DNA from: Minisyncoccota bacterium
GTDB taxonomy: Bacteria > Patescibacteriota > Minisyncoccia > Phycocordibacterales > UBA9973
Direction: 5' to 3'
Assembly: GCA_041663185.1 (NCBI GenBank)
Contig: JBAZQY010000001.1
Location: 233,087-297,086 of the forward strand
Length of the DNA: 64,000 bases
Shown: positions 1 to 64,000 of the stretch, in pieces
Position numbering within the stretch: position 1 is the stretch's first letter
Layout of the letters: each line of letters starts with the position of its first letter
Translations under genes and position numbers: made by a program
The notes under the pieces: generated by a model
The model's database searches: none
Told to the model about the DNA's origin: nothing
The model's input: only the letters and a program-made list of their open reading frames with translations

Positions 1-11
1 TTGTATTCATT

Positions 12-914
12 ATGCTTCTCTTAATGCAAGCCAAAAAGATCGCTTCAAATATGTCCGGCGAAATTGGCCAGTCAATTACAAAAGGCATCGCCGCAGTCGG
101 AGGAATAGCCCTAGGTGGCGCAGCATTAGGTGCAGCAGCTCTTGGAAGGGGAACGGTTGGAGGATTTTTAAAAGGTTCTGCTACTGGAGATACTGCAGCC
201 CAGAGATATGCTAGGGGTGAATCAAAAAATAGATGGGATAGTATTAAGGGAAGAATTGGAAGTAGTTTGGGTGGAGTTCAAATACAACAAGGAGTTGGGC
301 GTATTTTAAATAGAGGAACAAATAGAATGGAAGAGTCAGCACATGGTAGACATCGTTTAGATGAAGTTTCTGGACAAATATATCGTGGAAGAAAGTGGTT
401 AGATTTAAATGGAACAGAAAGAGATGCTGTACGAGAAAGAATTAATCAAAATGAAGCAATACGTTTAATGGGACCACGATTTGGAACTAGAACATGGGCA
501 CAGCTTAGCGCAGCTGAAAGGGGTGATGTAAATGATTACATAACAGATCACGGAGTAAATGAAGCTCAAAATTTAGTTAGAAACGCACAAAGAAAAGATA
601 ATCCTGTTAATAAAGTACTACAGTCTTCGGCATTTGGTAGTTATGATATAAGAAATCTTGCTGAACTTATTGCGAATGAACATGATAGTGGTTTGAGTAA
701 GTTTGGTGTTGGTTTAATTTCAACAATAAGCAAAGGAATGCGTGGTGGGCTACAACAAGCAGGAATAAATTTTGGTAAAGGACAAGGAGAATTTATGAAA
801 GATCTTGGACATACTATCACGGAAGCACTCAAAGAAACTTCTGTTAAAGTTGATCTAACAAATCTAGGAAAAGAAGAAAAGGGCGAAGCTAAAAAAGGAA
901 GTGGCCATCATTAA
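12..914 (+). CDS. hypothetical protein with Gly/Ala-rich N-terminal segment; open to the window edge, so possibly N-terminally truncated
   Basis: 300-aa ORF with no upstream in-frame stop before position 1; first gene of the T4SS-like cluster on the + strand. Confidence 0.4.
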   Translation: MLLLMQAKKIASNMSGEIGQSITKGIAAVGGIALGGAALGAAALGRGTVGGFLKGSATGDTAAQRYARGESKNRWDSIKGRIGSSLGGVQIQQGVGRILNRGTNRMEESAHGRHRLDEVSGQIYRGRKWLDLNGTERDAVRERINQNEAIRLMGPRFGTRTWAQLSAAERGDVNDYITDHGVNEAQNLVRNAQRKDNPVNKVLQSSAFGSYDIRNLAELIANEHDSGLSKFGVGLISTISKGMRGGLQQAGINFGKGQGEFMKDLGHTITEALKETSVKVDLTNLGKEEKGEAKKGSGHH

Positions 915-932
915 ATAAGTAATAAATAAAAA

Positions 933-1886
933 ATGGATCAATTACAATTACAGCAAAAAATAGCAGAATATTTTGAAAAACTTCCTAAAGAGGTTCAGGG
1001 GATTTTTTCATCTATGACCTGGATGGAAACATTAAAAAATATTAGTACTAAATATAACCTAAATGAAAAACAGGTAGAAATTATCGGAACCGAAACAACA
1101 TTGGTTTTATTAGGTATAATTCACCTGGAGGAATATGTGAATATCTTGCATAAAGAATTAAGTTTAAATGAAGAAGTTTTTAACACAATGATTGATGAAA
1201 TTGATAATAATATTTTTAAAACAATCAAAAATCAACTTGTTGATACATATGAGGCAAATGTTTCATCTTTAGATAAAGAAAATGATAATGAAGAAAAATT
1301 AGATGAACGTTTTATAGGTTTACCTGAAGAAGTTAGGGAGGCAATAATTAAATCTAACTGGAAGAAAAAACTTTATGAAATTGCGTCAAAATATAAGCTC
1401 AATATCGAACAAATGGGGATTTTAGAAGATATGACAGTGAAAGTAATGACAAACGCAATCCACCCTGATAAATACGAAGGGGAATTAACTTCAAAAATAA
1501 CAATTTCCAAAGAAGACATTTCGAATCTTATAAAAGATGTAAACGAGAACATTTTAAGAAAGATCAGAAACATAATGGAAATAAAAACTGAAACAAAAAT
1601 TCCAGAAGTAAAAGATGAGGTTCCTCTGCCACCATATGCAATAAGTAGTAAGCAGGAAGTAGCAAGGAAGAAGGAAGAAGGGGATTCAATTCCTGTTACT
1701 CCAAAAATTGAGGCTCCAGTTGATAATTCTAAAAATATAATGAGTATTGTTGAGGAAAAATTAAAAAGTGCCACAATGAGTGATCATACAATTTCTGATT
1801 ATTCAGCTCCTAAAGTAAATAATACTCCTTCAAATAACCCAAACCCTTCAATTAAATCATCAGACCCTTATAGGGAAGCGTTTTAG
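933..1886 (+). CDS. hypothetical protein
   Basis: 317-aa ORF, charged and coiled-coil-like; no recognisable motif. Confidence 0.45.
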   Translation: MDQLQLQQKIAEYFEKLPKEVQGIFSSMTWMETLKNISTKYNLNEKQVEIIGTETTLVLLGIIHLEEYVNILHKELSLNEEVFNTMIDEIDNNIFKTIKNQLVDTYEANVSSLDKENDNEEKLDERFIGLPEEVREAIIKSNWKKKLYEIASKYKLNIEQMGILEDMTVKVMTNAIHPDKYEGELTSKITISKEDISNLIKDVNENILRKIRNIMEIKTETKIPEVKDEVPLPPYAISSKQEVARKKEEGDSIPVTPKIEAPVDNSKNIMSIVEEKLKSATMSDHTISDYSAPKVNNTPSNNPNPSIKSSDPYREAF

Positions 1887-2378
1887 ATTAGTAGAAAGTA
1901 GTATGTAGTAAGTAGTAAGGAAAATAAGTAACAGGTAGAAAGTAGTAAGTAGTATGGAAGAAAATAAAACTAAAATTAGTTCTTTTACTTCCCTGTTGGC
2001 ATGGCAGGAAGCGCACAAACTTACTCTTTTAATATATAAAAGATTACCAGAGTTTCCTGTTTATGAAAGATTTGGATTATGTGACCAATTACGTAGAGCT
2101 GTATCTTCAATATCCGCTAATATTGCCGAAGGTTTCGGAAGACACACATTAAAAGACAAGGTTCATTTTTATTATATTGCAAATGGTTCTCTTACTGAAA
2201 CGCAGAATCATCTTTTAGTTGCAAGAGATTTAAAATATTTAAATGATGAAAATTTTAAAAAAATAGCTGAACAAACGATTATCACTAGTAAACTTATCAA
2301 TGGTTTGATAAAATCAATTAATAGCAAGACGTAATTTTTCGTCCCTTACTACTTGCTACCTACTACCTACTACATTTA
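1887..2378 (+). repeat. palindromic hairpin element (GTAGTA-rich left arm, CTACTA-rich right arm) enclosing the four-helix-bundle ORF
   Basis: left arm gtagtatgtagtaagtagtaagg at about 1897-1919 is complementary to right arm cccttactacttgctacctactacctactac at about 2344-2375. Confidence 0.55.
1954..2334 (+). CDS. four-helix-bundle protein of the 23S rRNA intervening-sequence (IVS) protein / Avd-like family
   Basis: 126 aa; motifs LLAWQEAHKL, ANIAEGFGR and NHLLVARDLKYL typical of TIGR02436-type IVS proteins; sits in the loop of a long inverted repeat. Confidence 0.75.
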   Translation: MEENKTKISSFTSLLAWQEAHKLTLLIYKRLPEFPVYERFGLCDQLRRAVSSISANIAEGFGRHTLKDKVHFYYIANGSLTETQNHLLVARDLKYLNDENFKKIAEQTIITSKLINGLIKSINSKT

Positions 2379-2379
2379 C

Positions 2380-2799
2380 ATGCAATTCAAAGTCCCACAA
2401 TTTATTGATATCCAAGATAAACTATTTGGCCCTTTCACTTTTCATCAATTCGCATATCTTGTCGGCGGAGCTGGGATAATCTTCGTCATTTATAAACTAC
2501 TCCCATTGTGGATTGGTATTTTTTTAATGATTCCAATTGCTATTTTGTCCGCTTTACTTGTCTTTTATAAAATAAATGGCAAACCATTTATTTTCTACCT
2601 CCAAGCGGGTATTAGCTACCTTATTTCTAGTAAATTATATATTTGGAAACAAAGATTAGTAAAACCGGGCGATAAAACTAAAGAAGAAGAGGCTCCTACT
2701 CCTTCTTTGGTTTCGGTTCTTCCAATGACCTCCGAGAATAAGCTCAAAGACCTCGCTTGGAGCTTGGATGTACAAGATAAAGATGAAAGTAGCAAGTAG
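2380..2799 (+). CDS. PrgI-family membrane protein (conjugation/T4SS-associated)
   Basis: MQFKVPQFIDIQDKLFGPFTFHQFAYL followed by two TM helices; start moved to the internal Met because the annotated N-terminus is a translated repeat arm; immediately upstream of VirB4. Confidence 0.6.
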   Translation: MQFKVPQFIDIQDKLFGPFTFHQFAYLVGGAGIIFVIYKLLPLWIGIFLMIPIAILSALLVFYKINGKPFIFYLQAGISYLISSKLYIWKQRLVKPGDKTKEEEAPTPSLVSVLPMTSENKLKDLAWSLDVQDKDESSK

Positions 2800-2945
2800 A
2801 ATGTAGTAAGCAAAAAGAGGAAATAAAAAAATATGTTAATAGAATAAAAAATGGTAAAATATAACAAGTAGTAAACAGAAAGTGGTAAGCAAAAAGTATA
2901 AAATTAAATTCCCTTACTACCTACTACCTACTACATACTACACAT
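2800..2945 (+). repeat. second copy of the GTAGTA/CTACTA palindromic element (no ORF)
   Basis: gtagcaagtagaatgtagtaagcaaaaagagg ... cccttactacctactacctactacatactac. Confidence 0.55.
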
Positions 2946-3599
2946 ATGGCAATTAGTGCAAAAAGTTCTCAAGAATTTGTCCCAATTAAAGAAGTTCGAA
3001 ATGGAATCATTATTCTTAAAGATGGTGGTCTTCGGGCGATACTACTTGCTTCATCATTAAACCTTTCTCTTAAATCGGCCGACGAACAAACTGCCATAAT
3101 AAATGAATTTCAAAATTTTTTAAATGGTTTAGATTTTCCTATTCAAATTGCTATGCAATCTCGCCGACTAGATATCCGACCATATCTTTTGTCTCTAGAA
3201 GCCAGATTAAAAGACCAAGTTGAACCACTTCTTAAAATACAAACCAGAGAATACATAGACTTCATCCGATCATTCACCGAAGAAGTAAATATTATGACTA
3301 AGACTTTTTTTATTGTCGTTCCTTATAGTCCAACTGTTATAAAATCGGGAAATAAGATAGTCGAAGGTCTGCTTGGAGGAGGCACTCCTAAAAAGCAAGT
3401 GGAGGATACAAAGAAAGCCATTGACCTCGCCTCATTTGAAGAAAAGAGAACTCAACTTGATCAACGTGTCGGGGTTATTGCCGGAGGATTGGGGAGAATT
3501 GGTATTCGAACATCTGAACTTAAAACAGATCAGGTAGTTGAACTTTTTTATAAAACATTCAATCCAGGAGATATTAGTCAGGGAATTAAATTACAATAA
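2946..3599 (+). CDS. VirB4/TraC-family N-terminal domain protein (split VirB4, part 1)
   Basis: KEVRNGIIILKDGGLRAILLASSLNLSLKSADEQ resembles the N-terminal domain of Gram-positive-type VirB4 (PrgJ/TcpF-like); stop is 1 nt before the ATPase ORF. Confidence 0.6.
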   Translation: MAISAKSSQEFVPIKEVRNGIIILKDGGLRAILLASSLNLSLKSADEQTAIINEFQNFLNGLDFPIQIAMQSRRLDIRPYLLSLEARLKDQVEPLLKIQTREYIDFIRSFTEEVNIMTKTFFIVVPYSPTVIKSGNKIVEGLLGGGTPKKQVEDTKKAIDLASFEEKRTQLDQRVGVIAGGLGRIGIRTSELKTDQVVELFYKTFNPGDISQGIKLQ

Positions 3600-3600
3600 T

Positions 3601-5436
3601 ATGGGAATATTTTCATCACTATTTGGAAAAAAGGGAGATAGCGCTAAAAATAAAAGCGTCGTTATGCCGATTTTACCAAGTGAAATATATAAGGCGGCAA
3701 CACTTGAACTTCAAGATATTATCGCTCCTTCTGCTCTCCAAATAACTCCTAAGTCATTAAATTTGGGTGATAAAATTGCTAGAACATTCTTCGTTATTTC
3801 ATATCCAAGGTACCTCAGTGATAATTGGTTCTCACCAATCATCAACTTGGATAAGGTTTTTGATGTCTCTATTTTTGTTCATCCAATCGAGACTGCTGAA
3901 ATACTCCGAACTTTTCAGAAAAAAGTTGCAGAAGTTCAGAGTCAGATTTCTATTCGTGAATCAAAAGGCCTTGTTCGTGATCCAATGCTAGACACCGCCT
4001 ACAAAGATTTGGAAGATTTACGAGATAATTTGATGCAAGCTCAAGACAAAATGTTTGACGTTGGTATTTATATTACTGTCTATGCTGATAATGAAAATGA
4101 TTTATTTAAAATTGAAAATGAAATCAAATCTCTTCTTGATTCAAAATTAGTTTACTTAAAACCAGCCTTATTCCAACAAAATGAAGGATTCAAAAGTGTT
4201 ATTCCACTTGGTACGGACATTCTTGGTATTCATCAAAAGCTCAATACAGAGCCAATTTCAAGCGTCTTTCCATTCGTTTCTTTTGATTTGACGGAAGATA
4301 AGGGAATACTCTATGGAGTTAATCGTCATAATTCTAGTTTAATTCTTTTTGATAGATTTTCTTTACCAAATTATAATTCGATTACATTCGCAACTGCTGG
4401 AGCTGGTAAATCATATGCGACAAAACTTGAAATTATTCGTACTTTGATGTTTGATACTGAAGTTATCGTCATCGATCCTGAACGTGAATACGAATACTTG
4501 GCTGAAGCTATTGGTGGACGATATTTTAATATTGCTCTTTCCTCAGAGCACCATATTAATCCTTTCGATCTGCCGATTCCAACCGGCGAAGAGACAGGAG
4601 CGGATGTCCTACGAGCTAATACTATAAACCTAGTCGGATTATTCCGCATAATGCTTGGAGGTTTAACCCCAGAAGAAGATTCAATTATCGATAGTGCTAT
4701 TACTGAAACATACGCTCTAAAAGATATCACCGCCAATTCAAATTTTATGAATATCGAGCCACCAATGTTATCTGATTTTGAAGTGGTTTTGTCGGGCATG
4801 CAGGGGAGTGAATCACTAATGCAACGTTTGATTAAATATACCCATGGATCTTGGGCTTCATTCTTAAATCAACCATCAAATGTAGATATTAATCGCAAGT
4901 TTATTGTCTTTTCTGTTCGAGATATGGAAGATGAACTCAAACCAGTCGCAATGTATATTGTTACTCACTATATCTGGAATGCTGTTCGAAAAAATATAAA
5001 GAAAAGATTACTAGTAGTAGATGAGGCCTGGTGGATGATGAAATCAGAAGATACCGCTTCTTTCCTCTACTCAATTGCCAAGCGTGGAAGAAAATATTGG
5101 TTGGGACTTGCCACTATTACTCAAGATGTGGGAGATTTCATGAAAAGTGCTTATGGCATCCCAATCGTGACTAACTCGTCTATCCAATTACTTCTTAAAC
5201 AATCTCCAGCAACCATAGATGTTTTACAGAAAACATTCAACCTAACAGATGAGGAGAAATACTTATTACTCGAAGCCAATGTTGGAGAGGGAATATTCTT
5301 TGCCGGTTTAAAACACGTAGCCATCAAAACAATTGCTTCATATACAGAGGATCAAATTATTACTTCCGACCCTTCACAAATCTTAGCCATCAAAAAAGCC
5401 AAGGAAGAGTTATTATCTTCAAATAGCAGTAATTAG
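3601..5436 (+). CDS. VirB4-like T4SS ATPase (split VirB4, part 2)
   Basis: Walker A FATAGAGKSYA, Walker B LLVVDEAWWMM; ORF is open upstream to 3538 in another frame relative to part 1. Confidence 0.85.
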   Translation: MGIFSSLFGKKGDSAKNKSVVMPILPSEIYKAATLELQDIIAPSALQITPKSLNLGDKIARTFFVISYPRYLSDNWFSPIINLDKVFDVSIFVHPIETAEILRTFQKKVAEVQSQISIRESKGLVRDPMLDTAYKDLEDLRDNLMQAQDKMFDVGIYITVYADNENDLFKIENEIKSLLDSKLVYLKPALFQQNEGFKSVIPLGTDILGIHQKLNTEPISSVFPFVSFDLTEDKGILYGVNRHNSSLILFDRFSLPNYNSITFATAGAGKSYATKLEIIRTLMFDTEVIVIDPEREYEYLAEAIGGRYFNIALSSEHHINPFDLPIPTGEETGADVLRANTINLVGLFRIMLGGLTPEEDSIIDSAITETYALKDITANSNFMNIEPPMLSDFEVVLSGMQGSESLMQRLIKYTHGSWASFLNQPSNVDINRKFIVFSVRDMEDELKPVAMYIVTHYIWNAVRKNIKKRLLVVDEAWWMMKSEDTASFLYSIAKRGRKYWLGLATITQDVGDFMKSAYGIPIVTNSSIQLLLKQSPATIDVLQKTFNLTDEEKYLLLEANVGEGIFFAGLKHVAIKTIASYTEDQIITSDPSQILAIKKAKEELLSSNSSN

Positions 5437-5480
5437 GGGGCACTTATGAGCGGTTGTTGGGTGAGTAAAGTTATTATATA

Positions 5481-6485
5481 ATGTATAGAGTGAAATTAAT
5501 GAAAATAAAAATCTTCCTCGTTGGACTTTTTATCTTAGGAATAGTCAATATTCCATCTATTTCTTTTGCTGAAACACAAATTGAAATTCAGGAAGGAGAA
5601 GTGAACGTCGAAATAATTCCAAATAACCCAGAACCATATCAAGATATTAAAATCAACATCTCAAGTTATGCTACTGATTTAAACAAGGCCATTATCACTT
5701 GGGAAACATCAAAAGGGGTAGTTCTTTCTGGTATTGGTAAAACAAGTTATTCTTTTAAAACAGGAGGGATTGGATCATCTACTGTTTTTGATATTAATAT
5801 CACTCCTGTGGGTTCTATGAGTACAATTAATAAAATAATTGTAATTACTCCGTCTGAAGTTGAGATTATGTGGGAATCTGCTGATGGTTATACTCCTCCA
5901 TTTTATAAAGGAAAGTCCTTACCAATTAGTGGTAGTACTGTCCGAGCTGTCGCCATTCCAAATACAAATACTATAAAATCGGGTAGCGGGAGTATAACTT
6001 ATACTTGGAAGAGTGGAGATGAAACACAGTTAGGAGCTTCGGGTTATAATAAAAATTATTATGAATTTAAAAATAGTATGTTTGAAGATGTTAGTGAAGT
6101 AACAGTTATGGCTTCATCAGTCAGTGGAAATTATGGAGCCGAAAAGACTATTTCTATTCCTATGTATAAACCTAAAATAGTTTTTTATAAAAAATCCCCA
6201 ACCGAAGGAATTCTTTATAGTAAAGCTCTTGATAAAGAAATAGTAATGCCAGAAGACGAAATGACAATTGTCGCTGAACCATATTTCGTCTCTTTAAAAG
6301 GCAATGAGAATGATTTCTCTTACAGATGGCAAATAAATGGACAGGGAATAGAAACCCCTTCTCGTAAAACAGAACTAACTATTCGGCCAACTTCACGTGG
6401 TGGATATGCAACAATAAATATGATAATTGAAAATGCCAATGAATTATTCCAACAAGTTAGTAATTCATTAAAACTAATTTTATAA
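5481..6485 (+). CDS. secreted hypothetical protein (signal peptide)
   Basis: N-terminal hydrophobic signal ending in ISFAET; follows VirB4. Confidence 0.5.
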   Translation: MYRVKLMKIKIFLVGLFILGIVNIPSISFAETQIEIQEGEVNVEIIPNNPEPYQDIKINISSYATDLNKAIITWETSKGVVLSGIGKTSYSFKTGGIGSSTVFDINITPVGSMSTINKIIVITPSEVEIMWESADGYTPPFYKGKSLPISGSTVRAVAIPNTNTIKSGSGSITYTWKSGDETQLGASGYNKNYYEFKNSMFEDVSEVTVMASSVSGNYGAEKTISIPMYKPKIVFYKKSPTEGILYSKALDKEIVMPEDEMTIVAEPYFVSLKGNENDFSYRWQINGQGIETPSRKTELTIRPTSRGGYATINMIIENANELFQQVSNSLKLIL

Positions 6486-6486
6486 T

Positions 6487-8118
6487 ATGAAAAAATTCTC
6501 ATTATACACATTAATATCCGTAATAATTATTAACTTTTTCTTACCGTTTGGTATTAGTTTGAGTAATAATTTAGTCGAGAGAAAAATAGCAGAAGCGGCA
6601 AATGATTGTGTAATTTCTTCAGCTTTTTGGGACCCATCGGGGGAGCAAGCTGATAAATTCTATAGAGAAGGAGCGACAACAGCAAATATCAAAGTAAAAT
6701 CAAAAAATTGTGTCGGGGTAACAGGAATAAATTTAACTATTTACGAATCCGATGGTTGGGGTACCTTTAAGGATGATGTTTGGGATGATTCTGGATTGGA
6801 TGATAGAGAAATATCTATTCCATCTGATAATTTCGCAGTAAGATTATTATTGGGTGAAGAGGATTGCGAAACTAAGCTTACGGGTGGTTTTAAGTTTGAT
6901 TGCGATTTGTATTTTAAATTTAAAAGTGGAACGGATGTTATTTATAGTTCTGTTAATATTGGTTCAAATGGTGATACTGCAGGTAGTAGCGACCCGGGTT
7001 GGCTTTGGTATGGTTGTGATTACACAACCGGAGAACTTTGTGACCAAGATGGGCAATTTTTAGAAGTAATTGCCCTGGGAAACAATGATGACTCAGTAAA
7101 TTTTGATGCATTAGATCCCATTAATTTAGATAATTCATATAATTTATTGGCCCCTATTGGTGATTTTACAAAAGCACCTGATAATATGGGGGATTATTTC
7201 CAATTAATATTTGAACTAGCGATTGCTCTCTGTGCAGTTCTTGCTGTTGTAATGATTGTTATTGGTGGAATTCAATATATGGGGAATGAGTCCATTTTTG
7301 GAAAGACTGAAGCTAAAAGTAAAATAAAATATGCTATTGGTGGTCTATTAATTGCTCTTGGGGCTTATGCATTACTAAACACAATTAATCCAGATTTACT
7401 CGGTGGTAAGGGTGTAACAATAGATCAGGTTAGTGCTGAAATAGTTCGTGATCGTGCTTCAGATCCTGCTTTTATGCAAAATATTGATAGTTTTGACACT
7501 TCTAATATAACAATAACTCCTTCAGATTATAGTGATCCAACCTTTCTTGGATATATGGGGCACCAACAGGGTAGCGCAGGAGCTTCAGCAATCCTTTGGT
7601 CAGCTCATAAAGGATATACAAGTGTTCCAGCTGATAATCCATTCACAAAAAGTGATATCAATAGAAATATGAAAGGAAACTTTAATACAACAAGTGCTCA
7701 AAAAACAATAGGTACATCAGTACTTACCCCCGACAACTTTTTGAAATATTGGGCAACTAAAGTTGCGGCAGTTAAAAATGAAACTACCCCAGTAATTCCA
7801 TCAATGATAGAAAGCGAACTCGGAAAAGTCGCTAGTGAAACTGGAGTTGATATAGCAACACTAAAAACAATCTGCCGAATTGAATCAGCCGGAGGATGCA
7901 CCAATGATTCATCTATTACTACAGTTAATAACCTAGGATATGCTGGATTATTCCAATTAAGTAATAAGGTTTATCAAAAAAACACTGGTGTCTGGGAAGC
8001 ATACAAAAAAAGTGATGGGGTTCTCCTTGATGCTTACCACAATGCTTTTGTTGCGGCCAAATATTTCAGCGTAAACTTAAGTGGAATAAAGAAGAATTGG
8101 TCAAAAATAAATAATTAA
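6487..8118 (+). CDS. membrane protein with two central TM helices and a C-terminal lytic transglycosylase (SLT/VirB1-like) domain
   Basis: signal peptide; TM pair around LAIALCAVLAVVMIVIGG and IGGLLIALGAYALL; SLT motifs RIESAGG, GYAGLFQL and AYHNAFVAAKYF. Confidence 0.55.
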   Translation: MKKFSLYTLISVIIINFFLPFGISLSNNLVERKIAEAANDCVISSAFWDPSGEQADKFYREGATTANIKVKSKNCVGVTGINLTIYESDGWGTFKDDVWDDSGLDDREISIPSDNFAVRLLLGEEDCETKLTGGFKFDCDLYFKFKSGTDVIYSSVNIGSNGDTAGSSDPGWLWYGCDYTTGELCDQDGQFLEVIALGNNDDSVNFDALDPINLDNSYNLLAPIGDFTKAPDNMGDYFQLIFELAIALCAVLAVVMIVIGGIQYMGNESIFGKTEAKSKIKYAIGGLLIALGAYALLNTINPDLLGGKGVTIDQVSAEIVRDRASDPAFMQNIDSFDTSNITITPSDYSDPTFLGYMGHQQGSAGASAILWSAHKGYTSVPADNPFTKSDINRNMKGNFNTTSAQKTIGTSVLTPDNFLKYWATKVAAVKNETTPVIPSMIESELGKVASETGVDIATLKTICRIESAGGCTNDSSITTVNNLGYAGLFQLSNKVYQKNTGVWEAYKKSDGVLLDAYHNAFVAAKYFSVNLSGIKKNWSKINN

Positions 8119-8122
8119 AATC

Positions 8123-9613
8123 ATGCCTAAAAAAACAATTATCATTTTCATAACAGTATTTGTAATCATCGGATTAATCGTCTTGGGAATTTATTTATTT
8201 TCAAAAAAAGACAAGGATGGCACTGATAATGGAACAACTCCTTGGTATCAAAATTTTAATCCTTTCGGAACAGGGACCGAAATACCAAGTGGTAATGAAA
8301 ATAATGGAATAGGAAATAATAATCAGGGTCAAACAGGAAGCCTGACAGACACAGGTTCTTCTAGATTTTACCAAGTAACCGATTTTGCAGTTGCTGGAGC
8401 TACTTTCTTAGAAGATACAAGGCCAGTAATAGTTCCCGAGGGGCAAGAGAATCAGCCAAAAGAAATCAAGACCTTAATTTCAGTCGATACGAAAGAGGGG
8501 CGAAAAGAAATTCAAAATATTTTAAATGAAACATTATTACCCAAAACTCCACTTGTTGCCGATGGAAACTTTGGGAAATTAACAACCAAAGCCATTGAAG
8601 ATTTTCAAAAATTAAAAAATTTACCAATCACCGGTAAAATTGACGCGGAAACAGCTCCATATTTTACAAAGACAATAACTGATTTAACGAATGCTCCAAA
8701 ATACGAACAGGCTCCATCTTTAAGATATGTAGAAAGAAAGAACGGACACATGTATAAAATGTTTCTCGATACTAAAGAGAAAACCAAAATTTCTAATTCA
8801 ACAATCCCTGGTATTTATGAAGCATTTTTTGACACAACAGCCCAAACAGTTATTTATCGATATTTATCTGAAGATAAAAAGATTAATAGTTTCATGGCAA
8901 CCCTAGGTGCACCAAAAGGGGAATTTTTGCCTCAGAATATTTCTGATTTGAGTGTTTCGCACGATAAAACAAAATTTTTCTATCTCGTAGAAAATGGTGG
9001 AGGAGTTACTGGAACGACTGGATTGTTTGGTAATACAAAAAGGGAAGTAGCATTCAATTCTCCTTTTACAGAATGGCTAAGTCAATGGACTTCTGGGCAA
9101 AAAGTATTTTTGACAACAAAAGCCTCATATGGAGTTAGTGGTAGTATTTTTATGCTAGATACTACAAAAAAAACACTCTCAAAAGTATTTGGCGGGGTTA
9201 TGGGTCTTACTACACTAGTAAACCCTAACGGGTCTCTTATTTTGTACAGTTATTTTTCAAAAACAGGTCCACAACTAGGAATTTTTGATATCGCTCAACA
9301 CTCCACCAGAAATTTGGATATTTATAGTTTGCCTGAAAAATGTGTCTGGGCTAATGATAATGTAAGTATTTATTGTGCTGTGCCTAATGTTATTGTCGGG
9401 AATCAATATCCAGATTATTGGTATCAAGGATTAATTTCTTTTGATGATTATTTTATAAAAATAAATACCGAGACCGGAAATAAAACAACAATTGCAAACT
9501 CCATAAATGAAACAGCTATAGATGGAACGCATTTGTTCTTGGATCGCACAGAAGAAAATTTGTTTTTAATAAACAAAAAAGATTCAACCTTGTGGAGCCT
9601 AAATATTAAATAA
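8123..9613 (+). CDS. membrane-anchored protein with a peptidoglycan-binding domain
   Basis: N-terminal TM; PG_binding_1-like LVADGNFGKLTTKAIEDFQKLKNLPITGKIDAETAPYF. Confidence 0.55.
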   Translation: MPKKTIIIFITVFVIIGLIVLGIYLFSKKDKDGTDNGTTPWYQNFNPFGTGTEIPSGNENNGIGNNNQGQTGSLTDTGSSRFYQVTDFAVAGATFLEDTRPVIVPEGQENQPKEIKTLISVDTKEGRKEIQNILNETLLPKTPLVADGNFGKLTTKAIEDFQKLKNLPITGKIDAETAPYFTKTITDLTNAPKYEQAPSLRYVERKNGHMYKMFLDTKEKTKISNSTIPGIYEAFFDTTAQTVIYRYLSEDKKINSFMATLGAPKGEFLPQNISDLSVSHDKTKFFYLVENGGGVTGTTGLFGNTKREVAFNSPFTEWLSQWTSGQKVFLTTKASYGVSGSIFMLDTTKKTLSKVFGGVMGLTTLVNPNGSLILYSYFSKTGPQLGIFDIAQHSTRNLDIYSLPEKCVWANDNVSIYCAVPNVIVGNQYPDYWYQGLISFDDYFIKINTETGNKTTIANSINETAIDGTHLFLDRTEENLFLINKKDSTLWSLNIK

Positions 9614-9618
9614 GAATA

Positions 9619-9650
9619 AAAAAATCCAGGTCTAGCCTGGATTTTTTTAT
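9619..9650. terminator. bidirectional rho-independent terminator
   Basis: aaaaaatccaggtctagcctggattttttt hairpin between convergent genes. Confidence 0.6.
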
Positions 9651-9651
9651 T

Positions 9652-10119
9652 CTATATAGAATTATCAACATATTTTATAACAACCCGACGATTCGGACCA
9701 TAACCCTCTGATTCCGTTTTTATATCTTTTGCTCCTTCCAAGAACATATGGATGATTCTTCTTTCGTAGGCAGGCATTGGATCAACTTCAATGTTGCTTT
9801 TAAAATATCTAGCCCGTTCGGCCATCATATGGGCGATATTTTTTAAATTCTCAAAACGCTTTTTTTGATAACCATTAACATCAATAAATATATTGGGGCC
9901 TTTTTCTTCTTCTTTTAATCCTTTTTCTATAATTTTTTGAACAAGATGATTCAAAGAGCGAAGAGTCTCGCCATCTCTTCCAATAATAAACCCCGAATCC
10001 GGAGTTTCGATCATACACCAAGTCATACCTCCCTCATCGGAGAATTCACACCGAGAAATAGCACATGAGGTGTGTTTAAAAATCTGTTCTATTGTCTCTT
10101 TTATCTTATCTTTATACAT
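9652..10119 (-). CDS. jag: Jag/KhpB RNA-binding protein (KH + R3H domains)
   Basis: R3H signature ERRIIHMFL and GYGPNRRVVIKY; lies downstream of yidC as in the canonical oriC locus. Confidence 0.75.
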   Translation of the reverse strand: MYKDKIKETIEQIFKHTSCAISRCEFSDEGGMTWCMIETPDSGFIIGRDGETLRSLNHLVQKIIEKGLKEEEKGPNIFIDVNGYQKKRFENLKNIAHMMAERARYFKSNIEVDPMPAYERRIIHMFLEGAKDIKTESEGYGPNRRVVIKYVDNSI

Positions 10120-10124
10120 AAAAA

Positions 10125-10886
10125 TTAATTTGGGGTGTGTGTCAATTTACGACGGATATACCATTCTTGAACGATAGTAAATATATTACTCACAATCCAA
10201 TATAATGCAACTGCGGCTGATATTTTCCAAGCAATAAAAGCAATAAAAACCGGTAAAATATATTTAACATTCATTTGCATGCTTTCAGAGAGTTGTTCTT
10301 GAAACGTCTTTGGGGCTGGGACTTCTGTTGTTCCTTTTACAATTTCAACCTTTGGTTTAACTGGTGATGATAAATAACCTTGAATAAACTGAGTCACCCC
10401 AGCAAAAATACCGAGGAAAAGGCTCTTACTTCCCATTTCTATTAAACCAAGGAAATTGGTGTGCAAACTATCTGGTGTTTGGATAAATGAGTATATCAGA
10501 CTTGGATCAACCGCAAATGGTTTATAAAAAACATAATACAACGCAAAAATAACCGGGAGTTGAAGAATAACGACCAAACAACCAGAAAATGGATTTGTCC
10601 CATATTTTTTATATAATTCAAAGGTTTTTTTAGCTTGTTCTTCTTTATTGGGGAAATCTTTTTTAATCTGCTTAAGCTCGGGTTCCATTTTTTTCATTAA
10701 TATTTGGCTTTTAATGGACTTGCGGGTAAGGGGAGCAAGTATTAATTTTACGATTATTGTCACTAAAATAATAGCAAAACCAACATCACCAAAAGTGATA
10801 TTGTCTATTATAAATATAAGAATATTGTATATGGGTTGGTAAAAGACACTATTCCACAGAGCTTGCATTTCCCTATTGTAGCACAA
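10125..10886 (-). CDS. yidC: membrane protein insertase YidC (short form)
   Basis: multi-TM with PFSGCLVVILQLPVIFALYYVF; position in the rnpA-yidD-yidC-jag order. Confidence 0.85.
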   Translation of the reverse strand: MCYNREMQALWNSVFYQPIYNILIFIIDNITFGDVGFAIILVTIIVKLILAPLTRKSIKSQILMKKMEPELKQIKKDFPNKEEQAKKTFELYKKYGTNPFSGCLVVILQLPVIFALYYVFYKPFAVDPSLIYSFIQTPDSLHTNFLGLIEMGSKSLFLGIFAGVTQFIQGYLSSPVKPKVEIVKGTTEVPAPKTFQEQLSESMQMNVKYILPVFIAFIAWKISAAVALYWIVSNIFTIVQEWYIRRKLTHTPN

Positions 10887-10984
10887 GGAAGCAAAAAGTA
10901 GAAAGTAGTATGTAGAAAGATTGGTTTGAAATATTTTATATTATGTTTTTGTTTTTTCCCTTACTACCTACTACTTACTACCTA
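10887..10984 (+). repeat. third copy of the GTAGTA/CTACTA palindromic element
   Basis: aagcaaaaagtagaaagtagtatgtagaaag ... cccttactacctactacttactacctattac between yidC and yidD. Confidence 0.55.
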
Positions 10985-11191
10985 TTACTTAATTGGGTCG
11001 TAATGATTTTTTTGCCAAGGATGACAACGAGAGATCCGAACAACACCCCGCCAAAGGCCAGTCCAGACTCCATATTTTAAAATGGCTTGTTTAGTATATT
11101 CTGAGCAGGTTGGCAAAAAGACACAAGATGAGTGAGATCGAAGTGGTATTTTTTGATAAATATTTATTAACCAAAGTAATATTTTTTTCAC
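10985..11191 (-). CDS. yidD: membrane protein insertion efficiency factor YidD
   Basis: FLPTCSEYT ... RCHPW signature. Confidence 0.8.
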   Translation of the reverse strand: MKKILLWLINIYQKIPLRSHSSCVFLPTCSEYTKQAILKYGVWTGLWRGVVRISRCHPWQKNHYDPIK

Positions 11192-11208
11192 TTAATTATA
11201 AAAATTTA

Positions 11209-11532
11209 TTATTTAATAAAGTGAGTTTTTTCTAAAATAAAAACTATATCTTCTTTAATTTCTTTAGCGCCAACAAAAAGAGCTTGTTTTTTATAAAAAA
11301 ATATTCCACTTCCACCTAAAATAGGAATGGAGCGTAAGACATTGTAACCAATTCTTCTGAATTTATTTCTCTTAACAGCGTTTTTAAAAATACCCTTAGG
11401 GGTCACAAAAGCAAAACTCGGTCCACCGCTGTTTTTAAAAGAAAAAGAAAAAAGGCTAGTTGAAAAAGTTTTTCCCTCTTTTAATAATAGTTGGAAATCT
11501 TTTTTTGTCAGCCTCTTTTTTTTTGAAAGCAT
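11209..11532 (-). CDS. rnpA: RNase P protein component
   Basis: KNAVKRNKFRR motif; located between rpmH and yidD. Confidence 0.8.
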   Translation of the reverse strand: MLSKKKRLTKKDFQLLLKEGKTFSTSLFSFSFKNSGGPSFAFVTPKGIFKNAVKRNKFRRIGYNVLRSIPILGGSGIFFYKKQALFVGAKEIKEDIVFILEKTHFIK

Positions 11533-11534
11533 AT

Positions 11535-11675
11535 TTATTTTTTTATTGACACATTGACTCTACCTTTTCGGCGACGAGCAGTATTTACCCTTCTACCATT
11601 TTGTGTTTTGTTGCGAACAAGAAAGCCGTGAGTCTTGGCTCTTTTTCTTCTATTTGGTTGATATGTTTGAGACAT
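11535..11675 (-). CDS. rpmH: 50S ribosomal protein L34
   Basis: minus-strand translation [46 protein letters not shown]; below the ORF-track size cutoff. Confidence 0.85.
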
Positions 11676-11801
11676 AAGGGCAATATATACTATTTAAGCT
11701 AATATTGCAATCTCTATCATAAAACATATCCACACGATATCAACATATTAATTAAGGTATTTTATTGTTGGAGAATTAAAAAACAATGTATAATACGCAC
11801 T

Positions 11802-13169
11802 ATGAATAACACAAGAGAGCTTTGGAACCGATGTTTAGGAGAAATTGAACTAAGTATTTCAAAGGCTAATTTTACTACTTGGTTTAAAAATACTTCAATC
11901 ATTAAAGAAGATGCTGGGGTAATATATGTCGGTGTCCCAAATGAATTCGTTAAAGATTGGCTGTATAACAAATTTCATAAACTTATCCTCAAAACCCTGA
12001 TTAGTAATGAGGAAAACATCAGAAATGTTGAATATATAATACACAAACAGGAACAAAAATATGAACAAGCTATTAAAAACAGTGACATTGTTAATATAAA
12101 ATCTCCAATAAGCAATAACAAAGAACTTCCGTTGAATGATTTATATATTAATAAAGAAGACAACTTAAATCCAAAATATAATTTTAATTCTTTTATTGTT
12201 GGTCCTTTTAATGAGTTGGCTTACGCTGTAGCACAAGCCATAATTGCAAACCCTGGACAAAACTACAACCCATTTTTTGTTTATGGTGGAACTGGTTTGG
12301 GTAAAACCCATATGATTGAAGCAATAGGGAACACAATAAAAATCAAACATCCAGGTAAAAAAGTTTATTATGTTAGTTTGGAAAAATTTGCAATTGATTA
12401 TATTAATTCAATTCAAAACAAAAACCCAAACTCCTTTAAAGAAAAGTATCGTAAATATGATGTTATTATTATGGATGATATTCAATTTATTTCCGGTAAA
12501 GACAAAACCCAAGAAGAATTATTCCATCTTTTTAATACCTTATATGAAAACAATAAACAAATAATCTTCTCTTCTGATAAGCACCCAAACTTTATCCAGG
12601 GATTAGAAGAAAGACTCCAGTCGCGCTTTGCTTCTGGAATGACTGTTCAGATAGTTGAACCAGATTATGAATCTCGTGTCGCAATTATAAAAGCAAAATT
12701 CGAATCGAGTAGTTGTATTATGGAACCAGAAGCTATTTCCTATTTAGCTGAAGCTTTAAATGGAAATATCCGTGAGCTAGAAGGAAGTTTAAATACCATC
12801 ATCTGTCAATCACAACTAAAAAATAAGTCTTTAACCCTACTAGAAATCAAAACCCTTATTAAAAACAATATCCGACCCAAAAAGACTGTGGCGATTAAAG
12901 ACATTGTCCAAATTGTCGCTGATCAATATGGAATTCCCGAGGAGGTCATCTATGAGAAAACAAGAAGAAAAGAAATTGTCCGAGCTCGTCAGGTTGCAAT
13001 GTATTTATTACGAGAAGATTTTAATGTTTCCTATCCACTTATAGGTAAAAAGTTGGGGGACAGAGATCATACAACTGTTATTCACTCACACCTAAAAATA
13101 AAAAGTGATTTAAAAACTGACCCATCATTATTACAAGAGATTGAAAAAATAAGAATTATGTTTAAGTAG
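11802..13169 (+). CDS. dnaA: chromosomal replication initiator DnaA
   Basis: Walker A GGTGLGKTH; domain IV ARQVAMYLLRE ... DHTTVIHS. Confidence 0.95.
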   Translation: MNNTRELWNRCLGEIELSISKANFTTWFKNTSIIKEDAGVIYVGVPNEFVKDWLYNKFHKLILKTLISNEENIRNVEYIIHKQEQKYEQAIKNSDIVNIKSPISNNKELPLNDLYINKEDNLNPKYNFNSFIVGPFNELAYAVAQAIIANPGQNYNPFFVYGGTGLGKTHMIEAIGNTIKIKHPGKKVYYVSLEKFAIDYINSIQNKNPNSFKEKYRKYDVIIMDDIQFISGKDKTQEELFHLFNTLYENNKQIIFSSDKHPNFIQGLEERLQSRFASGMTVQIVEPDYESRVAIIKAKFESSSCIMEPEAISYLAEALNGNIRELEGSLNTIICQSQLKNKSLTLLEIKTLIKNNIRPKKTVAIKDIVQIVADQYGIPEEVIYEKTRRKEIVRARQVAMYLLREDFNVSYPLIGKKLGDRDHTTVIHSHLKIKSDLKTDPSLLQEIEKIRIMFK

Positions 13170-13382
13170 TGGTAATAAGTCTGTTGAAAACTTGGGTTTA
13201 TAAAAAAATAATTTGTGGAAAAAAAATCATTTATAAAAAAATAAAAAGTAATTAACAAATTAAATTAAAAACAAAAAAAATAAAACAAAAAATATCTTTA
13301 TATTAAAAGACAAAAAAGAAATCCACATATTAACACCCATAATAATAGTAGTAAGTATTAATAAGATAATTTATAACATATT
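13170..13382. promoter_or_regulatory. candidate oriC: AT-rich dnaA-dnaN spacer with DnaA-box-like 9-mers
   Basis: tttgtggaaaa (revcomp TTTTCCACA) and aaatccaca; long A/T tracts; a further tatccaca lies upstream of dnaA near 11727. Confidence 0.5.
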
Positions 13383-14480
13383 ATGAAAATAGAATGCTCC
13401 ATAGATAAAATAAAAAATGCCCTAATCTCTGTTGAAAGAATAACCGGAAAAAACTTAACCCTCCCGGTTCTTGGATCAGTACTTTGGGTCGCAACCAACA
13501 AAACACTAAAACTTCGAGCCACGAACCTAAATATTGGAATAGAAGTTGAAATCCCAGCCCGGGTTGAAAAAGAGGGTGTTGTTGCGGTTCGAGGAGATGT
13601 TCTTTCTTCTTTATTTTCTATTTTACAGGGTGATTTAATTGTTAAATTTGAATTAATAAATGGTAATTTACTTGTTAAAACAAAAACTAGTACAATTTTA
13701 CTAAAAAGTATTTCACATGAAGATTTTCCCACAATTCCAATTGTTGAAGGGGAGAAACTTTTGGTTCCGAGTAAAAAGTTTATTGAAGGAATAAAATCTG
13801 TTTATTATAGTGCCTCTGTTTCCGAAGTAAAACCAGAAATTGGAAGCGTCTATATTTATCCAGAGGAGGACATGCTGGTCTTTGTTTCCACAGACTCGTT
13901 TCGTTTGGCAGAGAAAAAAATAAAAATAAAACAAAAATTATCTTTTGGTGGAATATTAATTCCATTTAAAAATGTTGTCGAAATTATTAAGGTTTTTGAT
14001 GGAATGAATGATGACATAACTATAACTCTTCAGAAAAATCAAATTTCTTTTAAAACAGAAAATATATATTTAACCTCACGCGTTGTTGATGGAAGCTTTC
14101 CTGATTATAAACAAATCATTCCCAAAAACCCCACCACCAAATCAGTTGTTTTAAAACAAGATTTTATTTCCTCACTTAAAATTTCTAATATTTTTTCCGA
14201 TAAATTCAATCAAATTGTTTTAACCATTAGACCAGAAGAAAAAATTTTTGAAGTTGAATCTAAAAATACTGATATTGGAGAAAACACCACCCTTCTGGCT
14301 GGAGCTCTATCTGGAGAAGATGTATCGGCCAATTTTAATTATAAATATGTCCTAGATTGTTTTCAATCAATTGCTGGAGATAGTTTAAGTATTGAATTGA
14401 GTGGTAATAGTAAACCAATGATTATTAGAGGTGTCGGCGACCCATCATTTATGTATTTGGTCATGCCGATGAATCGATAA
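13383..14480 (+). CDS. dnaN: DNA polymerase III beta sliding clamp
   Basis: 365 aa; position after dnaA; three-domain clamp length and an N-terminal region typical of DnaN. Confidence 0.9.
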   Translation: MKIECSIDKIKNALISVERITGKNLTLPVLGSVLWVATNKTLKLRATNLNIGIEVEIPARVEKEGVVAVRGDVLSSLFSILQGDLIVKFELINGNLLVKTKTSTILLKSISHEDFPTIPIVEGEKLLVPSKKFIEGIKSVYYSASVSEVKPEIGSVYIYPEEDMLVFVSTDSFRLAEKKIKIKQKLSFGGILIPFKNVVEIIKVFDGMNDDITITLQKNQISFKTENIYLTSRVVDGSFPDYKQIIPKNPTTKSVVLKQDFISSLKISNIFSDKFNQIVLTIRPEEKIFEVESKNTDIGENTTLLAGALSGEDVSANFNYKYVLDCFQSIAGDSLSIELSGNSKPMIIRGVGDPSFMYLVMPMNR

Positions 14481-14486
14481 AATACT

Positions 14487-14750
14487 ATGGACTACAACCA
14501 CATAACAAGTTTTTTAGATAAGTTTAAAAAACTACTTTTTCAAAAAGAGGAAATTAAAAAAATTGTAACCCAAACAATAAGAGAAGAAATTAATCATCAA
14601 GTAGATGATAATTTAATAAAAATAAAAGATGGTTACATTTTTATACAAGTATCCCCGGTTCTTCGTAGTGAAATTATGATTCATAAACAAAGAATTTTAA
14701 TAAAACTAAAATCACTCGTGCCTGACATCAACTTTTTAGATATTAAATAG
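14487..14750 (+). CDS. small DUF721/DciA-like protein
   Basis: 87 aa immediately after dnaN; IKIKDGYIFIQVSPVLRSEIMIHKQRIL pattern. Confidence 0.45.
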   Translation: MDYNHITSFLDKFKKLLFQKEEIKKIVTQTIREEINHQVDDNLIKIKDGYIFIQVSPVLRSEIMIHKQRILIKLKSLVPDINFLDIK

Positions 14751-14775
14751 TTGATAATATTTTCAATAAATAAGA

Positions 14776-17274
14776 TTACATATTTACCCCAAAAGATAGA
14801 GTCTTTTCTCCAACATTCCCCATATTATCGACACCAACAATTCGGAGGGTATTGATGCTTGAGATGTTTGCTATATTGTTCGGAGTAAATGATGTTATAA
14901 ATGGATATGTTTTTAGTGAGGTTAGATAAGTATTATTAACAAAAACATCAATTTTTTTCATCGGATATTTACTAATTGCATTAATTGAAACAACCACGTT
15001 TTCGTCTTTTAAATATGTTTTATTTTCAATTCCTAAAATATTAAGAATTGGTCTGGATTCGAGGGTGTGGACAGTATCATAAGTTGTTGGCCGGTTTGAT
15101 TCTGTCACTATTTTATATTTATATTTATTTGCTTGCCACCAATTTTGCACCCCATATTCCCAGTTTTGATATTGAGAATCATTTTGTTGTCCAGATGTTT
15201 TTGTAAGTGGATTCTTTTTATCCATCCAATATAAAATTGAATGAACATTAGTAATTGATATTTCTTTTCTTGTTTCTATTGGAGTATATTCTGTAGCTAA
15301 ATTACCAGAAACAGAATCTATAATAAAAGTATCTCCCCCTTGCCAAAAACCACGAAGAATAGGAGGAATTGATTGATCAATCTCATTTGGTTTTTTAAAG
15401 AATTCTTCCGGTGTAGTTTTTAAGGCTTCAGTCATCACAGCATTCCAGATTGGTCCAGCTAAGGCCGCCCCTCCTTTTTTCATTGGTTTATTGTCGTTAT
15501 TACCCACCCAGACACCAACAGCGACCGAAGGGGTATATCCAATGGTCCAGGCGTCTTTATTGTCGTTTGTCGTACCAGTTTTTACTGCAACCTCTCTTCC
15601 GGGTATTTTTAAAACAGAGTTTGCTCCAAAAGTAGGAGCTCTGGCTACGTCATCTGAGAGAATATTTGAAAGAGTGTATGTTGTATTTGGTTTAATTATT
15701 TCTTGTGGTTTACTCTCATATTCCTCTAAGATAGTTCCACTACTATCGGACACAGAAAGAATTCCCACTGCTTTATTTCTAATTCCTTCATTAGCAAAAA
15801 CACTATAAACTGAAGTCATATCAAGAAGAGTAGTTTCACCACCTCCAATAACAAGAGATAGTCCATATATGTTTGGGTCATTTTTTAGGGTGGTAATGCC
15901 TAGATCATGAGCTATCTTGATTGAGTCAGACACACCAACAAGATATAAAAGCTTAACAGCGATAAGGTTGATAGATTGAGCCAGCCCATCACGAAGAGTC
16001 ATTGGTCCACGGAATCCACCATCATAATTTTCTGGAGTATAACAATTTATTGAAGTTTCTAATCCATTAGGATTACAAGAAGAATTAAATTCTGTTCTGA
16101 CATCAAATAAAGTTGTTTTTTCGGTGTAGCCTTTTTCAAAAGCCAAAGCATAGACAATTGGTTTAAAAGAAGACCCCGGCTGTCTAGCGGCGGTTGCAAC
16201 ATTGAAATTACCATCAATATTTTTATCAAAATAATCACGAGAACCAACCATCGCCAGGATTTGTCCGGTTTTTGGATCAATCACTACAATTGCTGTATTG
16301 TTTCCATTCCAATTCTTTTCATTTTCTTTGGCTTTAGCTATAGCCACTTCTTCTGCTTTTTTTTGTAAATTATAATCAAGGGTTGTTATTATTTTTAAAC
16401 CTCCAACATTCAGTGTATTTGACCCATATCTTTTCTCTAAATAATCTTTAATAAAAAATACAAAGTGTGGAGCTGCAATGTGTGTGGGTTGTTCTGGTAA
16501 AAAGGTTACAACTTCGGCTTTGGCTTTATTGTAATCTTCATCAGAAATAAATTTCAAATCAAACATTCTTTTTAATACAAGATTTTTGCGATCATCAAGT
16601 TTGTTTTTATTTTTACCATATGGTGAATAATAAGAAGGACCATTAGGTAGTGCCGCCAGATAGGCTGCCTCGGCCAAAGTTAAGTCCCTGGGCTGTTTAC
16701 CAAAGAATAATTTAGTCGCTTCTTCAATACCATAAACATTTCCTCCATAAGGGGCTTCGTTTAGGTACAGAGCTAAAATATCATCTTTACTCAAAACTCT
16801 TTCTATTTTGACAGACAGAATCCATTCTTTTATCTTACGAGAAATTGTCACTTCTGGAGTTAAAAGAGTGTTTTTAATTAATTGTTGGGTTATTGTTGAT
16901 CCTCCTTGAATTTTTCGGCCTGTTAATTTAGCCCAAACGGTAGCTCGAAAAATAGACGAGAGACGAATTCCATGGTGTTGATAAAACAGAGAATCTTCAA
17001 TCGCGACAGTAGCATTTAAAATATTAGTCCCCATATCTTCATAGGGGATTATCGTTCTTTTTATCCCTTGATTTACATCATAAAGTAGAATTGTGCCGGT
17101 TCGGTCATATATTTTAGTTGAACTTTGGATTTTTCGCTCAGTAAATGTCTTAAAATCTGGGAGTTTTAGGGTACTTACCCAAATTGTTAAAAAACCAGCA
17201 ATTAATAATCCAATTCCGACAATAATAAAGGCCCAATTTTTAAAAGAATGTTTTTTGGTTCTATTTTTATGCAT
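14776..17274 (-). CDS. class A penicillin-binding protein (PBP1A-type transglycosylase/transpeptidase)
   Basis: N-terminal TM; GT51 motif near ALYLNEAPYGGNVYGIEEA; transpeptidase motifs SSFKP and KTGTT. Confidence 0.9.
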   Translation of the reverse strand: MHKNRTKKHSFKNWAFIIVGIGLLIAGFLTIWVSTLKLPDFKTFTERKIQSSTKIYDRTGTILLYDVNQGIKRTIIPYEDMGTNILNATVAIEDSLFYQHHGIRLSSIFRATVWAKLTGRKIQGGSTITQQLIKNTLLTPEVTISRKIKEWILSVKIERVLSKDDILALYLNEAPYGGNVYGIEEATKLFFGKQPRDLTLAEAAYLAALPNGPSYYSPYGKNKNKLDDRKNLVLKRMFDLKFISDEDYNKAKAEVVTFLPEQPTHIAAPHFVFFIKDYLEKRYGSNTLNVGGLKIITTLDYNLQKKAEEVAIAKAKENEKNWNGNNTAIVVIDPKTGQILAMVGSRDYFDKNIDGNFNVATAARQPGSSFKPIVYALAFEKGYTEKTTLFDVRTEFNSSCNPNGLETSINCYTPENYDGGFRGPMTLRDGLAQSINLIAVKLLYLVGVSDSIKIAHDLGITTLKNDPNIYGLSLVIGGGETTLLDMTSVYSVFANEGIRNKAVGILSVSDSSGTILEEYESKPQEIIKPNTTYTLSNILSDDVARAPTFGANSVLKIPGREVAVKTGTTNDNKDAWTIGYTPSVAVGVWVGNNDNKPMKKGGAALAGPIWNAVMTEALKTTPEEFFKKPNEIDQSIPPILRGFWQGGDTFIIDSVSGNLATEYTPIETRKEISITNVHSILYWMDKKNPLTKTSGQQNDSQYQNWEYGVQNWWQANKYKYKIVTESNRPTTYDTVHTLESRPILNILGIENKTYLKDENVVVSINAISKYPMKKIDVFVNNTYLTSLKTYPFITSFTPNNIANISSINTLRIVGVDNMGNVGEKTLSFGVNM

Positions 17275-17374
17275 TTATCTATCATAACACCCTAAAGTAA
17301 ATTTTCCCACAAGAAAATTACTATGGGGCGGGTACTATATTCTATAAATACTACAAATATGTTAAAGTATAAAT

Positions 17375-18556
17375 ATGAAGATAATCACTGATGAGAAAAA
17401 AATCGACGAGATATTAACCCGCGGGGTTGAAGATATCTTTATAAAAGAAGACTTAAAACAAAAACTTCGTTCAGGTAAACAACTAAGAATTAAGTTAGGG
17501 TTTGATCCAACCGGGTCAAAAATTCATATTGGTAGAGCAATTATTTTACGAAAATTGAGGGCTTTTCAAGAATTAGGCCACCAGATTATTTTTATTGTTG
17601 GAGATTTCACCGCTCAGGTAGGGGATCCCTCTGATAAGCTAGAAAAAAGACCAATGTTGCAAAAAGAGACAATTAAGCAAAATCTAAAAACTTATAAAAA
17701 ACAAGTTGGTAAAATTATTGATTTATCTAAAGCAAAATTTTATTACAACAGCACCTGGCTTAAAAAATTAGGCTTTCAAGAAATTTCAGAGTTAGCTGAA
17801 AGTTTTTCCATTCAACAAATGTCTGCCCGAAGAAATTTCAAAGATAGATTTGAAAAAGGGGAGGAGGTTTCTCTTCGAGAGTTTATGTATCCTCTGATGC
17901 AAGGTTATGATTCAGTAAAAGTTAAAGCCGATGTTGAAATTGGTGGTTTTGATCAACTTTTTAATTTGAAAGCTGGCCGAATTATTCAAAAACATTATGG
18001 ATTACCAGAACAAAATATTTTAACTTGTCAGATGCTTGAAGGGACCGACGGACGAAAAATGTCCACCTCCTGGGGAAACATCATTACTATTGTCGATGAA
18101 CCAAACGATATGTTTGGAAAAATAATGTCCTTAAAAGATGAACTCATCACTAAATATTTTTTATTAACAACCAACATGGATATTGGCGAGATAGAAAAAA
18201 TGAAAAACTCTTTGAAAAACAACGAAAACCCAATGGTTTTTAAGAAAATGCTCGGAAAAGAAATTGTCACCCTATATCATGGAAAAGAAAAAGCAGAAAA
18301 AGCGCAAGTAAATTGGGAAAATGTTTTTTCTAAAAAAGAAATACCTGAAGACGTTTTAGAAGTGGAGAAGGGAGATAAATTTGTAAATGTTTTTTTAAAC
18401 AATAAAATTATTTCTTCTAAAACAGAGTTTCGCCGACTGGTTGATGAAGGGGCGATAACAAATTTAGAAACAGAGGAAAAAATAAAAGATTATGATTCTA
18501 ATGCCACATCTGGAACTTATCGCATTGGTAAAAAAAGATTTATAAGAATTAAATAA
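17375..18556 (+). CDS. tyrS: tyrosine--tRNA ligase
   Basis: HIGH-like HIGR, GDPSDK, GGFDQ, KMSTS motifs. Confidence 0.75.
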   Translation: MKIITDEKKIDEILTRGVEDIFIKEDLKQKLRSGKQLRIKLGFDPTGSKIHIGRAIILRKLRAFQELGHQIIFIVGDFTAQVGDPSDKLEKRPMLQKETIKQNLKTYKKQVGKIIDLSKAKFYYNSTWLKKLGFQEISELAESFSIQQMSARRNFKDRFEKGEEVSLREFMYPLMQGYDSVKVKADVEIGGFDQLFNLKAGRIIQKHYGLPEQNILTCQMLEGTDGRKMSTSWGNIITIVDEPNDMFGKIMSLKDELITKYFLLTTNMDIGEIEKMKNSLKNNENPMVFKKMLGKEIVTLYHGKEKAEKAQVNWENVFSKKEIPEDVLEVEKGDKFVNVFLNNKIISSKTEFRRLVDEGAITNLETEEKIKDYDSNATSGTYRIGKKRFIRIK

Positions 18557-18560
18557 TATA

Positions 18561-18594
18561 AAAACCCCTGGGGTCTTGCCTCAGGGGTTTTTAT
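18561..18594. terminator. bidirectional terminator
   Basis: aaaacccctggggtcttgcctcaggggttttt. Confidence 0.7.
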
Positions 18595-18596
18595 AT

Positions 18597-18755
18597 TTAG
18601 TATTCAGCAGATCCATCTAGCCCAGCAAATTCATCATCAAGTAAATCATCATCTGCTAGGACATCGTCGTCTATTGGCTCACCTAAATCGTCGTCAAGAT
18701 CTGTGTCTTCTTCTAGATCTCCAATTTTTATTTCCTCATCATCATTGTAACTCAT
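18597..18755 (-). CDS. highly acidic 52-aa protein (hypothetical)
   Basis: MSYNDDEEIKIGDLEEDTDLDDDLGEPIDDDVLADDDLLDDEFAGLDGSAEY; last ORF of the ruvB-SDR-ruvC minus-strand string; below the ORF-track cutoff. Confidence 0.3.
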   Translation of the reverse strand: MSYNDDEEIKIGDLEEDTDLDDDLGEPIDDDVLADDDLLDDEFAGLDGSAEY

Positions 18756-18800
18756 ATTAAATAATCTGAATTATTATAATGCATTATTTGTATCAAAATC

Positions 18801-19307
18801 TTATTTCCTTTGCAAGACCTTCCTGGCTGTGGAAAACTTCTCACAAGCCAGACAAGTAAGGCCCACAGCAATAGCGTCTAATTCATCATCAGAATTTATT
18901 TTAACCTTGATATCTATGAGTTTGGGCACCATCGACATTACCATTTCCTTACTGGCTTTACCATACCCAGTTACCGCTACTTTTATCTGGGGAGGAGTAT
19001 ATTCATAAATTTCCAAGTTATTTTTAGAAGCAATATAGATAATAGTTCCACGGGCTTCAGAAACCCCCATAACTGTTTTTTGGTTGGTTGTGAAATACAA
19101 TTTTTCAATTGCTAAAATTACCGGCCTATATTTTTTTATAATTTTTTCTACTTCCGCCCCGATATTTTTTAATCGTTCAGGAAAAGGTATTTTGGCTGAT
19201 GTCTTGAAACATTCTGAATAAATTAAAATGTCTTTCTGAAGATAAGTTTTTTCAATTATCGCAATTCCAACTCTTTCAAACCCAGGATCAATTGATAATA
19301 TTTTCAT
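18801..19307 (-). CDS. ruvC: Holliday junction resolvase RuvC
   Basis: MKILSIDPGFERVGIAII N-terminus. Confidence 0.85.
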   Translation of the reverse strand: MKILSIDPGFERVGIAIIEKTYLQKDILIYSECFKTSAKIPFPERLKNIGAEVEKIIKKYRPVILAIEKLYFTTNQKTVMGVSEARGTIIYIASKNNLEIYEYTPPQIKVAVTGYGKASKEMVMSMVPKLIDIKVKINSDDELDAIAVGLTCLACEKFSTARKVLQRK

Positions 19308-19311
19308 AATC

Positions 19312-20091
19312 TTATTTATTTTTTATTTTTTTATAAATTATTTTAAACAAAAATGGAAAATATTTTTGAATAAAAACAACCAATTTTCCATAACTCGTTA
19401 TGACAACCTCAAATTTTTTATTTTTTATCGCTGACAAGATTAATCGAGCTGCTTTTTCGGGTTTCATTTTTGACAGTCCTAATTTTTTTATAAGATCGTT
19501 GGTGTGATTAAAATTAGTATCCATCGGACCGGGCATAATGTGAGTAACAGAGATGTTATATTTAGAAAGTTCTAACCATAGTGGTCTGGCAAGTCCGCGT
19601 ATAGCAAATTTACTCATTACATAAGCTGATGACCCAGGGGCAAACGAAACATATCCTCCAACGCTACCAATAATACAAATTGAACCTTTTGTTTTTTTAA
19701 TTTCAGGAAGCCCAGCATAAATTGTTCGCAAAACCCCAAAGACATTTGTTTCGAATTGTTTTTTATAATCTTCTAATTTTAAATTTTCAAAATCTCCCGG
19801 TACTCCGAATCCTGCATTAGCTACAATAATATCTATTTTCCCGAAATTTTTAACCCCCTCTAAAACAGCATTCTCTAAGTCTCCATCTTTTGTGACATCT
19901 CCCGAAATAGCCAGACACTTATTGAAATTTTTTGTTAGTTCATTCGCTATTTGAGAACTTAATTCGAATTCTTTATCAAATAAAATAACATTTGCTCCAT
20001 TTCGAGCAAATTCATAAGCTAGTGCTTTTCCAAGACCTGAAGATGTTCCAGTAATCAAAATAACCTCATCTTTGAATAATTTAGACTTCAT
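19312..20091 (-). CDS. short-chain dehydrogenase/reductase (SDR)
   Basis: TGTSSGLGKALA Rossmann motif. Confidence 0.8.
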   Translation of the reverse strand: MKSKLFKDEVILITGTSSGLGKALAYEFARNGANVILFDKEFELSSQIANELTKNFNKCLAISGDVTKDGDLENAVLEGVKNFGKIDIIVANAGFGVPGDFENLKLEDYKKQFETNVFGVLRTIYAGLPEIKKTKGSICIIGSVGGYVSFAPGSSAYVMSKFAIRGLARPLWLELSKYNISVTHIMPGPMDTNFNHTNDLIKKLGLSKMKPEKAARLILSAIKNKKFEVVITSYGKLVVFIQKYFPFLFKIIYKKIKNK

Positions 20092-21101
20092 TATAAAAGA
20101 TTATTTTGTAAATTATCTGGTAAATCAAAACCTAGATGCTCATATCCTTTTTTTGTTACAACCCTTCCACGAGTTGTTCGGTCTAGTAGTCCCAGTTGAA
20201 TTAAGTATGGTTCAATGACTTCCTCAATTGTTGCTTCTTCTTCACTAGTAGCGGCAGCGATCGTTTTTAGGCCAACTGGTCCGCCATTAAATTTTGAAAT
20301 AATAATTTCTAAAATTCGTCGATCAGAAGCCGATAGTCCCAGTTCATCAATTTCAAGAAGGGCCAAGGCTTTTTTGACGGTTTCTTTCGAGAGTGGGGCT
20401 TTATGAACTTGAGCATAATCGCGACAACGTTTGAGGAAATAATTTGCGGTCCGAGGTGTGAAGCGAGCTCGCTTTGAGATTTCGTCCAAGGCTTCATCAC
20501 TTAACTCTACCCCAAGAATCTTTGCCGAGCGAGAAATTATTTTTTTAATTTCATCATGAGTATAAAATTCGAGACGAAAGACTCCACCCGAGAATCTTGA
20601 TCGAAGAGGGGATGAAAGTAGGGCGATGCGTGTAGTTGCTGCTATTAGAGTAAAAGGTGGAAGTTCAAGTTGAATTGTGCGAGCAGATGGACCCTTACCG
20701 ATAATAATATCAAGCACTCCAGATTCCATTGCCGGATAGAGAATCTCCTCAACCATTTTATTTAGTCGGTGAATTTCATCAATGAAGACAATATCTCCGG
20801 GAGAAAGGTTCGTTAGGATTGAAGCCAGATCTCCAACTTTCTCAATCGCCGGGCCTGAAGTTATTTTTATTTGTCTGCGAGTCTCTTTAGCAATCAAATG
20901 TGCCAAGGTTGTTTTACCAAGACCAGGTGGCCCATAAAAAAGTATGTGTTCGGCTGGGTGAGAACGCTCTTCGGCGGCCGTTAATAGTATTTTTAGGTTA
21001 GCTTTTATGTTTTCTTGGCCAATGTATTCTGCCCAGGTGTCAGGACGTAATGTTTGATCCAAAAAGACCTCGTCTTTATTTGTTTTATTTATGCTTGACA
21101 T
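20091..21101 (-). CDS. ruvB: Holliday junction helicase RuvB
   Basis: LFYGPPGLGKTTLA AAA+ motif; typical RuvB length. Confidence 0.95.
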   Translation of the reverse strand: MSSINKTNKDEVFLDQTLRPDTWAEYIGQENIKANLKILLTAAEERSHPAEHILFYGPPGLGKTTLAHLIAKETRRQIKITSGPAIEKVGDLASILTNLSPGDIVFIDEIHRLNKMVEEILYPAMESGVLDIIIGKGPSARTIQLELPPFTLIAATTRIALLSSPLRSRFSGGVFRLEFYTHDEIKKIISRSAKILGVELSDEALDEISKRARFTPRTANYFLKRCRDYAQVHKAPLSKETVKKALALLEIDELGLSASDRRILEIIISKFNGGPVGLKTIAAATSEEEATIEEVIEPYLIQLGLLDRTTRGRVVTKKGYEHLGFDLPDNLQNNLL

Positions 21102-21340
21102 TTTATTTTATATATGATATACTCCCCCTAGTAATAAAGGTTCATCTGATATATAATATTGTTATTATAGCATTTTAATTAAGAGGATATAAATCTCTAA
21201 GCAATCGGCCACGTGCTCTATGTATGTGCGTAGGACGGCTTGGTTATTTTTTAATTTTCTGGGCCCATCCTGTAATCATATATTACTTTGTAAGTGTATG
21301 CTTAGAAAGGATTGTTTAGAGATTTATGTTTTCTTAATAC

Positions 21341-21377
21341 AAAAACCCCAAGACCTTAGGTCTTGGGGTTTTTGTTT
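21341..21377. terminator. terminator after pilB
   Basis: aaaaaccccaagaccttaggtcttggggttttt. Confidence 0.7.
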
Positions 21378-21388
21378 TGATTTGCAAT

Positions 21389-23089
21389 TTATTCTTCTAA
21401 CAGATCAACAGCACTACCGACTTCTTCGAGCGAGGTGATACCTTTTAAGACTTTGACGATACCATCTTCTTTCATATTCAATGTTCCCTGATTGGCTGCA
21501 ATTTTTTTGATTTCGCGTTCGCTAGGATTTTGAGGGATGATTGCTTCAATTTCTGCATCATTATAAATCGCTTCAAATATTCCCATTTGCCCATGGTAAC
21601 CTGTTTTATTACATTTATCACAACCAACTGCTTCGTATAATTTGATTGGAGCATTTACATCAATTCCGTAAGTAGAAAAGTTTTTATTATTTTTCTGACC
21701 CTCAGCTAATATATTTTTTATTATATTTATTTCTTTCTCGATATTAGTTTTTTCTTTTTTACAATCATTACACAATTTCCTGATCAGACGTTGAGCAATA
21801 GAAAGAGAAAGAGCTGAAACTAAAGTTTTTGGATTTACTTCAAGGTCGATCAAACGTGGAATAACTCCGGCCGCATTATTGGTGTGTAAAGTAGAGAAGA
21901 CCAAATGCCCAGTCAGAGCTGACTCGACGGCTGTTTTGGCTGTCTCGGCATCACGTATTTCTCCAACCATGATTACATCTGGGTCTTGGCGGAGAGCGGA
22001 CCGCAATCCTTCCAAGAATGTATAACCCTTTTCATCATCAGTTTGTGTTTGAGATATTCCAGGTAAATGATATTCGATTGGGTCTTCAATTGTAATAATT
22101 TTTATTTCCTCTGAGTAGATTCTTTGTAGGAAAGAGTAAAGAGTTGTCGTCTTACCACTTCCAGTTGGTCCTGTTAGGAGAATAAGTCCGTTTGGTTTTT
22201 TAATTTCATTCATAAAAATCTCAAACAATTTTGGCTCAATACCCATGTCTTCTAGTTTAACCCGGATTGATTTAGGGTTTAAGATTCTCATGACGATTGA
22301 TTCGCCGTAAGCTCCGGGCATAATAGAGACACGAAGGCTGATTTCATTTTGGTCTAAGAAAATACTAAAGCGACCATCTTGAGCAATCGCTGAAGTGGTA
22401 ATTTTTAAGCCAGAAATTAATTTAATTCTAGAATTTATAAATTTGTGAACAAAAGGGGGAAGTTCCATTACTTCATGTAAGACTCCATCAAGACGCAATC
22501 TTAAGCGGACAGTTTTTTCTTCTGGCTCAAAGTGAACATCAGAAGCATTTATAGCGATGGCTCCAGCCAGAACAATTTCAAGAATGTGAGAAGTAGTGTG
22601 AGTGTTATCTTTTTCTGCACCGGCGATAGCATTCTTGATGTCATCCATGTTTTTAATATCTACCATTATATTTTTCAAAGATTCACCAGAAATAGTAACA
22701 ACCCCGAGCTTTGATTCAGAAGCATAAGATATTTCTTTATATCTCTCCCAAGCTTTTTGTAAACTCGCTAGAGAGGCCATATAAAAATGTGGCGTATATC
22801 CATGATCAGTAAAGAAAGTATTTAAACTTTCTAGTTTGTCTGGTTGGGGAGAGCGCACAGCTACGTGAATATTTCGGCCGACTAATTTAAAGGGAGCAAT
22901 TTCCAAAGAGATTGCATCTTTTTCGGGGATAGAACGGAGGGCATTATTATCAATTATGACCCCAGCCAGGTTGACCGAGGGTATTCCATATTTAGATTCT
23001 GCTAAGGCTTGCACCAATTCTTCCTCTTCCTGTCTTCTTAGGTCAGCTAGATTTTTTTTCTGCTTATCATCATCAAATGTAATAGTCAT
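21389..23089 (-). CDS. pilB: type IV pilus/type II secretion assembly ATPase (PilB/GspE family)
   Basis: Walker A LLTGPTGSGKTTT; C-terminal tetracysteine CDKCNKTGYHG. Confidence 0.9.
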   Translation of the reverse strand: MTITFDDDKQKKNLADLRRQEEEELVQALAESKYGIPSVNLAGVIIDNNALRSIPEKDAISLEIAPFKLVGRNIHVAVRSPQPDKLESLNTFFTDHGYTPHFYMASLASLQKAWERYKEISYASESKLGVVTISGESLKNIMVDIKNMDDIKNAIAGAEKDNTHTTSHILEIVLAGAIAINASDVHFEPEEKTVRLRLRLDGVLHEVMELPPFVHKFINSRIKLISGLKITTSAIAQDGRFSIFLDQNEISLRVSIMPGAYGESIVMRILNPKSIRVKLEDMGIEPKLFEIFMNEIKKPNGLILLTGPTGSGKTTTLYSFLQRIYSEEIKIITIEDPIEYHLPGISQTQTDDEKGYTFLEGLRSALRQDPDVIMVGEIRDAETAKTAVESALTGHLVFSTLHTNNAAGVIPRLIDLEVNPKTLVSALSLSIAQRLIRKLCNDCKKEKTNIEKEINIIKNILAEGQKNNKNFSTYGIDVNAPIKLYEAVGCDKCNKTGYHGQMGIFEAIYNDAEIEAIIPQNPSEREIKKIAANQGTLNMKEDGIVKVLKGITSLEEVGSAVDLLEE

Positions 23090-23253
23090 ATTGCCTTATT
23101 ATATCGTATTAAGAGGGCAAAGTAGATACTTGACATTTATTGCCCAACGTGATACCATGCAGTTAAATGTCCGATTTCTAGTATTGTTATATTTTTCCCT
23201 CATTATTGAGAGATTTTTAGGGGACGAATATAACAATACTAAAAATCTATGAA

Positions 23254-25233
23254 ATGAAAACAAAAATGATTATTTGGTCTGTGATCTTATTATTAGGATT
23301 GCAGGCGTTTCGTCCGCCTGAAACTGAAAGTTCCCAAAAGACTGAAAGTTATCAGAGGTGGGTGTATTTTTACAAAAATGATACAACCACCGAGTACCTG
23401 AGTTCATATGTTATGAGCTTACAAGAATTAGCCGATATTGTTAATTCACTCGAAAGTTTTGATGGATCAACTAAGTATCAGTTAAATTCCGGAATCTACT
23501 TCGTGATTCCTAATCCCAAGTTATACTATACTTATCTTCGCTTATGCATTATTAAAGCTGATCCCTCTGTCTCAACGACAGATGATATGGTCAATGCTAT
23601 TTTGGGGGGAGAGAAAGTACGATGGGGGAATGATATTCCATATAAGGTTAAGAACTATTGGTTCTCGACTTCAAAGAATGAGGTAACTTTCTATGGGAAT
23701 TTTTCAGGAGCAGAGAAGGGTATTTGGATACTCCTAATCAATGGATTTCCCACCGTCAAATTAGATTGCGGGAACCCACTTGAAGTATATGGAGATGGTT
23801 ATGTCCCAACCTATACTGACGCCGTTAAATTCCCAGACTCGGTAATTACCACCACTGTCAATGGGGAAACAACAACTAAGACCATATTTGTAGTAATATG
23901 TCTTGAAAAAGGTGAATGTATTCCACCCCAGCAAGTGGTTTACTGCGAAAGGCTGTGCTATAACTGCCCTCCGACGTATTCATATGATTGGTGTTTCAAT
24001 CCGATTCCTTTTTTGCTGCCGTTTTTTATTCCAATGGGTGGATACGGCAATAATACCCGCTTTTGTAATAGCGGTGGGAATGTTATTGATAATAGTAATT
24101 ATACTTACATTGACAATAGTTATACTGACAATAGTTATTATAATTATGAAGATAATGATGTAGTCATCAATAATCCTCCAGTAAAACCCCCTGATCCTCC
24201 TGATGATGGATCAGGGATTGATCCACAGGATGGTGCAGGAATTGATCCACAAGGAGATGAAGGAAAAAAGGCAGGAGTAGGAGGCCAAAGTAAAAGCTTG
24301 AATGAAAATCAAGCAACAGCCAAGACAACAACTCAACCGAAACAACCCACAAATGAAGTTACCACAAAAAAGATGGCTCCACAAACAACTACAGGAGGAG
24401 ACCTTGCTAGGGTGGACCAAACAGCAAAAACTAAAACTGTCGTTCCCTCGACGAAATCAAATTCAAACGGAGGAAGCCTTGCAAGAGTGGAAGAGACAGT
24501 AAAGACCAAAACTGTTGTCCCCTCAGCAAAGTCAAATTCGAATGGAGGAAGTTCTACTAAAGTACCGGAAACGAAAACAAACGGATCTGCTACACGCCAG
24601 GAAATAGTACCCTCACAAAAACAAGTTAAGCCTGGCAGTGAGCTTACTAGGGTAGAATCAGCAACAGGTGGATCTGCTCGTAAAGGTGAAACTACGGTAT
24701 CACCTACTACACGGCAAGTTCCTGTGACGAAACCAATCGTAAAAAATCCATCTTCCAAGGTGGCCGAATCGGTTGCAAGCGCAAGGCCGACGAGTGAAGG
24801 AGGTAGTGCAACACGTAAAGTTTATACACAACCATCACCAAATCCATCGACCCAGGCAAGTCAGCGGAGTAGTAATCAAAATTATTCTCAGCCGTCTAAT
24901 AGTAGGGAGAGTTATTCTTCCCCAAACAGGAAGCCCTCTCAGAGTTACACTGGTGGTAGCGCAAATCATTCGGGTAGTACAAGTTATTCTGCCCCCAGTA
25001 AGAAGCCCTCTCAGAGTTACACTGGCGGAAAACAGACAAATCCATCAACCAGTCCAAGCAGGAGTTACTCTAAGCCCCCAAGCCGAAGTTATACTTCAGG
25101 ATCATCTGGTGGTGGAAAATCTCGCTATAATAGCGGAACCCCTAATGGTGGGTACTCTGGAGGTGGAGCACAGCGCTCAGGCGGAGCTCCGTCTATGAGT
25201 GGAAGAAGTTCTGGTGGATCAAGACCCCATTAA
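23254..25233 (+). CDS. secreted protein with Cys-rich folded N-terminal part and long Ser/Thr/Pro/Gly-rich disordered tail
   Basis: signal peptide; internal repeats KTKTVVPS.KSNSNGGS and PS.KPSQSYTGG. Confidence 0.6.
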   Translation: MKTKMIIWSVILLLGLQAFRPPETESSQKTESYQRWVYFYKNDTTTEYLSSYVMSLQELADIVNSLESFDGSTKYQLNSGIYFVIPNPKLYYTYLRLCIIKADPSVSTTDDMVNAILGGEKVRWGNDIPYKVKNYWFSTSKNEVTFYGNFSGAEKGIWILLINGFPTVKLDCGNPLEVYGDGYVPTYTDAVKFPDSVITTTVNGETTTKTIFVVICLEKGECIPPQQVVYCERLCYNCPPTYSYDWCFNPIPFLLPFFIPMGGYGNNTRFCNSGGNVIDNSNYTYIDNSYTDNSYYNYEDNDVVINNPPVKPPDPPDDGSGIDPQDGAGIDPQGDEGKKAGVGGQSKSLNENQATAKTTTQPKQPTNEVTTKKMAPQTTTGGDLARVDQTAKTKTVVPSTKSNSNGGSLARVEETVKTKTVVPSAKSNSNGGSSTKVPETKTNGSATRQEIVPSQKQVKPGSELTRVESATGGSARKGETTVSPTTRQVPVTKPIVKNPSSKVAESVASARPTSEGGSATRKVYTQPSPNPSTQASQRSSNQNYSQPSNSRESYSSPNRKPSQSYTGGSANHSGSTSYSAPSKKPSQSYTGGKQTNPSTSPSRSYSKPPSRSYTSGSSGGGKSRYNSGTPNGGYSGGGAQRSGGAPSMSGRSSGGSRPH

Positions 25234-25391
25234 AGCTAAAAATTGTTCTTTATAAACTCAAGGAGGGATGAAAAACTATCATAAAGATAGCCATCCCTTA
25301 CTTTCTTAAGTCTTTAACATAAAAATGTTGAAGGTTTAAGATTGTAAATTTAATATTTTTTAAGTCGAGTGCAATTATAATTTATCCGCCT

Positions 25392-28300
25392 TTGCAATTA
25401 GCTATGGCGAGACAAAGAATGAAAAATAATATGAAAAAATTAATAGTTGGTTTATTTGCTTTTGTTCTACTTTTAGTAGGTCAGAGTGTTTTTGCGGCAC
25501 CATTGTCGTATGTCACTTGGAATACGAGCCCTGATGATTGTCCAGATATAAATATAAAAAACGGTAATGTTGGTGGTGGCAATCCATGTTGGACGGGAGT
25601 AAATATAACTGCTGTTCCTGGGAATAATATTGATGTTAAGGTTTACTACCACAACACTGGAGACATGACAGCTACAAATACTCGCATTAAAGTTATTCCT
25701 TCTCCGAGCGTTGGTCAATCAGACACAGTCCACTCTTTCATTGGGAAAATACTTTCTAATCAAGCAAACCACACATCAAATGGTGATGTGACGGTTACAA
25801 TATCTTCATCACAGTCATTATCTTTTGTTTCAACAACTTGGTGGACAAAACCCGACCCAGATGAAAATTATCTTGAAGCAACTCCATTACTTTCTGGTCA
25901 AGATGGTTCTGAAGTTCTCGAATCAAATGGTTTATATATTGGTGATATCGCCCCAGGTTGGGGAACTCAAGGAGCCGTCACTGTTCGCTTTCATGTGAAC
26001 AATGTTGCACCACCAACTTGCGAGATAAATAATTTTGAAGCCAATCCTGATACTGTACCTCCCGGACAGCTTTCAGAGCTTTCTTGGAATACAACCAACT
26101 GTGCTTACTCGAAAATTTTTGTTAATGGAAATCAAATCGGAGGCACTCACTACGGCTCATCCGGTAGTTATAATGTTTGGCCAAATGATACAACCGAGTA
26201 CACTCTCAAGGCCTATAAATCAAATGGTACAGTTGGAGATACACAAACAACGACTGTCACTGTAAATGCTCCACCCGAGAATTGTTCAATTGATTATTTC
26301 AAAGCCAATCCAACTCATATAGTTCTTGGTGGATCTTCAACGTTGTCATGGGATACAACTAATTGTGAGACAACCAAACTTTCTGTGGGAACTGGACTCA
26401 AATCTCTCGGTGTTTATGGTTCATCTGGATCAAAAACAGTTTCCCCAATAATGACAACTACTTATACTCTCAAAGCTTATAGTGCCAACGGGACTCTCGG
26501 TGAGACTAAAACTGCAAAGGTTACAATCACTACAACTACACCTGAATGTTCAATCATAGATTTCGATGCAACCCCGAATCATATTGATGAAGGAGATTCT
26601 TCTACGCTCGACTGGACTGTCAGTAATTGTGCCTACACAAAATTATTTAAAAATAATTCCCCAATTGGCGGTCCTTATTATGGAACAACTGGTTCTAAGA
26701 GTGTCTCACCAGAGGATACGACAACCTACACACTAAAAGCATATAAACAAAACGGAACTGTTGGAGCTATGGCAACGGCGATTGTTAATGTGAATACTAC
26801 AATTACCCCAACTTGTTCTATTACTGACTTTACAGCTAGCCCGACAACAATTGATCCGGGTGAGTCTTCTATCCTTGAGTGGGATACAACGGGTTGTCAG
26901 ACAACCAAACTTTTCATCGGTTATACCCAGATTGGACAATATGGTGCATCTGGTTCGAAAACAGTTTCACCAGAACATCAAACTACGTACACACTCAAAG
27001 CTTATATCGGGCAAGTTGAAAAAGCGTCAAGTTCTGTGACGGTTAGTATCAGTACACAAGATTGTCAAATAGCATTTTTCTACGCTGTTCCAACAACTAT
27101 CACAAATGGAGAATCTTCGGTTTTAAATTGGAATACAAGTGATTGTTACAACACCAAACTTTTCATCGGCTATACCCAGATTGGAACTTTTGAACCATCT
27201 GACGCTTTGACTGTTTGGCCCGATCACTTAACTACATATACACTCAAAGCCTACAATTTAAATGGAACTGTGGGAGACACAGCCCAAGCAACTATTGAAG
27301 TAGAAGCTCTACCAGCTTGTTCTATAAGTAATTTTACAGCTAGTCCGACATCAATTGACGAAGGGGATTCCTCAATGCTTACGTGGAATACCAGTGGTTG
27401 TGAAAGTGTAGTCATATCAAATCTTGATTACGGTGTTCCTGTTTCAGGGTCACAAACTGTTTGGCCAGAAGACACGACAACGTATGTATTAACAGCGACC
27501 GGACAAGGTGGTGATGTCCACACTAGATCGGTAACTGTCTATGTTGATACCAATAATTCTAATTGTTCCATCTCGTCTTTCTACGCAGTTCCTTCATCTA
27601 TCGAAGAAGGAGAATCTTCAAAATTATATTGGACGACAAATGGTTGTACAAATGTAAACATTGAAGGAATTGGCCAAGTTTCAACAAATGGTTCCCGAAC
27701 TGTTTGGCCAACATATACTCGAACATATATTCTAAACGCTGAAGATAACAATGGTAATGGAGTTAGTGGCCAAACAACTATTTATGTAGATGAAGAAAAT
27801 AATAATAATTGTGAGATTAATAATTTTGACGCAAGTGATACAAGTATAGAAGATGGTGATGAGGTAACTCTCGAATGGAACACCAGTAATTGTGACTATG
27901 TAAAAATTACAGATCTTGGAAATGTTCCAGACGATGGAGAAGAAGATGTTTCTCCAGATGAAGATACTACTTATGTCTTAACCGCCTATGATTTTGACGG
28001 ATCACATCAGACCGAATCGATTAGAATTTATGTTGATGAAGATGGTAATAATAATGGAGATGAATGTACGGTTGATAGTTTCACTGCATCCGATACATAT
28101 ATAGATCGTGGGGATGAAGTAACTCTCAGATGGAGAACAACAGATTGTGATGATGTTAGTATTACTAATGTCGGAGATGTTTCTGATGATGGAAGTGAAG
28201 ATGTTTCTCCTTATCAAACCACAACTTATATTCTACGAGCTTATGGAGATGGAAGTGATTCTAAATCTATTCGGATTAATGTAAATAATTACAATGATGA

Positions 28301-29198
28301 TCAAAACTATAATACAAATGTAGTAACAACTGTTGCGACAAATATTTCTCAGACGGGAGCTCAATTAAATGGACTTATTACCGGTTCAAATTTTAGTGGG
28401 GGAAGTACATACTTCGAATATTGGACAAGTGTCAATATGGGAATGCGAACAATTTCTAGAGCAACAAACGGGAATAATACTTTTAGTGAGTATGTTACCA
28501 ATCTAAACTCTGGAACTGTTTATTATTTCCGTGCAGTTTCTGAAGGATCATACGGAATTTCTTATGGATCCATCGAAATATTCCAAACTCTTAGATACCA
28601 AAATAATAATACTCAAATCATAAGACAGGTAATTCAAGGACCAACAATTGCTGGCTCCGAATCTCCAATAATGCTTCAGATTGAGAATCGTTATCAGACG
28701 ATTAGTGTTGGAGATACGGTTGAATACACTGTTTTCTATAAAAATATTAGTAGCTCTCGATTAACTAATCCGATGGTTCAAGTCTTTTTCCCAGAAGGAA
28801 TTGAATTCGTAAGTTCTTCTCGTGGAACATATTCTAATGGAGATAAAACTCTGTCAGTACCGATTGAAGATTTGAGGCCCGATGATGAAGGAACCATCTA
28901 TATAGAAGCAGTTGTCGAATCCTTAGATCGTAATATGGCTCAGATTGTCACAACCGCTGTGTTGATCTACACCAATCCAAATGGGGCACAAGAAAATGCT
29001 ATGGCCTATGTTCTAAATAGTCCAAGGGGTAATGTTCTAGGTGCTTCTGCTTTCTTTGGAAAAATATTTGGAATGGGCTTGATTGGTTGGTTGTTACTCA
29101 TAATTATAATCTTGTTACTAGTTCTTATTGCAAGATCTTATTATGGGCGTCGCAACTTACTTGTCTCACCATTTCATGCTGAGAAAAATCATCTATAA
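25392..29198 (+). CDS. giant cell-surface protein with about 12 tandem roughly 85-aa repeat domains and a C-terminal TM anchor
   Basis: repeat consensus C.I..F.A.P..I..G.SS.L.W.T..C ... TTYTLKAY..NGT; C-terminal LIGWLLLIIIILLLVLIARSYYGRR. Confidence 0.8.
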   Translation: MQLAMARQRMKNNMKKLIVGLFAFVLLLVGQSVFAAPLSYVTWNTSPDDCPDINIKNGNVGGGNPCWTGVNITAVPGNNIDVKVYYHNTGDMTATNTRIKVIPSPSVGQSDTVHSFIGKILSNQANHTSNGDVTVTISSSQSLSFVSTTWWTKPDPDENYLEATPLLSGQDGSEVLESNGLYIGDIAPGWGTQGAVTVRFHVNNVAPPTCEINNFEANPDTVPPGQLSELSWNTTNCAYSKIFVNGNQIGGTHYGSSGSYNVWPNDTTEYTLKAYKSNGTVGDTQTTTVTVNAPPENCSIDYFKANPTHIVLGGSSTLSWDTTNCETTKLSVGTGLKSLGVYGSSGSKTVSPIMTTTYTLKAYSANGTLGETKTAKVTITTTTPECSIIDFDATPNHIDEGDSSTLDWTVSNCAYTKLFKNNSPIGGPYYGTTGSKSVSPEDTTTYTLKAYKQNGTVGAMATAIVNVNTTITPTCSITDFTASPTTIDPGESSILEWDTTGCQTTKLFIGYTQIGQYGASGSKTVSPEHQTTYTLKAYIGQVEKASSSVTVSISTQDCQIAFFYAVPTTITNGESSVLNWNTSDCYNTKLFIGYTQIGTFEPSDALTVWPDHLTTYTLKAYNLNGTVGDTAQATIEVEALPACSISNFTASPTSIDEGDSSMLTWNTSGCESVVISNLDYGVPVSGSQTVWPEDTTTYVLTATGQGGDVHTRSVTVYVDTNNSNCSISSFYAVPSSIEEGESSKLYWTTNGCTNVNIEGIGQVSTNGSRTVWPTYTRTYILNAEDNNGNGVSGQTTIYVDEENNNNCEINNFDASDTSIEDGDEVTLEWNTSNCDYVKITDLGNVPDDGEEDVSPDEDTTYVLTAYDFDGSHQTESIRIYVDEDGNNNGDECTVDSFTASDTYIDRGDEVTLRWRTTDCDDVSITNVGDVSDDGSEDVSPYQTTTYILRAYGDGSDSKSIRINVNNYNDDQNYNTNVVTTVATNISQTGAQLNGLITGSNFSGGSTYFEYWTSVNMGMRTISRATNGNNTFSEYVTNLNSGTVYYFRAVSEGSYGISYGSIEIFQTLRYQNNNTQIIRQVIQGPTIAGSESPIMLQIENRYQTISVGDTVEYTVFYKNISSSRLTNPMVQVFFPEGIEFVSSSRGTYSNGDKTLSVPIEDLRPDDEGTIYIEAVVESLDRNMAQIVTTAVLIYTNPNGAQENAMAYVLNSPRGNVLGASAFFGKIFGMGLIGWLLLIIIILLLVLIARSYYGRRNLLVSPFHAEKNHL

Positions 29199-29253
29199 TC
29201 TAAATTAATCTTACACATACCCCGACAAGTCGGGGTATGTTAGTATATAAGGG

Positions 29254-29703
29254 ATGAAAAAAACAAAATTTAAGAAAAACGAAATATCAAAAATCTCCAA
29301 AAAGTTAACCAGTAAAATTTTGAAAATGAAAAATAAAAAGGCTCGGGTTGTCGCTTTCTCTGGAGACCTTGGTGCTGGGAAAACAACTCTTACTCAAGAA
29401 CTTGCCAGGGAATTTGGGATTAAAGACACAGTTATTTCTCCGACTTTTGTGATTATGAAAGCATATGATATTCATCCGAGCTCTCTATACTACGAGCACT
29501 TTAAAAGATTGGTGCACATAGATGCTTATCGTCTCGATTCGCATTTAGAGTTATTCAAAATCGGTTGGACTGAAATTCAAAATGATAAAGATAATCTAAT
29601 TATCATCGAGTGGCCGGAGAAAGTGAAGAAATGTCTAGAAAATGATGCCCTGTGGGTCAAACTAGACCATATAGACGATGAAACTAGGGGGCTGAAATAT
29701 TAA
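29254..29703 (+). CDS. tsaE: tRNA threonylcarbamoyladenosine biosynthesis protein TsaE
   Basis: GDLGAGKTTL ... SPTF ... IDAYRL. Confidence 0.75.
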   Translation: MKKTKFKKNEISKISKKLTSKILKMKNKKARVVAFSGDLGAGKTTLTQELAREFGIKDTVISPTFVIMKAYDIHPSSLYYEHFKRLVHIDAYRLDSHLELFKIGWTEIQNDKDNLIIIEWPEKVKKCLENDALWVKLDHIDDETRGLKY

Positions 29704-29731
29704 AATAACCTTGCAAAACAAGGTTATTTTT
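29704..29731 (+). terminator. terminator
   Basis: aataaccttgcaaaacaaggttattttt. Confidence 0.65.
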
Positions 29732-29915
29732 CTAAAATAGGGCTAAAACACTTGACTTTTACCTCCTAATATGCTATACTATAAGAGTAAATGGTTCTTT
29801 GAAAATTTCATGGGTTTGATTGTTTAGATTTATTTTATTAACTTTTCTTTATACCTTGAAGGGTTTAGGGAAAAGTTAATAATCTAAATTAAGAAACATT
29901 TAAAAATCAACAATC

Positions 29916-30374
29916 ATGAAAAAAATTATGTTCATCATTGCCGTAGTTCTTCTGATTTCTTCAACAGCTTATACACAGATTAATCCTGACTTTAGAACCA
30001 TCCAATATGGTTTTATGGACCGAATTCTTGACAGTTTGGCAATTAATCCGGACTTCGCTGAATTCAAAATAACAACGGAACAAAAAGCAGATTCATCTAT
30101 TTATGGTGGTTACTTTTTTATCCGAGTTGAAGATCTGGATTCTGAGTTCGGGGTTCCAACAGGAGATCTAATTTGTTATGAGATTAATATTTCGTGGAAT
30201 GGTAACAACGTTCGCCACTTTTCTATTTCCAGGAATAATTCCTATGTCGCTTATTATCCGGAAGAAAAAAGGTTAGAAATAAGCGAGAATAGCGTTGAAA
30301 AAGAAATCATTCCTCGTAAATACATGGCAGTCCTCCAGGATGTTAGCCAAAATAAGTTTACTAAAGTATGGTAA
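29916..30374 (+). CDS. secreted hypothetical protein
   Basis: signal peptide MKKIMFIIAVVLLISSTAYTQ; sigma70-like promoter ttgact/tatact about 165 nt upstream. Confidence 0.5.
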   Translation: MKKIMFIIAVVLLISSTAYTQINPDFRTIQYGFMDRILDSLAINPDFAEFKITTEQKADSSIYGGYFFIRVEDLDSEFGVPTGDLICYEINISWNGNNVRHFSISRNNSYVAYYPEEKRLEISENSVEKEIIPRKYMAVLQDVSQNKFTKVW

Positions 30375-30487
30375 TTATATACCTACAAACACATGGGGCC
30401 GTCACGAATAATTCGTGGCGGTCTTTTTTATTTCCATCAATTTTTTTATTACAAATAATCTTCGGCGAATTCTGATATAATTAGAAA

Positions 30488-32971
30488 ATGGCTAAGAAAA
30501 AGGAGGGGAAACAAAAGATAGTTTTGCTTGATTCACATGCGATTATTCATCGGGCTTATCATGCTCTCCCTGAGTTCATGAATTCTCGTGGTGAGCCAAC
30601 TGGGGCTATATATGGGCTTGCTACGATGCTTTTCAAGATCATTACTGACCTAAAGCCGGATTATATTGTGGCTTGTTTTGATTTACCCAAGAAGACATTT
30701 CGTCACGAAGCTTATGATAATTACAAAGCTGGCCGAGCCAAGGCTGATGAGGCACTAGTTGCTCAACTTATTCGCGCTCGCGATTTTTTTAAAGCATTAT
30801 CTGTCCCAATGTATGAATGCGAAGGATTTGAAGCTGATGATTTACTCGGGACAATAACCGAACAATTAAAAAACAAAAAAGATAAAGTTGATATCATTAT
30901 TGCTTCGGGGGATATGGATACACTCCAAATTGTCGAAGGGGACTGGATTCAAGTTTACACTCTTAAAAAAGGAATTAATGACACAATTTTATATAACGAG
31001 AAAAAAGTTTTTGAACGTTTTGGATTTAAGCCGAAAAATTTACCGGATTATAAAGGATTGCGGGGTGACCCATCGGATAATATTATTGGTATAAAAGGAA
31101 TTGGGGAAAAAACTGCTACAACTCTTATTTCAGAGTACGGAACAATTGAAAATATTTATAAGGCGATAAAAAAGAGCGATAGTGAATTAAAGAAAATAGG
31201 TATAACCGACCGAATTCTCACCCTTCTCAAAGAAGGTGAAGAAGAAGCGCTGTTTTCGAAAACATTAGCCACGATCCGAATGGACGCGCCGATAAAATTT
31301 GAATTACCTAAAAAAATTTGGAAGGAAACAGTTGATAAAAATAATGTTGCAAGTTTTTTCAGAGAACTTGAATTCAAAAGTTTGCAAAATAGATTTTTGA
31401 ATGTTTTGGGGGAAGAAGGGGCCGAAATCCGAGAAAGCTCCTCTCAGCAAGGTCCTCGGACGAGGGAGGAGAGGGGCCAGACCATTGCCGATAGGACTTT
31501 CTCGGATTTCGGCCCAACAACTACTGATAATGAAAAATTCAAAAAAGCGCAAATTGCTTATTGGCTTTTGAATTCGGAGCGGACAGACCCAGATATTGAT
31601 GAAGTATCCCACTACAAAGGAAGTGAATCACTTGATGAAGCCACCAAACTTCTTGAAGCCGATATTAAAAAAGAAAATTTATCTTACGTTTATGAAAATA
31701 TTGAAATCCCAATTATACCTATAATTGACAAGATGGAAAAGCAGGGGATTTTAGTTGATATTGCTTATTTAAAAAAAATCTCAAAAGAGTATCACAAAGA
31801 TTTAGCAGAGATTGAGAAAAATATATGGAAGCAAGCGGGTGTAGAATTTAATATAAACTCTCCAAAGCAAATTAGTGACATTCTTTTTAATAAGTTAGGA
31901 CTTTCAATGAAAGGAATAAAAAAAAGTGCTGGTGGAGCTATCTCAACCCGGGAGAGCGAGCTCGAAAAACTTCGCGACCTACATCCAATAATTAACGAAA
32001 TCTTAAAACACCGCGAACTCCAGAAACTTCTTTCAACATATATTGATACTATCCCATCATCAGTCGGGGAAGATGGTCGGCTACACGCCAGTTTCATTCA
32101 AGCTGGGACGACAACAGGAAGATTTTCTTCTAATAATCCAAACTTACAAAATATTCCAATAAAAACTGAACGGGGGAAAAACATTCGGAATGCTTTCATC
32201 GCCCCCGAGGGTTATGTTTTAGCTTCATTTGACTACTCGCAAATTGAACTTCGGGTGGCAGCGCTCATGTCGCAGGATCCCTACTTTGTAAAAGTTTTTG
32301 AGGAAGGACGTGATATTCATAGTGCTGTGGCGATGAAAGTTTTCGGAGTAAAAGAAAATGAAGTAACTCATGAAATGCGTCGTCGGGCTAAAGTTATTAA
32401 TTTTGGAATTTTATATGGCATGGGTGTAAATGCACTTCGTCAAAACCTTGCTCGTACAGAAATGGGCTCTCTCAAAAAATCTGAAGATATCTCACGTGCC
32501 GACGCGCAAATATTTTATGATAATTATTTTGCTCAGTTTCCAACAATTGCTGGCTATCTTGAGAGTATCAAAAATTTTGCAAAGTGTAATGGATACACTG
32601 AAACCTTATTTGGTCGCAAAAGATATTTCCCTGGTATCAAGTCGCCGATTCCTTTTATCAGAGCAATGGCCGAGCGAATGGCAACAAATGCTCCGATTCA
32701 AGGAACTGCCACAGCCGACATTATAAAAATAGGAATGAAAAAGGCTGAAGATGCTTTGCAAAAAGCTGGTCTTTCGGAAGTCGTGCGACTGGTATTGCAA
32801 GTTCACGATGAATTGGTCTATGAGGTAAAAGAAGATAAGGTTAATGAGGCGAGTCAAATTATTGAAAAAGCCATGAAAGAAGTCATTCCGGAAGAGTTTT
32901 TGAAAGGCAAAGAGAAGGTTCCTTTACTGGTATCATTCTCGTATGGCCGAACTTGGGGTGATTTAAAATAG
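30488..32971 (+). CDS. polA: DNA polymerase I (5'-3' exonuclease + polymerase; no proofreading domain evident)
   Basis: DYSQIELR, RRRAKVINFGILYGMG, QVHDELVYE; carries a GC-rich in-frame insertion at about 31418-31515. Confidence 0.95.
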   Translation: MAKKKEGKQKIVLLDSHAIIHRAYHALPEFMNSRGEPTGAIYGLATMLFKIITDLKPDYIVACFDLPKKTFRHEAYDNYKAGRAKADEALVAQLIRARDFFKALSVPMYECEGFEADDLLGTITEQLKNKKDKVDIIIASGDMDTLQIVEGDWIQVYTLKKGINDTILYNEKKVFERFGFKPKNLPDYKGLRGDPSDNIIGIKGIGEKTATTLISEYGTIENIYKAIKKSDSELKKIGITDRILTLLKEGEEEALFSKTLATIRMDAPIKFELPKKIWKETVDKNNVASFFRELEFKSLQNRFLNVLGEEGAEIRESSSQQGPRTREERGQTIADRTFSDFGPTTTDNEKFKKAQIAYWLLNSERTDPDIDEVSHYKGSESLDEATKLLEADIKKENLSYVYENIEIPIIPIIDKMEKQGILVDIAYLKKISKEYHKDLAEIEKNIWKQAGVEFNINSPKQISDILFNKLGLSMKGIKKSAGGAISTRESELEKLRDLHPIINEILKHRELQKLLSTYIDTIPSSVGEDGRLHASFIQAGTTTGRFSSNNPNLQNIPIKTERGKNIRNAFIAPEGYVLASFDYSQIELRVAALMSQDPYFVKVFEEGRDIHSAVAMKVFGVKENEVTHEMRRRAKVINFGILYGMGVNALRQNLARTEMGSLKKSEDISRADAQIFYDNYFAQFPTIAGYLESIKNFAKCNGYTETLFGRKRYFPGIKSPIPFIRAMAERMATNAPIQGTATADIIKIGMKKAEDALQKAGLSEVVRLVLQVHDELVYEVKEDKVNEASQIIEKAMKEVIPEEFLKGKEKVPLLVSFSYGRTWGDLK
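31418..31515 (+). repeat. GC-rich element bounded by a perfect 19-bp inverted repeat, in frame inside polA
   Basis: gggccgaaatccgagaaag ... ctttctcggatttcggccc; core ggacgagggaggagaggggccagacc. Confidence 0.65.
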
Positions 32972-33120
32972 CTTTGCCCCGTACTAAATTTTTGATTAAT
33001 TTATATTAAAATTATAAAATAATAGTACAATTAAAAAATAATTATTCAGTTTTTATCAAACGTAAAATTTTAGTACTGGGGTGGCGTAAATTATTTTCAG
33101 GTGATAGGATTAATGTATAT

Positions 33121-33621
33121 ATGAATCCAGTAGAATATCAAACAAAAGAGTTTAAAGAATATCGCAAGGGCACAGTGCATTTTATCTTACTGCACTCATA
33201 CCTTATTTTCTTGTTTGCTGTAATTTTGGGAGTTATTTTTGATACCTATTTAAATCGGAAAATATTTTCAAATGATGTTTATCAAGTGATTGGTTTTTTG
33301 ATGTTGATAATTTCTTCAATCATTATATATTGGGCCCAAAGTTCGTCGGCTAATTATAAAAAGAAAGTTCACAAAAAAGAAGGTAGATCTCATTTTGAAT
33401 TTGGTCCATATCGATATTTGCGTAGCCCAACTCATTTCGGTCTTTTTATTTTGACTATTGGCTTCGCTCTTATCATAAACTCATTATTTAGTATTATTTT
33501 TACAATCATCGCTTACATAATTACAAAACTTTTCTTTCTCAAAAAAGAAGAGAAAATGTTGGAAGAAAAATATGGTCAAGTTTATCGTGACTACAAGAAG
33601 AAAGTTAAAAATTGGATATGA
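33121..33621 (+). CDS. membrane methyltransferase of the isoprenylcysteine carboxyl methyltransferase (ICMT/PEMT) family
   Basis: multi-TM; GPYRYLRSPTHFG and C-terminal EEKMLEEKYGQVYRDY. Confidence 0.55.
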   Translation: MNPVEYQTKEFKEYRKGTVHFILLHSYLIFLFAVILGVIFDTYLNRKIFSNDVYQVIGFLMLIISSIIIYWAQSSSANYKKKVHKKEGRSHFEFGPYRYLRSPTHFGLFILTIGFALIINSLFSIIFTIIAYIITKLFFLKKEEKMLEEKYGQVYRDYKKKVKNWI

Positions 33622-34253
33622 TATATATTCTTACGGGGAATGATACGAAAAAGAAAAATGCTTATCTAAAAAAGCTATCTAAAAAAGATCAGCTAGTTTT
33701 TATACCACGAGCAGATATAACAAAAGAAAATTTTTTTGAGTATGCGGGGAGCATTTCTTTGTTTGGGGATTCGCCAGTTGTTGTGGCTGACGACATATTA
33801 AATGATGAAGATATTAAGTTTTCTGCAAAAGAATTACTTGTTTTAAAAGATTCAAAAACAGTCTTTGTGTTTTTGGAGGAAAAATTACCAGCTTCACAAA
33901 TTAAGGAATATAAAAAATACGGCATAGTTGAAGATTTTAGCACACAGGCATTAGCCAAGAAGTTAAAAATGAATACTTTCAGCATTGCTGAAGCTTTCTC
34001 CCGTCGCGATAAAATTGGAACTTGGATTTTGTATCGAGAAGCAGTGTCGTTGGGTATTGCTCCAGAAGAAATTTCTGGAATTATTTTTTGGAAAATTAAA
34101 ATGATGTTGTTAAATGGAACAAAAGTTTTTTCGTCTGATGAATTGAAGAGTAGTTCTAGTAATCTCGTTGATATTTATCACAAAGCTCATAGAGGGGAAT
34201 GTGATTTTATTGTCGGGCTTGAACAGTTTATTCTTTCATCGCTAAATAAATAA
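33612..34253 (+). CDS. DNA polymerase III delta subunit-like protein (short form)
   Basis: IYILTGND N-terminus and length/position; weak assignment. Confidence 0.4.
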   Translation: MDMIYILTGNDTKKKNAYLKKLSKKDQLVFIPRADITKENFFEYAGSISLFGDSPVVVADDILNDEDIKFSAKELLVLKDSKTVFVFLEEKLPASQIKEYKKYGIVEDFSTQALAKKLKMNTFSIAEAFSRRDKIGTWILYREAVSLGIAPEEISGIIFWKIKMMLLNGTKVFSSDELKSSSSNLVDIYHKAHRGECDFIVGLEQFILSSLNK

Positions 34254-34264
34254 GAAACAAAAAA

Positions 34265-34313
34265 AGGCTTGGAAGTCGAACCTCAAATTTTGAGAACCGA
34301 CTTCCAAGCCTTT
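34265..34313. terminator. long perfect hairpin (bidirectional terminator)
   Basis: ggcttggaagtcgaacctcaaattttgagaaccgacttccaagcc + T run. Confidence 0.7.
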
Positions 34314-34439
34314 TGAGCTTTTAGAACAAAGAACAACTCACTAATAAAAGTGTGAGTATAAAGTACCAATAATGTATATATAAATCTTTTCTTAAATTTA
34401 AATACCTATTCGTAGGTTGAACGTGGAAAAGATTATTAC

Positions 34440-34600
34440 AAAGATATCTTGTATGTATTATATAACAGAAATAGAAGGCAAGCAAGTAAGCTGTGGATAA
34501 CATTTGTCCCCATGCCAGGCCTAGCCCGTGCTGATTGGCCTAGGGAGATTATTATAACTATCTTCTCTGACAGAGGTTATATGGAGGATTTGTATAACAA
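34440..34600. other. candidate structured non-coding RNA in a convergent intergenic region (identity unresolved)
   Basis: about 290-bp ORF-free gap with a locally GC-rich core gtccccatgccaggcctagcccgtgctgattggcctaggg and a gaaggcaagcaag motif. Confidence 0.25.
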
Positions 34601-34611
34601 GTTGTTATTTA

Positions 34612-35511
34612 TTAAGGTGTTGCAGAGTTAGATTTCTTGATAGAAAAATTATAAATTCCTATACCAAATAATGACAACACAACACCAATAATAAATAAAA
34701 TTGTTAATTTTTCTGACAGAAAAAGATAAGCTAGTAAAAAAGTTATAAATGGTTGCAAATATAAAATCATAGAATTCATTACGGGTGTTGTCTTTTTTAT
34801 TAAAACTTGATTTATTAAGTAGCAAATAGCTGTACCGAAAACTGCAATAAATACTATGTATAAATAAGAAGTGGTAGAGACATTTTTTATCCAATAAGAG
34901 TTTTTTATTAAATCGAAAAACAAGAACGGTATTAATAGTATTGTTGTTGTTGCAATAAAATAATTATTAATTTTTATTGATGAATATTCTTGTTTTATTT
35001 TTTTTGATAAAACCCAGTACAAAGAAATGGAAAGCATTGCAATAGTAATAATAAAATTACCAATTATTGTACCCCCACTATTATTTGAAATTAGTGGCAT
35101 TAATATTATTGTAATTGTTCCAATAAATCCAATAATGATTCCAATTATTTTATTAAAACCGAATTTCTCTTTTAATATATAAAAAGACAATATTGCAGAT
35201 ATGATGGGGACTGCACTATAAATCATTTGACTCATGTTTGCTGTGGTATGTTTTATACCAAATGAAAATAATATTACATTAAGAGAGGCAAGAAGTGATA
35301 ATAATATTATTTTCCAATCTTTCTTTTTAAATGTTGGTAGGTGTTTTAATGAAAATGGTATTAAAAATATTGAGGCAATAAAAAATCTTAAGAAGGTAAA
35401 ACTAAAAGATGGTATTTCCTCTAAAACTATTTTACCCAAAACACCAGTGGTTGCACCAAAAACAGCAGCCAAAAGAATCAAAAAAAGAATAGAATAATTA
35501 TTTTTTTGCAT
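34612..35511 (-). CDS. EamA/DMT-family transporter
   Basis: about 10 TM segments, duplicated EamA-like halves. Confidence 0.75.
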   Translation of the reverse strand: MQKNNYSILFLILLAAVFGATTGVLGKIVLEEIPSFSFTFLRFFIASIFLIPFSLKHLPTFKKKDWKIILLSLLASLNVILFSFGIKHTTANMSQMIYSAVPIISAILSFYILKEKFGFNKIIGIIIGFIGTITIILMPLISNNSGGTIIGNFIITIAMLSISLYWVLSKKIKQEYSSIKINNYFIATTTILLIPFLFFDLIKNSYWIKNVSTTSYLYIVFIAVFGTAICYLINQVLIKKTTPVMNSMILYLQPFITFLLAYLFLSEKLTILFIIGVVLSLFGIGIYNFSIKKSNSATP

Positions 35512-35760
35512 ATGCAGATTATATCAGAAATAAACAAAAGTTCGATTTCTGTCTGGGTTAAACTCGGTAGGACCATGAGTACATTTATCGACCTCGACTA
35601 AAACTTTTTCGTCAAAAAGTTTTGTCTGGTCACCAGCTCGTCTATTTTCAAAGCTTTGAAAATATGACTCTGCTGTTCGATTCCTACACGCAAGCAAAGA
35701 AGTTTGCTTGCTCTCGCGGACAATAATAAAAACCTTAATTTCTTAAGGTTTTTATTATTG

Positions 35761-35834
35761 TCCGCTCGGTAGGAATCGAACCTACGACCATCTCCTTAAA
35801 AGGGAGCTGCTCTACCAACTGAGCTACGAGCGGA
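35761..35834 (-). tRNA. tRNA-Lys (anticodon UUU)
   Basis: minus-strand fold: acceptor CCGCTCG/CGAGCGG, D-arm GCTCAGTTGGTAGAGC, anticodon loop CTTTTAA, T-arm GTAGGTTCGATTCCTAC. Confidence 0.9.
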
Positions 35835-36058
35835 TGGATGTTGATATTTATTAACTACACAGTAATACTTTTCGATTGACCCACTACAACTAACTGCGAG
35901 TGGGTATTTAACACGATTTATCAAAAGTACCATATTTACTCCTTAAAATCAACACCAGGATTATAAAACTTGACTTTTTAAGGCTAACATGATATACTTG
36001 AAGTCGAATACAATAATGTTGTTTAGACAATAATCAGAAACTTCTAAAATTACTTACT

Positions 36059-36313
36059 ATGGCTGAAAAAAATTTAACACACACGAGTCCTTTTTATGTT
36101 GGCGAGAATTGTGGTCGCCATAGGGGAGACGAATCTACAGGTAGTTCAGGGGAAGCATCTGTCCAACAATTATCTCAGAACAACGATGGGAAATATGTTC
36201 TCTGTGTTTCTGTTGGAGGTAAATGTAATATATGCGGAGGGTCTTTTGTGAATGGAGATAATATCTGCAATATCGGACGCCATGTGGTAGGTTCTACATA
36301 TCCACGTAAATAA
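36059..36313 (+). CDS. small Cys-rich hypothetical protein (84 aa)
   Basis: six Cys incl. CNICGGSFVNGDNIC; followed by the terminator at 36347-36381. Confidence 0.35.
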   Translation: MAEKNLTHTSPFYVGENCGRHRGDESTGSSGEASVQQLSQNNDGKYVLCVSVGGKCNICGGSFVNGDNICNIGRHVVGSTYPRK

Positions 36314-36346
36314 AAACACAACTCCCTTAAAAACACAACTGCTCTT

Positions 36347-36381
36347 AACCCCACTTCAGTAAAATGAAGTGGGGGTTTTTA
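36347..36381 (+). terminator. terminator
   Basis: aaccccacttcagtaaaatgaagtgggggttttt. Confidence 0.7.
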
Positions 36382-36429
36382 TTTCCAGGTTGTCTTGTTA
36401 AATGATAATTTATTATATAAACTCTATAT

Positions 36430-36915
36430 ATGTTTAAAAAAGATGAAATTAATTCAATATTAATTCTTCCAGATATTCGTTCGGCTATCAATATTGGGGC
36501 TATTTTTCGCACGGCTGATGCTGTTGGAATTTCAAAAATATATTTGACTGGCTATACCCCACGGCCGACAGACAAATTCGGCCGAATTCAGAAAGACATT
36601 GCAAAAAGCGCCCTTGGTGCAGAAACTTGGATTCCTTGGGAATACAAAAAAACATTAATTCCTCTTATAAATACTTTGAAGAAAAATGGTTATAAAATAA
36701 TCGCGATAGAACAAGACGAAAAATCCATTGATTATCGAAAACTCAAGATAAAAAGTAAGGTTGCCATAATTATGGGTAGAGAAGTAGAAGGGCTCCCTAA
36801 AAATATTTTAAACAAATGTGATGTTATCGCTGAAATCCCAATGCATGGTAAAAAAGAATCCTTGAATGTCTCTGTTGCTTGTGGAATTGCCTTGTTTAGA
36901 ATTTTAAGATCCTAA
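36430..36915 (+). CDS. SpoU/TrmH-family RNA 2'-O-methyltransferase
   Basis: SPOUT motifs IMGREVEGL and CGIALFRI. Confidence 0.8.
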   Translation: MFKKDEINSILILPDIRSAINIGAIFRTADAVGISKIYLTGYTPRPTDKFGRIQKDIAKSALGAETWIPWEYKKTLIPLINTLKKNGYKIIAIEQDEKSIDYRKLKIKSKVAIIMGREVEGLPKNILNKCDVIAEIPMHGKKESLNVSVACGIALFRILRS

Positions 36916-37118
36916 TTATCACTTGAACCATAAGATCCTGAGTTAGAAATTTGCCCAGGTTTTTGGATGAGGAACATACTTTCTTCTTTATCTTTATCTT
37001 TTTTGGCACCTCCCATTAATATCCAGATTATAAAAATAGCGACAACAAACAGAAGGACTTCAAGCCCAAAGGACATTCCACCTCCACTATGTTTTTTCTC
37101 TTTTGGTTTTTCTGCCAT
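36912..37118 (-). CDS. small single-TM hypothetical protein
   Basis: 68 aa with central hydrophobic helix. Confidence 0.3.
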   Translation of the reverse strand: MAEKPKEKKHSGGGMSFGLEVLLFVVAIFIIWILMGGAKKDKDKEESMFLIQKPGQISNSGSYGSSDN

Positions 37119-37244
37119 CCCATTAGAAGCAAATCGTGATTATATTTTGTAATAAACCCAATCTGCCATATTAACTTATAATAATTTAATTAATTTTTTG
37201 CCACTTATCCCAATAATCACGGCTTCTAACGGGACAAGTATATC

Positions 37245-38189
37245 CTAAACGAATAATTTTTGATGAACATTACAAAAATGTGTACTACGTCCATTTATAA
37301 CTTTTCTCATTATAACACCAGAACAAGCATGTTTACCACATTTTGTATTTTTCTTCTGATAAACGTTATGTTTATTTTGAAAATTACCTTTTTCTCCATG
37401 GATATTCCGATAATCAGACATCGAATCACCACCGAAATCTATTCCTTTAGTAAGGACCTTTTTCATTTCTTTATACAATTTTAATAATTTTTCCGGAGGT
37501 ATTTTTATTGAATTTGATTCTGGATGAATACTAGAAGACCAAAGCATTTCATCTGAATAAATGTTTCCGATTCCAGCAATAACTGTCTGGTCCATTAAGA
37601 TAGTTTTTATCTTTCCGCTTGTTTTTAAAAATAGACGATCTTTAAACTTTTCAAAAGTAAAAATTTTTTCTAATGGCTCGGGACCAATATTTTTCAAGTG
37701 CAAAGTATTTTCTAAATCATGAGTTGGTATAATGGTAACCTTCCCGAATTTACGAGAATCACAAAAAGCCAAATGTTTAACACCCGAGAAAGTAAAAACA
37801 ACATGAATAAATCGATTACATGGATCTGATAGAGATTTCCTTTCATTTTTATCTGGAACCCAGCTTACTACTTTCTGCTTACTACCTACTACTTGTTTGT
37901 ATTCGCCAAAAAGAAGATGCCCAGTCATTTTTAGATGAATGAGAATTGTATAACCACCAGAAATATGAATTAGAATATTTTTTGCTCGTCTTTCTACTCT
38001 TAGAACTTTTTTCCCGATAACTTTTTTCTTAAATTTTTTGAAAAATACATCATTTTTAATTGTGTCTTGAAATTGTTTAACTTTTTGATTTTTTTTCGAA
38101 AGATCAGTCCAGATATCAACAAAAACAAGCCCTGGTAGGACTTTTTGCAAACCATTTACTGTTGTGGTGACTTCTGGGAGTTCAGGCAT
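37245..38189 (-). CDS. mutM: formamidopyrimidine-DNA glycosylase (Fpg/MutM)
   Basis: MPELPEV N-terminus; C-terminal zinc finger CGKHACSGV ... HFCNVHQ; carries an in-frame repeat-like segment at about 37864-37895. Confidence 0.9.
   Translation of the reverse strand: MPELPEVTTTVNGLQKVLPGLVFVDIWTDLSKKNQKVKQFQDTIKNDVFFKKFKKKVIGKKVLRVERRAKNILIHISGGYTILIHLKMTGHLLFGEYKQVVGSKQKVVSWVPDKNERKSLSDPCNRFIHVVFTFSGVKHLAFCDSRKFGKVTIIPTHDLENTLHLKNIGPEPLEKIFTFEKFKDRLFLKTSGKIKTILMDQTVIAGIGNIYSDEMLWSSSIHPESNSIKIPPEKLLKLYKEMKKVLTKGIDFGGDSMSDYRNIHGEKGNFQNKHNVYQKKNTKCGKHACSGVIMRKVINGRSTHFCNVHQKLFV
37864..37895 (+). repeat. CTACTA-repeat segment (cttactactttctgcttactacctactacttg) embedded in frame in fpg
   Basis: exact cttactacctactac match to the right arm of the hairpin elements; encodes an extra roughly 20-aa loop compared with E. 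coli Fpg. Confidence 0.5.
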
Positions 38190-38247
38190 GAAAAAATAAT
38201 TAGGAATTAATAATTAAGAATTACGAATTGAGAAAATAAATATAAAA

Positions 38248-38826
38248 TTAACGCTTGCCGAGGATTTGCAAAGCTTCTTTTATTCGTGCATTAGTACCGA
38301 TTGTTGTAGAGGGGACTTGTTTGAGAGCATCTCTAGCTTCATTTTGAGAGTAACCGAGAGATTTAAGAGCTTCAATAATATCACTTTCATCGCGCAATAA
38401 TCCTGGAGTGTCATCATCATTTCTATATTCTTGTAATTTATCTCGAAGCTCAACAATTATTTTTTCAGCAGTTTTTTTGCCAATGCCGGAAACTTTATTT
38501 AAATAACTTGTATCACCGGTAGCGATAGCTTTTTTTAGTGTATCTATTGGGGCGACGGTCAAAATTGATAGAGCTGATCTTGGTCCAATACCCGAAACAT
38601 CAAGCAGAAGCTCAAAAAAAGACAACTCGTTAATTGTTTTGAATCCATATAAGTCGATAGAATTTTCTCGGACAGCGGTATGCACCCAAAAAGAAGAATG
38701 TTCTCCAAGAATAGATGATGCTAATGTTTCGGTTGTAATATATAACTTATATCCAACACCCGAAACATCAACCACCAAAAACTTGTTATCAATATGGGCG
38801 ATAATTCCTTCTATTTTTGCAATCAT
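38248..38826 (-). CDS. ruvA: Holliday junction branch-migration protein RuvA
   Basis: MIAKIEGII N-terminus; HhH region GIGPRSALSIL. Confidence 0.9.
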   Translation of the reverse strand: MIAKIEGIIAHIDNKFLVVDVSGVGYKLYITTETLASSILGEHSSFWVHTAVRENSIDLYGFKTINELSFFELLLDVSGIGPRSALSILTVAPIDTLKKAIATGDTSYLNKVSGIGKKTAEKIIVELRDKLQEYRNDDDTPGLLRDESDIIEALKSLGYSQNEARDALKQVPSTTIGTNARIKEALQILGKR

Positions 38827-38958
38827 GTATAAATAATAGCAAATATTGCTCTTTTGGGCTATTTCTGGTAATATTCTTGTATTAAGTTTTGCTGGTGTCT
38901 CGGCAGGATTTGAACCAAATTCTTAATTCGTAATTATTAATTCTTAATTAAATATAAT

Positions 38959-39213
38959 ATGCCAATAACAAAATCAGCAAAAAAAGCACTTCGAGGGTCA
39001 ATGGTCAAAAAAGCGGCCAATGATCGCAATAAGAAGAACATTAAAGAAGCCATAAAGAAAATTGAAAAATTTGTCAAAGAAAAGAAAAAAGATGAAGCCA
39101 AAAAGTTACTTCCAGGGGCCTATAGTGTCATCGACAAGGCAGCAAAGAGGGGAGTTATTAAAAAGAATAATGCTTCTCGTAAAAAATCTCGACTTTCAAA
39201 AATAACAAAATAA
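38959..39213 (+). CDS. rpsT: 30S ribosomal protein S20
   Basis: MPITKSAKKALR... basic 84-aa protein. Confidence 0.8.
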   Translation: MPITKSAKKALRGSMVKKAANDRNKKNIKEAIKKIEKFVKEKKKDEAKKLLPGAYSVIDKAAKRGVIKKNNASRKKSRLSKITK

Positions 39214-39222
39214 ACAAAATAA

Positions 39223-39277
39223 AAATAGCTAGGTCTTTCCTCAAGTGCTCCCGAGGTAAGTCCTAGCTATTTTTTTC
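39223..39277. terminator. bidirectional terminator
   Basis: aaaaatagctagg ... cctagctattttttt. Confidence 0.65.
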
Positions 39278-39279
39278 GC

Positions 39280-39573
39280 TTACTGAGTTACAGTTCCAGT
39301 AGAAGGTGCTGGGGTATTTGGTATTTCATCTCCCGTTAAAGGTTTAACGTTTTTATAATTCCAATTCATCATACCTCTCCCGAAACTATAATTCTTTGTA
39401 TATGATCTCATTTCTCCCCATTGTGTTCCCAAACAGAAAGCAACAATTAGAAGCACGATCACAATTAAGTATTTCATACCATGACACTTTTTCAAATGAC
39501 AACAACCGTGCATTGAAGAATTATCACAACAACCTTTTTCTTTATTCTCACAACAATTTTTATTTTCTTCCAT
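39280..39573 (-). CDS. Cys/His-rich N-terminal region + single TM: putative metal-binding membrane protein
   Basis: CCENKEKGCCDNSSMHGCCHLKKCHG followed by LIVIVLLIVAFCL. Confidence 0.4.
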   Translation of the reverse strand: MEENKNCCENKEKGCCDNSSMHGCCHLKKCHGMKYLIVIVLLIVAFCLGTQWGEMRSYTKNYSFGRGMMNWNYKNVKPLTGDEIPNTPAPSTGTVTQ

Positions 39574-39686
39574 ATATATTTTAATTAATTAAAAACTTCG
39601 ACTGAGAGATATTATAGCATAAAAATATAGAGTATAATCTACTTGCGATTGATTGCTAGATGGTGTAGATTTATAACGTAATAATA

Positions 39687-39758
39687 TTGGTCCCGTCGTT
39701 CAATGGATAGGACGTAACTTTGCGGAAGTTATGATGTAGGTTCGATTCCTACCGGGAT
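39687..39758 (+). tRNA. tRNA-Arg (anticodon GCG)
   Basis: acceptor GGTCCCG/CGGGATC (one G-U), D-arm GTTCAATGGATAGGAC, anticodon loop TTGCGGA, T-arm GTAGGTTCGATTCCTAC. Confidence 0.8.
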
Positions 39759-39828
39759 CACCCAGTAGTGCTAGTATGAAGAGCTTATAACTCTTTTAAA
39801 TAATTTTTATTAGCTATATAATACAACC

Positions 39829-40509
39829 ATGAAAAAAGTAATTATATTAGGAGCTAGTGATGGTCTTGGCAAGGCAATTGCTAAATTGTGTCAAAGTGAA
39901 AAAATAGAAGTAATTAATATAAGTAGAACAGCTTGCGATATAACAGGTGTCATTAATATTACTTGTGATTTATCAATAGAAAAAGACATTGATAATGCCG
40001 TTAATACTATAAAAGAAAAATATGGTGATTTTGATGCAATAATAAATTGTGCTGCTATTGTAGCAATGGAAAAGATAAATGAAATTACATATCCTAAATT
40101 CGAAAAAGCATTTAAGGTAAATACTATTGCACCTTTATATTTCTTATCTTCATTGTTTGATAACATTGTAAAAAATGAAGCAGACATATTAAATATAGGC
40201 ACAACAGCAGATTTAAAGGCTGGGTTTAATGATCAATTAGCATACACTTCGACTAAATATGGATTAAGAGGTGGTTCTTATAATATTGGTTTAGAATTAG
40301 CAAAAACAAAAAGTAGAATGATTTATGTTCATTGTGGTGGTATGAATACACAAATGCATGAAAAAGATTACGGAAAGAAAATAGAAGACCCAACAGAATG
40401 GATGGATCCAAAAGATGTAGCTAATATAGTTTTGTATTTATTAAAATTACCAAAGCAAGTAGAAATAACAGAAATTACTATCAGTCGTAAAAAAAGGAGA
40501 TTGGTGTAA
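39829..40509 (+). CDS. short-chain dehydrogenase/reductase (SDR)
   Basis: ILGASDGLGKAIA; no other conserved motif checked. Confidence 0.7.
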   Translation: MKKVIILGASDGLGKAIAKLCQSEKIEVINISRTACDITGVINITCDLSIEKDIDNAVNTIKEKYGDFDAIINCAAIVAMEKINEITYPKFEKAFKVNTIAPLYFLSSLFDNIVKNEADILNIGTTADLKAGFNDQLAYTSTKYGLRGGSYNIGLELAKTKSRMIYVHCGGMNTQMHEKDYGKKIEDPTEWMDPKDVANIVLYLLKLPKQVEITEITISRKKRRLV

Positions 40510-40526
40510 AAATATATTAAGACGAA

Positions 40527-41003
40527 TTAGAACCCTAATTTCTCCATGAAGACCATTGAGCGGGATTCGTCGATTTCGGAGCGAGTTGCAACTTTGAGGA
40601 GAGTGTCTTTAACTTCATCTGCCATATCTTTAGGAAGGGGGATAGTATAGATTGGAAGAAAATATTTGCTTGTTTCAATTAAAAGTTTCGCATAAACGTC
40701 GGCATCATTTTTCTTTATATTAAAACTCTTAATACTTTTCCAGGTATGTAAATCTTTTCCCATTGTTAACCCTTTTGTTTCAATAATATATTTCACATCT
40801 TCGGGATGCCTCAAGGTAAACATTATCAGACAACCACCAGAGATTAGAAGAAAAACAGCAAATACATAATTGTGTAACCAAATTGCGATTACACAAGCAA
40901 TTATTGTAATGAGTCCAATAGCCCAGAACCAGTCATTCCCGCGTTCTTTGTGAGAATATTCTGGAACTGACCACTCTATTGTATTTATTTTAATTTCATC
41001 CAT
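40527..41003 (-). CDS. hypothetical membrane protein (2 TM)
   Basis: 158-aa ORF with two hydrophobic helices. Confidence 0.45.
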   Translation of the reverse strand: MDEIKINTIEWSVPEYSHKERGNDWFWAIGLITIIACVIAIWLHNYVFAVFLLISGGCLIMFTLRHPEDVKYIIETKGLTMGKDLHTWKSIKSFNIKKNDADVYAKLLIETSKYFLPIYTIPLPKDMADEVKDTLLKVATRSEIDESRSMVFMEKLGF

Positions 41004-41032
41004 AAGTATATTATACCAATATTTGTTTAATA

Positions 41033-41401
41033 TTACTTCTTTTTACTATCCGCATCTTTTTTAATTATCTTCCAGTGTTTCTTTAAATCTTTAACAAGCG
41101 CCTCGAGTTCTTTTTTATCAACACTTTTTAGTTTAGCGTATCTTGTTTCTGCTTTATTTACAATATTATGATACATTGGTTCAGTCAAAACTTTTGCCTT
41201 TTCAAATTCTTCTATTATCTCACCCTTCATTTTTACTGCCCAACCATGAATAACTTTTCGGTTCTTTTTACCATTTGGTCCAAAAAGCACATAAGCTGCG
41301 GCACTGAGCACGGCAACCCCTGCCCCTATTCCTATTATTTTTTTTGCACTTACACCTTTTTTACTTACTGTTTTTTTCTTCATATATTTTTTGCTCGCCA
41401 T
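41033..41401 (-). CDS. hypothetical Lys-rich membrane-anchored protein
   Basis: 122-aa ORF with a single TM. Confidence 0.4.
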   Translation of the reverse strand: MASKKYMKKKTVSKKGVSAKKIIGIGAGVAVLSAAAYVLFGPNGKKNRKVIHGWAVKMKGEIIEEFEKAKVLTEPMYHNIVNKAETRYAKLKSVDKKELEALVKDLKKHWKIIKKDADSKKK

Positions 41402-41434
41402 TGGCGAAAACTGATTAATAATTTACACAACTTC

Positions 41435-41710
41435 TTAGATTGATTTAGTTGAACGTTTATTTTGATCCTTTTTTACTTTTTCTTTTCCAAAGATAAAAGT
41501 AAATAGGCGACTTTGTCTGATATGTTCTCCCATTTCCCTAAGCTCAGTATTTGTATCTTCTGCATAGTTTTTTAATATCGTGGATATTTTATAGAAATTT
41601 CTTAATATTTTTATAAAATAAAATCCAGTTACTAATAAAACTAAAGTGATAATCACTACTGAAACAGAAGAGATAAAGAAGAATATATCTGACTTTAAAA
41701 TTGATTCCAT
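41435..41710 (-). CDS. hypothetical small membrane protein
   Basis: 91-aa ORF with an N-terminal TM. Confidence 0.35.
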   Translation of the reverse strand: MESILKSDIFFFISSVSVVIITLVLLVTGFYFIKILRNFYKISTILKNYAEDTNTELREMGEHIRQSRLFTFIFGKEKVKKDQNKRSTKSI

Positions 41711-41758
41711 ATATTCTATTTTAGCACTAATTACAAAAAAAGTAGAATAGATAGGGTA

Positions 41759-41787
41759 TTGACATATACCCCCGGGGGGTATATACT
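41759..41787 (+). promoter_or_regulatory. promoter (ttgaca-17-tatact) with a CsoR-type operator palindrome in the spacer
   Basis: ttgacatatacccccggggggtatatact; pseudo-palindrome atataccccc/gggggtatat at 41764-41784. Confidence 0.7.
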
Positions 41788-41793
41788 AGAAAA

Positions 41794-42057
41794 ATGACAA
41801 ATAACAACCAAAAATTAATACATCGGCTTAAGATTATTGAAGGGCAGATTCGAGGTTTGCAAGAGATGATTAATGATAATAAATATTGCATTGATGTTAT
41901 CACTCAAACATCAGCCGTTAAACAAGCCCTTTCCGGGGTCGAGGATGCTTTAATGGAAAGCCACTTGGGAACTTGCTTGGTACATCAGATTCAAAAAGGA
42001 CAAACAGAAAAAGCCACCAAGGAAATATTAAAAGTTTATGGGCTCAAGAGAAAATAA
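41794..42057 (+). CDS. csoR: copper-sensing repressor CsoR
   Basis: 87 aa; Cys in YCIDVITQ and His/Cys in HLGTC (Cys-His-Cys ligands). Confidence 0.85.
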   Translation: MTNNNQKLIHRLKIIEGQIRGLQEMINDNKYCIDVITQTSAVKQALSGVEDALMESHLGTCLVHQIQKGQTEKATKEILKVYGLKRK

Positions 42058-42058
42058 A

Positions 42059-44377
42059 ATGATAAATAAAATTTACAAAATCAAAGGAATGCATTGTGCC
42101 TCATGCGCCAGTATCATCGAGAGAACTTTCAAAAAGACTGAAGGAGTAGATGTTGCCGAAGCCAATTACGGAAACGAATCAGTTAAGATAAGCTTTGATG
42201 ATACAAAAACAAATCCGCGAGATCTTTCAAAGAAAATTGAGCCTCTCGGGTATTCATTAATTATTCCTGAAACTGCCGGATCTATGGGAATGTCGGAAGG
42301 TGAACATATGGCACATAATGGTATTGGACAACCTGTCTCGCCAAGCCAAGGCGGATCAAAAGGGGAGAAACTTCTTGAACTTTCTGATATGAAAAAGAAA
42401 TTAATTGTGGCTATTCCACTGGCAATCATCAGTATTTTTATTATGGCTTGGGATATTTTATCTTTATATGAGATTGTTCCAATGATGAGTTACACCACCA
42501 AAGAATTTTTTCACCATCTTCTACCCCTTATGGCTACCTATACATTATTTGTTGTCGGCAAGCCATATCTTCTTGGTTTTTATCGTTTTCTTCGCTATGG
42601 CAAAGCCAATATGGATACACTTATTGGAATTGGTACAGTTACAGCATATTTATATAGTTTTATAATAACTGCTTTTGAGGATTTACTTAAACCATTCTTA
42701 AATGTTGAAAATACCTATTTTGATATAACGATTGTAGTAATTGTCTTTATTGCCCTTGGAAAATATTTAGAAGCAAGATCAAAAATAAAAACAGGAGATG
42801 CTATAGAAAAACTTTTAAATCTACAAGCCAAAACCGCTCTCGTCTTTCGGGCCGGAGAAGAAGTTGAAATCCCAATTGATCAAGTAATTCATGGGGATTT
42901 AATTATAATAAAACCAGGAGCAAAAATTCCCGTTGATGGAGTAATCACTGAAGGTTTTTCATACATTGATGAATCAATGGTCACAGGTGAGCCGATGCCA
43001 GAAAAAAAGAAGATTAATGATAATGTTGTCGCGGGGACAATAAATACAACCGGTTCATTTATTTTCAAAGCGACCAAGGTTGGCTCAGAAACACTACTTG
43101 CTCAAATCATAAAAATGGTAGAAGAAGCACAAGGAAGCCGTGCGCCGATTCAAGCTCTGGCTGATAAAATATCAGCGATTTTTGTTCCGATTGTGCTTGT
43201 AATTTCGTTTGTTTCGTTTGGAATGTGGTTGATATTTGGTGCTGGTCCCTTGGGTTTTTCTCAAGCACTTTCATACGGACTTATGTCATTTGTTGGAGTG
43301 CTTGTTATTGCTTGTCCTTGTGCTCTAGGACTGGCGACACCGACAGCGATTATCGTGGGAGTTGGAAAAGGAGCCAAAGAAGGAATATTAATCAAAGATG
43401 CAGCAACTCTTCAAAAACTTCACAAAGTGAACACTATTATTGTTGATAAAACAGGGACGATAACAGTTGGTAAACCAACCCTGACAGATATTCAAAATAT
43501 TTCTTCTCTGGAGGAGAAAGAACTTATCTCTATACTTGCGACACTTGAAAGTAAATCAGAACATCCGATTGCTCATGCGATTATGAATTATGCAAAAGAA
43601 AATAATGTTCCAACTTATTCTGTTTCTGATTTTAATAACATTGAAGGGAAGGGGGTAAGAGGTTTGGTGAATAATGTTGAATATTTTGTTGGTAATGTAA
43701 AATTAATCCAAGAGTTGAATTTAAATTTTGATCTATTGAGCATAGAAAAATATACAATGGAGGGGAAAACTCCCGTTGTCATTGCAACAGATAAAGAAGT
43801 GCTTGGTTTTGTGACAGTTGCTGATGAAGTAAAAATGGAATCCAAACAAGCTATCATTAATCTTCACAAATTAGGAATCAAGGTGGTTATGGTTACAGGG
43901 GACGATGAAAAAGCAGCAAATTATATTGCATCACTTGTTGGTATTGATGAAGTTGTGGCGCATGCCTTACCGAAGGATAAGTTAGAAAAAATAAAAGAAC
44001 TTCAATCACAAGGTAGAATTGTAGCAATGGCCGGCGATGGTGTAAATGATGCTCCAGCTTTAGCTCAAGCCGATGTCGGTATTGCCATGGGAACGGGGAC
44101 TGATGTGGCCATCGAATCAGCGGGGATTACATTACTACATGGTGATATTTCGAAACTTGTTAAAACTATTAAACTTTCGAAAATGACTATGCGTGGAATC
44201 AAACAAAATCTATTCTGGGCATTTTTCTACAATATTATTGGGATACCACTTGCCGGAGGATTATTCTATCCAATTTTTGGATGGTTACTCAATCCGGTTT
44301 TTGCTGGCTTTGCCATGGCTATGTCATCAGTGTCTGTAGTGTCGAACTCATTACGAATTAAAGTAAAAAAGATTTAA
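42059..44377 (+). CDS. copA: copper-translocating P1B-type ATPase
   Basis: HMA GMHCASCA, CPC motif, DKTGTIT, GDGVNDAPAL; start set at the Met after csoR's stop (ORF track begins at 42038). Confidence 0.95.
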   Translation: MINKIYKIKGMHCASCASIIERTFKKTEGVDVAEANYGNESVKISFDDTKTNPRDLSKKIEPLGYSLIIPETAGSMGMSEGEHMAHNGIGQPVSPSQGGSKGEKLLELSDMKKKLIVAIPLAIISIFIMAWDILSLYEIVPMMSYTTKEFFHHLLPLMATYTLFVVGKPYLLGFYRFLRYGKANMDTLIGIGTVTAYLYSFIITAFEDLLKPFLNVENTYFDITIVVIVFIALGKYLEARSKIKTGDAIEKLLNLQAKTALVFRAGEEVEIPIDQVIHGDLIIIKPGAKIPVDGVITEGFSYIDESMVTGEPMPEKKKINDNVVAGTINTTGSFIFKATKVGSETLLAQIIKMVEEAQGSRAPIQALADKISAIFVPIVLVISFVSFGMWLIFGAGPLGFSQALSYGLMSFVGVLVIACPCALGLATPTAIIVGVGKGAKEGILIKDAATLQKLHKVNTIIVDKTGTITVGKPTLTDIQNISSLEEKELISILATLESKSEHPIAHAIMNYAKENNVPTYSVSDFNNIEGKGVRGLVNNVEYFVGNVKLIQELNLNFDLLSIEKYTMEGKTPVVIATDKEVLGFVTVADEVKMESKQAIINLHKLGIKVVMVTGDDEKAANYIASLVGIDEVVAHALPKDKLEKIKELQSQGRIVAMAGDGVNDAPALAQADVGIAMGTGTDVAIESAGITLLHGDISKLVKTIKLSKMTMRGIKQNLFWAFFYNIIGIPLAGGLFYPIFGWLLNPVFAGFAMAMSSVSVVSNSLRIKVKKI

Positions 44378-44379
44378 TT

Positions 44380-45390
44380 ATGAAAACATATACATTCCAT
44401 GTTTCTGGTACGCATTGTGCCTCGTGCAAAATCTTGATTGAAGATGTTTTAGGTGAACATGATTTTGTAAAAAGCGTTACAGTTAATTTAAAAAAAGAAA
44501 CTCTTGAATTAGAGACAGATAGTGAGCAAAGTATAGAAGAGATTGCAGTAATGTTAACAAGTAAAATAAAACCAAATGGTTATACTCTTTCAGTTGAGAA
44601 AATAATTAAAGAGCAAGGAGATGGGAGTATTATTTGGAAAGCGATACCCATTGGTCTTCTATTTCTTGCTCTATTTTTCATTTTGCAAAAATCTGGAATT
44701 CTAAATTTTGGAATTGGCGGGGAGACTACTCCAGTAACAAGTTTTATTATTGGGTTAATTGCTTCGGTATCTAGTTGTTTGGCAATTGTTGGAGGTCTTG
44801 TCTTGTCACTTTCAGCGAAAATTACTAAAGACGATAACCAATCCACAAAAAAACCATTTATCCTTTTCCATGCCGGAAGATTGATTGGATTTGCTATCTT
44901 GGGTGGGGTTCTTGGTTTAATTGGGGAGGCGATTGGGATAAACTTTCTTTTTTCAGCAATCTTGGGATTAATTGCTTCAGCTGTTATGATTGCTCTAGGG
45001 CTTAATCTGCTCGGGATATTTAAGAAAAATAAAATAACTCTGCCGAGTGGAATCTTTTCTTTTTTTAGAAAAGTAGAACATGCGACTTGGGCACCGATTT
45101 TAGTTGGTCTGGGAACATTTTTTCTACCATGCGGGTTTACTCAATCAATGCAGATATCAGCACTCTCTAGTGGTTCATTTATGTCTGGATTTCTGATAAT
45201 GTTTGCCTTTGCCCTTGGAACCTTGCCGGTGCTCGCATTACTTTCTTTTAGTTCTGTTTCTTTTTCAAAATCAAAATATGCCCCACTATTTTTCAAATCA
45301 GCTGGAGTAGTCGTAGTCGGGCTTGGAGCATTTGCCCTTCTGTCAGGTCTTGCAGGAGTCGGTATTATTAATCCATTATTTAATCTTTAA
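44380..45390 (+). CDS. HMA-domain (CxxC) fused to polytopic membrane domain; putative metal transporter/chaperone
   Basis: N-terminal GTHCASCK; about 8 TM helices. Confidence 0.55.
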   Translation: MKTYTFHVSGTHCASCKILIEDVLGEHDFVKSVTVNLKKETLELETDSEQSIEEIAVMLTSKIKPNGYTLSVEKIIKEQGDGSIIWKAIPIGLLFLALFFILQKSGILNFGIGGETTPVTSFIIGLIASVSSCLAIVGGLVLSLSAKITKDDNQSTKKPFILFHAGRLIGFAILGGVLGLIGEAIGINFLFSAILGLIASAVMIALGLNLLGIFKKNKITLPSGIFSFFRKVEHATWAPILVGLGTFFLPCGFTQSMQISALSSGSFMSGFLIMFAFALGTLPVLALLSFSSVSFSKSKYAPLFFKSAGVVVVGLGAFALLSGLAGVGIINPLFNL

Positions 45391-45399
45391 AAAGGGTAA

Positions 45400-45484
45400 G
45401 AAGCAAAGCAAATTATATTCTAAAAAAACTGGACGAGGGAGGACGAGGGGCCAGACATTTTTTTATAAAATAATTTGCTTTGCT
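45400..45484 (+). repeat. hairpin element with a GC-rich core related to the polA insert
   Basis: 17-bp IR gaagcaaagcaaattat/ataatttgctttgcttc flanking ggacgagggaggacgaggggccagac. Confidence 0.55.
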
Positions 45485-45495
45485 TCTGAAATATT

Positions 45496-45906
45496 ATGAA
45501 ACAAAATAAAACAGCATTAATTATTATCATAGTTGGAATTGTTGTCAGCGTCGGCATTGTTTTTATGGGCGGATTAAAAACAAAAAATAATGCAGATAAT
45601 GTGCAAACCGAACAAGTGAACAATATTGAAATAAAAGATGGGATTCAATACATCACCATAAATGCCAAAGGTGGTTATTCGCCGAGAGTCTCAACAGCTA
45701 AAGCTGGAATTCCCACGAAACTAATTATGAAAACAAATGGTACATATGATTGCTCGGCATCTTTGGTTGTGAAGTCTGTTGGTTATCAAAAAATTCTACC
45801 GAAAACTGGAGAAGAAATTATTGATCTTGGCATACCCGAAACGGGAGTCCCCACAAGAGGAGTCTGCGGAATGGGGATGTATAGTTTCTTGATTAATTTT
45901 GAATAA
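45496..45906 (+). CDS. membrane-anchored hypothetical protein in the copper locus
   Basis: N-terminal TM; soluble domain with two Cys. Confidence 0.45.
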   Translation: MKQNKTALIIIIVGIVVSVGIVFMGGLKTKNNADNVQTEQVNNIEIKDGIQYITINAKGGYSPRVSTAKAGIPTKLIMKTNGTYDCSASLVVKSVGYQKILPKTGEEIIDLGIPETGVPTRGVCGMGMYSFLINFE

Positions 45907-45981
45907 GAAATAATCTATTTCTTTTGGATCAATGATTTGTTTAGAATTAAACACAACCGCAGTAAATTCTGCCTCATCTTA

Positions 45982-46920
45982 TTATTTGTCAAATATATCC
46001 ACCATAGCATTCAGAAATTCTTCGGCATATTCAAAATGAATATACGGGAAAGCAGTATGTGGATTTAATTCAAAAACCACGGGACCATTTTTTGTAATTC
46101 CAATGTCAACAGTGTAAATCTGTTCTTTAAACAAAGTCTCAACTCTCTCCTTAATTTTTTTATGAAAATCTAAAATATCTGCTGGAAGTTTTGAAATTGA
46201 TATCTCGGAGTATGGTGAATCAAAAGTACAAACTTCGCCAAGGTTATTTTCGGGTGTTCTTAAGTTCGCAAAAATATGATCACCGATTGTTATGAGTTTA
46301 ATGTCATGAATACCTGAAACAATTCCATCGATGGTTATGTTTGTATCAGCAAATTCTTGCAGTAAATATTTTTTATTTTTTAAAATCTCTGGGTCTAATT
46401 TTGGAGGGTGTGTTTTTTCAAAAACGGTGACATCTTCACCTTTTTGTCCATGATTTGGCTTGAGCACTGCTTTTTTAGTAGAAATTAATTTTAATCCTTC
46501 AATAAGATCATTTTCACTAGTAATCAAAAATGTTTTTGTCATAAATTCCCCAAGTAATTGGTATTGTTCCCACTTATCCCCACACCAGTTTCTGAATTCT
46601 GGAGAATTAATAATTTTTACTTTATAATCAAAATTTTCATCTGTCATTTTTTTAAATTGATAAATAACATCAGCTTTAAATTCTGGCTCAGCGGGAATAA
46701 TTCTTCCTTTTTCATAACGAGAAACATTTTTAAAAATACCATTACCAATATACGAATTAGTGTAATCAGCAAAACGAAATTCAAAAACCTCATTACATTT
46801 ATTAAAAAATGCATGATATTCAGGGTTCCGTGAAAAACCATCAATTACAGGGTCTCCAGCAGGTTTTTTCCAGAAAACAAAATTTTTTTTCATATCAACT
46901 CTATTATACATTAACCTCAA
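45982..46920 (-). CDS. ATP-grasp domain protein
   Basis: LKPNHGQKGEDV and VDIGITKNGPVVFELN ATP-grasp-like motifs. Confidence 0.65.
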   Translation of the reverse strand: MRLMYNRVDMKKNFVFWKKPAGDPVIDGFSRNPEYHAFFNKCNEVFEFRFADYTNSYIGNGIFKNVSRYEKGRIIPAEPEFKADVIYQFKKMTDENFDYKVKIINSPEFRNWCGDKWEQYQLLGEFMTKTFLITSENDLIEGLKLISTKKAVLKPNHGQKGEDVTVFEKTHPPKLDPEILKNKKYLLQEFADTNITIDGIVSGIHDIKLITIGDHIFANLRTPENNLGEVCTFDSPYSEISISKLPADILDFHKKIKERVETLFKEQIYTVDIGITKNGPVVFELNPHTAFPYIHFEYAEEFLNAMVDIFDK

Positions 46921-47012
46921 TAATTTAGGTATTCGAGTTACTTCGATATTTTATTTTTTGCGGAAGCGGTGAGATTCTTATAAAAATTATTAGTTACTAA
47001 GCGGAGGCGGTG

Positions 47013-47097
47013 AGATTCGAACTCACGGTGCCTTTCGACACTTCGGTTTTCAGGACCGATGCACTAAGCCTCTATGCGACGCCTCCGCTTAACAACC
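47013..47097 (-). tRNA. tRNA-Ser (anticodon UGA), type II with long variable arm
   Basis: minus-strand fold: acceptor GGAGGCG/CGCCTCC, 11-nt D-loop, anticodon stem TCGGT/ACCGA, variable stem GTGTC/GGCAC, T-arm GTGAGTTCGAATCTCAC; position 33 is C (atypical). Confidence 0.8.
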
Positions 47098-47214
47098 AAA
47101 ATCTAATTTATTTAAATATAGTTTTTACTTCACAACATTACCTTATTTTTACTCTTTTTTCAAGTTTTAGGGAAGCATCAAAAAAGACCCCCACAGGGTC
47201 TTTTTTGATGCCGA

Positions 47215-47445
47215 TTAGATTTTTGTTTTAAATAATCGAGTAATGTCTTTTGGATTTTTCTTGGCAATATAGAATATATAAATGATATCCAAGATTGCGA
47301 AAGTGTTTAATATAAGTAGAGCGATGAACCATCTCTTATTATTTAATCTTGAAGCGGTCCAAAGCGCATAACCTTTCCATGGAAGAACCCAAACAACCAT
47401 AATAATGAGTAACCAAATATTATTTTGGAAAAATGCGTTTGTCAT
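47215..47445 (-). CDS. small 2-TM membrane protein
   Basis: 76-aa ORF, two hydrophobic helices. Confidence 0.35.
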   Translation of the reverse strand: MTNAFFQNNIWLLIIMVVWVLPWKGYALWTASRLNNKRWFIALLILNTFAILDIIYIFYIAKKNPKDITRLFKTKI

Positions 47446-47602
47446 AATATATAAATAATAACAGAAATAACTTTTTTTGACAATTATGGTAAAATTAAAG
47501 TACTTGTCCCGTTAGAAATTTTTGATTAATCAAAACACACTAAAACAAAGGGCGAGAGAAAAAATAGGTCAATTATAATATAATGTTAAAATTTTTAATG
47601 GG

Positions 47603-48025
47603 ATGAGATATTTAGGGATAGATTATGGAACAAAAAGGGTAGGATTAGCACTTTCCGACGAAGATGGGAAAATGGCTTTTCCGTACAAAATAATCAAAAA
47701 TGACCTTGAATTAGTGGATACTATTCATAATATTTGTGGACAAGAAGAAATTTCGGCCATTGTCCTTGGTGAATCGACCGATTTATCGGGCAACCCAAAC
47801 AAAATTATGGGGAGTATTGAAGAATTTAAAAGAAATCTCGAGGGAGAACTTGATTTACCAATTTATTTTGAAAAAGAATTTATGACGACAATTGAGGCTC
47901 GAGGTAGAGCCGGTAAAGAAGTAAATAATGCTAAAAAAGTAGCCAAGGGGAAACAAGCGGCGGCGGACGCGTCCGCCGCCGCCCTAATCCTCGGGCGGTA
48001 TTTAGATAGAAAAAATAATAATTAA
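47603..48025 (+). CDS. ruvX: RuvX/YqgF Holliday junction resolvase-like nuclease
   Basis: MRYLGIDYGTKRVGLALSD; Ala-rich tail encoded by a 28-bp GC palindrome. Confidence 0.85.
   Translation: MRYLGIDYGTKRVGLALSDEDGKMAFPYKIIKNDLELVDTIHNICGQEEISAIVLGESTDLSGNPNKIMGSIEEFKRNLEGELDLPIYFEKEFMTTIEARGRAGKEVNNAKKVAKGKQAAADASAAALILGRYLDRKNNN
47957..47984. repeat. perfect 28-bp GC palindrome inside the ruvX coding sequence
   Basis: gcggcggcggacgcgtccgccgccgc. Confidence 0.9.
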
Positions 48026-48028
48026 TTT

Positions 48029-48382
48029 ATGGACTACATATCATACGAAGAATTTAAAAAGATGGATATCCGAGTTGGAACAATCAAGGAAGTTGAAATA
48101 ATTCCAGAGACCGACAAACTTTTACGTTGCCAGGTAGATTTTAATGAAATTAATGAAGAAGGAAATAAAAAGTTAAGACAAATTGTTTCAGGGATAAAAG
48201 AATATTATCCCGACCCACAGGTCTTAGTAGGGAAACAGGTACTATATATTGTAAATCTTGAACCAAGAAAAATTAAGGGATATGAAAGTAATGGAATGCT
48301 AATGGCGGTGGATGGAATCGATGGCAAGCCAGTTTTTCTTATTCCTGAAGTCGAAGTTAATCCCGGAAGTAGGGTGAGGTAA
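48029..48382 (+). CDS. tRNA-binding domain protein (CsaA/Trbp111-like)
   Basis: MDIRVGTIKEV ... IVSGI ... SNGMLMA OB-fold pattern. Confidence 0.7.
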   Translation: MDYISYEEFKKMDIRVGTIKEVEIIPETDKLLRCQVDFNEINEEGNKKLRQIVSGIKEYYPDPQVLVGKQVLYIVNLEPRKIKGYESNGMLMAVDGIDGKPVFLIPEVEVNPGSRVR

Positions 48383-48445
48383 TTAAGAATTAAAAATTAA
48401 GAATTAAAAAATGTCGAACCAATTAATTACTAGAACCTAATTCAA

Positions 48446-49042
48446 ATGCTTGACCCAATTGTAATTATTAAAGCGGTTGGAATAATTGGAATAATTCTGA
48501 TTGTTTTCGCGGAGACGGGATTATTTTTTGGCTTTTTCTTTCCTGGAGATTCGCTTTTATTCACGGCAGGAATATTTGCCTCGCAAGGATATTTGAGTAT
48601 TGAAATTCTTTTGATTGGTTGTATCGTTGCTGCAATTTTAGGGGATAGTGTCGGTTATTGGTCAGGGAAAAAATACGGACGACAACTTTTTGATCGAGAT
48701 GCTGGATTTTTCTTTAAGAAAAAGCGTTTATATGATGCTGAAATTTTTTATGAAAAACACGGAAAATCAACGATAATAATTGCGCGATTTGTGCCGATAA
48801 TTCGAACTTTTGCCCCGATTGTAGCCGGAATTGGTAGAATGAAATATCCTGTTTTTATTTCATATAATATCTTTGGTGGAGTCTTTTGGGTCTCTAGTAT
48901 GTTACTCTTGGGTTATTTTTTAGGTGGCATAATTCCTAATCCTGATGTTTATATTATTCCAATCGCTTTTGTTATCATTGTGCTTTCTTTTTTACCAATA
49001 GTTATAAAAATGATTCGTTTCAAGTTAAATAAATTACCTTAA
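48446..49042 (+). CDS. DedA-family membrane protein
   Basis: VFAETGLFFGFFFPGDSLLF motif. Confidence 0.8.
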   Translation: MLDPIVIIKAVGIIGIILIVFAETGLFFGFFFPGDSLLFTAGIFASQGYLSIEILLIGCIVAAILGDSVGYWSGKKYGRQLFDRDAGFFFKKKRLYDAEIFYEKHGKSTIIIARFVPIIRTFAPIVAGIGRMKYPVFISYNIFGGVFWVSSMLLLGYFLGGIIPNPDVYIIPIAFVIIVLSFLPIVIKMIRFKLNKLP

Positions 49043-49084
49043 GCCCTTTTATATACTCTCGGAGTATCGTATAATGATATTGTA

Positions 49085-50704
49085 ATGAAAAGATTGTATA
49101 ATCATTATTTCCCCACACCATCATACTTGGCTATGAATTCTTTTGCGATTGATATTTCTGATCGATCGATAAAATACGGAGAACTCGTGATGACTACTTC
49201 TGGGTTACGACTCGGTAAATATGGAAAAGCCCAAATTCCAGAAGGAACAGTTGTCTCTGGTAAAATTGAAAAAGAGAATGAACTAGTTGGGGTGTTAAAG
49301 CAAATTAAAGAGAAAGAAAAAATTCACTTCATTCGAGTGTCTTTATCTGAAGAGCAGATGTACCTATTCACCTTGTCTGTTCCAGCATCGAGTAATGAAA
49401 ATCTTCGCGATATGATACTTCTGCAAATAGAAGAGTACGTGCCACTGAAGGCTCCTGACGTGGTTTTTGATTTTGATATTATTAAAGAAGATGACAAGAA
49501 TACTTTAATAGAAGTAGTTGCGATTGCTAATACGACACTCGAAAGTTACTTGTCAGTTTTTGAAAAAGCCGGACTTGTCCCACTCTCTTTTGAAATTGAT
49601 GCGCAGGCGACAGCCAGAGCCATTATTCCAAATGGAGACGATAGTCCGATTATGATTGTTGATTTTGGAGATTTTCGAACCGGTATTTCTGTTTCAAGTG
49701 GGGGGAGAATATTTTTGACCACAACTCTTTCCCTCGGGGGGATAGATTTAACAAATATGATTGCTAAAAATTTCTCTTTATCATTTCCTGAAGCTGAAAA
49801 AATGAAACAAGAGTATGGATTGAATAAAGTCTCTAAGGCCGGAGATATTTTCCCTGCAATTTTAAATGGGATTTCAGTCCTGAAAGATGAAATAAATAAA
49901 CAGTATCAATATTGGGAAACACACTATAGTAACAATAAGGGGCACGAGCCGATCAAACGGATAATTCTTTGTGGGGGAGATGCGAATTTGGCTGGGTTGT
50001 CTGAATATTTGGAATTGAGCATGAAAATGAAAATAGAAAATGCGAATGTCTGGGTCAATATTTTGAATACAGAAAATTCAGTGCCGGAAATGTCTTTTGA
50101 AGAATCACTTGGTTATGCGACAGTTTTTGGATTAGCCCTAGGAGGTTTCTCAAACATTTCACAGCCAGTTATAAATATTTTGCCCGATAAAGAGAAAAAA
50201 TCTTTACGTAGAGAATATCGTACAAGATTTTCCACAATGATTTTGCACTTGATTGCTATCACCGGAGTAGTTTCAATTCTTTTGCTTTTCCCATCGTATT
50301 TCATCTCAAGATTTGAAGAGAATCTGGTTGAAAAAGAACTTGAAGCTTTCAATATAAAGAATCCCGATCTTTCAAATGGCAGTATGGATAAATTAATCGG
50401 GGATATTAATCTGAAATTAGAGTTGTTAAATAAAGCCGGAAGTTCTTATCAGGTTAACGACAAGGTTTTGGAAAATATTTTGGCTAGCCGTACTTCAGGG
50501 ATAACTTTTTCACAGATACTTTTTAATAAAAAGATTACCGATTCTATTTTAGTCATTCATGGAACAGCAACCAATCGAGATTCTTTACGCAACTTCAAAA
50601 CAATCCTAGATAGTAACCCAAATTTCTCAAAAGTCGATTTACCAGTTTCGAATTTTCTTGAAAAAAATAATTTACCATTTACTATTTCTATAACCATTAA
50701 GTAA
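49085..50704 (+). CDS. pilMN: type IV pilus assembly PilM (actin-like) fused to PilN-like TM/periplasmic region
   Basis: FAIDISDRSIKYGEL start of the actin-like fold; TM ILHLIAITGVVSILLLF at about residue 390 followed by a periplasmic segment. Confidence 0.6.
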   Translation: MKRLYNHYFPTPSYLAMNSFAIDISDRSIKYGELVMTTSGLRLGKYGKAQIPEGTVVSGKIEKENELVGVLKQIKEKEKIHFIRVSLSEEQMYLFTLSVPASSNENLRDMILLQIEEYVPLKAPDVVFDFDIIKEDDKNTLIEVVAIANTTLESYLSVFEKAGLVPLSFEIDAQATARAIIPNGDDSPIMIVDFGDFRTGISVSSGGRIFLTTTLSLGGIDLTNMIAKNFSLSFPEAEKMKQEYGLNKVSKAGDIFPAILNGISVLKDEINKQYQYWETHYSNNKGHEPIKRIILCGGDANLAGLSEYLELSMKMKIENANVWVNILNTENSVPEMSFEESLGYATVFGLALGGFSNISQPVINILPDKEKKSLRREYRTRFSTMILHLIAITGVVSILLLFPSYFISRFEENLVEKELEAFNIKNPDLSNGSMDKLIGDINLKLELLNKAGSSYQVNDKVLENILASRTSGITFSQILFNKKITDSILVIHGTATNRDSLRNFKTILDSNPNFSKVDLPVSNFLEKNNLPFTISITIK

Positions 50705-50706
50705 AT

Positions 50707-51264
50707 ATGAAAAAGAGAAATTCCATTTTAATACTGATTCTTTCTTTAATCACAACCCTATTGGTTCTGGGGGCCCTTGGTTTTTTCTTGAGAATTATTA
50801 AAAATAAAAATCAACATATATCTGTTTCCATTGCAACACTCGAAAAAAAATTGAAAGATAAGGAAGAAATAGTAACATTTGCTGAAAAGTTATCAGAAAT
50901 CGAATCGATCCGAGATACTATTAGTAGTCGTTTTATTGATCCGAATAAGATAGATACATTTGTAAATTATTTAGAAGATCTTGATTCGGATATTGGCTCA
51001 GATATTGCAGTGAAGAATATTGAAATATCACCCAAGGTTAAAAATTCAATTGCCTTTAAGATTTTAATTACTGGAACTTTCCAAGAGGTTATGGAGACAA
51101 TCTCACTACTAGAGAATATTCCTTATGAAGTCGATGTTACTCAGGTTTATTTAAATAAAGATCTAGCCCAAGTAATTGATACTCAAGATGAGAAACAGAC
51201 TCCTGTAATTAAAGTTTCAACTTGGCAAGCGGATATCGCTTTTAATATTTTGAGCTCCAATTAA
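50707..51264 (+). CDS. PilO-like pilus assembly protein
   Basis: N-terminal TM + coiled-coil; position after pilMN. Confidence 0.4.
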   Translation: MKKRNSILILILSLITTLLVLGALGFFLRIIKNKNQHISVSIATLEKKLKDKEEIVTFAEKLSEIESIRDTISSRFIDPNKIDTFVNYLEDLDSDIGSDIAVKNIEISPKVKNSIAFKILITGTFQEVMETISLLENIPYEVDVTQVYLNKDLAQVIDTQDEKQTPVIKVSTWQADIAFNILSSN

Positions 51265-51269
51265 TTTTT

Positions 51270-51590
51270 ATGAAAATATCTTTTAAAAAAACTGAAAATC
51301 AAATAAAAAAATTATTCTCTCCTAAAAAATCAAACCCGCATACTGATTGGCGGATTCTGCTTGATATATTCTTTCTTGTTGTCGTAGTTTTGATTTTATT
51401 TAGTTTCTATTTACTATACACCATTAAAAATCAACAAGTATTTCAGATTGAACCTAAATCAGACGAAACACCAACGATGATTAATGAAAAACTTTTAGAA
51501 AAAATAAACAATTCATTTGAACAGAAATCAATCAAAGCCAGAGAAATAAAAGATGGATCAAAATCATATAAAGATCCAAGTATAAATTAA
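51270..51590 (+). CDS. small single-TM protein (possible pilus assembly accessory)
   Basis: 106-aa ORF with a TM helix; operon position. Confidence 0.3.
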   Translation: MKISFKKTENQIKKLFSPKKSNPHTDWRILLDIFFLVVVVLILFSFYLLYTIKNQQVFQIEPKSDETPTMINEKLLEKINNSFEQKSIKAREIKDGSKSYKDPSIN

Positions 51591-51637
51591 ATCTTGAAAT
51601 TAACTTTAAATATGGTAGTATAAACGACAGGTTAATT

Positions 51638-51710
51638 GCGCGATTAGCTCAGTTGGTAGAGCAACCCGTTTACACCGGGAAGGTCGGGGGTTCGAGTCCC
51701 TCATCGCGCA
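51638..51710 (+). tRNA. tRNA-Val (anticodon UAC)
   Basis: acceptor GCGCGAT/ATCGCGC, D-arm GCTCAGTTGGTAGAGC, anticodon loop TTTACAC, T-arm GGGGGTTCGAGTCCCTC. Confidence 0.85.
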
Positions 51711-51817
51711 CAGCGATAAATACAAAGCAAATTTATTTGCTTTGTATGAGGGCGAGAAAGCCGGAGCGCGTCGGCGTGAGGCAGGGTCGTGCGAATTTTC
51801 AGTAGAAAATTACGCCT

Positions 51818-51840
51818 GACCGAGTCCCTCATCGCGCACA
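51818..51840 (+). repeat. 21-bp direct repeat of the tRNA-Val 3' end
   Basis: cgagtccctcatcgcgcacag identical to 51690-51713. Confidence 0.8.
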
Positions 51841-51848
51841 GTTATTTT

Positions 51849-51920
51849 GCCCTCGTAGTTAAATGGATATAACTGCGGACTTCTAAGCCGCTATTGTAGG
51901 TTCGATTCCTGCCGAGGGCA
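51849..51920 (+). tRNA. tRNA-Arg (anticodon UCU)
   Basis: acceptor GCCCTCG/CGAGGGC, D-arm GTTAAATGGATATAAC, anticodon loop CTTCTAA, T-arm GTAGGTTCGATTCCTGC. Confidence 0.8.
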
Positions 51921-52067
51921 CAAAAGAGTGAATTTAAAAAATAATAACTGCTTATTATTTTTTCTCTTTTGTGAGACAGAGCGATGTTTTGCTAGTAGGC
52001 AAAACCGCGAGTCGGGGTCGCGACCGAGATGAGTGGCGACGAGCCGAGAGTTGTGGCCAATTAATTT

Positions 52068-52856
52068 ATGAAAATAAAAATTTTATACGAAGATAAAAAT
52101 ATTTTAGTTATCGATAAACCAGCGGGTATTTCAGTGCATGGAGATGGTAAAACCAAAGAAGAAACAATTTCTGATTGGGTGCTTTCAAATTACCCATCAA
52201 TAAAAAATGTCGGAGAGCCAATTAAATTAAAAATTAAGAATGAGGAATTAAGAATTAATCGGCCGGGAATTGTCCACCGCTTAGATAAAGAAACTTCGGG
52301 AATTTTGATTATTGCTAAAAATCAAAAAACTTTTCTTTTTTTGAAGGAGCAATTTATGAACCATAAAGTTAAAAAAGTTTACCGAGCATTTGTTTATGGT
52401 TATGTTTCTGATCCCAAGGCTTCACTTCTTACCGGTGGAAGGGGAGTAATAAATGTTCCAATAGGTCGCTCATCAAAAGATATCAGGGCATATACTGCTG
52501 GGCGTGGAGCGAGAGCCCCACTTCGTGAGGCTGTGACAGAATATATTATTTTAAATAAGTTTACTGATTCGAGCGATGAAAATGAAAAGAAAAAAATTGA
52601 ACATCAGTATTCTTATATTGAAGCATATCCAAAAACTGGGCGAACTCATCAGATTAGAGTTCATATGCGTTATATTAATCACCCAGTAGTTTCTGACCCG
52701 ATTTATCGTGGAATAAAAGAGAAATCTTTAGGCATGAAGCGCCTCGCGCTTCATGCCTATTCGGCAACTTTTACTCTTCCAAATGGAAAAGTGAAAACTG
52801 TAGAATCTCCACTTCCGGCTGATTTCAAAAAGGTGTTAAAAACATTTTTGAATTAG
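52068..52856 (+). CDS. RluA-family pseudouridine synthase
   Basis: catalytic HRLDKETSGILIIAKN. Confidence 0.85.
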   Translation: MKIKILYEDKNILVIDKPAGISVHGDGKTKEETISDWVLSNYPSIKNVGEPIKLKIKNEELRINRPGIVHRLDKETSGILIIAKNQKTFLFLKEQFMNHKVKKVYRAFVYGYVSDPKASLLTGGRGVINVPIGRSSKDIRAYTAGRGARAPLREAVTEYIILNKFTDSSDENEKKKIEHQYSYIEAYPKTGRTHQIRVHMRYINHPVVSDPIYRGIKEKSLGMKRLALHAYSATFTLPNGKVKTVESPLPADFKKVLKTFLN

Positions 52857-52927
52857 GTTCTAGTGGCTAGTTTCTAGGTTCTAGCAAAATGCTAATGAAT
52901 TCATATACAGGAACAATTTTTTTCATA

Positions 52928-52957
52928 TTGACAAAATAGGGTTGTTTGTGATATAAT
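52928..52957 (+). promoter_or_regulatory. sigma70-like promoter of the DGR target gene
   Basis: ttgaca - 18 nt - tataat. Confidence 0.5.
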
Positions 52958-53026
52958 ACAAGAAGGTAAAGAGTCTGCCTTAAAAATGGCTCAAATATTT
53001 AATTTTGTACTTTTAAAAAATTTAAA

Positions 53027-53665
53027 ATGAGAACAAAAACTCTCGAGCAGAACACGGCGCAAGATTTCGCTGGACTGCAAATCGACCAGTTGAGCAAATT
53101 GCGCAACGGTAACATCACCTTTGAACAGGTGAAATGGTTTAACAACCTTACATTCGAGCAACGCGAAGCGTTGATGGGCAAGCAACCCGAAATGGTGCTT
53201 TTCCTGAAACTGCTTTCCGGAGCTGAAACGCTGATGCTTGATGCCCTCGATGGCACAGAGACATTGGCAACCGCTAAGGAAGTTTTTCCATCGGGTATTG
53301 ATGGCGACTTCAAAAACTGGGGCACCAACAAGTCCAGTATCGCTACCAAAGAACAGGCGGTAGAGGTACACGAACTAGTAAAGGATGGAACCTTTGCACA
53401 GATGTTTGGTTCTCTCGGGACCGATCTGGATAAGTGGTGTTTAACACAAGCCCAGATAAAGAACTTTTGTAAAAAATATCCCAACTGGTTACGCAAAGAC
53501 GGATATGTGACTTTCTTCCTATTTAAGGTTGAAGATCACTTCTTCGTTGCTCGCGTGCGCGTGCGCTCTGGTGGCTTGGGCGTCGACGTCGGCGGGTTCG
53601 GGGGCGGCGTCGTGTGGGGTTCTGACGTCCTTCCTCGTGTGGTAGTCCCGCAACAGGTTGCTTAG
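53027..53665 (+). CDS. DGR variable (target) protein; VR encoded at the C-terminus
   Basis: 212 aa; about 50% GC against about 33% in the flanks; last 39 codons form the VR. Confidence 0.8.
   Translation: MRTKTLEQNTAQDFAGLQIDQLSKLRNGNITFEQVKWFNNLTFEQREALMGKQPEMVLFLKLLSGAETLMLDALDGTETLATAKEVFPSGIDGDFKNWGTNKSSIATKEQAVEVHELVKDGTFAQMFGSLGTDLDKWCLTQAQIKNFCKKYPNWLRKDGYVTFFLFKVEDHFFVARVRVRSGGLGVDVGGFGGGVVWGSDVLPRVVVPQQVA
53536..53654 (+). repeat. DGR variable repeat (VR)
   Basis: 119 bp aligned to TR; 21 mismatches, all at TR adenines. Confidence 0.85.
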
Positions 53666-53687
53666 ACACTTAAATAATTTGATTCTT

Positions 53688-53721
53688 AATCCCTTTGATA
53701 CTTTGTCAGAGGGATTTTTTT
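53688..53721 (+). terminator. hairpin + T-run after the target gene
   Basis: aatccctttgatactttgtcagagggattttttt. Confidence 0.5.
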
Positions 53722-53963
53722 ATGTATAATTAAAATACAAGCGTGCGATACTTCATGGTTACGGCTACGAAGTCACTTTTGTGGAAAACCATTATTGAGA
53801 ATTTTGTTGGTTACGGCTTACAAAAGAGTGGTAATGTTTTTTCAAATTAAAAAATAATTTAGTTGGTGTAGTTTGCTTGTGAATTTTGATATTCCAAATG
53901 ATATACAGCACGATTCCTAATGGAAACATGTTTGAATCGGCAGTGAAATAGATGGCACACTAC

Positions 53964-54082
53964 ACAATTCTTCGTTGCTAACGTGAACGTGAACTCTGAT
54001 GGCTTGAACGTCAACGTCAACAGGTTCGAGAACGACAACGTGTGGAATTCTGACGTCCTTCCTCGTGTGGTAGTCCCGCAAC
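53964..54082 (+). repeat. DGR template repeat (TR), non-coding, rich in AAC triplets
   Basis: aacgtgaacgtgaac ... gagaacgacaac; identical 3' 40 nt (IMH-like) with the VR. Confidence 0.85.
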
Positions 54083-54100
54083 TAAATATTTCTCCCCTGA

Positions 54101-54442
54101 TTAATTCTTGGGAGTTTTTATTTCAAGTCCCTTTTTCCAACCACCTAACATTCGCCCAATTTCATCAAGTTGTGTTGACAGTGTAATGTATTTTTCGGTT
54201 GGTAAACATTTATTTTCCCAAGAAATCTGAAGGAAAAATTTTACTCCATCTAATTTTGAAATTGAGATAGTTAATCGATTGATTTTATTTTCTCCTGAAA
54301 GATATTGAGAAACAAAAATATTTTCCAAAAGTTCTAAAAAATATCCTTCAATTTTTTCTCCAATAGTGCGACGATACATCTTAGGGAAGTCAATAAAAAT
54401 CTTAAACCAGATAGAATAAGCACCTTTTGCTTTTATGAGCAC
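54101..54442 (-). CDS. avd: Avd-like accessory variability determinant (four-helix-bundle)
   Basis: 113 aa from a GTG start; C-terminal LDEIGRMLGGWKK matches the Avd/IVS family; lies between TR and RT on the opposite strand. Confidence 0.65.
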   Translation of the reverse strand: MLIKAKGAYSIWFKIFIDFPKMYRRTIGEKIEGYFLELLENIFVSQYLSGENKINRLTISISKLDGVKFFLQISWENKCLPTEKYITLSTQLDEIGRMLGGWKKGLEIKTPKN

Positions 54443-54453
54443 CTGAGGTGCTC

Positions 54454-54463
54454 GGGGGGGGGG
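54454..54463. repeat. G10 homopolymer tract (C10 on the avd strand) next to the 17-bp hairpin gagcacctgaggtgctc
   Basis: ten consecutive G at 54454-54463 in the avd/RT divergent spacer. Confidence 0.9.
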
Positions 54464-54493
54464 TAATTAATGAATTCATATAATTAAAATAAA

Positions 54494-55513
54494 ATGAAAA
54501 AATTTGATAATAAATATAATGATATCATATCTATAGAAAACTTACTTTTAGCTTGGCAGGAATTTCTAAAAGGCAAAAGAAAAAAGAAAGATGTTTGTGA
54601 ATTTCAATTAAAACTTATGGACAATATTTTTGACTTACATAATGATTTAAAAAACAAAACATACAAACACGGTGAATATATTGCTTTTAAAATTAATGAC
54701 CCCAAACCAAGAGATATTCATAAAGCAAGTGTCAGAGATAGATTACTTCATCATGCTATATACAGAATACTTTATCCATATTTTGATCAAAAATTCATTT
54801 ATGACTCGTATTCTTGTAGATTGGGTAAGGGGACTCATAAAGCCATAAACAGATTCAGAGATTTTTCTCGAATTGTCTCAAAAAACAGTACAAGGTCTTG
54901 CCTTGTACTAAAATGCGACATCAGAAAGTTCTTTGCTAGTATTAATCACCAAGTATTGAAAAACATTTTAGTAAAATACATGGATGATAAAGATACTCTT
55001 TGGCTTATTAACCAAATTGTAGACAGTTTTCAAACCACTTACAACTTTACCAAACTAACGCTATCGCGTTCCTTTGGTAAAGGACTTCCTTTGGGCAACT
55101 TAACTAGTCAACTGCTTGTGAATATTTATATGAATGAATTTGACCAATTTGTAAAAAACAAACTAAAGATAAAATACTATATCCGCTACGCGGATGATTT
55201 TGTCATTTTGCAAAATGACAAAATGAAACTTCTTGATAATTTAGATCGAATGAAAGAATTTTTAAGTAATGAATTAAAATTAAATATGCATCCAGATAAA
55301 ATATTTATTAAAACACTTTATTCTGGTATTGATTTCTTGGGATGGGTAAGTTTCCCAAACCATAGAGTTTTAAGAACATCAACCAAAAAGAGGATGTTTA
55401 GAAATTTGGAGAAGTGTAATTATAAAAAAGAAAGTGTAAATTCTTATTTGGGGATGTTGTCGCATGGAGATGGGTATAAGCTAGAAAATTTGATAAAAAT
55501 TTGCTTAAAATAG
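54494..55513 (+). CDS. DGR-type reverse transcriptase
   Basis: RT motifs [30 protein letters not shown] (DGR-style LGxxxSQ), RYADDFVIL (YADD). Confidence 0.9.
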
Positions 55514-55536
55514 CTATATATGATAAAGTAAAACCC

Positions 55537-55935
55537 ATGGAAATAACGAAAAAACAATTTACTCCAGTAGCTCAAGAGGATCGTAAAAAGCTTAATTTTA
55601 AGGCTGGGGATACGGTGCGTGTTTGGAGTAAGATTTTAGAAAAAGGAAAAACTCGTTTACAGGCTTTCGAAGGGCTTGTTCTTTCTCGTAAACATGGGAC
55701 AGAGTCAGGAGCAACATTTACAATTAGAAAAGTGGCCTCAGGTGTGGGGGTTGAGCGTATTTTCCCATTATATTCTCCCAACATTGATAAAATTGAAGTT
55801 ATTAGAAAATCAAAAACTCGCCGAAGTAAGCTCTATTACATCAGAACAAAAGCAGTTAAGGAAGTTAAAAAGAGATTAAAGAGTGTGACTCTTTCAAAAG
55901 AAGAACAAGAGGGAGTTGTAAAAACAGAAGAATAA
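55537..55935 (+). CDS. rplS: 50S ribosomal protein L19
   Basis: [10 protein letters not shown] ... [21 protein letters not shown]; start placed at the Met after the RT stop. Confidence 0.85.
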
Positions 55936-55945
55936 GAAATTATAA

Positions 55946-55989
55946 TAAAAAATCCACCCAAAAGAATAGACTCAGGGTGGATTTTTTTA
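55946..55989 (+). terminator. terminator
   Basis: aaaaaatccaccc ... gggtggattttttt. Confidence 0.75.
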
Positions 55990-55997
55990 TATTAATC

Positions 55998-56025
55998 AAT
56001 TGGTAGACGCTACATCCTTGAGGTG
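55998..56025 (+). pseudogene. truncated tRNA-Leu-like fragment (D-loop to anticodon loop)
   Basis: aattggtagacgctacatccttgaggtg aligns to tRNA-Leu positions about 14-41. Confidence 0.45.
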
Positions 56026-56038
56026 ATATAATATAGAC

Positions 56039-56722
56039 ATGAGCAAGAGGGGACCACAACCAAAAAGGATTATAAATGAAAAATGGAATGCAAACTTAGC
56101 TTATGCAATTGGTCTACTCGCTACTGATGGTTGTCTGGCTAATGATGGGCTGTTAATTGATTTAACCTCAAAAGATAAAGAACAGCTATTAAATTTTTCT
56201 AAATGTGTTGGTGTAAATTTTAAGATAGGTAATAAGTGGAACTTAAAAGGAGATGAATGCCTAAGAATTCAATTTAAAAATAGAATTTTCTACGATTTTC
56301 TTTTGTCGATTGGGCTAACTTCTAAAAAATCATTAACTATGGGGAAATTAAAAGTGCCAGATAAATATTTTTTTGATTTTTTACGAGGGTGTTTTGATGG
56401 AGATGGTTGTTTTTATTCTTATTGGGATCCTAGATGGCGTTCGAGCCATATGTTTTATATTGAATTTGTTTCTGCCAGCAAAGAGCATATTGATTGGTTG
56501 CAACAAGAATTAAAAAATAACATTAAAGTAAATGGACATATCACTGTCGCTTTTAAAAAGAATAAATATTATCAACTAAAATATGCAAAAAAGGAAGCGA
56601 TGGAAATAATAAAGAAAATGTATTATAATCCCAATGTTGTTTGTTTATCTAGAAAAAAGATTAAAATCCAAAAAGCCCTAGAGATAGAGAAGAGACAACA
56701 GAAAAAATATTTAACAAAATAA
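56039..56722 (+). CDS. LAGLIDADG homing endonuclease (two-motif, monomeric type)
   Basis: AYAIGLLATDGCL and FLRGCFDGDGCF. Confidence 0.85.
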   Translation: MSKRGPQPKRIINEKWNANLAYAIGLLATDGCLANDGLLIDLTSKDKEQLLNFSKCVGVNFKIGNKWNLKGDECLRIQFKNRIFYDFLLSIGLTSKKSLTMGKLKVPDKYFFDFLRGCFDGDGCFYSYWDPRWRSSHMFYIEFVSASKEHIDWLQQELKNNIKVNGHITVAFKKNKYYQLKYAKKEAMEIIKKMYYNPNVVCLSRKKIKIQKALEIEKRQQKKYLTK

Positions 56723-56723
56723 T

Positions 56724-56809
56724 GCGCGGGTGGCGAAATCTGGTCAGACGCACTACCTTGAGGTGGTAGCGGGAGCAATCCTATGGAGGTTCGAATCCTC
56801 TCTCGCGCA
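56724..56809 (+). tRNA. tRNA-Leu (anticodon GAG), type II
   Basis: acceptor GCGCGGG/CTCGCGC, anticodon stem CTACC/GGTAG with loop TTGAGGT, long variable arm, T-arm GGAGGTTCGAATCCTCT; starts 2 nt after the HE stop. Confidence 0.8.
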
Positions 56810-56965
56810 CAAATAAAGTTTGCAATTTGTATAATTAGTGGTAATGTGAAGAAAATACCTCACATATAGTCATAGTCAAAAGTCATTAATTATTTGATGT
56901 TTTTTGACTATGACTGCTGTGGTGGTGGTCCTCTAGTACATTTAAATAATTAAATATTTAAAATT

Positions 56966-57655
56966 ATGACAGATGTAAACCGCTTGTTGTTCTGCGATGC
57001 TCGTGGACCAATGAACCAGATCAACGATGTTTTAGCTGGAAAAAATGGAAAACTCTGGTTAAAAGGAATTAACTCTTATTTGAGGCAGGGAGCAATAAAA
57101 GCTTTTGGTTGGGAAACCTATGGAGCTTTTGATTTAAGGTTCTTTGAATCACCCGATGTTTTAATGGCCGCTATTAAATTTAAATTAAAGCCGCGGGATG
57201 TTTTTTGGGGTAATGAGCATGACATTGAAGTGCTCATAAACCAAATTAACTATCCAGTTCTACAAGAATCGGGGGTAGAATTTGTTTCTTTAAAGATAGA
57301 GGAGTTGGGCTTTGAAAAAGGAGCTCGCCTATCTGAGATTGAAGATTGTCTTCCAGGACTAGGATTAGAAATATGCCGACAATCTGATGCTCCTGGTTTA
57401 TTCCTAACCGATAAAGATTCCCTTGATAAAATTAGAAAAATAGAAAGAGGGGTATTTATTAGTAAACCATTTTTTCTACATTTAAGAGGAAAAAATGATC
57501 CCGAGAGGCCAATTTTGTTTGAATTGACTTTTAGTAATGTTGTAGAGGTTGGGCTCCATAGTTTTTGGAGTGAAGCCACCGAAGGAGTTGAAGAAAAATA
57601 TCCATCAGATATATTTTTTACTTCATCGCAAAAGATTGTATTACGTATTAAATAG
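56966..57655 (+). CDS. hypothetical protein
   Basis: 229-aa ORF; preceded by a 15-bp IR hairpin tagtcatagtcaaaa/ttttgactatgacta. Confidence 0.45.
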   Translation: MTDVNRLLFCDARGPMNQINDVLAGKNGKLWLKGINSYLRQGAIKAFGWETYGAFDLRFFESPDVLMAAIKFKLKPRDVFWGNEHDIEVLINQINYPVLQESGVEFVSLKIEELGFEKGARLSEIEDCLPGLGLEICRQSDAPGLFLTDKDSLDKIRKIERGVFISKPFFLHLRGKNDPERPILFELTFSNVVEVGLHSFWSEATEGVEEKYPSDIFFTSSQKIVLRIK

Positions 57656-57752
57656 TGGAAAATAAGGGAGGGTTGTTTAAAAAACATCACTCCCTTTTTT
57701 AATTCTTTTTAAATTTCTAAAATAATAATGATTTTTATAGTATAATCATATT

Positions 57753-58325
57753 ATGCTTAATATTTTACTTTATGTGCTTGAGGTTTTTTTGATAGTTGTC
57801 TTTTTGGGGATTGTTGTTTTATTTGTATTTTGGTCAATTGGGAATTTTAGAAATAAAGTTCCATTCGTCACAGCGTCAAATGCTGTTTTGAAAGATATTG
57901 CAAAAGCACTTATGATTACAGATGACAGTGTAGTATATGATTTAGGGTGTGGAGATGGAAGAGTTTTGGTTTATCTTTCTCGTTTGAATCCAAAAGCAAA
58001 ATATATTGGAATTGAAAACAATATTTTACCACTTTTATTATCTAGGATTGAGTCATTTTGGTCTAATAAAAAAACGGGGAATAAAATTGAAATCATTAAT
58101 GGTGATTTTTTTAAGCAAGATTTATCCAAAGCCACTCATATTTTTACCTATCTATATCCAAATATAATGGATGAATTGCTTTCAAAATTTGAAAAGGAAC
58201 TCAAGCCCGGAACCAAATTAGTCTCACTGTCTTTTAAATTTTCAGGCAAAAATTATAGTAATGAGGTTGACCTTATGAGAAGTAAATATAAACTTGGGCG
58301 TAAGTTGTATGTTTATCAATTTTAA
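57753..58325 (+). CDS. class I SAM-dependent methyltransferase with N-terminal TM
   Basis: motif I VYDLGCGDGRVL. Confidence 0.65.
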   Translation: MLNILLYVLEVFLIVVFLGIVVLFVFWSIGNFRNKVPFVTASNAVLKDIAKALMITDDSVVYDLGCGDGRVLVYLSRLNPKAKYIGIENNILPLLLSRIESFWSNKKTGNKIEIINGDFFKQDLSKATHIFTYLYPNIMDELLSKFEKELKPGTKLVSLSFKFSGKNYSNEVDLMRSKYKLGRKLYVYQF

Positions 58326-58349
58326 AATGAAATGGTATAATTAAACTAT

Positions 58350-60314
58350 ATGACAACTTCTGAATTAATTTCTTATATTAAAAAGCAAATCGCCAATCAT
58401 ATATCTAAAGATGTTATTATTGCTAAGCTTTTAGATGCCGGCTGGTACATGAATGATATTAATGAAGGTTTTTTGAAAGTTGAATCAGAACTCCATCCGA
58501 TAGATATACCAAAACCAGAAGTAAAAGTTGAACAACCCCAAAGAGAAGCACCGCGAGTCTGGGTTCCTCATAATTTACCCATACTAGAAAAGTCGCAGAC
58601 GATGGTTGTGGAAGAACAAGAATTGGAATTGCCAGCCAAAAAAGAAGAGAAGAAAGAAGAAAAAAGGGAAGAGCTTATTCCTACCCTAATGCCAAAAGTG
58701 ACGATTAATTCTTTTGGTTCAGTCAATAGAGAAAATTTTGGTAAAAAAGAAGAACCAATTGTTCCTATTGAGCCAACCAAAAATTATTCAATCAAAGATT
58801 TACCAAAAGTTGCTATGCTCTCTTCCTATAAGCAAGATTTATTGTCTGTAAATCAGATAAAAGAAGAAAGCCCCAAAAAAGTAAATAGTAAAATGATCAA
58901 ATGGCTTGTAATTGCTCTAATTGTGATAGGAGTTCTTGGAGGGGCGGTTTGGGCTTTTGAAAAAGGATACATTAATATTAAAGATTTTAATTTTTCTCTT
59001 ATTAAAAAAGATCCCAAGGTTTTAATCTTGAATAATTCAAAAGTTTTGTCTTCTTTAACTTCATATAAAACAGAAACCAACATCGAAATATCTTTTCCAT
59101 CTGTCGTCGACATTAGTGCGGGTTTAATTAGTGGCGAGGCAGTTCCTCAAACTGATAATGATTCTATTTCTGTTAATACACTTGGTATTATCGATCAGAG
59201 TGACGGCAATTTTTTGTCCGATAATTTCATTACAGTCAAGAGTTCGCTTTTGCAAAATTATATAACGACTGGTGTAAAAAGTAATGGATCTGATTTATTT
59301 ATTTCAGTTCCTGATCTTAGCCAAATTATTGGTGAAGATGCACCTAAATCTTCAATTGTTAAAATAGATGAACAGCAATTTAATTTAATCCCTCCTCTTT
59401 TTTCACAAGACGTTGAATTACAACTGAAGAAGCTGAATCTTTATAAAATTTTATCGACAGGAGTACCATCTTATATTAATGATAAAACTCTTAGCTCTTA
59501 CGATGAATTGATAAAGAATGTAGAAATCATAGAAAAAGGACAAGAAAAAATAAAAGACATTGATACGTATCATTATTCCATAAATACTGATAAGGATTCA
59601 GCCCGCAATCTTTTAATTGAGATTGCTGATAATTTTACTTCTAATCTTTCAGAGGAAGATAAAAATAAATTAACTCAAATTTTTGGATCGGTGATGATTA
59701 ATTCATTTGATGTTTGGATTGGCAAAGGCGACAATAATGTCTATCAATATCATATAATTCTCGAAGTTCCTCTATCAAAGATTCTTGGTTTTGATGATGA
59801 AAGTATTGGTGATAACAAAGTTGCTCTTGATTGGCAGACGACATATTATGATTTCAATATCCCGAATAATATATTTATGCCCGAGGATTCTATTCCAATA
59901 GTCGATTTTGTAAATACTGTAAATAAAAATAAACTCAAAAATGATGTTTTGTCTTTCTCTGGATTTGCAAGGAGTCTATTTAATGCGGAAGGTTCATATG
60001 GTAAAAAAGCAAACACAAAGGGTAGTTGTATGAGCCCAGTTTCGGGTTCACTTTTTTCACCGACTGGTCACCCTAAAGGAGCGGTTAGCTCGGTCAGTTC
60101 TCTTTCGGAGTTATTGAATCAAATATTATCTATCACAGAAGGAGTAGGAACCTGTTATTCTACAACTAAAGCTTGGTCATTTACTATTCCAATTTCTGAT
60201 AATTATGATATTACTTCTATTCCGACCCCAACTTATGAATCTTTCTTTTGTGTAGATAGTACTGGGGCAACAAAAGATCTTGTCACTCCTCCAACTGGAG
60301 TCATTTGTGAGTAA
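58350..60314 (+). CDS. hypothetical membrane-anchored protein (654 aa)
   Basis: single TM near residue 185 (LVIALIVIGVLGGAVWAF); no recognisable motif. Confidence 0.5.
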   Translation: MTTSELISYIKKQIANHISKDVIIAKLLDAGWYMNDINEGFLKVESELHPIDIPKPEVKVEQPQREAPRVWVPHNLPILEKSQTMVVEEQELELPAKKEEKKEEKREELIPTLMPKVTINSFGSVNRENFGKKEEPIVPIEPTKNYSIKDLPKVAMLSSYKQDLLSVNQIKEESPKKVNSKMIKWLVIALIVIGVLGGAVWAFEKGYINIKDFNFSLIKKDPKVLILNNSKVLSSLTSYKTETNIEISFPSVVDISAGLISGEAVPQTDNDSISVNTLGIIDQSDGNFLSDNFITVKSSLLQNYITTGVKSNGSDLFISVPDLSQIIGEDAPKSSIVKIDEQQFNLIPPLFSQDVELQLKKLNLYKILSTGVPSYINDKTLSSYDELIKNVEIIEKGQEKIKDIDTYHYSINTDKDSARNLLIEIADNFTSNLSEEDKNKLTQIFGSVMINSFDVWIGKGDNNVYQYHIILEVPLSKILGFDDESIGDNKVALDWQTTYYDFNIPNNIFMPEDSIPIVDFVNTVNKNKLKNDVLSFSGFARSLFNAEGSYGKKANTKGSCMSPVSGSLFSPTGHPKGAVSSVSSLSELLNQILSITEGVGTCYSTTKAWSFTIPISDNYDITSIPTPTYESFFCVDSTGATKDLVTPPTGVICE

Positions 60315-60399
60315 AATTAATTTTTTACGAAGCCCTAGATTTATAGGTATTTTTTTGGTATAAAGATGTAGTCACTCTAAATTTCAATAGAGTAATTAT

Positions 60400-60453
60400 G
60401 GTGCCTATAGTGTAATGGTTAGCACTAGAGTTTGTGGAACTCTTCAGAAGGCG
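60400..60453 (+). pseudogene. truncated tRNA-His-like 5' fragment (G-1, acceptor, D-arm, anticodon arm GUG; no T-arm or 3' acceptor)
   Basis: gGGTGCCTATAGTGTAATGGTTAGCACTAGAGTTTGTGGAACTCT then no complementary T-stem/acceptor 3' strand. Confidence 0.5.
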
Positions 60454-60493
60454 TACATTTTACATATAGCAAATTATTTGATAAAATGACAAT

Positions 60494-60988
60494 ATGCCAA
60501 TTGTTTCGTGTAAAATATGTTCAAAGAAGTTTTACGGAAAACCTTTTTTCTTAGAAAGAGGGCATGCAAAATATTGTTCGCAAGAATGTATGAGAATTGG
60601 AAGTCGAACTGGTAAAATAGTAAAATGTCATTTGTGTGATAAAGAAGTGTATAAAACAAAGAAAGCTTTACGTGTTTCAAAAAGTAAAACTTATTTTTGT
60701 ACAAAATCTTGTCAGACAAAATGGCGCAATTCTATTTTTATTGGGTCCAAACACTCAAATTATAAGAACGGTTTATATTCTTATAGAAGTGTACTCTCTA
60801 GGCATAAAATTCCAAAGGTTTGTAAACTATGTAAAACCAATGATGTAAGATTGTTAGCTGTACATCACATTGACCATGTTAGAAATAATAATTCTGTTTC
60901 CAATTTAGCGTGGTTGTGTCACAATTGTCATTTTCTCGTTCATCACGATAAGGATGTAGAGAAAAAATTTATGGAGGTATTAGTGTAG
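60494..60988 (+). CDS. HNH homing endonuclease
   Basis: HHIDHVRNNNSVSNLAWLCHNCHFLVHH plus N-terminal Cys-rich zinc-binding region; 3' end overlaps the tRNA-His by 16 nt. Confidence 0.85.
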   Translation: MPIVSCKICSKKFYGKPFFLERGHAKYCSQECMRIGSRTGKIVKCHLCDKEVYKTKKALRVSKSKTYFCTKSCQTKWRNSIFIGSKHSNYKNGLYSYRSVLSRHKIPKVCKLCKTNDVRLLAVHHIDHVRNNNSVSNLAWLCHNCHFLVHHDKDVEKKFMEVLV

Positions 60989-61044
60989 TAGTAACACAGC
61001 TCTCTGTGGAAGAGCTATCATGAGTGCAAATCTCATATACCTCC
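60973..61044 (+). tRNA. tRNA-His (anticodon GUG) with G-1:C73
   Basis: G-1, acceptor GAGGTAT/ATACCTC, D-arm GTGTAGTAGTAACAC, anticodon stem GCTCT/AGAGC loop CTGTGGA, T-arm ATGAGTGCAAATCTCAT, discriminator C. Confidence 0.8.
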
Positions 61045-61100
61045 CAAGATTACCCAAAAAACAAATAAGGATTAAAAAGCGTACTCGCCTTGTAAATATA

Positions 61101-61139
61101 AAACTAAAAAGACACACCTTGGTGTGTCTTTTTAGTTTT
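61101..61139. terminator. bidirectional terminator
   Basis: aaactaaaaagacacaccttggtgtgtctttttagtttt. Confidence 0.75.
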
Positions 61140-61143
61140 ATAT

Positions 61144-61368
61144 TTAGTTTCTCCTACCTTCTGATAATTCTTTCTTAGTATCTTCATCTGGTGTTTCTTT
61201 CATTATTCCACCACCATATTCAACAAATTCTGGTGTTTTTGCGTTAGCAACAGATAGGGCCTCATCTCTTATTTCTTTCCACTCTTTTTTTGTTAAACCG
61301 TGGTTGTTTCTATTATATAGATATTCTTCTTCTTGGGTGAGTGTGGGTTCGCTGTTTAATTTTTCCAT
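61144..61368 (-). CDS. small hypothetical protein
   Basis: 74-aa ORF with the terminator downstream. Confidence 0.4.
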   Translation of the reverse strand: MEKLNSEPTLTQEEEYLYNRNNHGLTKKEWKEIRDEALSVANAKTPEFVEYGGGIMKETPDEDTKKELSEGRRN

Positions 61369-61436
61369 TTTTGATATTTGACTTATTACTTATAATGATG
61401 TATTATATACCAGGATGTTATAAAAGTCAATAGATA

Positions 61437-61907
61437 ATGGAAACACAGAACTTTTTCTTTATTGATAGAGATATCGATGAAGGTTTGTTTAATGATTTCA
61501 GCGCGTTTTTAATAAAAGCTGAAAATAATTATTCTGTAGTGCATCTTTTATTTAATTCTACAGGAGGTAAAATGCTTTTTGCTGCCAAAATCATAAAATT
61601 AATGATTAAAAGCGGTATTGAGTTTCAGGGAATAGCCATTGGAAAAGTTAGTTCGGCCACAATCCCGATATTTTTAGCTACTAGTAATAGGCGTGGTGTT
61701 GTTCAATCCTCTGCCTTGATTCATAGAGCTTCAAAAGAAAATGAGGATTTCTCGATTGAAGAAATAGCAATTATGGAGAGGCAATTTCTCGAATATATTG
61801 CTCAGAAGCTTGAATTGCTCATAGATGAGGTCTATGAAATGGCAGATGCAAAAACTGTCATTACAATAGATCATCCACTTGGGAAAAAATTCTTTACAGG
61901 AAATTAA
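61437..61907 (+). CDS. ClpP/crotonase-fold protease-like protein
   Basis: NSTGGKMLFAAKIIKLM ... GKVSSATIPIF resembles ClpP INSPGG ... G.AAS.G. Confidence 0.45.
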   Translation: METQNFFFIDRDIDEGLFNDFSAFLIKAENNYSVVHLLFNSTGGKMLFAAKIIKLMIKSGIEFQGIAIGKVSSATIPIFLATSNRRGVVQSSALIHRASKENEDFSIEEIAIMERQFLEYIAQKLELLIDEVYEMADAKTVITIDHPLGKKFFTGN

Positions 61908-62016
61908 TGGCCTTTATATCTTTATATGAAGGCCATTTTGCATTTCTGTTCTAGTGACCTATAAACTGGTATAATAAAAGTATTGATTATTTAATTATTT
62001 ATAATTTATAATATAT

Positions 62017-62418
62017 ATGTTAAAAGGCTTTAAACAATTTATTTTACGTGGAAATGTTGTCGATTTGGCAGTTGGTGTTGTCATTGGGGCCTCTTTTGGA
62101 ACAGTGGTTTCTTCACTGGTTAAAGATATTCTCACTCCTTTTATAAGTGTGATTTTTAAGTCACCCGACTTTTCAGGATTAGCTTTTACGATAAAAGAAA
62201 CAAATTTCATGTATGGGAATTTTTTGAATGCGCTTATCGCTTTTCTTATAGTTTCAGTAGCGGTTTATTTTTTTGTCGTCACTCCGATTAATACTTTAAT
62301 AGCTAAATCTCGTAAAGAAAAACCTCTAGATGAAACAACAAAAAAATGCACCGAATGTCTAAGTGAAATACCAATTGAAGCCAAACGATGCGCACACTGC
62401 ACTTCTGTTTTAAAATAG
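62017..62418 (+). CDS. mscL: large-conductance mechanosensitive channel MscL with C-terminal CxxC...CxxC extension
   Basis: FILRGNVVDLAVGVVIGASFG; C-terminus CTECLSEIPIEAKRCAHC. Confidence 0.85.
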   Translation: MLKGFKQFILRGNVVDLAVGVVIGASFGTVVSSLVKDILTPFISVIFKSPDFSGLAFTIKETNFMYGNFLNALIAFLIVSVAVYFFVVTPINTLIAKSRKEKPLDETTKKCTECLSEIPIEAKRCAHCTSVLK

Positions 62419-62434
62419 TTTTTTAATATAATTT

Positions 62435-62944
62435 ATGAAAAAGAAAAAAGAAATAAGACCAAAATCTAAAATCCCAAAAGTAGTTATGGTAAGCGGGGGT
62501 TTTGACCCGATTCATATCGGACATATTCGTTACATACAAGAAGCTAAAAAACTTGGAGACAAATTAATTGTTGTTTTAAATAATGACAATTGGCTTCAAG
62601 CAAAAAAGGGAAAAGAATTTATGCCGGAAGAAGAAAGGAAGGAAATCGTAGAAGCGATCGTCGGAGTGGATGAAGTAATAATTTCTAGTCATCCTAAAAA
62701 TCCAAAAGATATGAGTGTTGCCAAAGAACTCGCTAGAATTCGGCCTCATATATTTGCAAATGGTGGAGATAGAAATGAAAAAGATTCCAAAAATCCAAAA
62801 TCTTCTTTATATAAAGAAAGAAAAATACATAAAAAATATGGTATTAAAATGGCTTATAACGTTGGTCGTGGAGGAAAAATTCGAAGCTCGTCTGATTTAT
62901 TAGAATCTTATGTAAAAAATCTTCGAAAAAAGAAACATGGATAA
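62435..62944 (+). CDS. cytidylyltransferase-like nucleotidyltransferase (HxGH family)
   Basis: GGFDPIHIGHIRYI. Confidence 0.65.
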   Translation: MKKKKEIRPKSKIPKVVMVSGGFDPIHIGHIRYIQEAKKLGDKLIVVLNNDNWLQAKKGKEFMPEEERKEIVEAIVGVDEVIISSHPKNPKDMSVAKELARIRPHIFANGGDRNEKDSKNPKSSLYKERKIHKKYGIKMAYNVGRGGKIRSSSDLLESYVKNLRKKKHG

Positions 62945-63587
62945 ATATAAATTTACTATTCCTAAATCTATTGTTATTTTAATAATTTTAGTCACGGTGT
63001 TGAGTATATTACGCATTGTTCTTTTTAATAAATTTTCTCAGGTTTATCTTTTTTGGAATATATTTTTGGCAATCATTCCTTTTTGTATCAGCTCTATTCT
63101 TCTATGGTGGGCCCGGAATCATAAATTAAAAAAATATTTGTTTTTCATTGGCGGTATTCTTTGGTTGCTTTTCATCCCCAATGCTCCATATATAATAACT
63201 GACCTAATTCATATTGGCGAAGTTCGAGCTGTTCCGGCACTCTATGATTCTTTTTTGATTTTTAATTCTGCTTGGGTTGGTCTTCTTTTTGGGTTACATT
63301 CAATTTATCACATGGAACAAATTCTTCGAGAGAAATATTCAGCGAGAGTTACTTTTGCTATTCTCACCATTACGATGCTTTTTATTAGCTTTGGAATTTA
63401 TTTGGGACGATTTTTGCGATTTAATAGTTGGGATATTTTTGAAAAACCATTATCTTTTATTAATGGAATTGGGGAAATTTTTTCAAATAAAACTGATTCT
63501 ATTGAAGCATTTCTATATACAGGGCTGTTTCTCTTTTTTATCATAATGTCTTATAATTCATGGAGAGCGACACAAATCAAATTATGA
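62937..63587 (+). CDS. polytopic membrane protein (hypothetical)
   Basis: 6-7 TM helices. Confidence 0.5.
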   Translation: MDKYKFTIPKSIVILIILVTVLSILRIVLFNKFSQVYLFWNIFLAIIPFCISSILLWWARNHKLKKYLFFIGGILWLLFIPNAPYIITDLIHIGEVRAVPALYDSFLIFNSAWVGLLFGLHSIYHMEQILREKYSARVTFAILTITMLFISFGIYLGRFLRFNSWDIFEKPLSFINGIGEIFSNKTDSIEAFLYTGLFLFFIIMSYNSWRATQIKL

Positions 63588-64000
63588 ATTTAACTAAAAA
63601 AATTGTAGTTTTTGATCTTGATGGAACATTGGCTGAGAGTAAGCGTCCAATCACCGAAGAGATAGCTCATCTTGTTGAGGAACTTATTAAAGAAAAATTA
63701 GTGGTTATTATTAGTGGGGGAAGTTTTGATCAATTTGGTAAGCAATTTCTTCCCGCTTTTCATAAAGAGGATCTAAAATCTCCGTTTATTAAAAATTTAA
63801 TCTTGTTGCCTACAAGTGGTAGTCAAAGATATGAATATGATGGAGAGACAAAAGAATGGAAATTAACAGACCTGGAAATATTTTCAGAGGATGTAAAAGC
63901 AAAAGCTAAAAAAATTTTAACGGAAATGATTAATTCAGGATTATATGATATACCCAAAAATCCAATCGGTGAATATGTTGAAGATCGTATAACCCAACTT
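63585..64000 (+). CDS. HAD-superfamily hydrolase (3' partial, runs off the window)
   Basis: VVFDLDGTLAES motif I; no stop before position 64000. Confidence 0.6.

What the first reader, a model, noticed from the sequence alone, without database searches (positions are those of the whole stretch)
31418..31515. GC-rich, inverted-repeat-bounded element inserted in frame in polA
A perfect 19-bp inverted repeat (gggccgaaatccgagaaag / ctttctcggatttcggccc) brackets a 60-bp GC-rich core (ctcctctcagcaaggtcctcggacgagggaggagaggggccagaccattgccgataggact) inside the polA ORF. It encodes a linker (EGAEIRESSSQQGPRTREERGQTIADRTFSDFGP) between the 5'-nuclease and polymerase domains. GC content here is well over 60% in a 33% genome. 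The element is 99 bp (33 codons) long, which is consistent with a miniature mobile element surviving in a permissive interdomain linker.
Basis: seen in the sequence. Interest (0 to 1): 0.6.

Follow-up and report, generated by a model that had tools for sequence, protein, structure and literature searches.

The report
Hairpin repeat element inside polA
A 97-base GC-rich hairpin sitting in frame in the DNA polymerase I gene of a tiny uncultured (CPR) bacterium is one copy of an apparently undescribed family of small repeat elements that colonise exposed loops of DNA polymerase I, DNA ligase and other DNA-repair enzymes, much as the palindromic elements of Rickettsia do.

Summary
A perfect 19-bp inverted repeat (31419-31437 / 31497-31515) brackets a 59-bp core. 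The unit is 97 bp, not 99, with 61% GC in a 34% GC window. It lies in frame in polA (codons 311-343).

Many PolA orthologues lack the segment. AlphaFold puts it in a disordered loop between the 5'-nuclease and polymerase parts.

The same conserved core (GCAAGGTCCTCGG ... CCAGACCATTGC, a stem with three bulges) occurs in more than 55 non-redundant copies, almost all in Patescibacteria/CPR:
- a degenerate second copy in this window (45399-45487);
- an in-frame copy in ligA of the same genome;
- in-frame copies in UvrD, UvrC, RecJ, IleS and an Nramp transporter;
- many intergenic copies.

Both orientations occur at the PolA and LigA sites. The outer arms differ between copies but stay Watson-Crick complementary: 24 of 36 pairs have changes on both sides, and G-U pairs are almost absent. 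I found no consistent target-site duplication and no transposase.

My best reading is a non-autonomous, structure-defined selfish DNA hairpin, like the Rickettsia palindromic elements. Its mobilising machinery is unknown. The enrichment in DNA-metabolism genes is unexplained.

The parts
30488..32971 (+). Host gene polA (DNA polymerase I, 827 aa). The 5'-nuclease domains span aa 10-277 and the family-A polymerase domain spans aa 426-825.
   Evidence: ORF list. Pfam PF02739, PF01367 and PF00476. 100% identical to P0001, 'DNA polymerase [Candidatus Paceibacterota bacterium]'.
31419..31515 (+). The whole hairpin element (97 bp, 60.8% GC). It lies in frame and covers codons 311-343.
   Evidence: The covariance model of the family scores it 105 bits. 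AlphaFold gives residues 309-344 pLDDT below 50 and no secondary structure, between helices 297-307 and 345-361.
31419..31437 (+). Left outer arm GGGCCGAAATCCGAGAAAG. The sequence varies between copies; only its pairing with the right arm is kept.
   Evidence: 19/19 complementary. Covariation across 31 copies.
31438..31446 (+). Left half of the inner stem (CTCCTCTCA). It holds a conserved bulge and mismatches and is conserved across the 'AAAG' subfamily.
   Evidence: Alignment A3. Pair table.
31447..31459 (+). Box A, GCAAGGTCCTCGG. It is the 5' half of the conserved core stem and carries two single-base bulges (the C's of GGTC-C-T-C-GG).
   Evidence: Identical in all PolA-linker copies fetched through protein similarity, in either orientation. 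It was used as a search anchor.
31460..31476 (+). Apical variable region, subtype I: ACGAGGGAGGAGAGGGG. Other copies carry a different short hairpin or a 9-nt loop here.
31477..31488 (+). Box B, CCAGACCATTGC. It is the 3' half of the conserved core stem and carries a bulged A.
31489..31496 (+). Right half of the inner stem (CGATAGGA).
31497..31515 (+). Right outer arm CTTTCTCGGATTTCGGCCC.
45399..45487 (+). Second, degenerate copy of the same family. It is intergenic, 8 nt after the stop codon of ORF 44380-45390. It has perfect 18-bp AT-rich arms (AGAAGCAAAGCAAATTAT / ATAATTTGCTTTGCTTCT). Its apex GGACGAGGGAGGACGAGGGGCCAGAC is shared with the polA copy, and box A is eroded.
   Evidence: Covariance-model hit of 33.5 bits, E about 1e-6. 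DNA fold -25.2 kcal/mol, z -8.1. The 12-mer GAGGGGCCAGAC occurs only at these two places in the window, with 0 expected. Sequence read.

Best explanation
The segment is one copy of a dispersed family of small (about 75-140 bp), non-coding, GC-rich hairpin elements of Patescibacteria (CPR). It behaves as selfish DNA and, where it lands in frame and without stop codons in an exposed loop, it is tolerated inside genes.

Anatomy:
- A conserved apex-proximal stem, GCAA-GGTC-c-T-c-GG / CC-A-GACC-a-TTGC, with three fixed single-base bulges.
- A variable apical loop or mini-hairpin.
- A moderately conserved inner stem (AAAG-c-TCCT... / ...AGGA-CTTT in this subfamily).
- Outer arms of 15-20 bp whose sequence is free but which stay strictly Watson-Crick complementary.

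Shown here:
- It is an insertion relative to many PolA orthologues.
- It sits in a disordered interdomain loop.
- Copies occur at many unrelated sites, including at least three in this genome (polA, ligA and one intergenic).
- Either orientation occurs at the same site and both are translatable.
- The arms co-vary without G-U pairs.

Inferred:
(a) The element spreads at the DNA level. The conserved bulged stem would be the part recognised, in folded single-stranded or cruciform form, by a machinery that has not been identified.
(b) Once resident, the inverted repeat drives inversion of the core in place. It also drives arm-to-arm correction by template switching within the hairpin, which would keep the arms perfect while their sequence drifts.
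(c) Selection then removes every copy that breaks a reading frame. The surviving genic copies therefore cluster in a few permissive loops, such as the PolA linker and the LigA zinc-finger loop.

In PolA the consequence is 33 extra, probably unstructured residues between the 5'-nuclease and the rest of the enzyme. No function for the host is implied.
For: Insertion: 120 PolA orthologues align on both sides of a hypervariable linker. The deeper clades have short K/E-rich linkers, and element-bearing and empty linkers are interspersed among close relatives.

Permissive site: the Pfam domains end at aa 277 and resume at aa 426. AlphaFold gives pLDDT 27-30 for residues 309-344.

Family and dispersal:
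- An exact core pattern found 24 loci in species-representative genomes and 40 in metagenomes. This gives 56 non-redundant copies, of which 2 look like chance hits, and almost all are CPR.
- Up to 5 exact plus 1 diverged copies occur in one MAG (JAIFWI01).
- The window holds a second copy.
- ligA of the same MAG holds a copy whose inner 67 bp are 94% identical to the polA copy, while the outer arms are unrelated.

Hosts confirmed by Pfam: UvrD, class-I aaRS (IleS-like), LigA (two sites), UvrC, RecJ and Nramp. The neighbours of intergenic copies include RNase H and an ExoX-like exonuclease.

Both orientations:
- Three of the PolA copies fetched are reversed and encode SPSSNGLA..PRTL, which is the minus-strand frame of the window element.
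- At the LigA zinc loop, 39 inserts are in the same orientation and 28 in the opposite one, out of 120 orthologues.

DNA-level pairing: 89.9% of cells are paired against 29-48% when the partner columns are slid. 24 of 36 pairs have changes on both sides (0 of 500 shuffles reach this). All four Watson-Crick types occur at most arm positions. My tally of the per-pair table gives about 16 G-U cells out of 1116.

Foreign composition: 51 of 52 copies are GC-richer than their flanks (mean 0.52 against 0.38).

Other checks: the element is real in independent assemblies from NCBI, JGI and ENA. It matches no known RNA family and nothing in phage, plasmid or viral collections.
Against: No transposition event, transposase or autonomous partner was seen.

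No consistent target-site duplication was found. The mean flanking direct repeat is 2.35 nt against 1.79 +/- 0.27 in the control, and only two copies have 7-9 bp repeats.

The terminal repeats are not conserved between copies, unlike classical MITE ends.

Copy number per genome is low, about 3-6.

Most copies were found with an exact pattern for the two boxes, so the apparent invariance of the boxes is partly built in by the search. PolA peptides found independently do show eroded versions (P0011, P0014, P0067, P0081, P0115).

The window and its 92%-identical relative L001 differ at 5 arm positions with no compensation. Arm maintenance is therefore not universal.

The recurrence of the element at exactly the same two protein loops, and the excess of DNA-metabolism host genes, are not predicted by a purely random selfish-insertion model.
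Confidence: 0.72

Rival explanations
1. It is a host-serving cis element. The conserved bulged hairpin would be a shared DNA-level signal, for example a cruciform or hairpin bound by one protein. It would couple the genes of DNA uptake, replication and repair (polA, ligA, rnhA, recJ, uvrD, uvrC, an exoX-like gene, comEC) into one regulatory or processing circuit. Its presence inside coding regions would then be functional rather than parasitic.
For: Six of the nine distinct genic sites are in replication or repair genes: the PolA linker, two LigA sites, UvrD, UvrC and RecJ. Several intergenic sites also adjoin such genes: rnhA|comEC in at least 5 lineages, recJ|rnhA, ligA|gatA, and upstream of an ExoX-like exonuclease. 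By my rough estimate such genes are about 10-12% of coding length, which gives a binomial P of about 2e-4 for the genic sites. The core sequence is kept in both orientations, as expected for recognition of double-stranded or cruciform DNA. The polA and ligA copies of one genome share an identical 39-nt core.
Against: Close relatives lack the element, or carry unrelated hairpin families (T2, T3, T4) at the same PolA site. 53 of 120 LigA orthologues have no T1-family insert. Eroded and nested remnants are common. Other hosts (IleS, Nramp) and neighbours (dnaK, smpB, sodA, folD) do not fit a regulon. An internal coding position is an odd place for a regulator site. The GC excess and patchiness look like foreign DNA.
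Confidence: 0.12
2. It is a programmed intragenic inverton. The 19-bp repeats would be the substrate of a site-specific invertase that flips the 59-bp core within a population, switching PolA and LigA between two loop isoforms.
For: Both orientations occur at the same codon phase in PolA and LigA. The reading frame stays open after an in-place flip: the minus-strand frame reads AEIRESPIGNGLAPLLPRPRTLLRGAFSDFG, which matches what P0068 and others encode.
Against: The orientation differences seen are between species, not within one population. No invertase gene is linked to the element. A resolvase lies about 9 kb downstream of polA in L007 but is not recurrent. The two loop peptides are disordered and have no evident function. 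The same element also sits in intergenic DNA. Passive flipping by recombination or template switching between the arms explains the pattern without a programme.
Confidence: 0.06
3. It is a structured RNA element. The hairpin would act in the mRNA as an RNase III site, a translational pause between domains, or a small RNA precursor.
For: The predicted fold is very stable on either strand. The only weak Rfam matches are generic microRNA-like hairpins. The position between two domains would suit a co-translational pause.
Against: The arms show strict Watson-Crick covariation with almost no G-U pairs, whereas RNA helices normally tolerate them. The element is used in both orientations relative to transcription (roughly 60:40), which would present complementary, different loops and bulges in the RNA. 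No Rfam family reaches its threshold. There is no terminator-like T run.
Confidence: 0.05
4. It is a native linker that acquired a local inverted duplication by chance or by a single replication error, and is unrelated to anything else.
For: The 19-bp arm itself is unique in the window.
Against: The core recurs in more than 55 copies elsewhere and twice more in the same genome.
Confidence: 0.01

Closest known systems
Rickettsia palindromic elements (RPEs). Ogata et al. 2000/2002, as summarised in PMC10969869.
   Same: Both are small palindromic repeats in a reduced, AT-rich bacterial genome. Both insert in frame into unrelated protein-coding genes as well as non-coding DNA. Both add a peptide at places compatible with the protein fold. 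Neither has an identified transposase.
   Different: The phylum differs (Patescibacteria, not Alphaproteobacteria), and no sequence relationship is shown. Copy number here is lower. The family-defining part here is a short bulged core stem, while the arms are free to vary. The same two loops (PolA linker, LigA zinc loop) are occupied again and again, in both orientations and by several unrelated hairpin families. Host genes are skewed towards DNA metabolism.
Bacterial MITEs (for example Correia, ERIC, RUP, Nezha)
   Same: They are short, non-coding, hairpin-forming and multi-copy, and are occasionally intragenic with in-frame fusions.
   Different: MITEs are defined by conserved terminal inverted repeats matching a parent IS, and by target-site duplications. 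Here the termini vary between copies, no consistent duplication is seen, and no parent IS was found.
GC clusters and 'byp' elements of yeast mitochondrial genomes (from my own knowledge)
   Same: They are GC-rich palindromic mini-elements that spread in a very AT-rich genome and land inside protein-coding genes.
   Different: Byp elements interrupt the frame and are skipped by the ribosome. All genic copies here are in frame and free of stop codons, so no bypass is needed. The genetic system is unrelated.
Quasipalindrome template-switch mutagenesis (Ripley; Lovett and co-workers; from my own knowledge)
   Same: It is a replication mechanism that copies one arm of an imperfect inverted repeat from the other. 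It produces perfect palindromes and paired 'compensatory' changes without selection, and it can invert the intervening segment.
   Different: It is a mutational process, not an element family. I invoke it only to explain arm maintenance and flipping, and it was not demonstrated here.
Intragenic invertons (Chanin et al. 2024; from my own knowledge)
   Same: An inverted-repeat-flanked segment inside a coding region is found in both orientations, each giving an open frame.
   Different: Those are flipped within populations by dedicated invertases. Here only between-lineage differences are documented and no invertase is linked.

Membership tests
Rickettsia palindromic elements (RPE) | Palindromic repeat of roughly 100-150 bp that folds into a stable hairpin | tested here: met
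   97 bp; -57 to -60 kcal/mol; z -5.3 and -6.7.
Rickettsia palindromic elements (RPE) | Several dispersed copies per genome, in coding and non-coding DNA | tested here: met
   polA, ligA and one intergenic copy in this genome. Up to 6 copies in MAG JAIFWI01.
Rickettsia palindromic elements (RPE) | In-frame insertion into unrelated protein genes, at surface positions compatible with the fold | tested here: met
   PolA, LigA (two sites), UvrD, UvrC, RecJ, IleS-like and Nramp. The PolA insert lies in a loop with pLDDT below 50.
Rickettsia palindromic elements (RPE) | Sequence similarity to one of the RPE families; occurrence in Rickettsia | not testable with these tools
   No RPE consensus sequences were available here. 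The organisms are Patescibacteria, so I claim analogy, not homology.
MITE | Terminal inverted repeats conserved among copies and shared with a parent IS | tested here: not met
   Outer-arm identity between copies is 0.26-0.41. Only complementarity is kept. No IS with matching ends was found in the flanks.
MITE | Target-site duplication of fixed length | tested here: not met
   Flanking direct repeats are barely above the control: 2.35 against 1.79 +/- 0.27 nt. Five copies have repeats of 5 nt or more, against 3.9 expected. The boundaries are themselves uncertain.
MITE | Small size, no coding capacity, multiple copies | tested here: met
   75-140 bp; more than 55 copies.
REP/BIME elements with RAYT transposase | Extragenic imperfect palindromes of 20-40 bp with a conserved GTAG or CGTC head | tested here: not met
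   The elements are 75-140 bp, often lie inside genes, and I saw no GTAG/CGTC head when reading the alignments.
REP/BIME elements with RAYT transposase | A RAYT (Y1 HUH) gene flanked by the repeats | not tested
   Only flanks of up to 10 kb were available. No such Pfam hit appears in the gene tables returned.
Intragenic inverton | Both orientations coexisting in one population, and a linked invertase | not testable with these tools
   Only assembled contigs are available. Both orientations are seen between lineages.
Translational-bypass (byp-like) inserts | The insert breaks the frame or carries stop codons and must be skipped | tested here: not met
   Every genic copy lies in a continuous open frame. 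The window copy is open in 4 of 6 frames.
Any Rfam RNA family | Score at or above the family's gathering threshold | tested here: not met
   Only tRNAs pass in the window. At relaxed thresholds the element matches only generic microRNA hairpin models, far below threshold.

The most novel reading that the evidence does not exclude
The family is not a random parasite. It would be a structure-specific DNA hairpin whose spread or maintenance runs through the lagging-strand and gap-processing machinery. It would therefore preferentially end up in, or be retained at, the genes of that machinery: polA, ligA, rnhA, recJ, uvrD, uvrC and an exoX-like gene. Two routes are conceivable. One is cis-preferential action of the nascent enzymes near their own genes. 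The other is that the hairpin has been recruited as a shared cruciform-type control signal for a DNA-uptake and repair circuit in CPR bacteria. The PolA linker and the LigA zinc loop would then be dedicated docking sites at which cassettes from several hairpin families are exchanged and flipped.
Probability: 0.1. Interest if true: 0.85.

Novelty: new variant of a known kind. Interest (0 to 1): 0.6.

Why it matters
If this is right, the candidate phyla radiation has its own counterpart of the Rickettsia palindromic elements. These would be small hairpins that rewrite exposed loops of essential enzymes. There are at least five sequence families at the PolA site and more at the LigA site, with rapid turnover and orientation flips.

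This matters in four ways:
- Annotation: odd GC-rich, low-complexity loops in CPR proteins would be mobile DNA, not adaptive domains.
- Phylogenetics and structure prediction of PolA and LigA in these lineages.
- Palindrome instability in organisms with a minimal set of repair genes.
- A natural map of insertion-tolerant sites in Pol I and NAD-dependent ligase.

The unexplained skew towards DNA-metabolism genes and the strictly Watson-Crick co-variation of the arms point to a DNA-level mechanism that could be tested with existing metagenome reads.

Tried and rejected
- Peptide search with a chimeric query. I concatenated the element's translations in all used frames to list host proteins. Nothing scored, probably because serine-rich words swamped the candidate list. 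One of three searches was lost this way.
- Profile of 14 PolA-borne element peptides against 1.8 billion representative proteins. Only two weak hits came back. The peptide is too short for a database of this size.
- Exact look-up of the window's own PolA to fetch the rest of its contig. It is not on record.
- Rfam, at curated and at relaxed thresholds. Only tRNAs and generic microRNA-hairpin noise appeared.
- Phage, plasmid and viral-contig collections. No match.
- Target-site duplications. No consistent signal.
- The idea that the outer arms are specific to the host locus, or copied from the target. Rejected: arm identity is the same within and between the PolA and LigA sites (0.41, 0.41, 0.38).
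- The idea that the inner element is much better conserved than the flanking coding DNA. Not supported once the two boxes fixed by the search pattern are discounted: about 0.76 against 0.74-0.76.
- Other GC-rich islands of the window as further copies. They turned out to be tRNAs, alanine-rich coding sequence (47900-48022) or the variable region of a diversity-generating retroelement.
- Literature searches for palindromic or MITE-like elements in CPR/Patescibacteria. Nothing relevant was found.
Full report
**1. What is in the sequence**

The polA ORF runs from 30488 to 32971 on the + strand and encodes 827 aa. Inside it lies a perfect 19-bp inverted repeat: GGGCCGAAATCCGAGAAAG at 31419-31437 and its complement at 31497-31515, with 59 nt between them. 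The arm occurs nowhere else in the window; 0.03 matches are expected at up to 3 mismatches.

The unit is 97 bp and 60.8% GC. The window is 34.1% GC. Either strand folds into one long hairpin: -57.2 and -60.1 kcal/mol, z -5.3 and -6.7.

The element covers codons 311-343.

**2. It is an insertion in a permissive loop**

The protein is 100% identical to a 'Candidatus Paceibacterota' (CPR) DNA polymerase found in NCBI, JGI and ENA assemblies. It is therefore not an assembly artefact.

In an alignment of the 120 best orthologues (71-100% identity), everything is conserved except the stretch between ...FKSLQNRFLNVL and KAKIAFWLLNSER. The deeper clades have a short Lys/Glu/Asp-rich linker there. In the crown group, empty linkers and several kinds of insert are interspersed among close relatives.

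Pfam places the 5'-nuclease domains at aa 10-277 and the polymerase domain at aa 426-825. An AlphaFold model built on 58 orthologues gives pLDDT 27-30 and no secondary structure for residues 309-344. This stretch lies exactly between helices 297-307 and 345-361.

**3. The same nucleotide element occurs in both orientations**

About thirty orthologues carry the peptide type ...SSSQGPR(I/T)...GQTIAQ.T.... About ten carry ...GQSPSSNGLA...RGDPRTLxEGAL.... The second type is the translation of the reverse complement of the first. The window's own minus strand reads AEIRESPIGNGLAPLLPRPRTLLRGAFSDFG in the corresponding frame.

DNA fetched for seven orthologues confirms this. Two boxes, GCAAGGTCCTCGG and CCAGACCATTGC, are identical in all of them. 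They are forward in L001, L006 and L007 and reversed in L003, L004 and L008.

The outer arms, by contrast, are quite different in each lineage yet still complementary. Examples are GGCCAGAGTCAGAGAAAG (18/18 paired) in L006 and GGTGGAAGTTCCCAAAG (17/17) in L007.

What is conserved is therefore nucleic acid, not protein.

**4. It belongs to a dispersed family**

I scanned for AAGGTCCTCGG-N(10-40)-CCAGACCATTG. The scan returned 24 loci from species-representative genomes and 40 from metagenomes. This makes 56 non-redundant copies, of which two (L022, L045) lack a hairpin and look like chance matches.

The named genomes are Paceibacteria, Nomurabacteria, Vogelbacteria, Parcubacteria and Saccharibacteria. 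One MAG (JAIFWI01) has five exact copies plus a diverged one. Phage, plasmid and viral collections have none.

A covariance model built from 31 copies scores the polA copy 105 bits. It also finds a second copy in the window at 45399-45487 (33.5 bits). That copy is intergenic and has perfect 18-bp AT-rich arms. Its apex, GGACGAGGGAGGACGAGGGGCCAGAC, is shared with the polA copy, but box A is eroded.

The ligase of the same MAG is P0155. Its NCBI accessions lie next to those of the polymerase. It carries an in-frame copy in its zinc-finger loop. The inner 67 bp are 94% identical to the polA copy and the outer arms are unrelated.

The source genome thus has at least three copies.

**5. Where the copies sit**

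In-frame genic copies occur in these proteins:
- the PolA linker;
- the LigA zinc-finger loop;
- the LigA adenylation domain;
- UvrD, where L009 carries two copies;
- UvrC;
- RecJ;
- an IleS-like synthetase;
- the N-terminus of an Nramp transporter.

All three reading phases are used. Copies are stop-free about twice as often as composition-matched shuffles.

Intergenic copies include a recurrent rnhA|comEC site, recJ|rnhA, ligA|gatA and a site upstream of an ExoX-like exonuclease. Others lie next to dnaK, smpB, sodA, folD and further genes.

Six of the nine distinct genic sites are in replication or repair genes. By my rough estimate such genes make up 10-12% of coding length, which gives P of about 2e-4. 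I cannot explain this skew. Low expression and long flexible linkers may be enough, but see the novel reading.

**6. Hot spots shared by several hairpin families**

At the PolA site, close relatives carry unrelated inserts. All of them are also hairpins:
- T2: PLLIEEG..TPPQKGGEE (L005, z -8.8);
- T3: SPPAKGECPEGEGV..SPSQG (L073, z -5.8);
- T4: QEQENFHSFT..ADKNS (L074, z -3.1).

Composite linkers with remnants of one element next to another also exist (P0006, P0036, P0052).

At the LigA zinc loop, the 120 orthologues divide as follows:
- 39 carry this family in the same orientation as the gene;
- 28 carry it in the opposite orientation;
- 24 carry other inserts, from at least four more families;
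- 29 have short loops, some of which look like deletion footprints.

All core subtypes occur at both sites.

**7. Anatomy and what it implies**

The core is a stem, GCAA-GGTC-c-T-c-GG / CC-A-GACC-a-TTGC, with three fixed bulges. The apex is variable: subtype I as in the window, a different short hairpin, or just a 9-nt loop. The inner stem (AAAG-c-TCCT...) carries conserved imperfections. The outer arms do not.

Counts on 31 copies:
- 89.9% of cells form pairs, against 29-48% when the partner columns are slid;
- 24 of 36 pairs have changes on both sides, and 0 of 500 shuffles reach this;
- most arm positions show all four Watson-Crick pair types;
- by my tally of the per-pair table, only about 16 of 1116 cells are G-U.

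An RNA helix under selection normally tolerates G-U. Strict Watson-Crick pairing, together with use in both transcriptional orientations, points to complementarity at the DNA level.

Arm identity between copies is low and is no higher within a host site than between sites: 0.41, 0.41 and 0.38. The arms are therefore neither conserved ends nor copied target DNA. No consistent target-site duplication is present.

**8. Mechanism**

Shown: the segment is an insertion; it belongs to a dispersed family; it sits in a tolerated loop; both orientations occur; and the arms co-vary at the DNA level.

Inferred:
- The element spreads as DNA, and the bulged core is the part recognised, in folded form, by an unidentified enzyme.
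- The inverted repeat then promotes inversion in place and arm-to-arm correction by template switching. This is a known property of quasipalindromes (my own knowledge). It would keep the arms perfect while their sequence drifts with host base composition.
- Purifying selection leaves only in-frame, stop-free copies, and these pile up in the few loops that tolerate 25-45 extra residues.

The window and its 92%-identical relative differ at five arm positions without compensation. The correction is therefore not constant.

**9. Comparison with what is known**

The closest analogue is the Rickettsia palindromic element, described as an extreme case of in-frame MITE-like insertion (PMC10969869, read). 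The present family works like an RPE, but it cannot be filed as one, because the phylum differs and homology is untestable here. It cannot be filed as a MITE either, because conserved terminal repeats and target duplications were tested and not found.

Full-text searches found nothing on such elements in CPR bacteria.

I therefore rate it a new variant of a known kind, of moderate to good interest. Its main open questions are the mobilising machinery, the recurrent use of the same two loops, and the skew towards DNA-metabolism genes.

Noticed in passing
window 53027-55513: A diversity-generating retroelement. The variable region 53537-53654 lies at the 3' end of ORF 53027-53665 and is GC-rich and A-poor. 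It is 81% identical over 118 nt to a template region at 53965-54082. All 22 mismatches fall on template adenines. A reverse-transcriptase-like ORF follows at 54494-55513.
   Followed up: partly
window 51747-51846: A GC-rich stretch that folds strongly (-64.9 kcal/mol for 51717-51866) lies between tRNA-Val (51638-51711) and tRNA-Arg (51849-51921). It repeats the 3' end of tRNA-Val (CCCTCATCGCGCACAG). ARAGORN and Rfam do not call it, even at relaxed thresholds.
   Followed up: partly
window 51962-52071: Another GC-rich (0.61) non-coding stretch lies just upstream of ORF 52068-52856. It matches no Rfam family.
   Followed up: no
L005 4146-4322; L073 3886-4071; L074 3886-4080: Three other hairpin-forming insert families (T2, T3, T4) occupy the same PolA linker in close relatives. 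L005 belongs to a PolA that is 88% identical to the window's.
   Followed up: partly
LigA orthologues P0123-P0242 (zinc-finger loop): 91 of 120 ligases carry an insert between the two cysteine pairs of the zinc finger. Besides the family studied here, there are at least four other recurring peptide types, for example SNSSKSTNISLLGNFSARPSRPAQVF, GKGLSSRSEAERGKSLRS and ISSGKALRRPTGPSREIFQQKNIRAFQDD, as well as composites.
   Followed up: partly
L019 2424-2527 and 2999-3102; L061 175-278 and 775-898: In two lineages the RNase HI gene is flanked on both sides by copies of the element in the same orientation. Five or more lineages have a copy between rnhA and comEC.
   Followed up: partly
L009 4909-5007 and 3997-4101: One UvrD gene carries two copies of the family. 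The N-terminal one is diverged (peptide SRVLGSPGLRTPARPARK).
   Followed up: no
window 31373-31401: The conserved coding sequence just upstream of the insertion site (FKSLQNRFL, TTCAAAAGTTTGCAAAATAGATTTTTGAA) is itself predicted to form a 12-bp AT-rich hairpin in the window and several orthologues (window, L007, L008, L073). It might contribute to making this spot fragile.
   Followed up: no
window 11802-14480: dnaA and dnaN, identified by reading their N-terminal sequences, lie about 17 kb upstream of polA. The replication origin is therefore probably inside the window, and polA would be co-oriented with replication.
   Followed up: no
PolA P0032 and LigA P0190 (both list a longest contig of 256,668 bp): In a second genome the PolA linker and the LigA loop both seem to carry another insert type (EVQP.../EVKP...RGLTS, also seen in PolA P0012 and P0020). 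This hints that whichever hairpin family is present in a genome occupies both sites.
   Followed up: no

Follow-up and report, generated by a model that had tools for sequence, protein, structure and literature searches.

Intervening sequences of rRNA genes have the layout of a stem-loop that carries an ORF. Rickettsia palindromic elements (RPEs) are described as selfish repeats that lie in frame in protein-coding genes (Ogata et al. 2000, 2002; reviewed in PMC10969869). Direct repeats of the heptamer TAACTGA are found in Beggiatoaceae, Cyanobacteria, and Bacteroidetes (MacGregor 2015, PMC4679880) and were proposed to bind a post-transcriptional regulator (PMC4679880). Work cited there found that heptanucleotides outnumber every other class of long simple-sequence repeat in many bacteria; they are attributed to polymerase slippage (Mrazek et al. 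2007, in PMC4679880). In Borgs, tandem repeats create disordered protein regions (PMC9879509).

Here we describe a short in-frame array of 7-nt units in the fpg (mutM) gene of a Minisyncoccota (Candidatus Paceibacterota) genome. The window, meaning the whole 64-kb stretch of DNA analyzed, contains related arrays between genes and inside two further ORFs. Our search of the literature on heptamer or hairpin repeats in CPR bacteria, on the peptide and DNA strings reported below, and on cassettes with an intervening-sequence (IVS) protein gene returned no description of this arrangement.

Results

The product of the host gene matched the Pfam families Fapy_DNA_glyco (PF01149, 6e-23) and H2TH (PF06831, 5e-24) and scored above the NCBIfam equivalog cut-offs of NF002211 (237.3 bits, cut-off 212) and TIGR00577 (230.7 bits, cut-off 203.3). 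Foldseek, run on the AF2 model of the protein (pLDDT 78), returned MutM 1r2y and Lactococcus lactis Fpg (LlFpg) 1pm5 as the best structures (E = 3e-20, target-normalised TM 0.77). Residues M1-E6 of the MPELPEV start, with the catalytic Pro2-Glu3, are invariant across 36 orthologues, and the H2TH motif spans residues 168-259. The zinc finger has the invariant residues C284, C289, C306, and H309, a C-x4-C...C-x2-H variant of the usual C-x2-C...C-x2-C pattern; the Pfam zinc-finger model gave no match on this protein. With the equivalog cut-offs passed and the catalytic N-terminus, the H2TH motif, and the zinc-finger Cys/His kept in orthologues, the gene looks intact, and the protein with its repeat-derived loop is predicted to be a functional glycosylase still.

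Positions 37864-37895 read cttactactttctgcttactacctactacttg on the plus strand and lie inside fpg, which is encoded on the minus strand, exactly where the original prediction had placed the segment. The coding strand, CAA GTA GTA GGT AGT AAG CAG AAA GTA GTA AGC, translates to QVVGSKQKVVS in the protein context GEYKQVVGSKQKVVSWVP. After the first codon it divides into the heptamers GTAGTAG, GTAGTAA, GCAGAAA, and GTAGTAA, followed by GC; these are head-to-tail units that match the consensus, and a run of at least four of them was our test for the (GTAGTAA)n family. The canonical 21-nt cycle, GTA GTA AGT AGT AAG TAG TAA, encodes VVSSK and then two stops. In the third unit of the fpg copy, the in-frame TAG TAA of the canonical cycle reads CAG AAA, each codon differing by a single first-position change, and the frame is preserved across the segment, as had been proposed, within a 314-residue ORF that passes the Fpg cut-offs.

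The segment matched a perfect (GTAGTAA)n template at 26/29 positions, compared with 22-27/29 for the intergenic hairpin arms and a maximum of 22/29 in 200 codon-block shuffles of the window; its 7-nt autocorrelation was 16/21. The 15-mer CTTACTACCTACTAC occurs exactly at three window sites, in fpg (37878) and at 2913 and 10960 in the right arms of hairpin elements, which bears out the exact match claimed for these arms. Allowing up to two mismatches, it has 16 window matches against 0.10 expected. When the fpg loop was compared with the rest of the window by blastn-short, it aligned with 2345-2373 (29 nt, 90%), 10960-10990 (31 nt, 87%), and 2868-2890 (23 nt, 91%), and overall four other window copies matched it at 87-91% identity over 23-31 nt. 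Exact stretches of 15-17 nt and the unit variants GTAGTAG and GCAGAAA are common to the fpg loop and the dispersed copies of the same genome.

Coordinates of all features are collected in Table 1. Between genes, the arrays often adjoin start codons, as does the right arm 2909-2946 at the next gene, and they are arranged as pairs. The first pair and the IVS-protein gene that it encloses form a cassette of roughly 460 bp, which is missing between the same neighbour genes in two relatives, where PrgI directly follows the homologue of ORF933. The element at 10880-11000 folds as RNA into a long hairpin (-27.6 kcal/mol, z = -3.95); for single (AATTAAG)n arrays, no fold was significant. No Rfam family scored above its gathering score at the hairpin elements or at the fpg segment, the whole window yielding seven tRNAs only. 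A link to diversity-generating retroelements through an Avd-like four-helix-bundle protein was considered and rejected (Avd model, 19.5 bits versus a cut-off of 80; no template/variable-repeat likeness).

The fpg segment is a solo arm, unlike these paired intergenic elements: no complementary array lies within 25 kb that could serve as its hairpin partner, and the local fold of the fpg mRNA is not significant (z = -0.34). The flanks (TAC AAA CAA before the array, TGG after it) display neither terminal inverted repeats nor a target-site duplication. Two further heptamer segments lie in frame in other ORFs of the window. The one in the hypothetical ORF agrees at 25/27 positions with the Fpg loop DNA of the relative L095, and the one in the RluA-family synthase stands just before the RPGIVHRLD motif.

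Table 1. Features of the window, with positions counted from its first nucleotide
Feature	Position	Strand	Evidence
Second in-frame (GTAGTAA)n-derived segment, reads ISSKQEVARKKEEG, hypothetical ORF 933-1886	1633..1675	+	24/29
Two (GTAGTAA)n left-arm arrays, ending in start codon of 23S rRNA IVS-protein gene	1884..1964	+	27/29 and 25/29
Four-helix-bundle / 23S rRNA intervening-sequence protein gene, between arms	1954..2334	+	PF05635 4e-34; TIGR02436
(GTAGTAA)n right arm, TTACTAC on + strand	2341..2378	-	26/29; 87% complementary to 1891-1920
Intergenic element without ORF	2779..2946		Left-type arrays 2779-2818, 2861-2898; right arm 2909-2946
Intergenic hairpin element	10885..10997		Left array 10885-10921, right array 10952-10997
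fpg/mutM CDS, 314 aa, host gene	37245..38189	-	ORF, Pfam, NCBIfam, AF2 model vs MutM/Fpg structures
Lineage-specific extension, residues 92-118, absent in solved bacterial Fpg structures	37836..37916	-	phmmer vs PDB
Predicted beta-hairpin, residues 97-112	37854..37901	-	AF2 secondary structure
Repeat-derived in-frame segment, Q99-S109	37863..37895	-	Match to (GTAGTAA)n, shared 15-mer
Intergenic (AATTAAG)n array between ruvA and fpg start	38187..38241	+	Inverted partner of 38912-38956: 33 nt, 91% complementary
Intergenic (AATTAAG)n array upstream of ruvA	38912..38956	-	Array scan, inverted-repeat pair
Third in-frame segment, (AATTAAG)n reading IKLKIKNEELRIN, RluA-family pseudouridine synthase ORF 52068-52856	52221..52263	+	26/29

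The phmmer alignment against the PDB paired residues 2-91 and 119-310 of the window protein with residues 2-79 and 84-270 of LlFpg, leaving 27 residues (92-118) unaligned where LlFpg has 4, in agreement with the predicted loop extension of about 20 residues. Of these roughly 23 extra residues, only ~11 come from the repeat; the remaining extension, W-x-P-DKNER-x-x-L-x-DP-x-NRF, is conserved lineage sequence that is also present in orthologues without the repeat. In the AF2 model the hairpin consists of a strand (97-101), a turn (102-107), and a second strand (108-112), with its distal half repeat-derived, and the mean pLDDT is 87 for residues 91-100, 76 for 101-110, and 82 for 111-120.

Between the flanking Y and W, the widespread short form has 8 residues (VFNKKENK, 24 nt) and the window gene has 12 (36 nt). 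The ancestral tip DNA, GTT TTT AAT AAA AAA GAA AAT AAA, has left no trace in the window gene, and the alignment indicates that the repeat segment replaced the ancestral 8-residue hairpin tip. A clean insertion of three units (21 nt), suggested by a first alignment, was discarded, as the short form is shorter by 12 nt and the old tip is fully replaced. The "mini-insertion of the repeat into a housekeeping gene" of the original prediction is thus upheld as to repeat origin, frame, and intact gene, and has to be restated as a replacement.

Among the 120 closest Fpg orthologues, 68 have the short tip Y-(V/I)FNKKENK-W, 21 have a GTAGTAA-type module, and 21 have an (AATTAAG)n-type module. The segment is not private to this genome: the same VVSSKQKVV-type module, with the same codons used, occurs in 21 of these 120 Paceibacterota orthologues (66-80% identical), and therefore the event is old or has spread among relatives. 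One change specific to the window gene, AGT to GGT, restores an arm variant of its own genome. Had the loop been ancestral, unrelated lineages would be expected to carry it; the more distant orthologues have the short tip, no loop, or wholly different inserts.

In nine module-bearing orthologues, which are not independent samples of codon use, GTA encodes 25 of 26 loop valines versus 25 of 149 (17%) elsewhere in the same genes. Where these nine have identical residues, the codons agree in 83% (198/238) of cases in the loop versus 57% (4186/7405) in the rest. A neighbor-joining tree of the 120 closest proteins, built with the loop masked, was a star-like clade with all pairs at ~74%. Mean identity outside the loop was 0.74-0.75 within loop classes versus 0.735-0.744 between classes; similarity in the remaining protein does not follow the loop class. 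From this comparison, the module may have had a single origin followed by losses or recombination, or it may have been gained repeatedly. The flanking DNA of the module-bearing relatives, up to 21 kb per contig, contained no (GTAGTAA)n arrays outside the fpg loops; the window arrays sit 27-36 kb from fpg, farther than the distance searched in the relatives. Source and copy were seen together for the GTAGTAA family in the window genome only and for the AATTAAG family in L001.

Different repeats occupy the same loop in other relatives. The fpg loop of L025 contains a 30-nt palindrome identical to L025:6745-6774 (E = 2e-12), and that of L043 matches L043:1447-1490 over 44 nt at 91% (E = 9e-12). 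Two compensatory T-A to C-G pairs set the L043 palindrome in fpg apart from the intergenic copy, and the 19-bp stem is kept in the CDS. In L001, 33 nt of the loop are 88% identical to an intergenic (AATTAAG)n array (L001:9175-9207, E = 7e-5), and three further heptamer families are present at this loop in L057, L077, and L059. Strong 7-nt periodicity, defined as at least 15/21, was detected in 12 of 70 loops and in 0 of 1297 control windows of the same genes. Together, these comparisons indicate that the Fpg loop is a recurrent landing site for repeat DNA among related bacteria.

Discussion

We consider it likely that the fpg segment is a solo, partly degenerate copy of about four (GTAGTAA)n units, which took the place of the tip of a surface hairpin in the N-terminal beta-sandwich domain and now serves as neutral filler. 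In an ancestor of a Paceibacterota subgroup, short-patch ectopic copying from an array would have produced the copy, whether by gene conversion, by template switching, or by an insertion combined with a deletion. If the known topology of Fpg is used to place the hairpin with respect to bound DNA, its tip would face away from the DNA-binding and catalytic side (Pro2/Glu3, Met88, Arg146/Phe148), and the segment could survive there. Alternating V and K/S, as the array translates, would be compatible with a beta-hairpin. For the protein, the segment most likely amounts to neutral filler, with the hairpin made four residues longer. Neutral filler does not account for the strong codon conservation, which could reflect selection on the DNA or RNA itself.

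An alternative that shares the repeat origin and differs on the reason for persistence is that the array is kept as a working nucleic-acid element of the fpg mRNA or DNA, either as a binding site for a factor specific to the heptamer arrays or by pairing with TTACTAC arrays of other transcripts, the protein loop being a by-product. The near-exclusive use of GTA in the loop, in genes whose other synonymous sites are largely randomised, would fit such an element, as would the compensatory pairs that keep the L043 stem within a CDS and the position of intergenic arrays next to start codons, which recalls the TAACTGA repeats (PMC4679880). The fpg segment, however, has neither local structure nor a complementary array within 25 kb, the orthologues behind the codon counts are not independent, and the 68 of 120 with the short tip do well without the segment; we judge this explanation improbable. 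We know of no factor that binds heptamer arrays. It is highly improbable that the periodicity was born within fpg by replication slippage on a local seed, its likeness to the arrays reflecting a shared slippage bias. Slippage is held responsible for the abundance of heptanucleotide repeats in many bacteria, and the loops of different orthologues do have different heptamer units; yet steps of 7 nt break the frame unless three units are gained together, the ancestral tip has no GTAGTAA seed, the dispersed copies of the same genome have the unit, its variants, and the 15-17-nt exact stretch in common with the loop, and the palindromic inserts of other orthologues at this site cannot be products of slippage.

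Chance or compositional convergence, that is, an ordinary lineage-specific loop rich in K, V, and S in an AT-rich genome, is scarcely credible. The loop is short (~30 nt), these residues are common in such proteins, and 64 kb offer many places for a 15-mer to match, but no shuffle reached the observed score, amino acid selection cannot produce a 7-nt periodicity, outside the loop GTA encodes a minority of the valines of the gene, and a similar chance match would be needed again, with different repeat families, in other orthologues and in two more genes. The shuffles, the GTA bias, and the periodicity counts effectively refute it. As assemblers can be misled by repeats and the window belongs to a metagenome-assembled genome, a repeat misjoined into fpg also has to be weighed; with the frame intact and the same module present, with conserved flanks, in independently assembled contigs of several projects (L093-L098, L013, L002), the probability of such an artefact is practically negligible.

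With this segment, a conserved DNA-repair enzyme of a reduced genome bears repeat DNA as working protein sequence, and across related lineages different repeats have rewritten one permissive loop many times. The result is a natural experiment on how repeats, selfish or regulatory, come into coding sequence, how their stop codons are repaired, and how much insertion a fold tolerates. In CPR proteins, peptides like VVSSKQKVV, IKNEELRIKN, and ITNDELRITN are signatures of heptamer arrays and are not to be taken for functional motifs. A more far-reaching proposal, which we hold to be rather unlikely, is that in Paceibacterota an active, possibly structure- or microhomology-directed process copies heptamer arrays and palindromic hairpins, time and again, into those loops of housekeeping genes that are AT-rich and code for hairpins, and that the copies keep a nucleotide-level function, perhaps as sites of processing or binding connected with the IVS-protein cassettes. 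The conserved GTA codons and the compensatory stem changes within a CDS would be signs of such a function. Examples of repeated copying would be fpg, the RluA-family synthase, and the secretion-operon ORF in one window, and about ten repeat families at the Fpg loop across relatives. If copying were indeed active and repeated, small repeats would be a regular source of protein-loop variation in ultra-small genomes; if embedded copies were under nucleotide-level selection, an undescribed RNA- or DNA-level system built on the arrays would be implied.

Comparison with known repeat systems

The cassette resembles 23S rRNA intervening sequences (PF05635/TIGR02436) in having a four-helix-bundle ORF between complementary arms (1884-1964 and 2341-2378). 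It differs from them in lying among the protein genes of a type-IV-secretion-like operon, with heptamer arrays as arms. Like REP/BIME, ERIC, MITE-type, and Borg repeats, the arrays are small non-autonomous repeats that occasionally enter a CDS and add peptide. The terminal inverted repeats or target-site duplication of a MITE are absent from the flanks of the fpg segment, and Borg repeats are perfect and recent, with unit lengths that inside genes are multiples of three, whereas the fpg unit has 7 nt and the copy is old and degenerate.

RPEs and the TAACTGA repeats are the nearest analogues. With the TAACTGA repeats, the window arrays share tandem 7-nt units that lie mainly between genes, in many cases immediately before a start codon, a unit that contains stop codons and in one orientation closes all three frames, and a minority of copies inside ORFs, mostly at the protein periphery. 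Unlike them, the window arrays form inverted pairs that make long hairpins, one pair enclosing a gene, and the fpg copy lies mid-enzyme instead of at a terminus, in the stop-containing orientation with its stops mutated to sense.

RPEs are palindromes of ~100-150 bp with their own conserved peptide; the fpg segment, a solo array of 7-nt units, measures roughly 30 nt, holds in its canonical form stop codons that needed changing, and replaced old sequence instead of simply being inserted. Several unrelated repeat families occupy one Fpg loop in CPR orthologues, a situation that is not known for RPEs. The segment is not palindromic, has another sequence, and comes from another phylum, so that the likeness to RPEs is one of behavior alone: a dispersed small repeat family that lies both between genes and in frame in unrelated housekeeping genes, in small, reduced genomes, at sites where the fold tolerates insertions and the host proteins apparently remain functional.

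The repeat-derived segment in fpg

The plus-strand sequence at 37864-37895 was exactly as first described and lies inside the minus-strand fpg gene. The ORF is, as judged from its sequence and structural model, a bona fide Fpg/MutM, since the product matches the Pfam N-terminal and H2TH domains, exceeds the cut-offs of two NCBIfam equivalog models, and yields an AlphaFold2 model (mean pLDDT 78) with MutM and Lactococcus lactis Fpg (LlFpg) as its top PDB matches. An identical protein is annotated in the database as belonging to a Candidatus Paceibacterota MAG.

The original prediction of an exact match to the right arm of the hairpin elements was borne out by a 15-mer, CTTACTACCTACTAC, present at 2913, 10960, and 37878. 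Allowing up to two mismatches, the window contains 16 matches, compared with 0.1 expected. The segment agrees with a perfect (GTAGTAA)n template at 26/29 positions (22-27/29 for the intergenic arms), and none of 200 codon-block shuffles scored above 22. The loop DNA also aligns to four other copies with 87-91% identity over 23-31 nt. On the coding strand, its units read GTAGTAG, GTAGTAA, GCAGAAA, GTAGTAA, and GC. Because 7 and 3 are coprime, a canonical array yields the same 21-nt cycle in any frame, GTA GTA AGT AGT AAG TAG TAA (VVSSK-stop-stop); in fpg, the stops are replaced by CAG AAA (Q K), with a single first-position change each. We found no complementary partner for the intragenic copy and no significant local fold, indicating that it is a solo arm.

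The segment codes for Q99-S109 in the context ...HLKMTGHLLFGEY-KQVVGSKQKVVS-WVPDKNERKSLSDPCNRF.... Fpg residues 92-118 stand opposite LlFpg 80-83, a surplus of ~23 residues over solved bacterial Fpg structures, in line with the loop originally predicted to be ~20 residues longer than that of E. coli. Only ~11 of these residues are repeat-derived, and the W-x-P-(DKNER)-x-x-L-x-DP-x-NRF part is ordinary lineage sequence. AlphaFold2 places strands at 97-101 and 108-112 around a turn at 102-107 with moderate to good confidence, predicting a β-hairpin (97-112) of which the repeat-derived part is the distal half. In the known Fpg topology, residues of two motifs (Met of HLxMxG, Arg/Phe of RKFG) enter DNA at one end of the β-sandwich, and the strand following this Met heads away from that end; the hairpin tip should therefore lie far from DNA.

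Elsewhere in the protein, the zinc finger (residues 284-309, window 37245-37340) deviates from the usual C-x2-C...C-x2-C: it has the form C-x4-C...C-x2-H, which does not vary among 36 orthologues. The window Fpg gave no match to the Pfam zinc-finger model. In the fpg genes of two relatives (L079:2100-2136 and L084:1293-1322), a second stretch has (CAATTTA)n-like 7-nt periodicity with unchanged length, reading F-Q-F-(T/K)-I-F-N-(L/F)-Q-L and aligning with FTFEKFKDRL of the window protein.

Loop classes and codons in orthologues

We sorted the 120 closest homologues (66-80% identity) by the residues lying between the conserved positions Tyr97 and Trp110. A short tip of 8 residues, (V/I)FNKKENK, was found in 68; a GTAGTAA-type module, VVSSKQKVV(S/G) or the longer VVSSKQKVARKIN, in 21; an (AATTAAG)n-type module, TKKVIKNEKLRI(K/T)N, in another 21; and various other loops in 10. 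Among more distant orthologues (46-73%), the short tip predominates, the loop is missing altogether from some (Y-K-K-DPxNRF), and several carry long unrelated inserts of up to ~45 residues. As the commonest form among the distant orthologues, the short tip is the leading candidate for the ancestral form. Going from the short form to the window form, the tip grows from 24 nt to 36 nt and retains none of its old sequence; this is a replacement and not a clean insertion. Of the tolerated mini-insertion originally proposed, the repeat origin and the tolerance stand, whereas the event is old, shared among orthologues, a replacement, and accounts for only half of the extra loop. Loop class was nearly uncorrelated with similarity in the remaining protein, reflecting either an unresolved radiation of the clade or fast loop turnover or recombination.

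DNA was compared for nine module-bearing orthologues (the window and relatives' contigs L093-L098, L013, and L002). Valine is coded by GTA in 25/26 loop positions, compared with 25/149 (17%) in the remainder of the same genes; serine is AGT or AGC, and the lysine preceding the former stops is AAG. Where residues are identical, their codons agree in 83% of cases in the loop versus 57% elsewhere. The module is thus built of the repeat's own codons. Most copies share the same "repair" of the stops, CAR AAA; L097 has AAG AAA and L094 has CAA CAA. The window copy alone shows GGT in place of AGT. This change restores the variant unit GTAGTAG, which is typical of right arms in this genome, and weakly hints that the genome's own arrays have converted the loop.

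The Fpg loop as a site of recurrent repeats

The KNEKLRIKN-class loops are in-frame (AATTAAG)n (AAA TTA AGA ATT AAG AAT). On the L001 contig, the array in the loop matches an intergenic one ~1.1 kb farther upstream at 88% over 33 nt (E = 7e-5). Three further families, with units CGAAATT, AAATGCA, and ACTAACA, occupy the loops of L057, L077, and L059, respectively. In L025, the loop carries a 30-nt perfect palindrome (9862-9891) equal to an intergenic hairpin on its own contig (6745-6774; E = 2e-12); the intergenic copies (6745-6774 and 7046-7084) resemble terminator hairpins and lie on both sides of a small gene. A related palindrome in the L043 loop (3899-3942) is 91% identical to its own intergenic copy (1447-1490); it differs at four positions, which make up exactly two compensatory T-A to C-G pairs and so keep a 19-bp stem within coding sequence. 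Other palindromes occur in the loops of L041, L051, L026, L028, L040, and the orthologous protein P0103; in P0052 and P0065, inserts are nested within an AATTAAG-type module. A 7-nt autocorrelation of at least 15/21 was observed in 12/70 loops versus 0/1297 control windows of equal length from the remainder of the same genes. Together, these sequence comparisons mark the Fpg loop as a hot spot for repeats.

Arrays elsewhere in the window

Heptamer arrays and host ORFs in the window
Feature	Position	Description
fpg ORF	37245-38189	minus strand, 314 codons
GTAGTAA (complement TTACTAC) cluster 1	1884-1964 with 2341-2378	arms around four-helix-bundle gene
GTAGTAA cluster 2	2779-2946	
GTAGTAA cluster 3	10885-10997	long hairpin, -27.6 kcal/mol, z = -3.95
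Segment in ORF 933-1886	1633-1675	in-frame, (GTAGTAA)n-derived, reads ISSKQEVARKKEEG
(AATTAAG)n array	38187-38241	one of inverted pair around ruvA
(AATTAAG)n array	38912-38956	other member of inverted pair around ruvA
(AATTAAG)n array	48375-48417	
(AATTAAG)n array in RluA-family pseudouridine synthase (ORF 52068-52856)	52221-52263	26/29, reads IKLKIKNEELRIN

A 7-nt periodicity scan of the window revealed two further arrays within real coding sequence. One lies in a conserved hypothetical protein (ORF 933-1886) encoded in an operon beside PrgI/TraC-like genes; its DNA matches the L095 Fpg loop at 25/27 positions. Following PLPPYA, homologues have a SSKQEVVSSK-type linker, an IKNEELGIRNE- or ITNDELRITNE-type linker (AATTAAG/AATTACG), or no peptide. 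The L099 homologue confirmed the GTA/AGT/AAG codons, with stops changed to GAG GAA or GAG CAG. The other array directly precedes the catalytic RPGIVHRLD motif of the RluA-family synthase. Most of the 120 closest homologues have IIEREGGKKEKIL of nearly equal length at this place, so the loop looks overwritten, not lengthened.

The gene between the cluster 1 arms (1954-2334) encodes a 126-aa four-helix-bundle "23S rRNA intervening-sequence protein" (PF05635, TIGR02436). Because the ORF 933-1886 homologue and PrgI are merely 19-22 nt apart in two relatives, this gene with its complementary arms (1884-2378) looks like an inserted cassette of ~460 bp. Just upstream of fpg, two 33-nt (AATTAAG)n stretches (38197-38229 and 38918-38950) are 91% complementary, with ruvA wholly between them.

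In relatives, single arrays occur at differing intergenic sites around S20-ruvA-fpg, and some lack any ruvA-fpg spacer. In a close relative, the region from the S20 gene to ruvA contains yet another heptamer family, (GCTAGTT)n (L093:1498-1537), showing that related genomes differ in their array families. Arrays often end within a few bases of start codons (2946, 2381, 1954, 38189, and ~48411), a placement also described for the TAACTGA repeats of Beggiatoaceae; they may thus have a role in initiating translation or in processing mRNA. The diverged coding repeats at 26151-27650 (families D1-D5, tandem units of ~250-264 nt) are unrelated to the heptamer arrays and probably encode repeated domains of a large protein. 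Just past a tRNA (60974-61044), a perfect inverted repeat of 26 nt with a loop of 2 nt (61093-61146) looks like a terminator.

Origin of the segment

In the best supported explanation, a permissive Fpg hairpin tip was overwritten by an ectopically copied heptamer array in an ancestor of one Paceibacterota subgroup. Either the donor variant would already have lacked the stops or they would have been repaired; variants such as GTAAACAGAAAG are present intergenically at 2868-2890. The copy would have been inherited since then as tolerated protein sequence.

De novo slippage in situ inside fpg is at odds with the frame constraint, the absence of a seed, and the multi-unit variants common to the loop and distant copies. 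Retention of the segment for a nucleic-acid function would account for the codon conservation of the loop and for the compensatory changes in L043; however, we found no structure or partner for the fpg segment. Chance resemblance is refuted by the shuffle scores, the GTA codon bias, and the 7-nt autocorrelation relative to controls, and an assembly artefact by the recurrence in independent assemblies.

Comparison with known systems

The phenomenon is general and provides a tractable case of repeats turning into protein sequence. In literature coverage that was incomplete, and that gives absence of evidence only, we found no description of heptamer arrays as hairpin arms in CPR genomes, of an array used in its stop-containing orientation, with the stops repaired, midway through a conserved enzyme, or of one loop occupied repeatedly by many unrelated repeat families. 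According to the review PMC10969869, Rickettsia palindromic elements insert into numerous genes while keeping the reading frame (Ogata 2000/2002). The fpg segment behaves like these elements but is not one of them, differing in size, sequence, and symmetry. The window's heptamer arrays are similar to the TAACTGA repeats known from Beggiatoaceae, cyanobacteria, and Bacteroidetes. Those heptamers lie mainly between genes, often right next to start codons, carry stops in all frames of one orientation, and are seldom found within ORFs, then mostly at protein ends (PMC4679880).

Follow-up and report, generated by a model that had tools for sequence, protein, structure and literature searches.

A chromosomal and probably complete diversity-generating retroelement (Patescibacteria type) in a Candidatus Paceibacterota genome, with a putatively structured TR RNA and a C-run in avd

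Layout of the locus, the TR/VR repeat pair and the target

The 64-kb stretch of DNA analysed here (the window) belongs to a Candidatus Paceibacterota MAG. The locus at 52928-55513 most probably represents (at a rough probability of 80%) a complete chromosomal diversity-generating retroelement (DGR) of the type found in Patescibacteria (CPR), ordered target/VR, TR, reversed avd, and reverse transcriptase (RT). The following features were located:

52928..52957, plus strand: promoter-like site of the target gene (TTGACA, 18 nt, TG-TATAAT), matching the consensus at 12 of 12 positions
53027..53665, plus strand: target gene, 212 aa, helical towards the N-terminus, then a putative, divergent C-type-lectin-like C-terminal domain (residues ~58-212)
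53537..53654, plus strand: VR, inside CDS 53027-53665, with observed substitutions at 53539-53619 and an IMH-like block (53620-53654) equal to TR
53688..53716, plus strand: hairpin of 13 bp with a T-run behind it, 33 nt past VR, -16 kcal/mol
53703..53730, plus strand: promoter-like site of the TR RNA (TTGTCA, 16 nt, TATAAT, with TG in front), 11/12 match
53737..53965, plus strand: predicted structured 5' domain of the TR RNA, seven helices
53965..54082, plus strand: TR, non-coding and AAC-rich, in the target-avd intergenic region
54092..54123, plus strand: hairpin (stem 54092-96 with 54110-14) and U-run just past TR, -10.5 kcal/mol, z -2.8
54101..54442, minus strand: avd, 113 aa as called from a GTG start, Pfam PF22296 (bAvd)
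54437-54453, then 54454-54463: 7-bp hairpin followed by a G10 run (C10 in the avd sense strand)
54494..55513, plus strand: DGR reverse transcriptase, 339 aa, Pfam RVT_1

The 212-aa target, the 113-aa minus-strand ORF and the 339-aa RT lie where an earlier note on this DNA had placed them. Together with the TR/VR pair, that note had read them as the full hallmark set of a DGR diversifying the C-terminus of the 212-aa protein, and the TR/VR pair, a DGR-type RT and Avd were indeed all recovered.

VR and TR align without gaps at a fixed offset of 428 nt over a repeat of 118 nt, in agreement with the earlier placing of VR at the 3' end of CDS 53027-53665 and of TR 428 nt downstream; the 3' end of VR sits 11 nt before the end of the CDS. 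The pair had been bounded at 119 bp (53536-53654 and 53964-54082) with 21 mismatches, all at TR adenines. The adenine specificity stands, whereas the repeat is bounded here at 118 nt, starting at 53537/53965, and the count has to be corrected to 22, with a TR adenine at 22/22 (23 mismatches, again all at TR adenines, if the pair is extended to 53536/53964). With 28 A's among the 118 nt of TR, the hypergeometric probability of all 22 mismatches landing on an A is about 9e-19. Between 53966 and 54047, 22 of 24 A's are substituted in VR, those at 53966 and 54014 being retained, and the four A's of the 3' block are all unchanged. This IMH-like block is identical in the two copies as had been described, over 35 nt (53620-53654 = 54048-54082) and not 40, and because of this identity no difference between IMH and IMH* is visible in the window. 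In 10 of 17 relatives, the TR reads CCGAAA(C/A) at the place of VR CCGCAAC. The mutable part of TR is 95% identical to that of the related locus L013, and the VRs of the two differ; the 3' 35 nt show 60-66% identity to L013, yet the window's own VR equals its TR there, a pattern that we read as concerted evolution of VR and the TR 3' block in the window's lineage.

TR is rich in AAC, as already remarked, with eight AAC codons and one AAT. Its substituted A's fall at codon position 1 or 2, the exception being the first, at position 3 of codon 171. The 14 diversifiable codons (171, 176, 178, 180, 182, 185, 187, 189, 190, 192-195 and 198) contain 24 adenines and give the element a potential of about 4e13 protein variants, a stop codon being impossible at any of them. 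The hypervariable columns of the target family alignment are exactly the A-containing TR codons. A search with TR as query, its A's treated as N, found no further VR-like copy or second target in the 64-kb window.

The sequence TTGACA...TGTGATATAAT of the candidate promoter at 52928..52957 is also kept upstream of the target gene in relatives. No recognisable domain, predicted signal peptide or membrane segment was found in the 212 aa of the target. Its variable domain may adopt a very divergent C-type-lectin-like fold, to which the variable surface would belong; the closest systems for this putative fold are the C-type-lectin-fold DGR variable proteins Mtd and TvpA (2y3c). The hairpin at 53688-53716 is a possible terminator of the target gene and a possible counterpart of the inverted repeat that follows IMH, and by analogy with BPP-1 it may have a role in homing. 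For such downstream inverted repeats, Wu et al. 2018 (PMC5758913) give a frequency of just 34% among DGRs. In addition, a 15-nt palindrome-containing repeat, TAATGAATTCATATA, is present ahead of the target promoter and again between avd and the RT gene; it was considered as a shared operator and rejected, being conserved in 0/9 relatives, where the longest shared words are 7-9 nt.

Reverse transcriptase, Avd and related elements

The RT ORF carries the two motifs reported for it earlier, LGNLTSQ and YADD. Its best PDB relative is 8ub7_A (E 1e-38, residues 3-310), which is the RT in the RT-Avd-RNA complex of the Bordetella phage DGR, whereas group II and retron-type RTs reach 1e-15 or worse, leaving the DGR RT ahead by 23 orders of magnitude in E-value. 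The residues of the template/dNTP site described by Handa et al. are kept (K28, F65, R73, I75, the D of LKCD, L200-G201...Q206 and YADD). The RT was classed by PDB comparison because the NCBIfam search returned only group II, Drt and retron matches, far under their cutoffs, and no DGR-RT model. By similarity to PDB chains, a place with DGR RTs rather than with group II or retron RTs is supported, as had been proposed.

The minus-strand ORF had been assigned to the Avd family, and the profile search bears this out: it scores 47.4 bits against Pfam PF22296 bAvd (gathering score 40) and 54.5 bits against NCBIfam DivGenRetAVD, under the cutoff of 80. PF22296 is found in all 318 Avd homologs.

The arrangement target(+)-TR(+)-avd(-)-RT(+), with adenine-only TR/VR mismatches, recurs at 9/12 genome loci and at further metagenome loci, and the cassette with Avd is conserved across many lineages. 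TR-(avd)-RT is architecture B3, to which Wu et al. 2018 (PMC5758913) assign 90% of their CPR set; the reversed avd is the norm among them and no oddity, and the element is of an already known kind, common in Patescibacteria. Like other CPR DGRs (B3, Wu et al. 2018, PMC5758913; clade 2, Roux et al. 2021, PMC8144416), it is cellular and chromosomal, its target is devoid of a recognisable domain, signal peptide or membrane segment, and it adjoins a ribosomal protein gene, rplS; its core design is identical to theirs. In the CPR DGR literature, searched without the UVR-class supplements, we found no description of a TR RNA whose 5' domain has these seven helices, of the C-run and hairpin at the 5' end of avd, or of the 212-aa target family.

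The BPP-1 DGR (mtd-avd-TR-brt) shares with this element the adenine-specific TR-to-VR differences, the Avd partner, a VR at the target C-terminus, a homologous RT (E 1e-38) with conserved IGxxxSQ, YxDD and template-site residues, and a hairpin after VR. Moreover, the duplex at the TR 5' edge and the stem-loop just past TR in the window RNA resemble those of the BPP-1 cryo-EM RNP. The BPP-1 DGR is phage-borne, whereas the present one is chromosomal, with an inverted avd downstream of TR and IMH equal to IMH*, and it lacks a long spacer that continues into the RT gene. Its structured RNA lies mostly 5' of TR, the TR-edge duplex being formed by two upstream segments, and the Rfam RT-10 motif of BPP-1 has no match in the element.

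The TR RNA

TR lies within a predicted RNA of about 390 nt that has a putative promoter of its own. Seven helices with strong covariation were predicted 5' of TR, and a hairpin and U-run 3' of it. The sequence TGTATAAT is kept at the position of the promoter in 17 related loci. The helices of the 5' domain, predicted with RNAalifold from 17 loci, are all on the plus strand:

53737-45/53774-82: P1
53750-59/53764-73: P1a
53783-96/53830-44: P2
53802-11/53816-25: P2a
53866-77/53954-65: P3, abutting the 5' edge of TR
53881-84/53891-94: P4
53908-09/53940-41: P5

When the 3' hairpin is included, 92.8% of cells are paired, compared with 45-47% when partners are slid, and compensatory changes occur in 49 of 63 pairs (20-26 with slid partners); the observed values were reached by 0/500 shuffles. 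The RNA also carries two GGTTACGGCT loops. With respect to a priming site, an invariant AGUUG lies just 5' of P3 and is complementary to the end of the window TR, CAACU, but not to that of relatives whose TR ends in AAAAU; we do not advance it as the site.

The stem of the 3' hairpin covaries among relatives (e.g. CTCCGCA/TGCGGAG and TCTCTC/GAGAGA), and the avd stop codon sits in the loop of 54092-54114. This hairpin is a candidate terminator of the TR RNA and/or a candidate Avd-binding stem-loop. For the pyrimidine tract at 54088-54097, the distant G-run at 54454-54463 was considered as a pairing partner and discarded, as covariation shows local pairing with GGGAG at 54110-54114. Searches with Rfam 15 returned no family other than tRNAs at E <=0.001 in 51000-58000 and none in the DGR, where the RT-associated motifs RT-1 to RT-19, among them the RT-10 motif known from the BPP-1 DGR, gave no covariance-model match.

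These features suggest the following mechanism. The target gene would be transcribed from its own consensus promoter up to the hairpin 53688-53716, and a separate RNA of about 390 nt would start near 53737, comprising the structured 5' domain, the 118-nt TR and the 3' hairpin with its U-run. RT and Avd would copy TR from its 3' end, misincorporating opposite adenines, and cDNA synthesis would probably halt at P3. The cDNA would then replace VR by way of the identical 35-nt 3' block and 5' homology, and rewriting could reach the 14 codons of the target.

The avd C-run and the activity of the element

At the 5' coding end of the window avd, the C10 run puts the conserved upstream ATG (54479-54477) out of frame. 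The GTG from which the gene is called lies inside the hairpin 54437-54453, and the run also falls in the 51-bp divergent avd/RT control region. Run and hairpin recur in relatives, with run lengths of 9-12 and compensatory stem changes; in one Avd homolog, the site is occupied by a (CA)n repeat. The upstream ATG is in frame at 4/11 loci, in-frame and out-of-frame states being mixed among relatives. In the syntenic ortholog, C10, C11 and C12 alleles are found at a DNA identity of 98.8-99.8%, only C12 being in frame. An assembly artefact is unlikely, G10 recurring in three other records, one each from NCBI, ENA and Logan, and C11 of the syntenic ortholog in two assemblies from different assemblers. 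Run length is reproducible within one population (G10 in L044, L045 and L046, G12 in L013 and L014).

Relatives give the clearest indications of activity. L049/L050 and L047 differ at 10 sites, all of them in VR at TR adenines, with 0 differences in about 1400 nt outside VR. Within the syntenic ortholog (L056 and L057), 8 sites differ in 3342 nt, of which 7 are in VR at TR adenines, and VR diversification was also seen among P0004, P0005 and P0006. Since otherwise identical DNA differs only in VR, and only at TR-A positions, the clade appears to be active. For the genome of the window, no VR variants were found among the records covering VR, L044 and L045 carrying the VR of the window.

Homopolymer contingency loci are a form of slipped-strand phase variation. 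The C9-C12 run in the 5' coding end of avd resembles them in showing all three frames among near-identical alleles, and differs in its uniform length among assembly records of the same population. The C-run and hairpin suggest a phase-variable or slippage-dependent Avd. Alternatively, the frame of the run could be of no consequence, if translation began at an internal GTG or if transcriptional slippage or ribosomal frameshifting took place. We tentatively advance a broader reading, with the odds somewhat against it: that mutagenesis in this clade may be gated by the hypermutable avd C-run (through slippage in DNA, in RNA or on the ribosome) and the conserved hairpin, so that full-length Avd would be produced or not and the diversifier would itself be a stochastic on/off (contingency) locus, and that TR may be part of a separate ncRNA of about 390 nt, extensively structured and of no described family, whose 5' domain replaces the phage-type downstream spacer.

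A DGR by descent that has been switched off or is decaying in this genome, with the C10 run parting avd from its normal start and the VR frozen as the last product of past activity, is in our view rather unlikely. It would account for the out-of-frame upstream ATG, for the identity of VR in all records covering it, and for a VR in which nearly all mutable A's are already replaced with a G-biased substitution spectrum; moreover, about 20% of close Avd homologs are also called as short forms. It fits poorly with an intact RT ORF that retains its catalytic residues, with a TR RNA that keeps its promoter and all covarying helices, and with an in-frame GTG start, the Avd from which spans positions 14-106 of the 107 in Pfam bAvd. 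In the syntenic ortholog, the consensus runs C10 and C11 are both out of frame, and since fresh VR changes separate these strains, an out-of-frame run does not preclude activity. Finally, an ordinary duplication or gene-conversion tract beside an unrelated RT from a group II intron, a retron or a defence system, for which the far sub-cutoff NCBIfam matches could be cited, is effectively refuted by mismatches confined to adenines (P ~ 9e-19), by the lead of the DGR RT in the PDB comparison and by a cassette with Avd conserved across many lineages, and Rfam gave neither a group II intron RNA nor another family in the DGR.

Taken as a DGR of the CPR type, the element alone changes little, because the class is already abundant in CPR bacteria and this is one more well-documented example. 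The control of DGR activity is left open by Roux et al. 2021 (PMC8144416), and the locus and its relatives form a clean comparative data set on this control, as well as on the RNA architecture for cis-primed reverse transcription with an inverted avd and no spacer into the RT gene. Concrete and testable entry points to both questions are offered by the covariation-supported 5' domain and by the C-run of avd with its hairpin. In addition, a small, soluble-looking target that lacks an export signal and could exist in about 4e13 variants bears on whether the targets of CPR DGRs work intracellularly.

Classification and genomic setting of the element

The evidence supports the interpretation of the earlier note and identifies the element as a diversity-generating retroelement (DGR) of a known kind, the B3 type of CPR (Patescibacteria), defined by the architecture TR-(avd reversed)-RT (Wu et al. 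2018, PMC5758913). Its parts are as follows:

53027-53665, plus strand, target gene
53537-53654, variable repeat (VR) in the target gene
53965-54082, non-coding template repeat (TR)
54101-54442, minus strand, avd
54494-55513, plus strand, reverse transcriptase (RT)

The 339-aa RT belongs to Pfam RVT_1. Among solved structures it comes closest to 8ub7_A (328 aa), the entry for the DGR RT-Avd ribonucleoprotein of a Bordetella phage (E 1e-38 over residues 3-310), whereas group II and retron-type RTs reached E 1e-15 or worse in the same PDB comparison, which bears out the proposal of a DGR-type enzyme with LGNLTSQ and YADD motifs. The template/dNTP-site and active-site residues named by Handa et al. 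are kept in the alignment: K29, F66, R74 and I76 of bRT correspond to K28, F65, R73 and I75 of the window RT, D138 to the D of LKCD, I181-G182...Q187 to L200-G201...Q206 (LGNLTSQ), and D215-D216 to YADD. An NCBIfam search with the RT returned sub-threshold group II, Drt and retron matches only, and no DGR-RT model. The minus-strand ORF is an Avd, as had been suggested (Pfam bAvd score 47.4, gathering score 40), and has 318 homologs, with PF22296 on every one listed.

Genome and metagenome scans for members of the target family yielded 39 loci. The layout target(+)-TR(+)-avd(-)-RT(+) is present in every locus having an RT, and TR/VR mismatches in these relatives involve essentially A's only. 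Since this layout agrees with that of published CPR DGRs, the inverted avd is normal for the group. CPR DGRs fall into clade 2 of Roux et al. (2021, PMC8144416), whose targets are typically without a recognisable transmembrane or other conserved domain. The 212-aa target matched nothing in Pfam, NCBIfam and PDB sequence searches, and contains no hydrophobic segment (Kyte-Doolittle 19-residue mean, maximum 1.48). In its full-length AF2 model (pLDDT 84.8), about 55 helical N-terminal residues precede a compact C-terminal domain; modelled alone (residues 58-212), this domain reaches pLDDT 93.6 and pTM 0.90.

A Candidatus Paceibacterota MAG encodes a "hypothetical protein" with 100% identity to the target. 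Compared with GCA_041664805.1 (JBAYKC010000003.1), the window shows a single base difference over 4.8 kb (52001-56800). This sole difference, also relative to ERZ27249449, lies in rplS (position 55766, C against G). The cassette occupies a dense stretch of the chromosome, with a pseudouridine synthase gene (52068-52856) on one side and rplS on the other, and no phage hallmarks were found around it. Downstream of rplS, a 227-aa ORF (56039-56722) with a faint LAGLIDADG_3 match ends 2 bases before a tRNA-Leu(gag) (56724-56810). Two exact copies of a 15-nt sequence, TAATGAATTCATATA, which includes the palindrome ATGAATTCAT, are found ahead of the target promoter (52893-52907) and in the avd/RT intergenic region (54468-54482); nine relatives show no conservation of this repeat, so it is probably fortuitous or lineage-specific.

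The target gene differs from the remaining cassette in composition and evolution. Its non-VR part (53027-53536) has a GC content of 45.7% and its product (residues 1-170) is 95% identical to that of the related locus L013, while the values are 30% and 75% for avd and 28.6% and 59% for the RT (whole window, 34.1% GC). Either the cassette is modular in evolution, or the target/TR module is swapped between lineages. In L013 (2475-3635; target 87% identical), the cassette lies in another neighbourhood, directly downstream of a Transposase_mut gene, a sequence context that hints at mobility. Some target homologs carry an alternative N-terminal module; for many homologs, neither TR nor RT lies within 3.5-5 kb. 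Ten loci (L002, L011, L018, L019, L022, L029, L030, L036, L039 and L042) are without TR, avd or RT in 3.5-5 kb per side, and their targets may be orphans, served in trans, or remnants. In L008 (2802-3332), L009 (7542-8234), L027 (2354-3055) and L031 (4111-4830), an additional target-family gene is present in tandem or downstream of the RT, and its VR pairs with the same TR with A-only mismatches.

Adenine-directed diversification

VR and TR align without gaps over 118 nt at a fixed offset of 428 nt. The repeat described in the earlier note is real, with 22 mismatches (23 if the pair 53536/53964 is included) instead of 21, and every one of the 22 falls on a TR adenine, as it had claimed (P ~ 9e-19 by chance, TR having 28 A's among its 118 nt). 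The identical 3' block, put at 40 nt in that note, measures 35 nt (53620-53654 and 54048-54082), and its four A's are unchanged in VR; within 53966-54047, 22 of the 24 A's are substituted. Except for the first, which is the third base of codon 171, the substituted A's all fall on the first or second base of a codon. The 24 A's occupy 14 diversifiable codons (codon 198 being included by hand from the VR/TR alignment), allowing about 4e13 protein variants, and a stop codon cannot be reached from any of them. No further VR-like copy exists in the 64-kb window. The substitutions (53539-53619) comprise 17 G, 4 C and 1 T, a G share above that of the pooled relatives (43% G, 32% T, 25% C; binomial p ~ 0.001), and include three consecutive changes of AAC to CGC and four of AAC or AAT to GGC or GGT.

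Among relatives, 53 aligned target homologs are conserved outside the columns that correspond to TR codons with an A (FFVAxVxVxSxGLxVxVxRFxxxxVWxAxxSHRxVVPQLTA). Eight contigs of close relatives encode an identical Avd. Within this set, 10 positions separate L049 and L050 from L047, L051 and L054; each lies in VR at a TR-A site, while the TRs are identical and ~1400 nt outside VR show no difference. Likewise, two strains carrying the syntenic ortholog (pseudouridine synthase-target-avd-RT-L19), L056 and L057, show 8 differences in 3342 nt, 7 of them in VR; these seven are all at TR-A sites, as placed on TR by hand. In the window lineage, the 35-nt block is only 60-66% identical to L013 yet identical between VR and TR, therefore TR-to-VR transfer postdates that divergence. 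No VR heterogeneity was seen for the window genome, for which the only other VR-covering records, L044 and L045, may share source data.

A structured TR RNA

An alignment of 17 loci, covering the VR-TR spacer, TR and a short stretch beyond it, revealed a conserved 5' domain of about 230 nt (53737-53965) with seven helices, two of whose hairpins share a GGTTACGGCT loop. It is preceded by an extended -10 element, TGTATAAT (53723-53730), conserved across the aligned loci and part of an 11/12 promoter-like match (53703-53730). Covariation is strong, the hairpin 3' of TR included: 92.8% of cells form a standard pair (45-47% when partners are slid by 1-3 columns), 49 of 63 pairs show compensatory changes (20-26 when slid), and the covariation score is 0.59 (0.12-0.16 when slid), values reached by none of 500 shuffles. 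No Rfam 15 family matched the region. Just 3' of TR, the aligned loci also share a hairpin (54092-96 with 54110-14) and, after it, a U-run (within 54092-54123).

We infer that a discrete transcript of ~390 nt, started from its own TGTATAAT promoter, carries TR. The 3' hairpin and U-run would end transcription ahead of an antisense run through avd, and the hairpin may also be the "Avd-binding stem-loop just downstream of TR". The conserved 12-bp helix P3 (53866-77 with 53954-65), whose 3' strand ends exactly at the start of TR/VR homology, may equal in function the duplex that stops cDNA synthesis in the Bordetella phage BPP-1, although the latter joins upstream and downstream segments and both strands of P3 are upstream.

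A length-variable C-run at the start of avd

Between the divergent avd and RT starts, a hairpin (54437-54453) holding the called avd GTG start (54442) is followed by a G10 run (54454-54463), which on the avd strand is C10 just 5' of the GTG (54463-54454). The hairpin, with compensatory stem changes, and a G9-G12 run recur in relatives, where the C9-C12 lengths cover all three frames. In 10 of 11 loci an ATG precedes the run by 11-19 nt (28 nt in L012); it is in frame with avd in four loci (e.g. L007, MQNFTPPPRAPAVLVK, and L047, MSKNSVPPPRAPSVLVK) and out of frame in seven, the class of L027 being assigned by hand. The window (ATG 54479-54477) is among the latter, and reading MNSLITPPRAPQVLIKAK from this ATG would require C9 or C12. 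Of the 120 closest Avd homologs, 90 start at the upstream ATG (70 with a PP-PPPP run and 20 run-less with a similar extension), 22 are short forms like the window Avd, and one has a PHTHTHTHT repeat at the run site. As most homologs start there, the extension is a normal part of the protein and the run is coding.

Run length varies among syntenic orthologs with 98.8-99.8% identical DNA: C10 in L057 and L024, C11 in L056 and L058 (assembled by different assemblers), and C12, the only in-frame allele, in L055. The homologs P0138 and P0142 have 100% identical cores, with a short N-terminus in the former and a long one in the latter. Length is reproducible within a population, with G10 in three further records of the window organism and G12 in both L013 and L014. 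The L004 contig stops (4462) right at the avd hairpin, at the expected start of the G-run, which suggests that assemblers break at this tract.

The pattern may reflect DNA-level phase variation, transcriptional or ribosomal slippage aided by the hairpin, or use of the internal GTG start. VR changed between L056 and L057, two strains with out-of-frame consensus runs. Our literature search found no paper tying DGRs to homopolymer switching.

Two features may be of specialist interest: the 5' domain of the TR RNA with its covarying helices, solid in structure and inferred in function, and the length-variable avd C-run, whose pattern is suggestive of a possible DGR switch.
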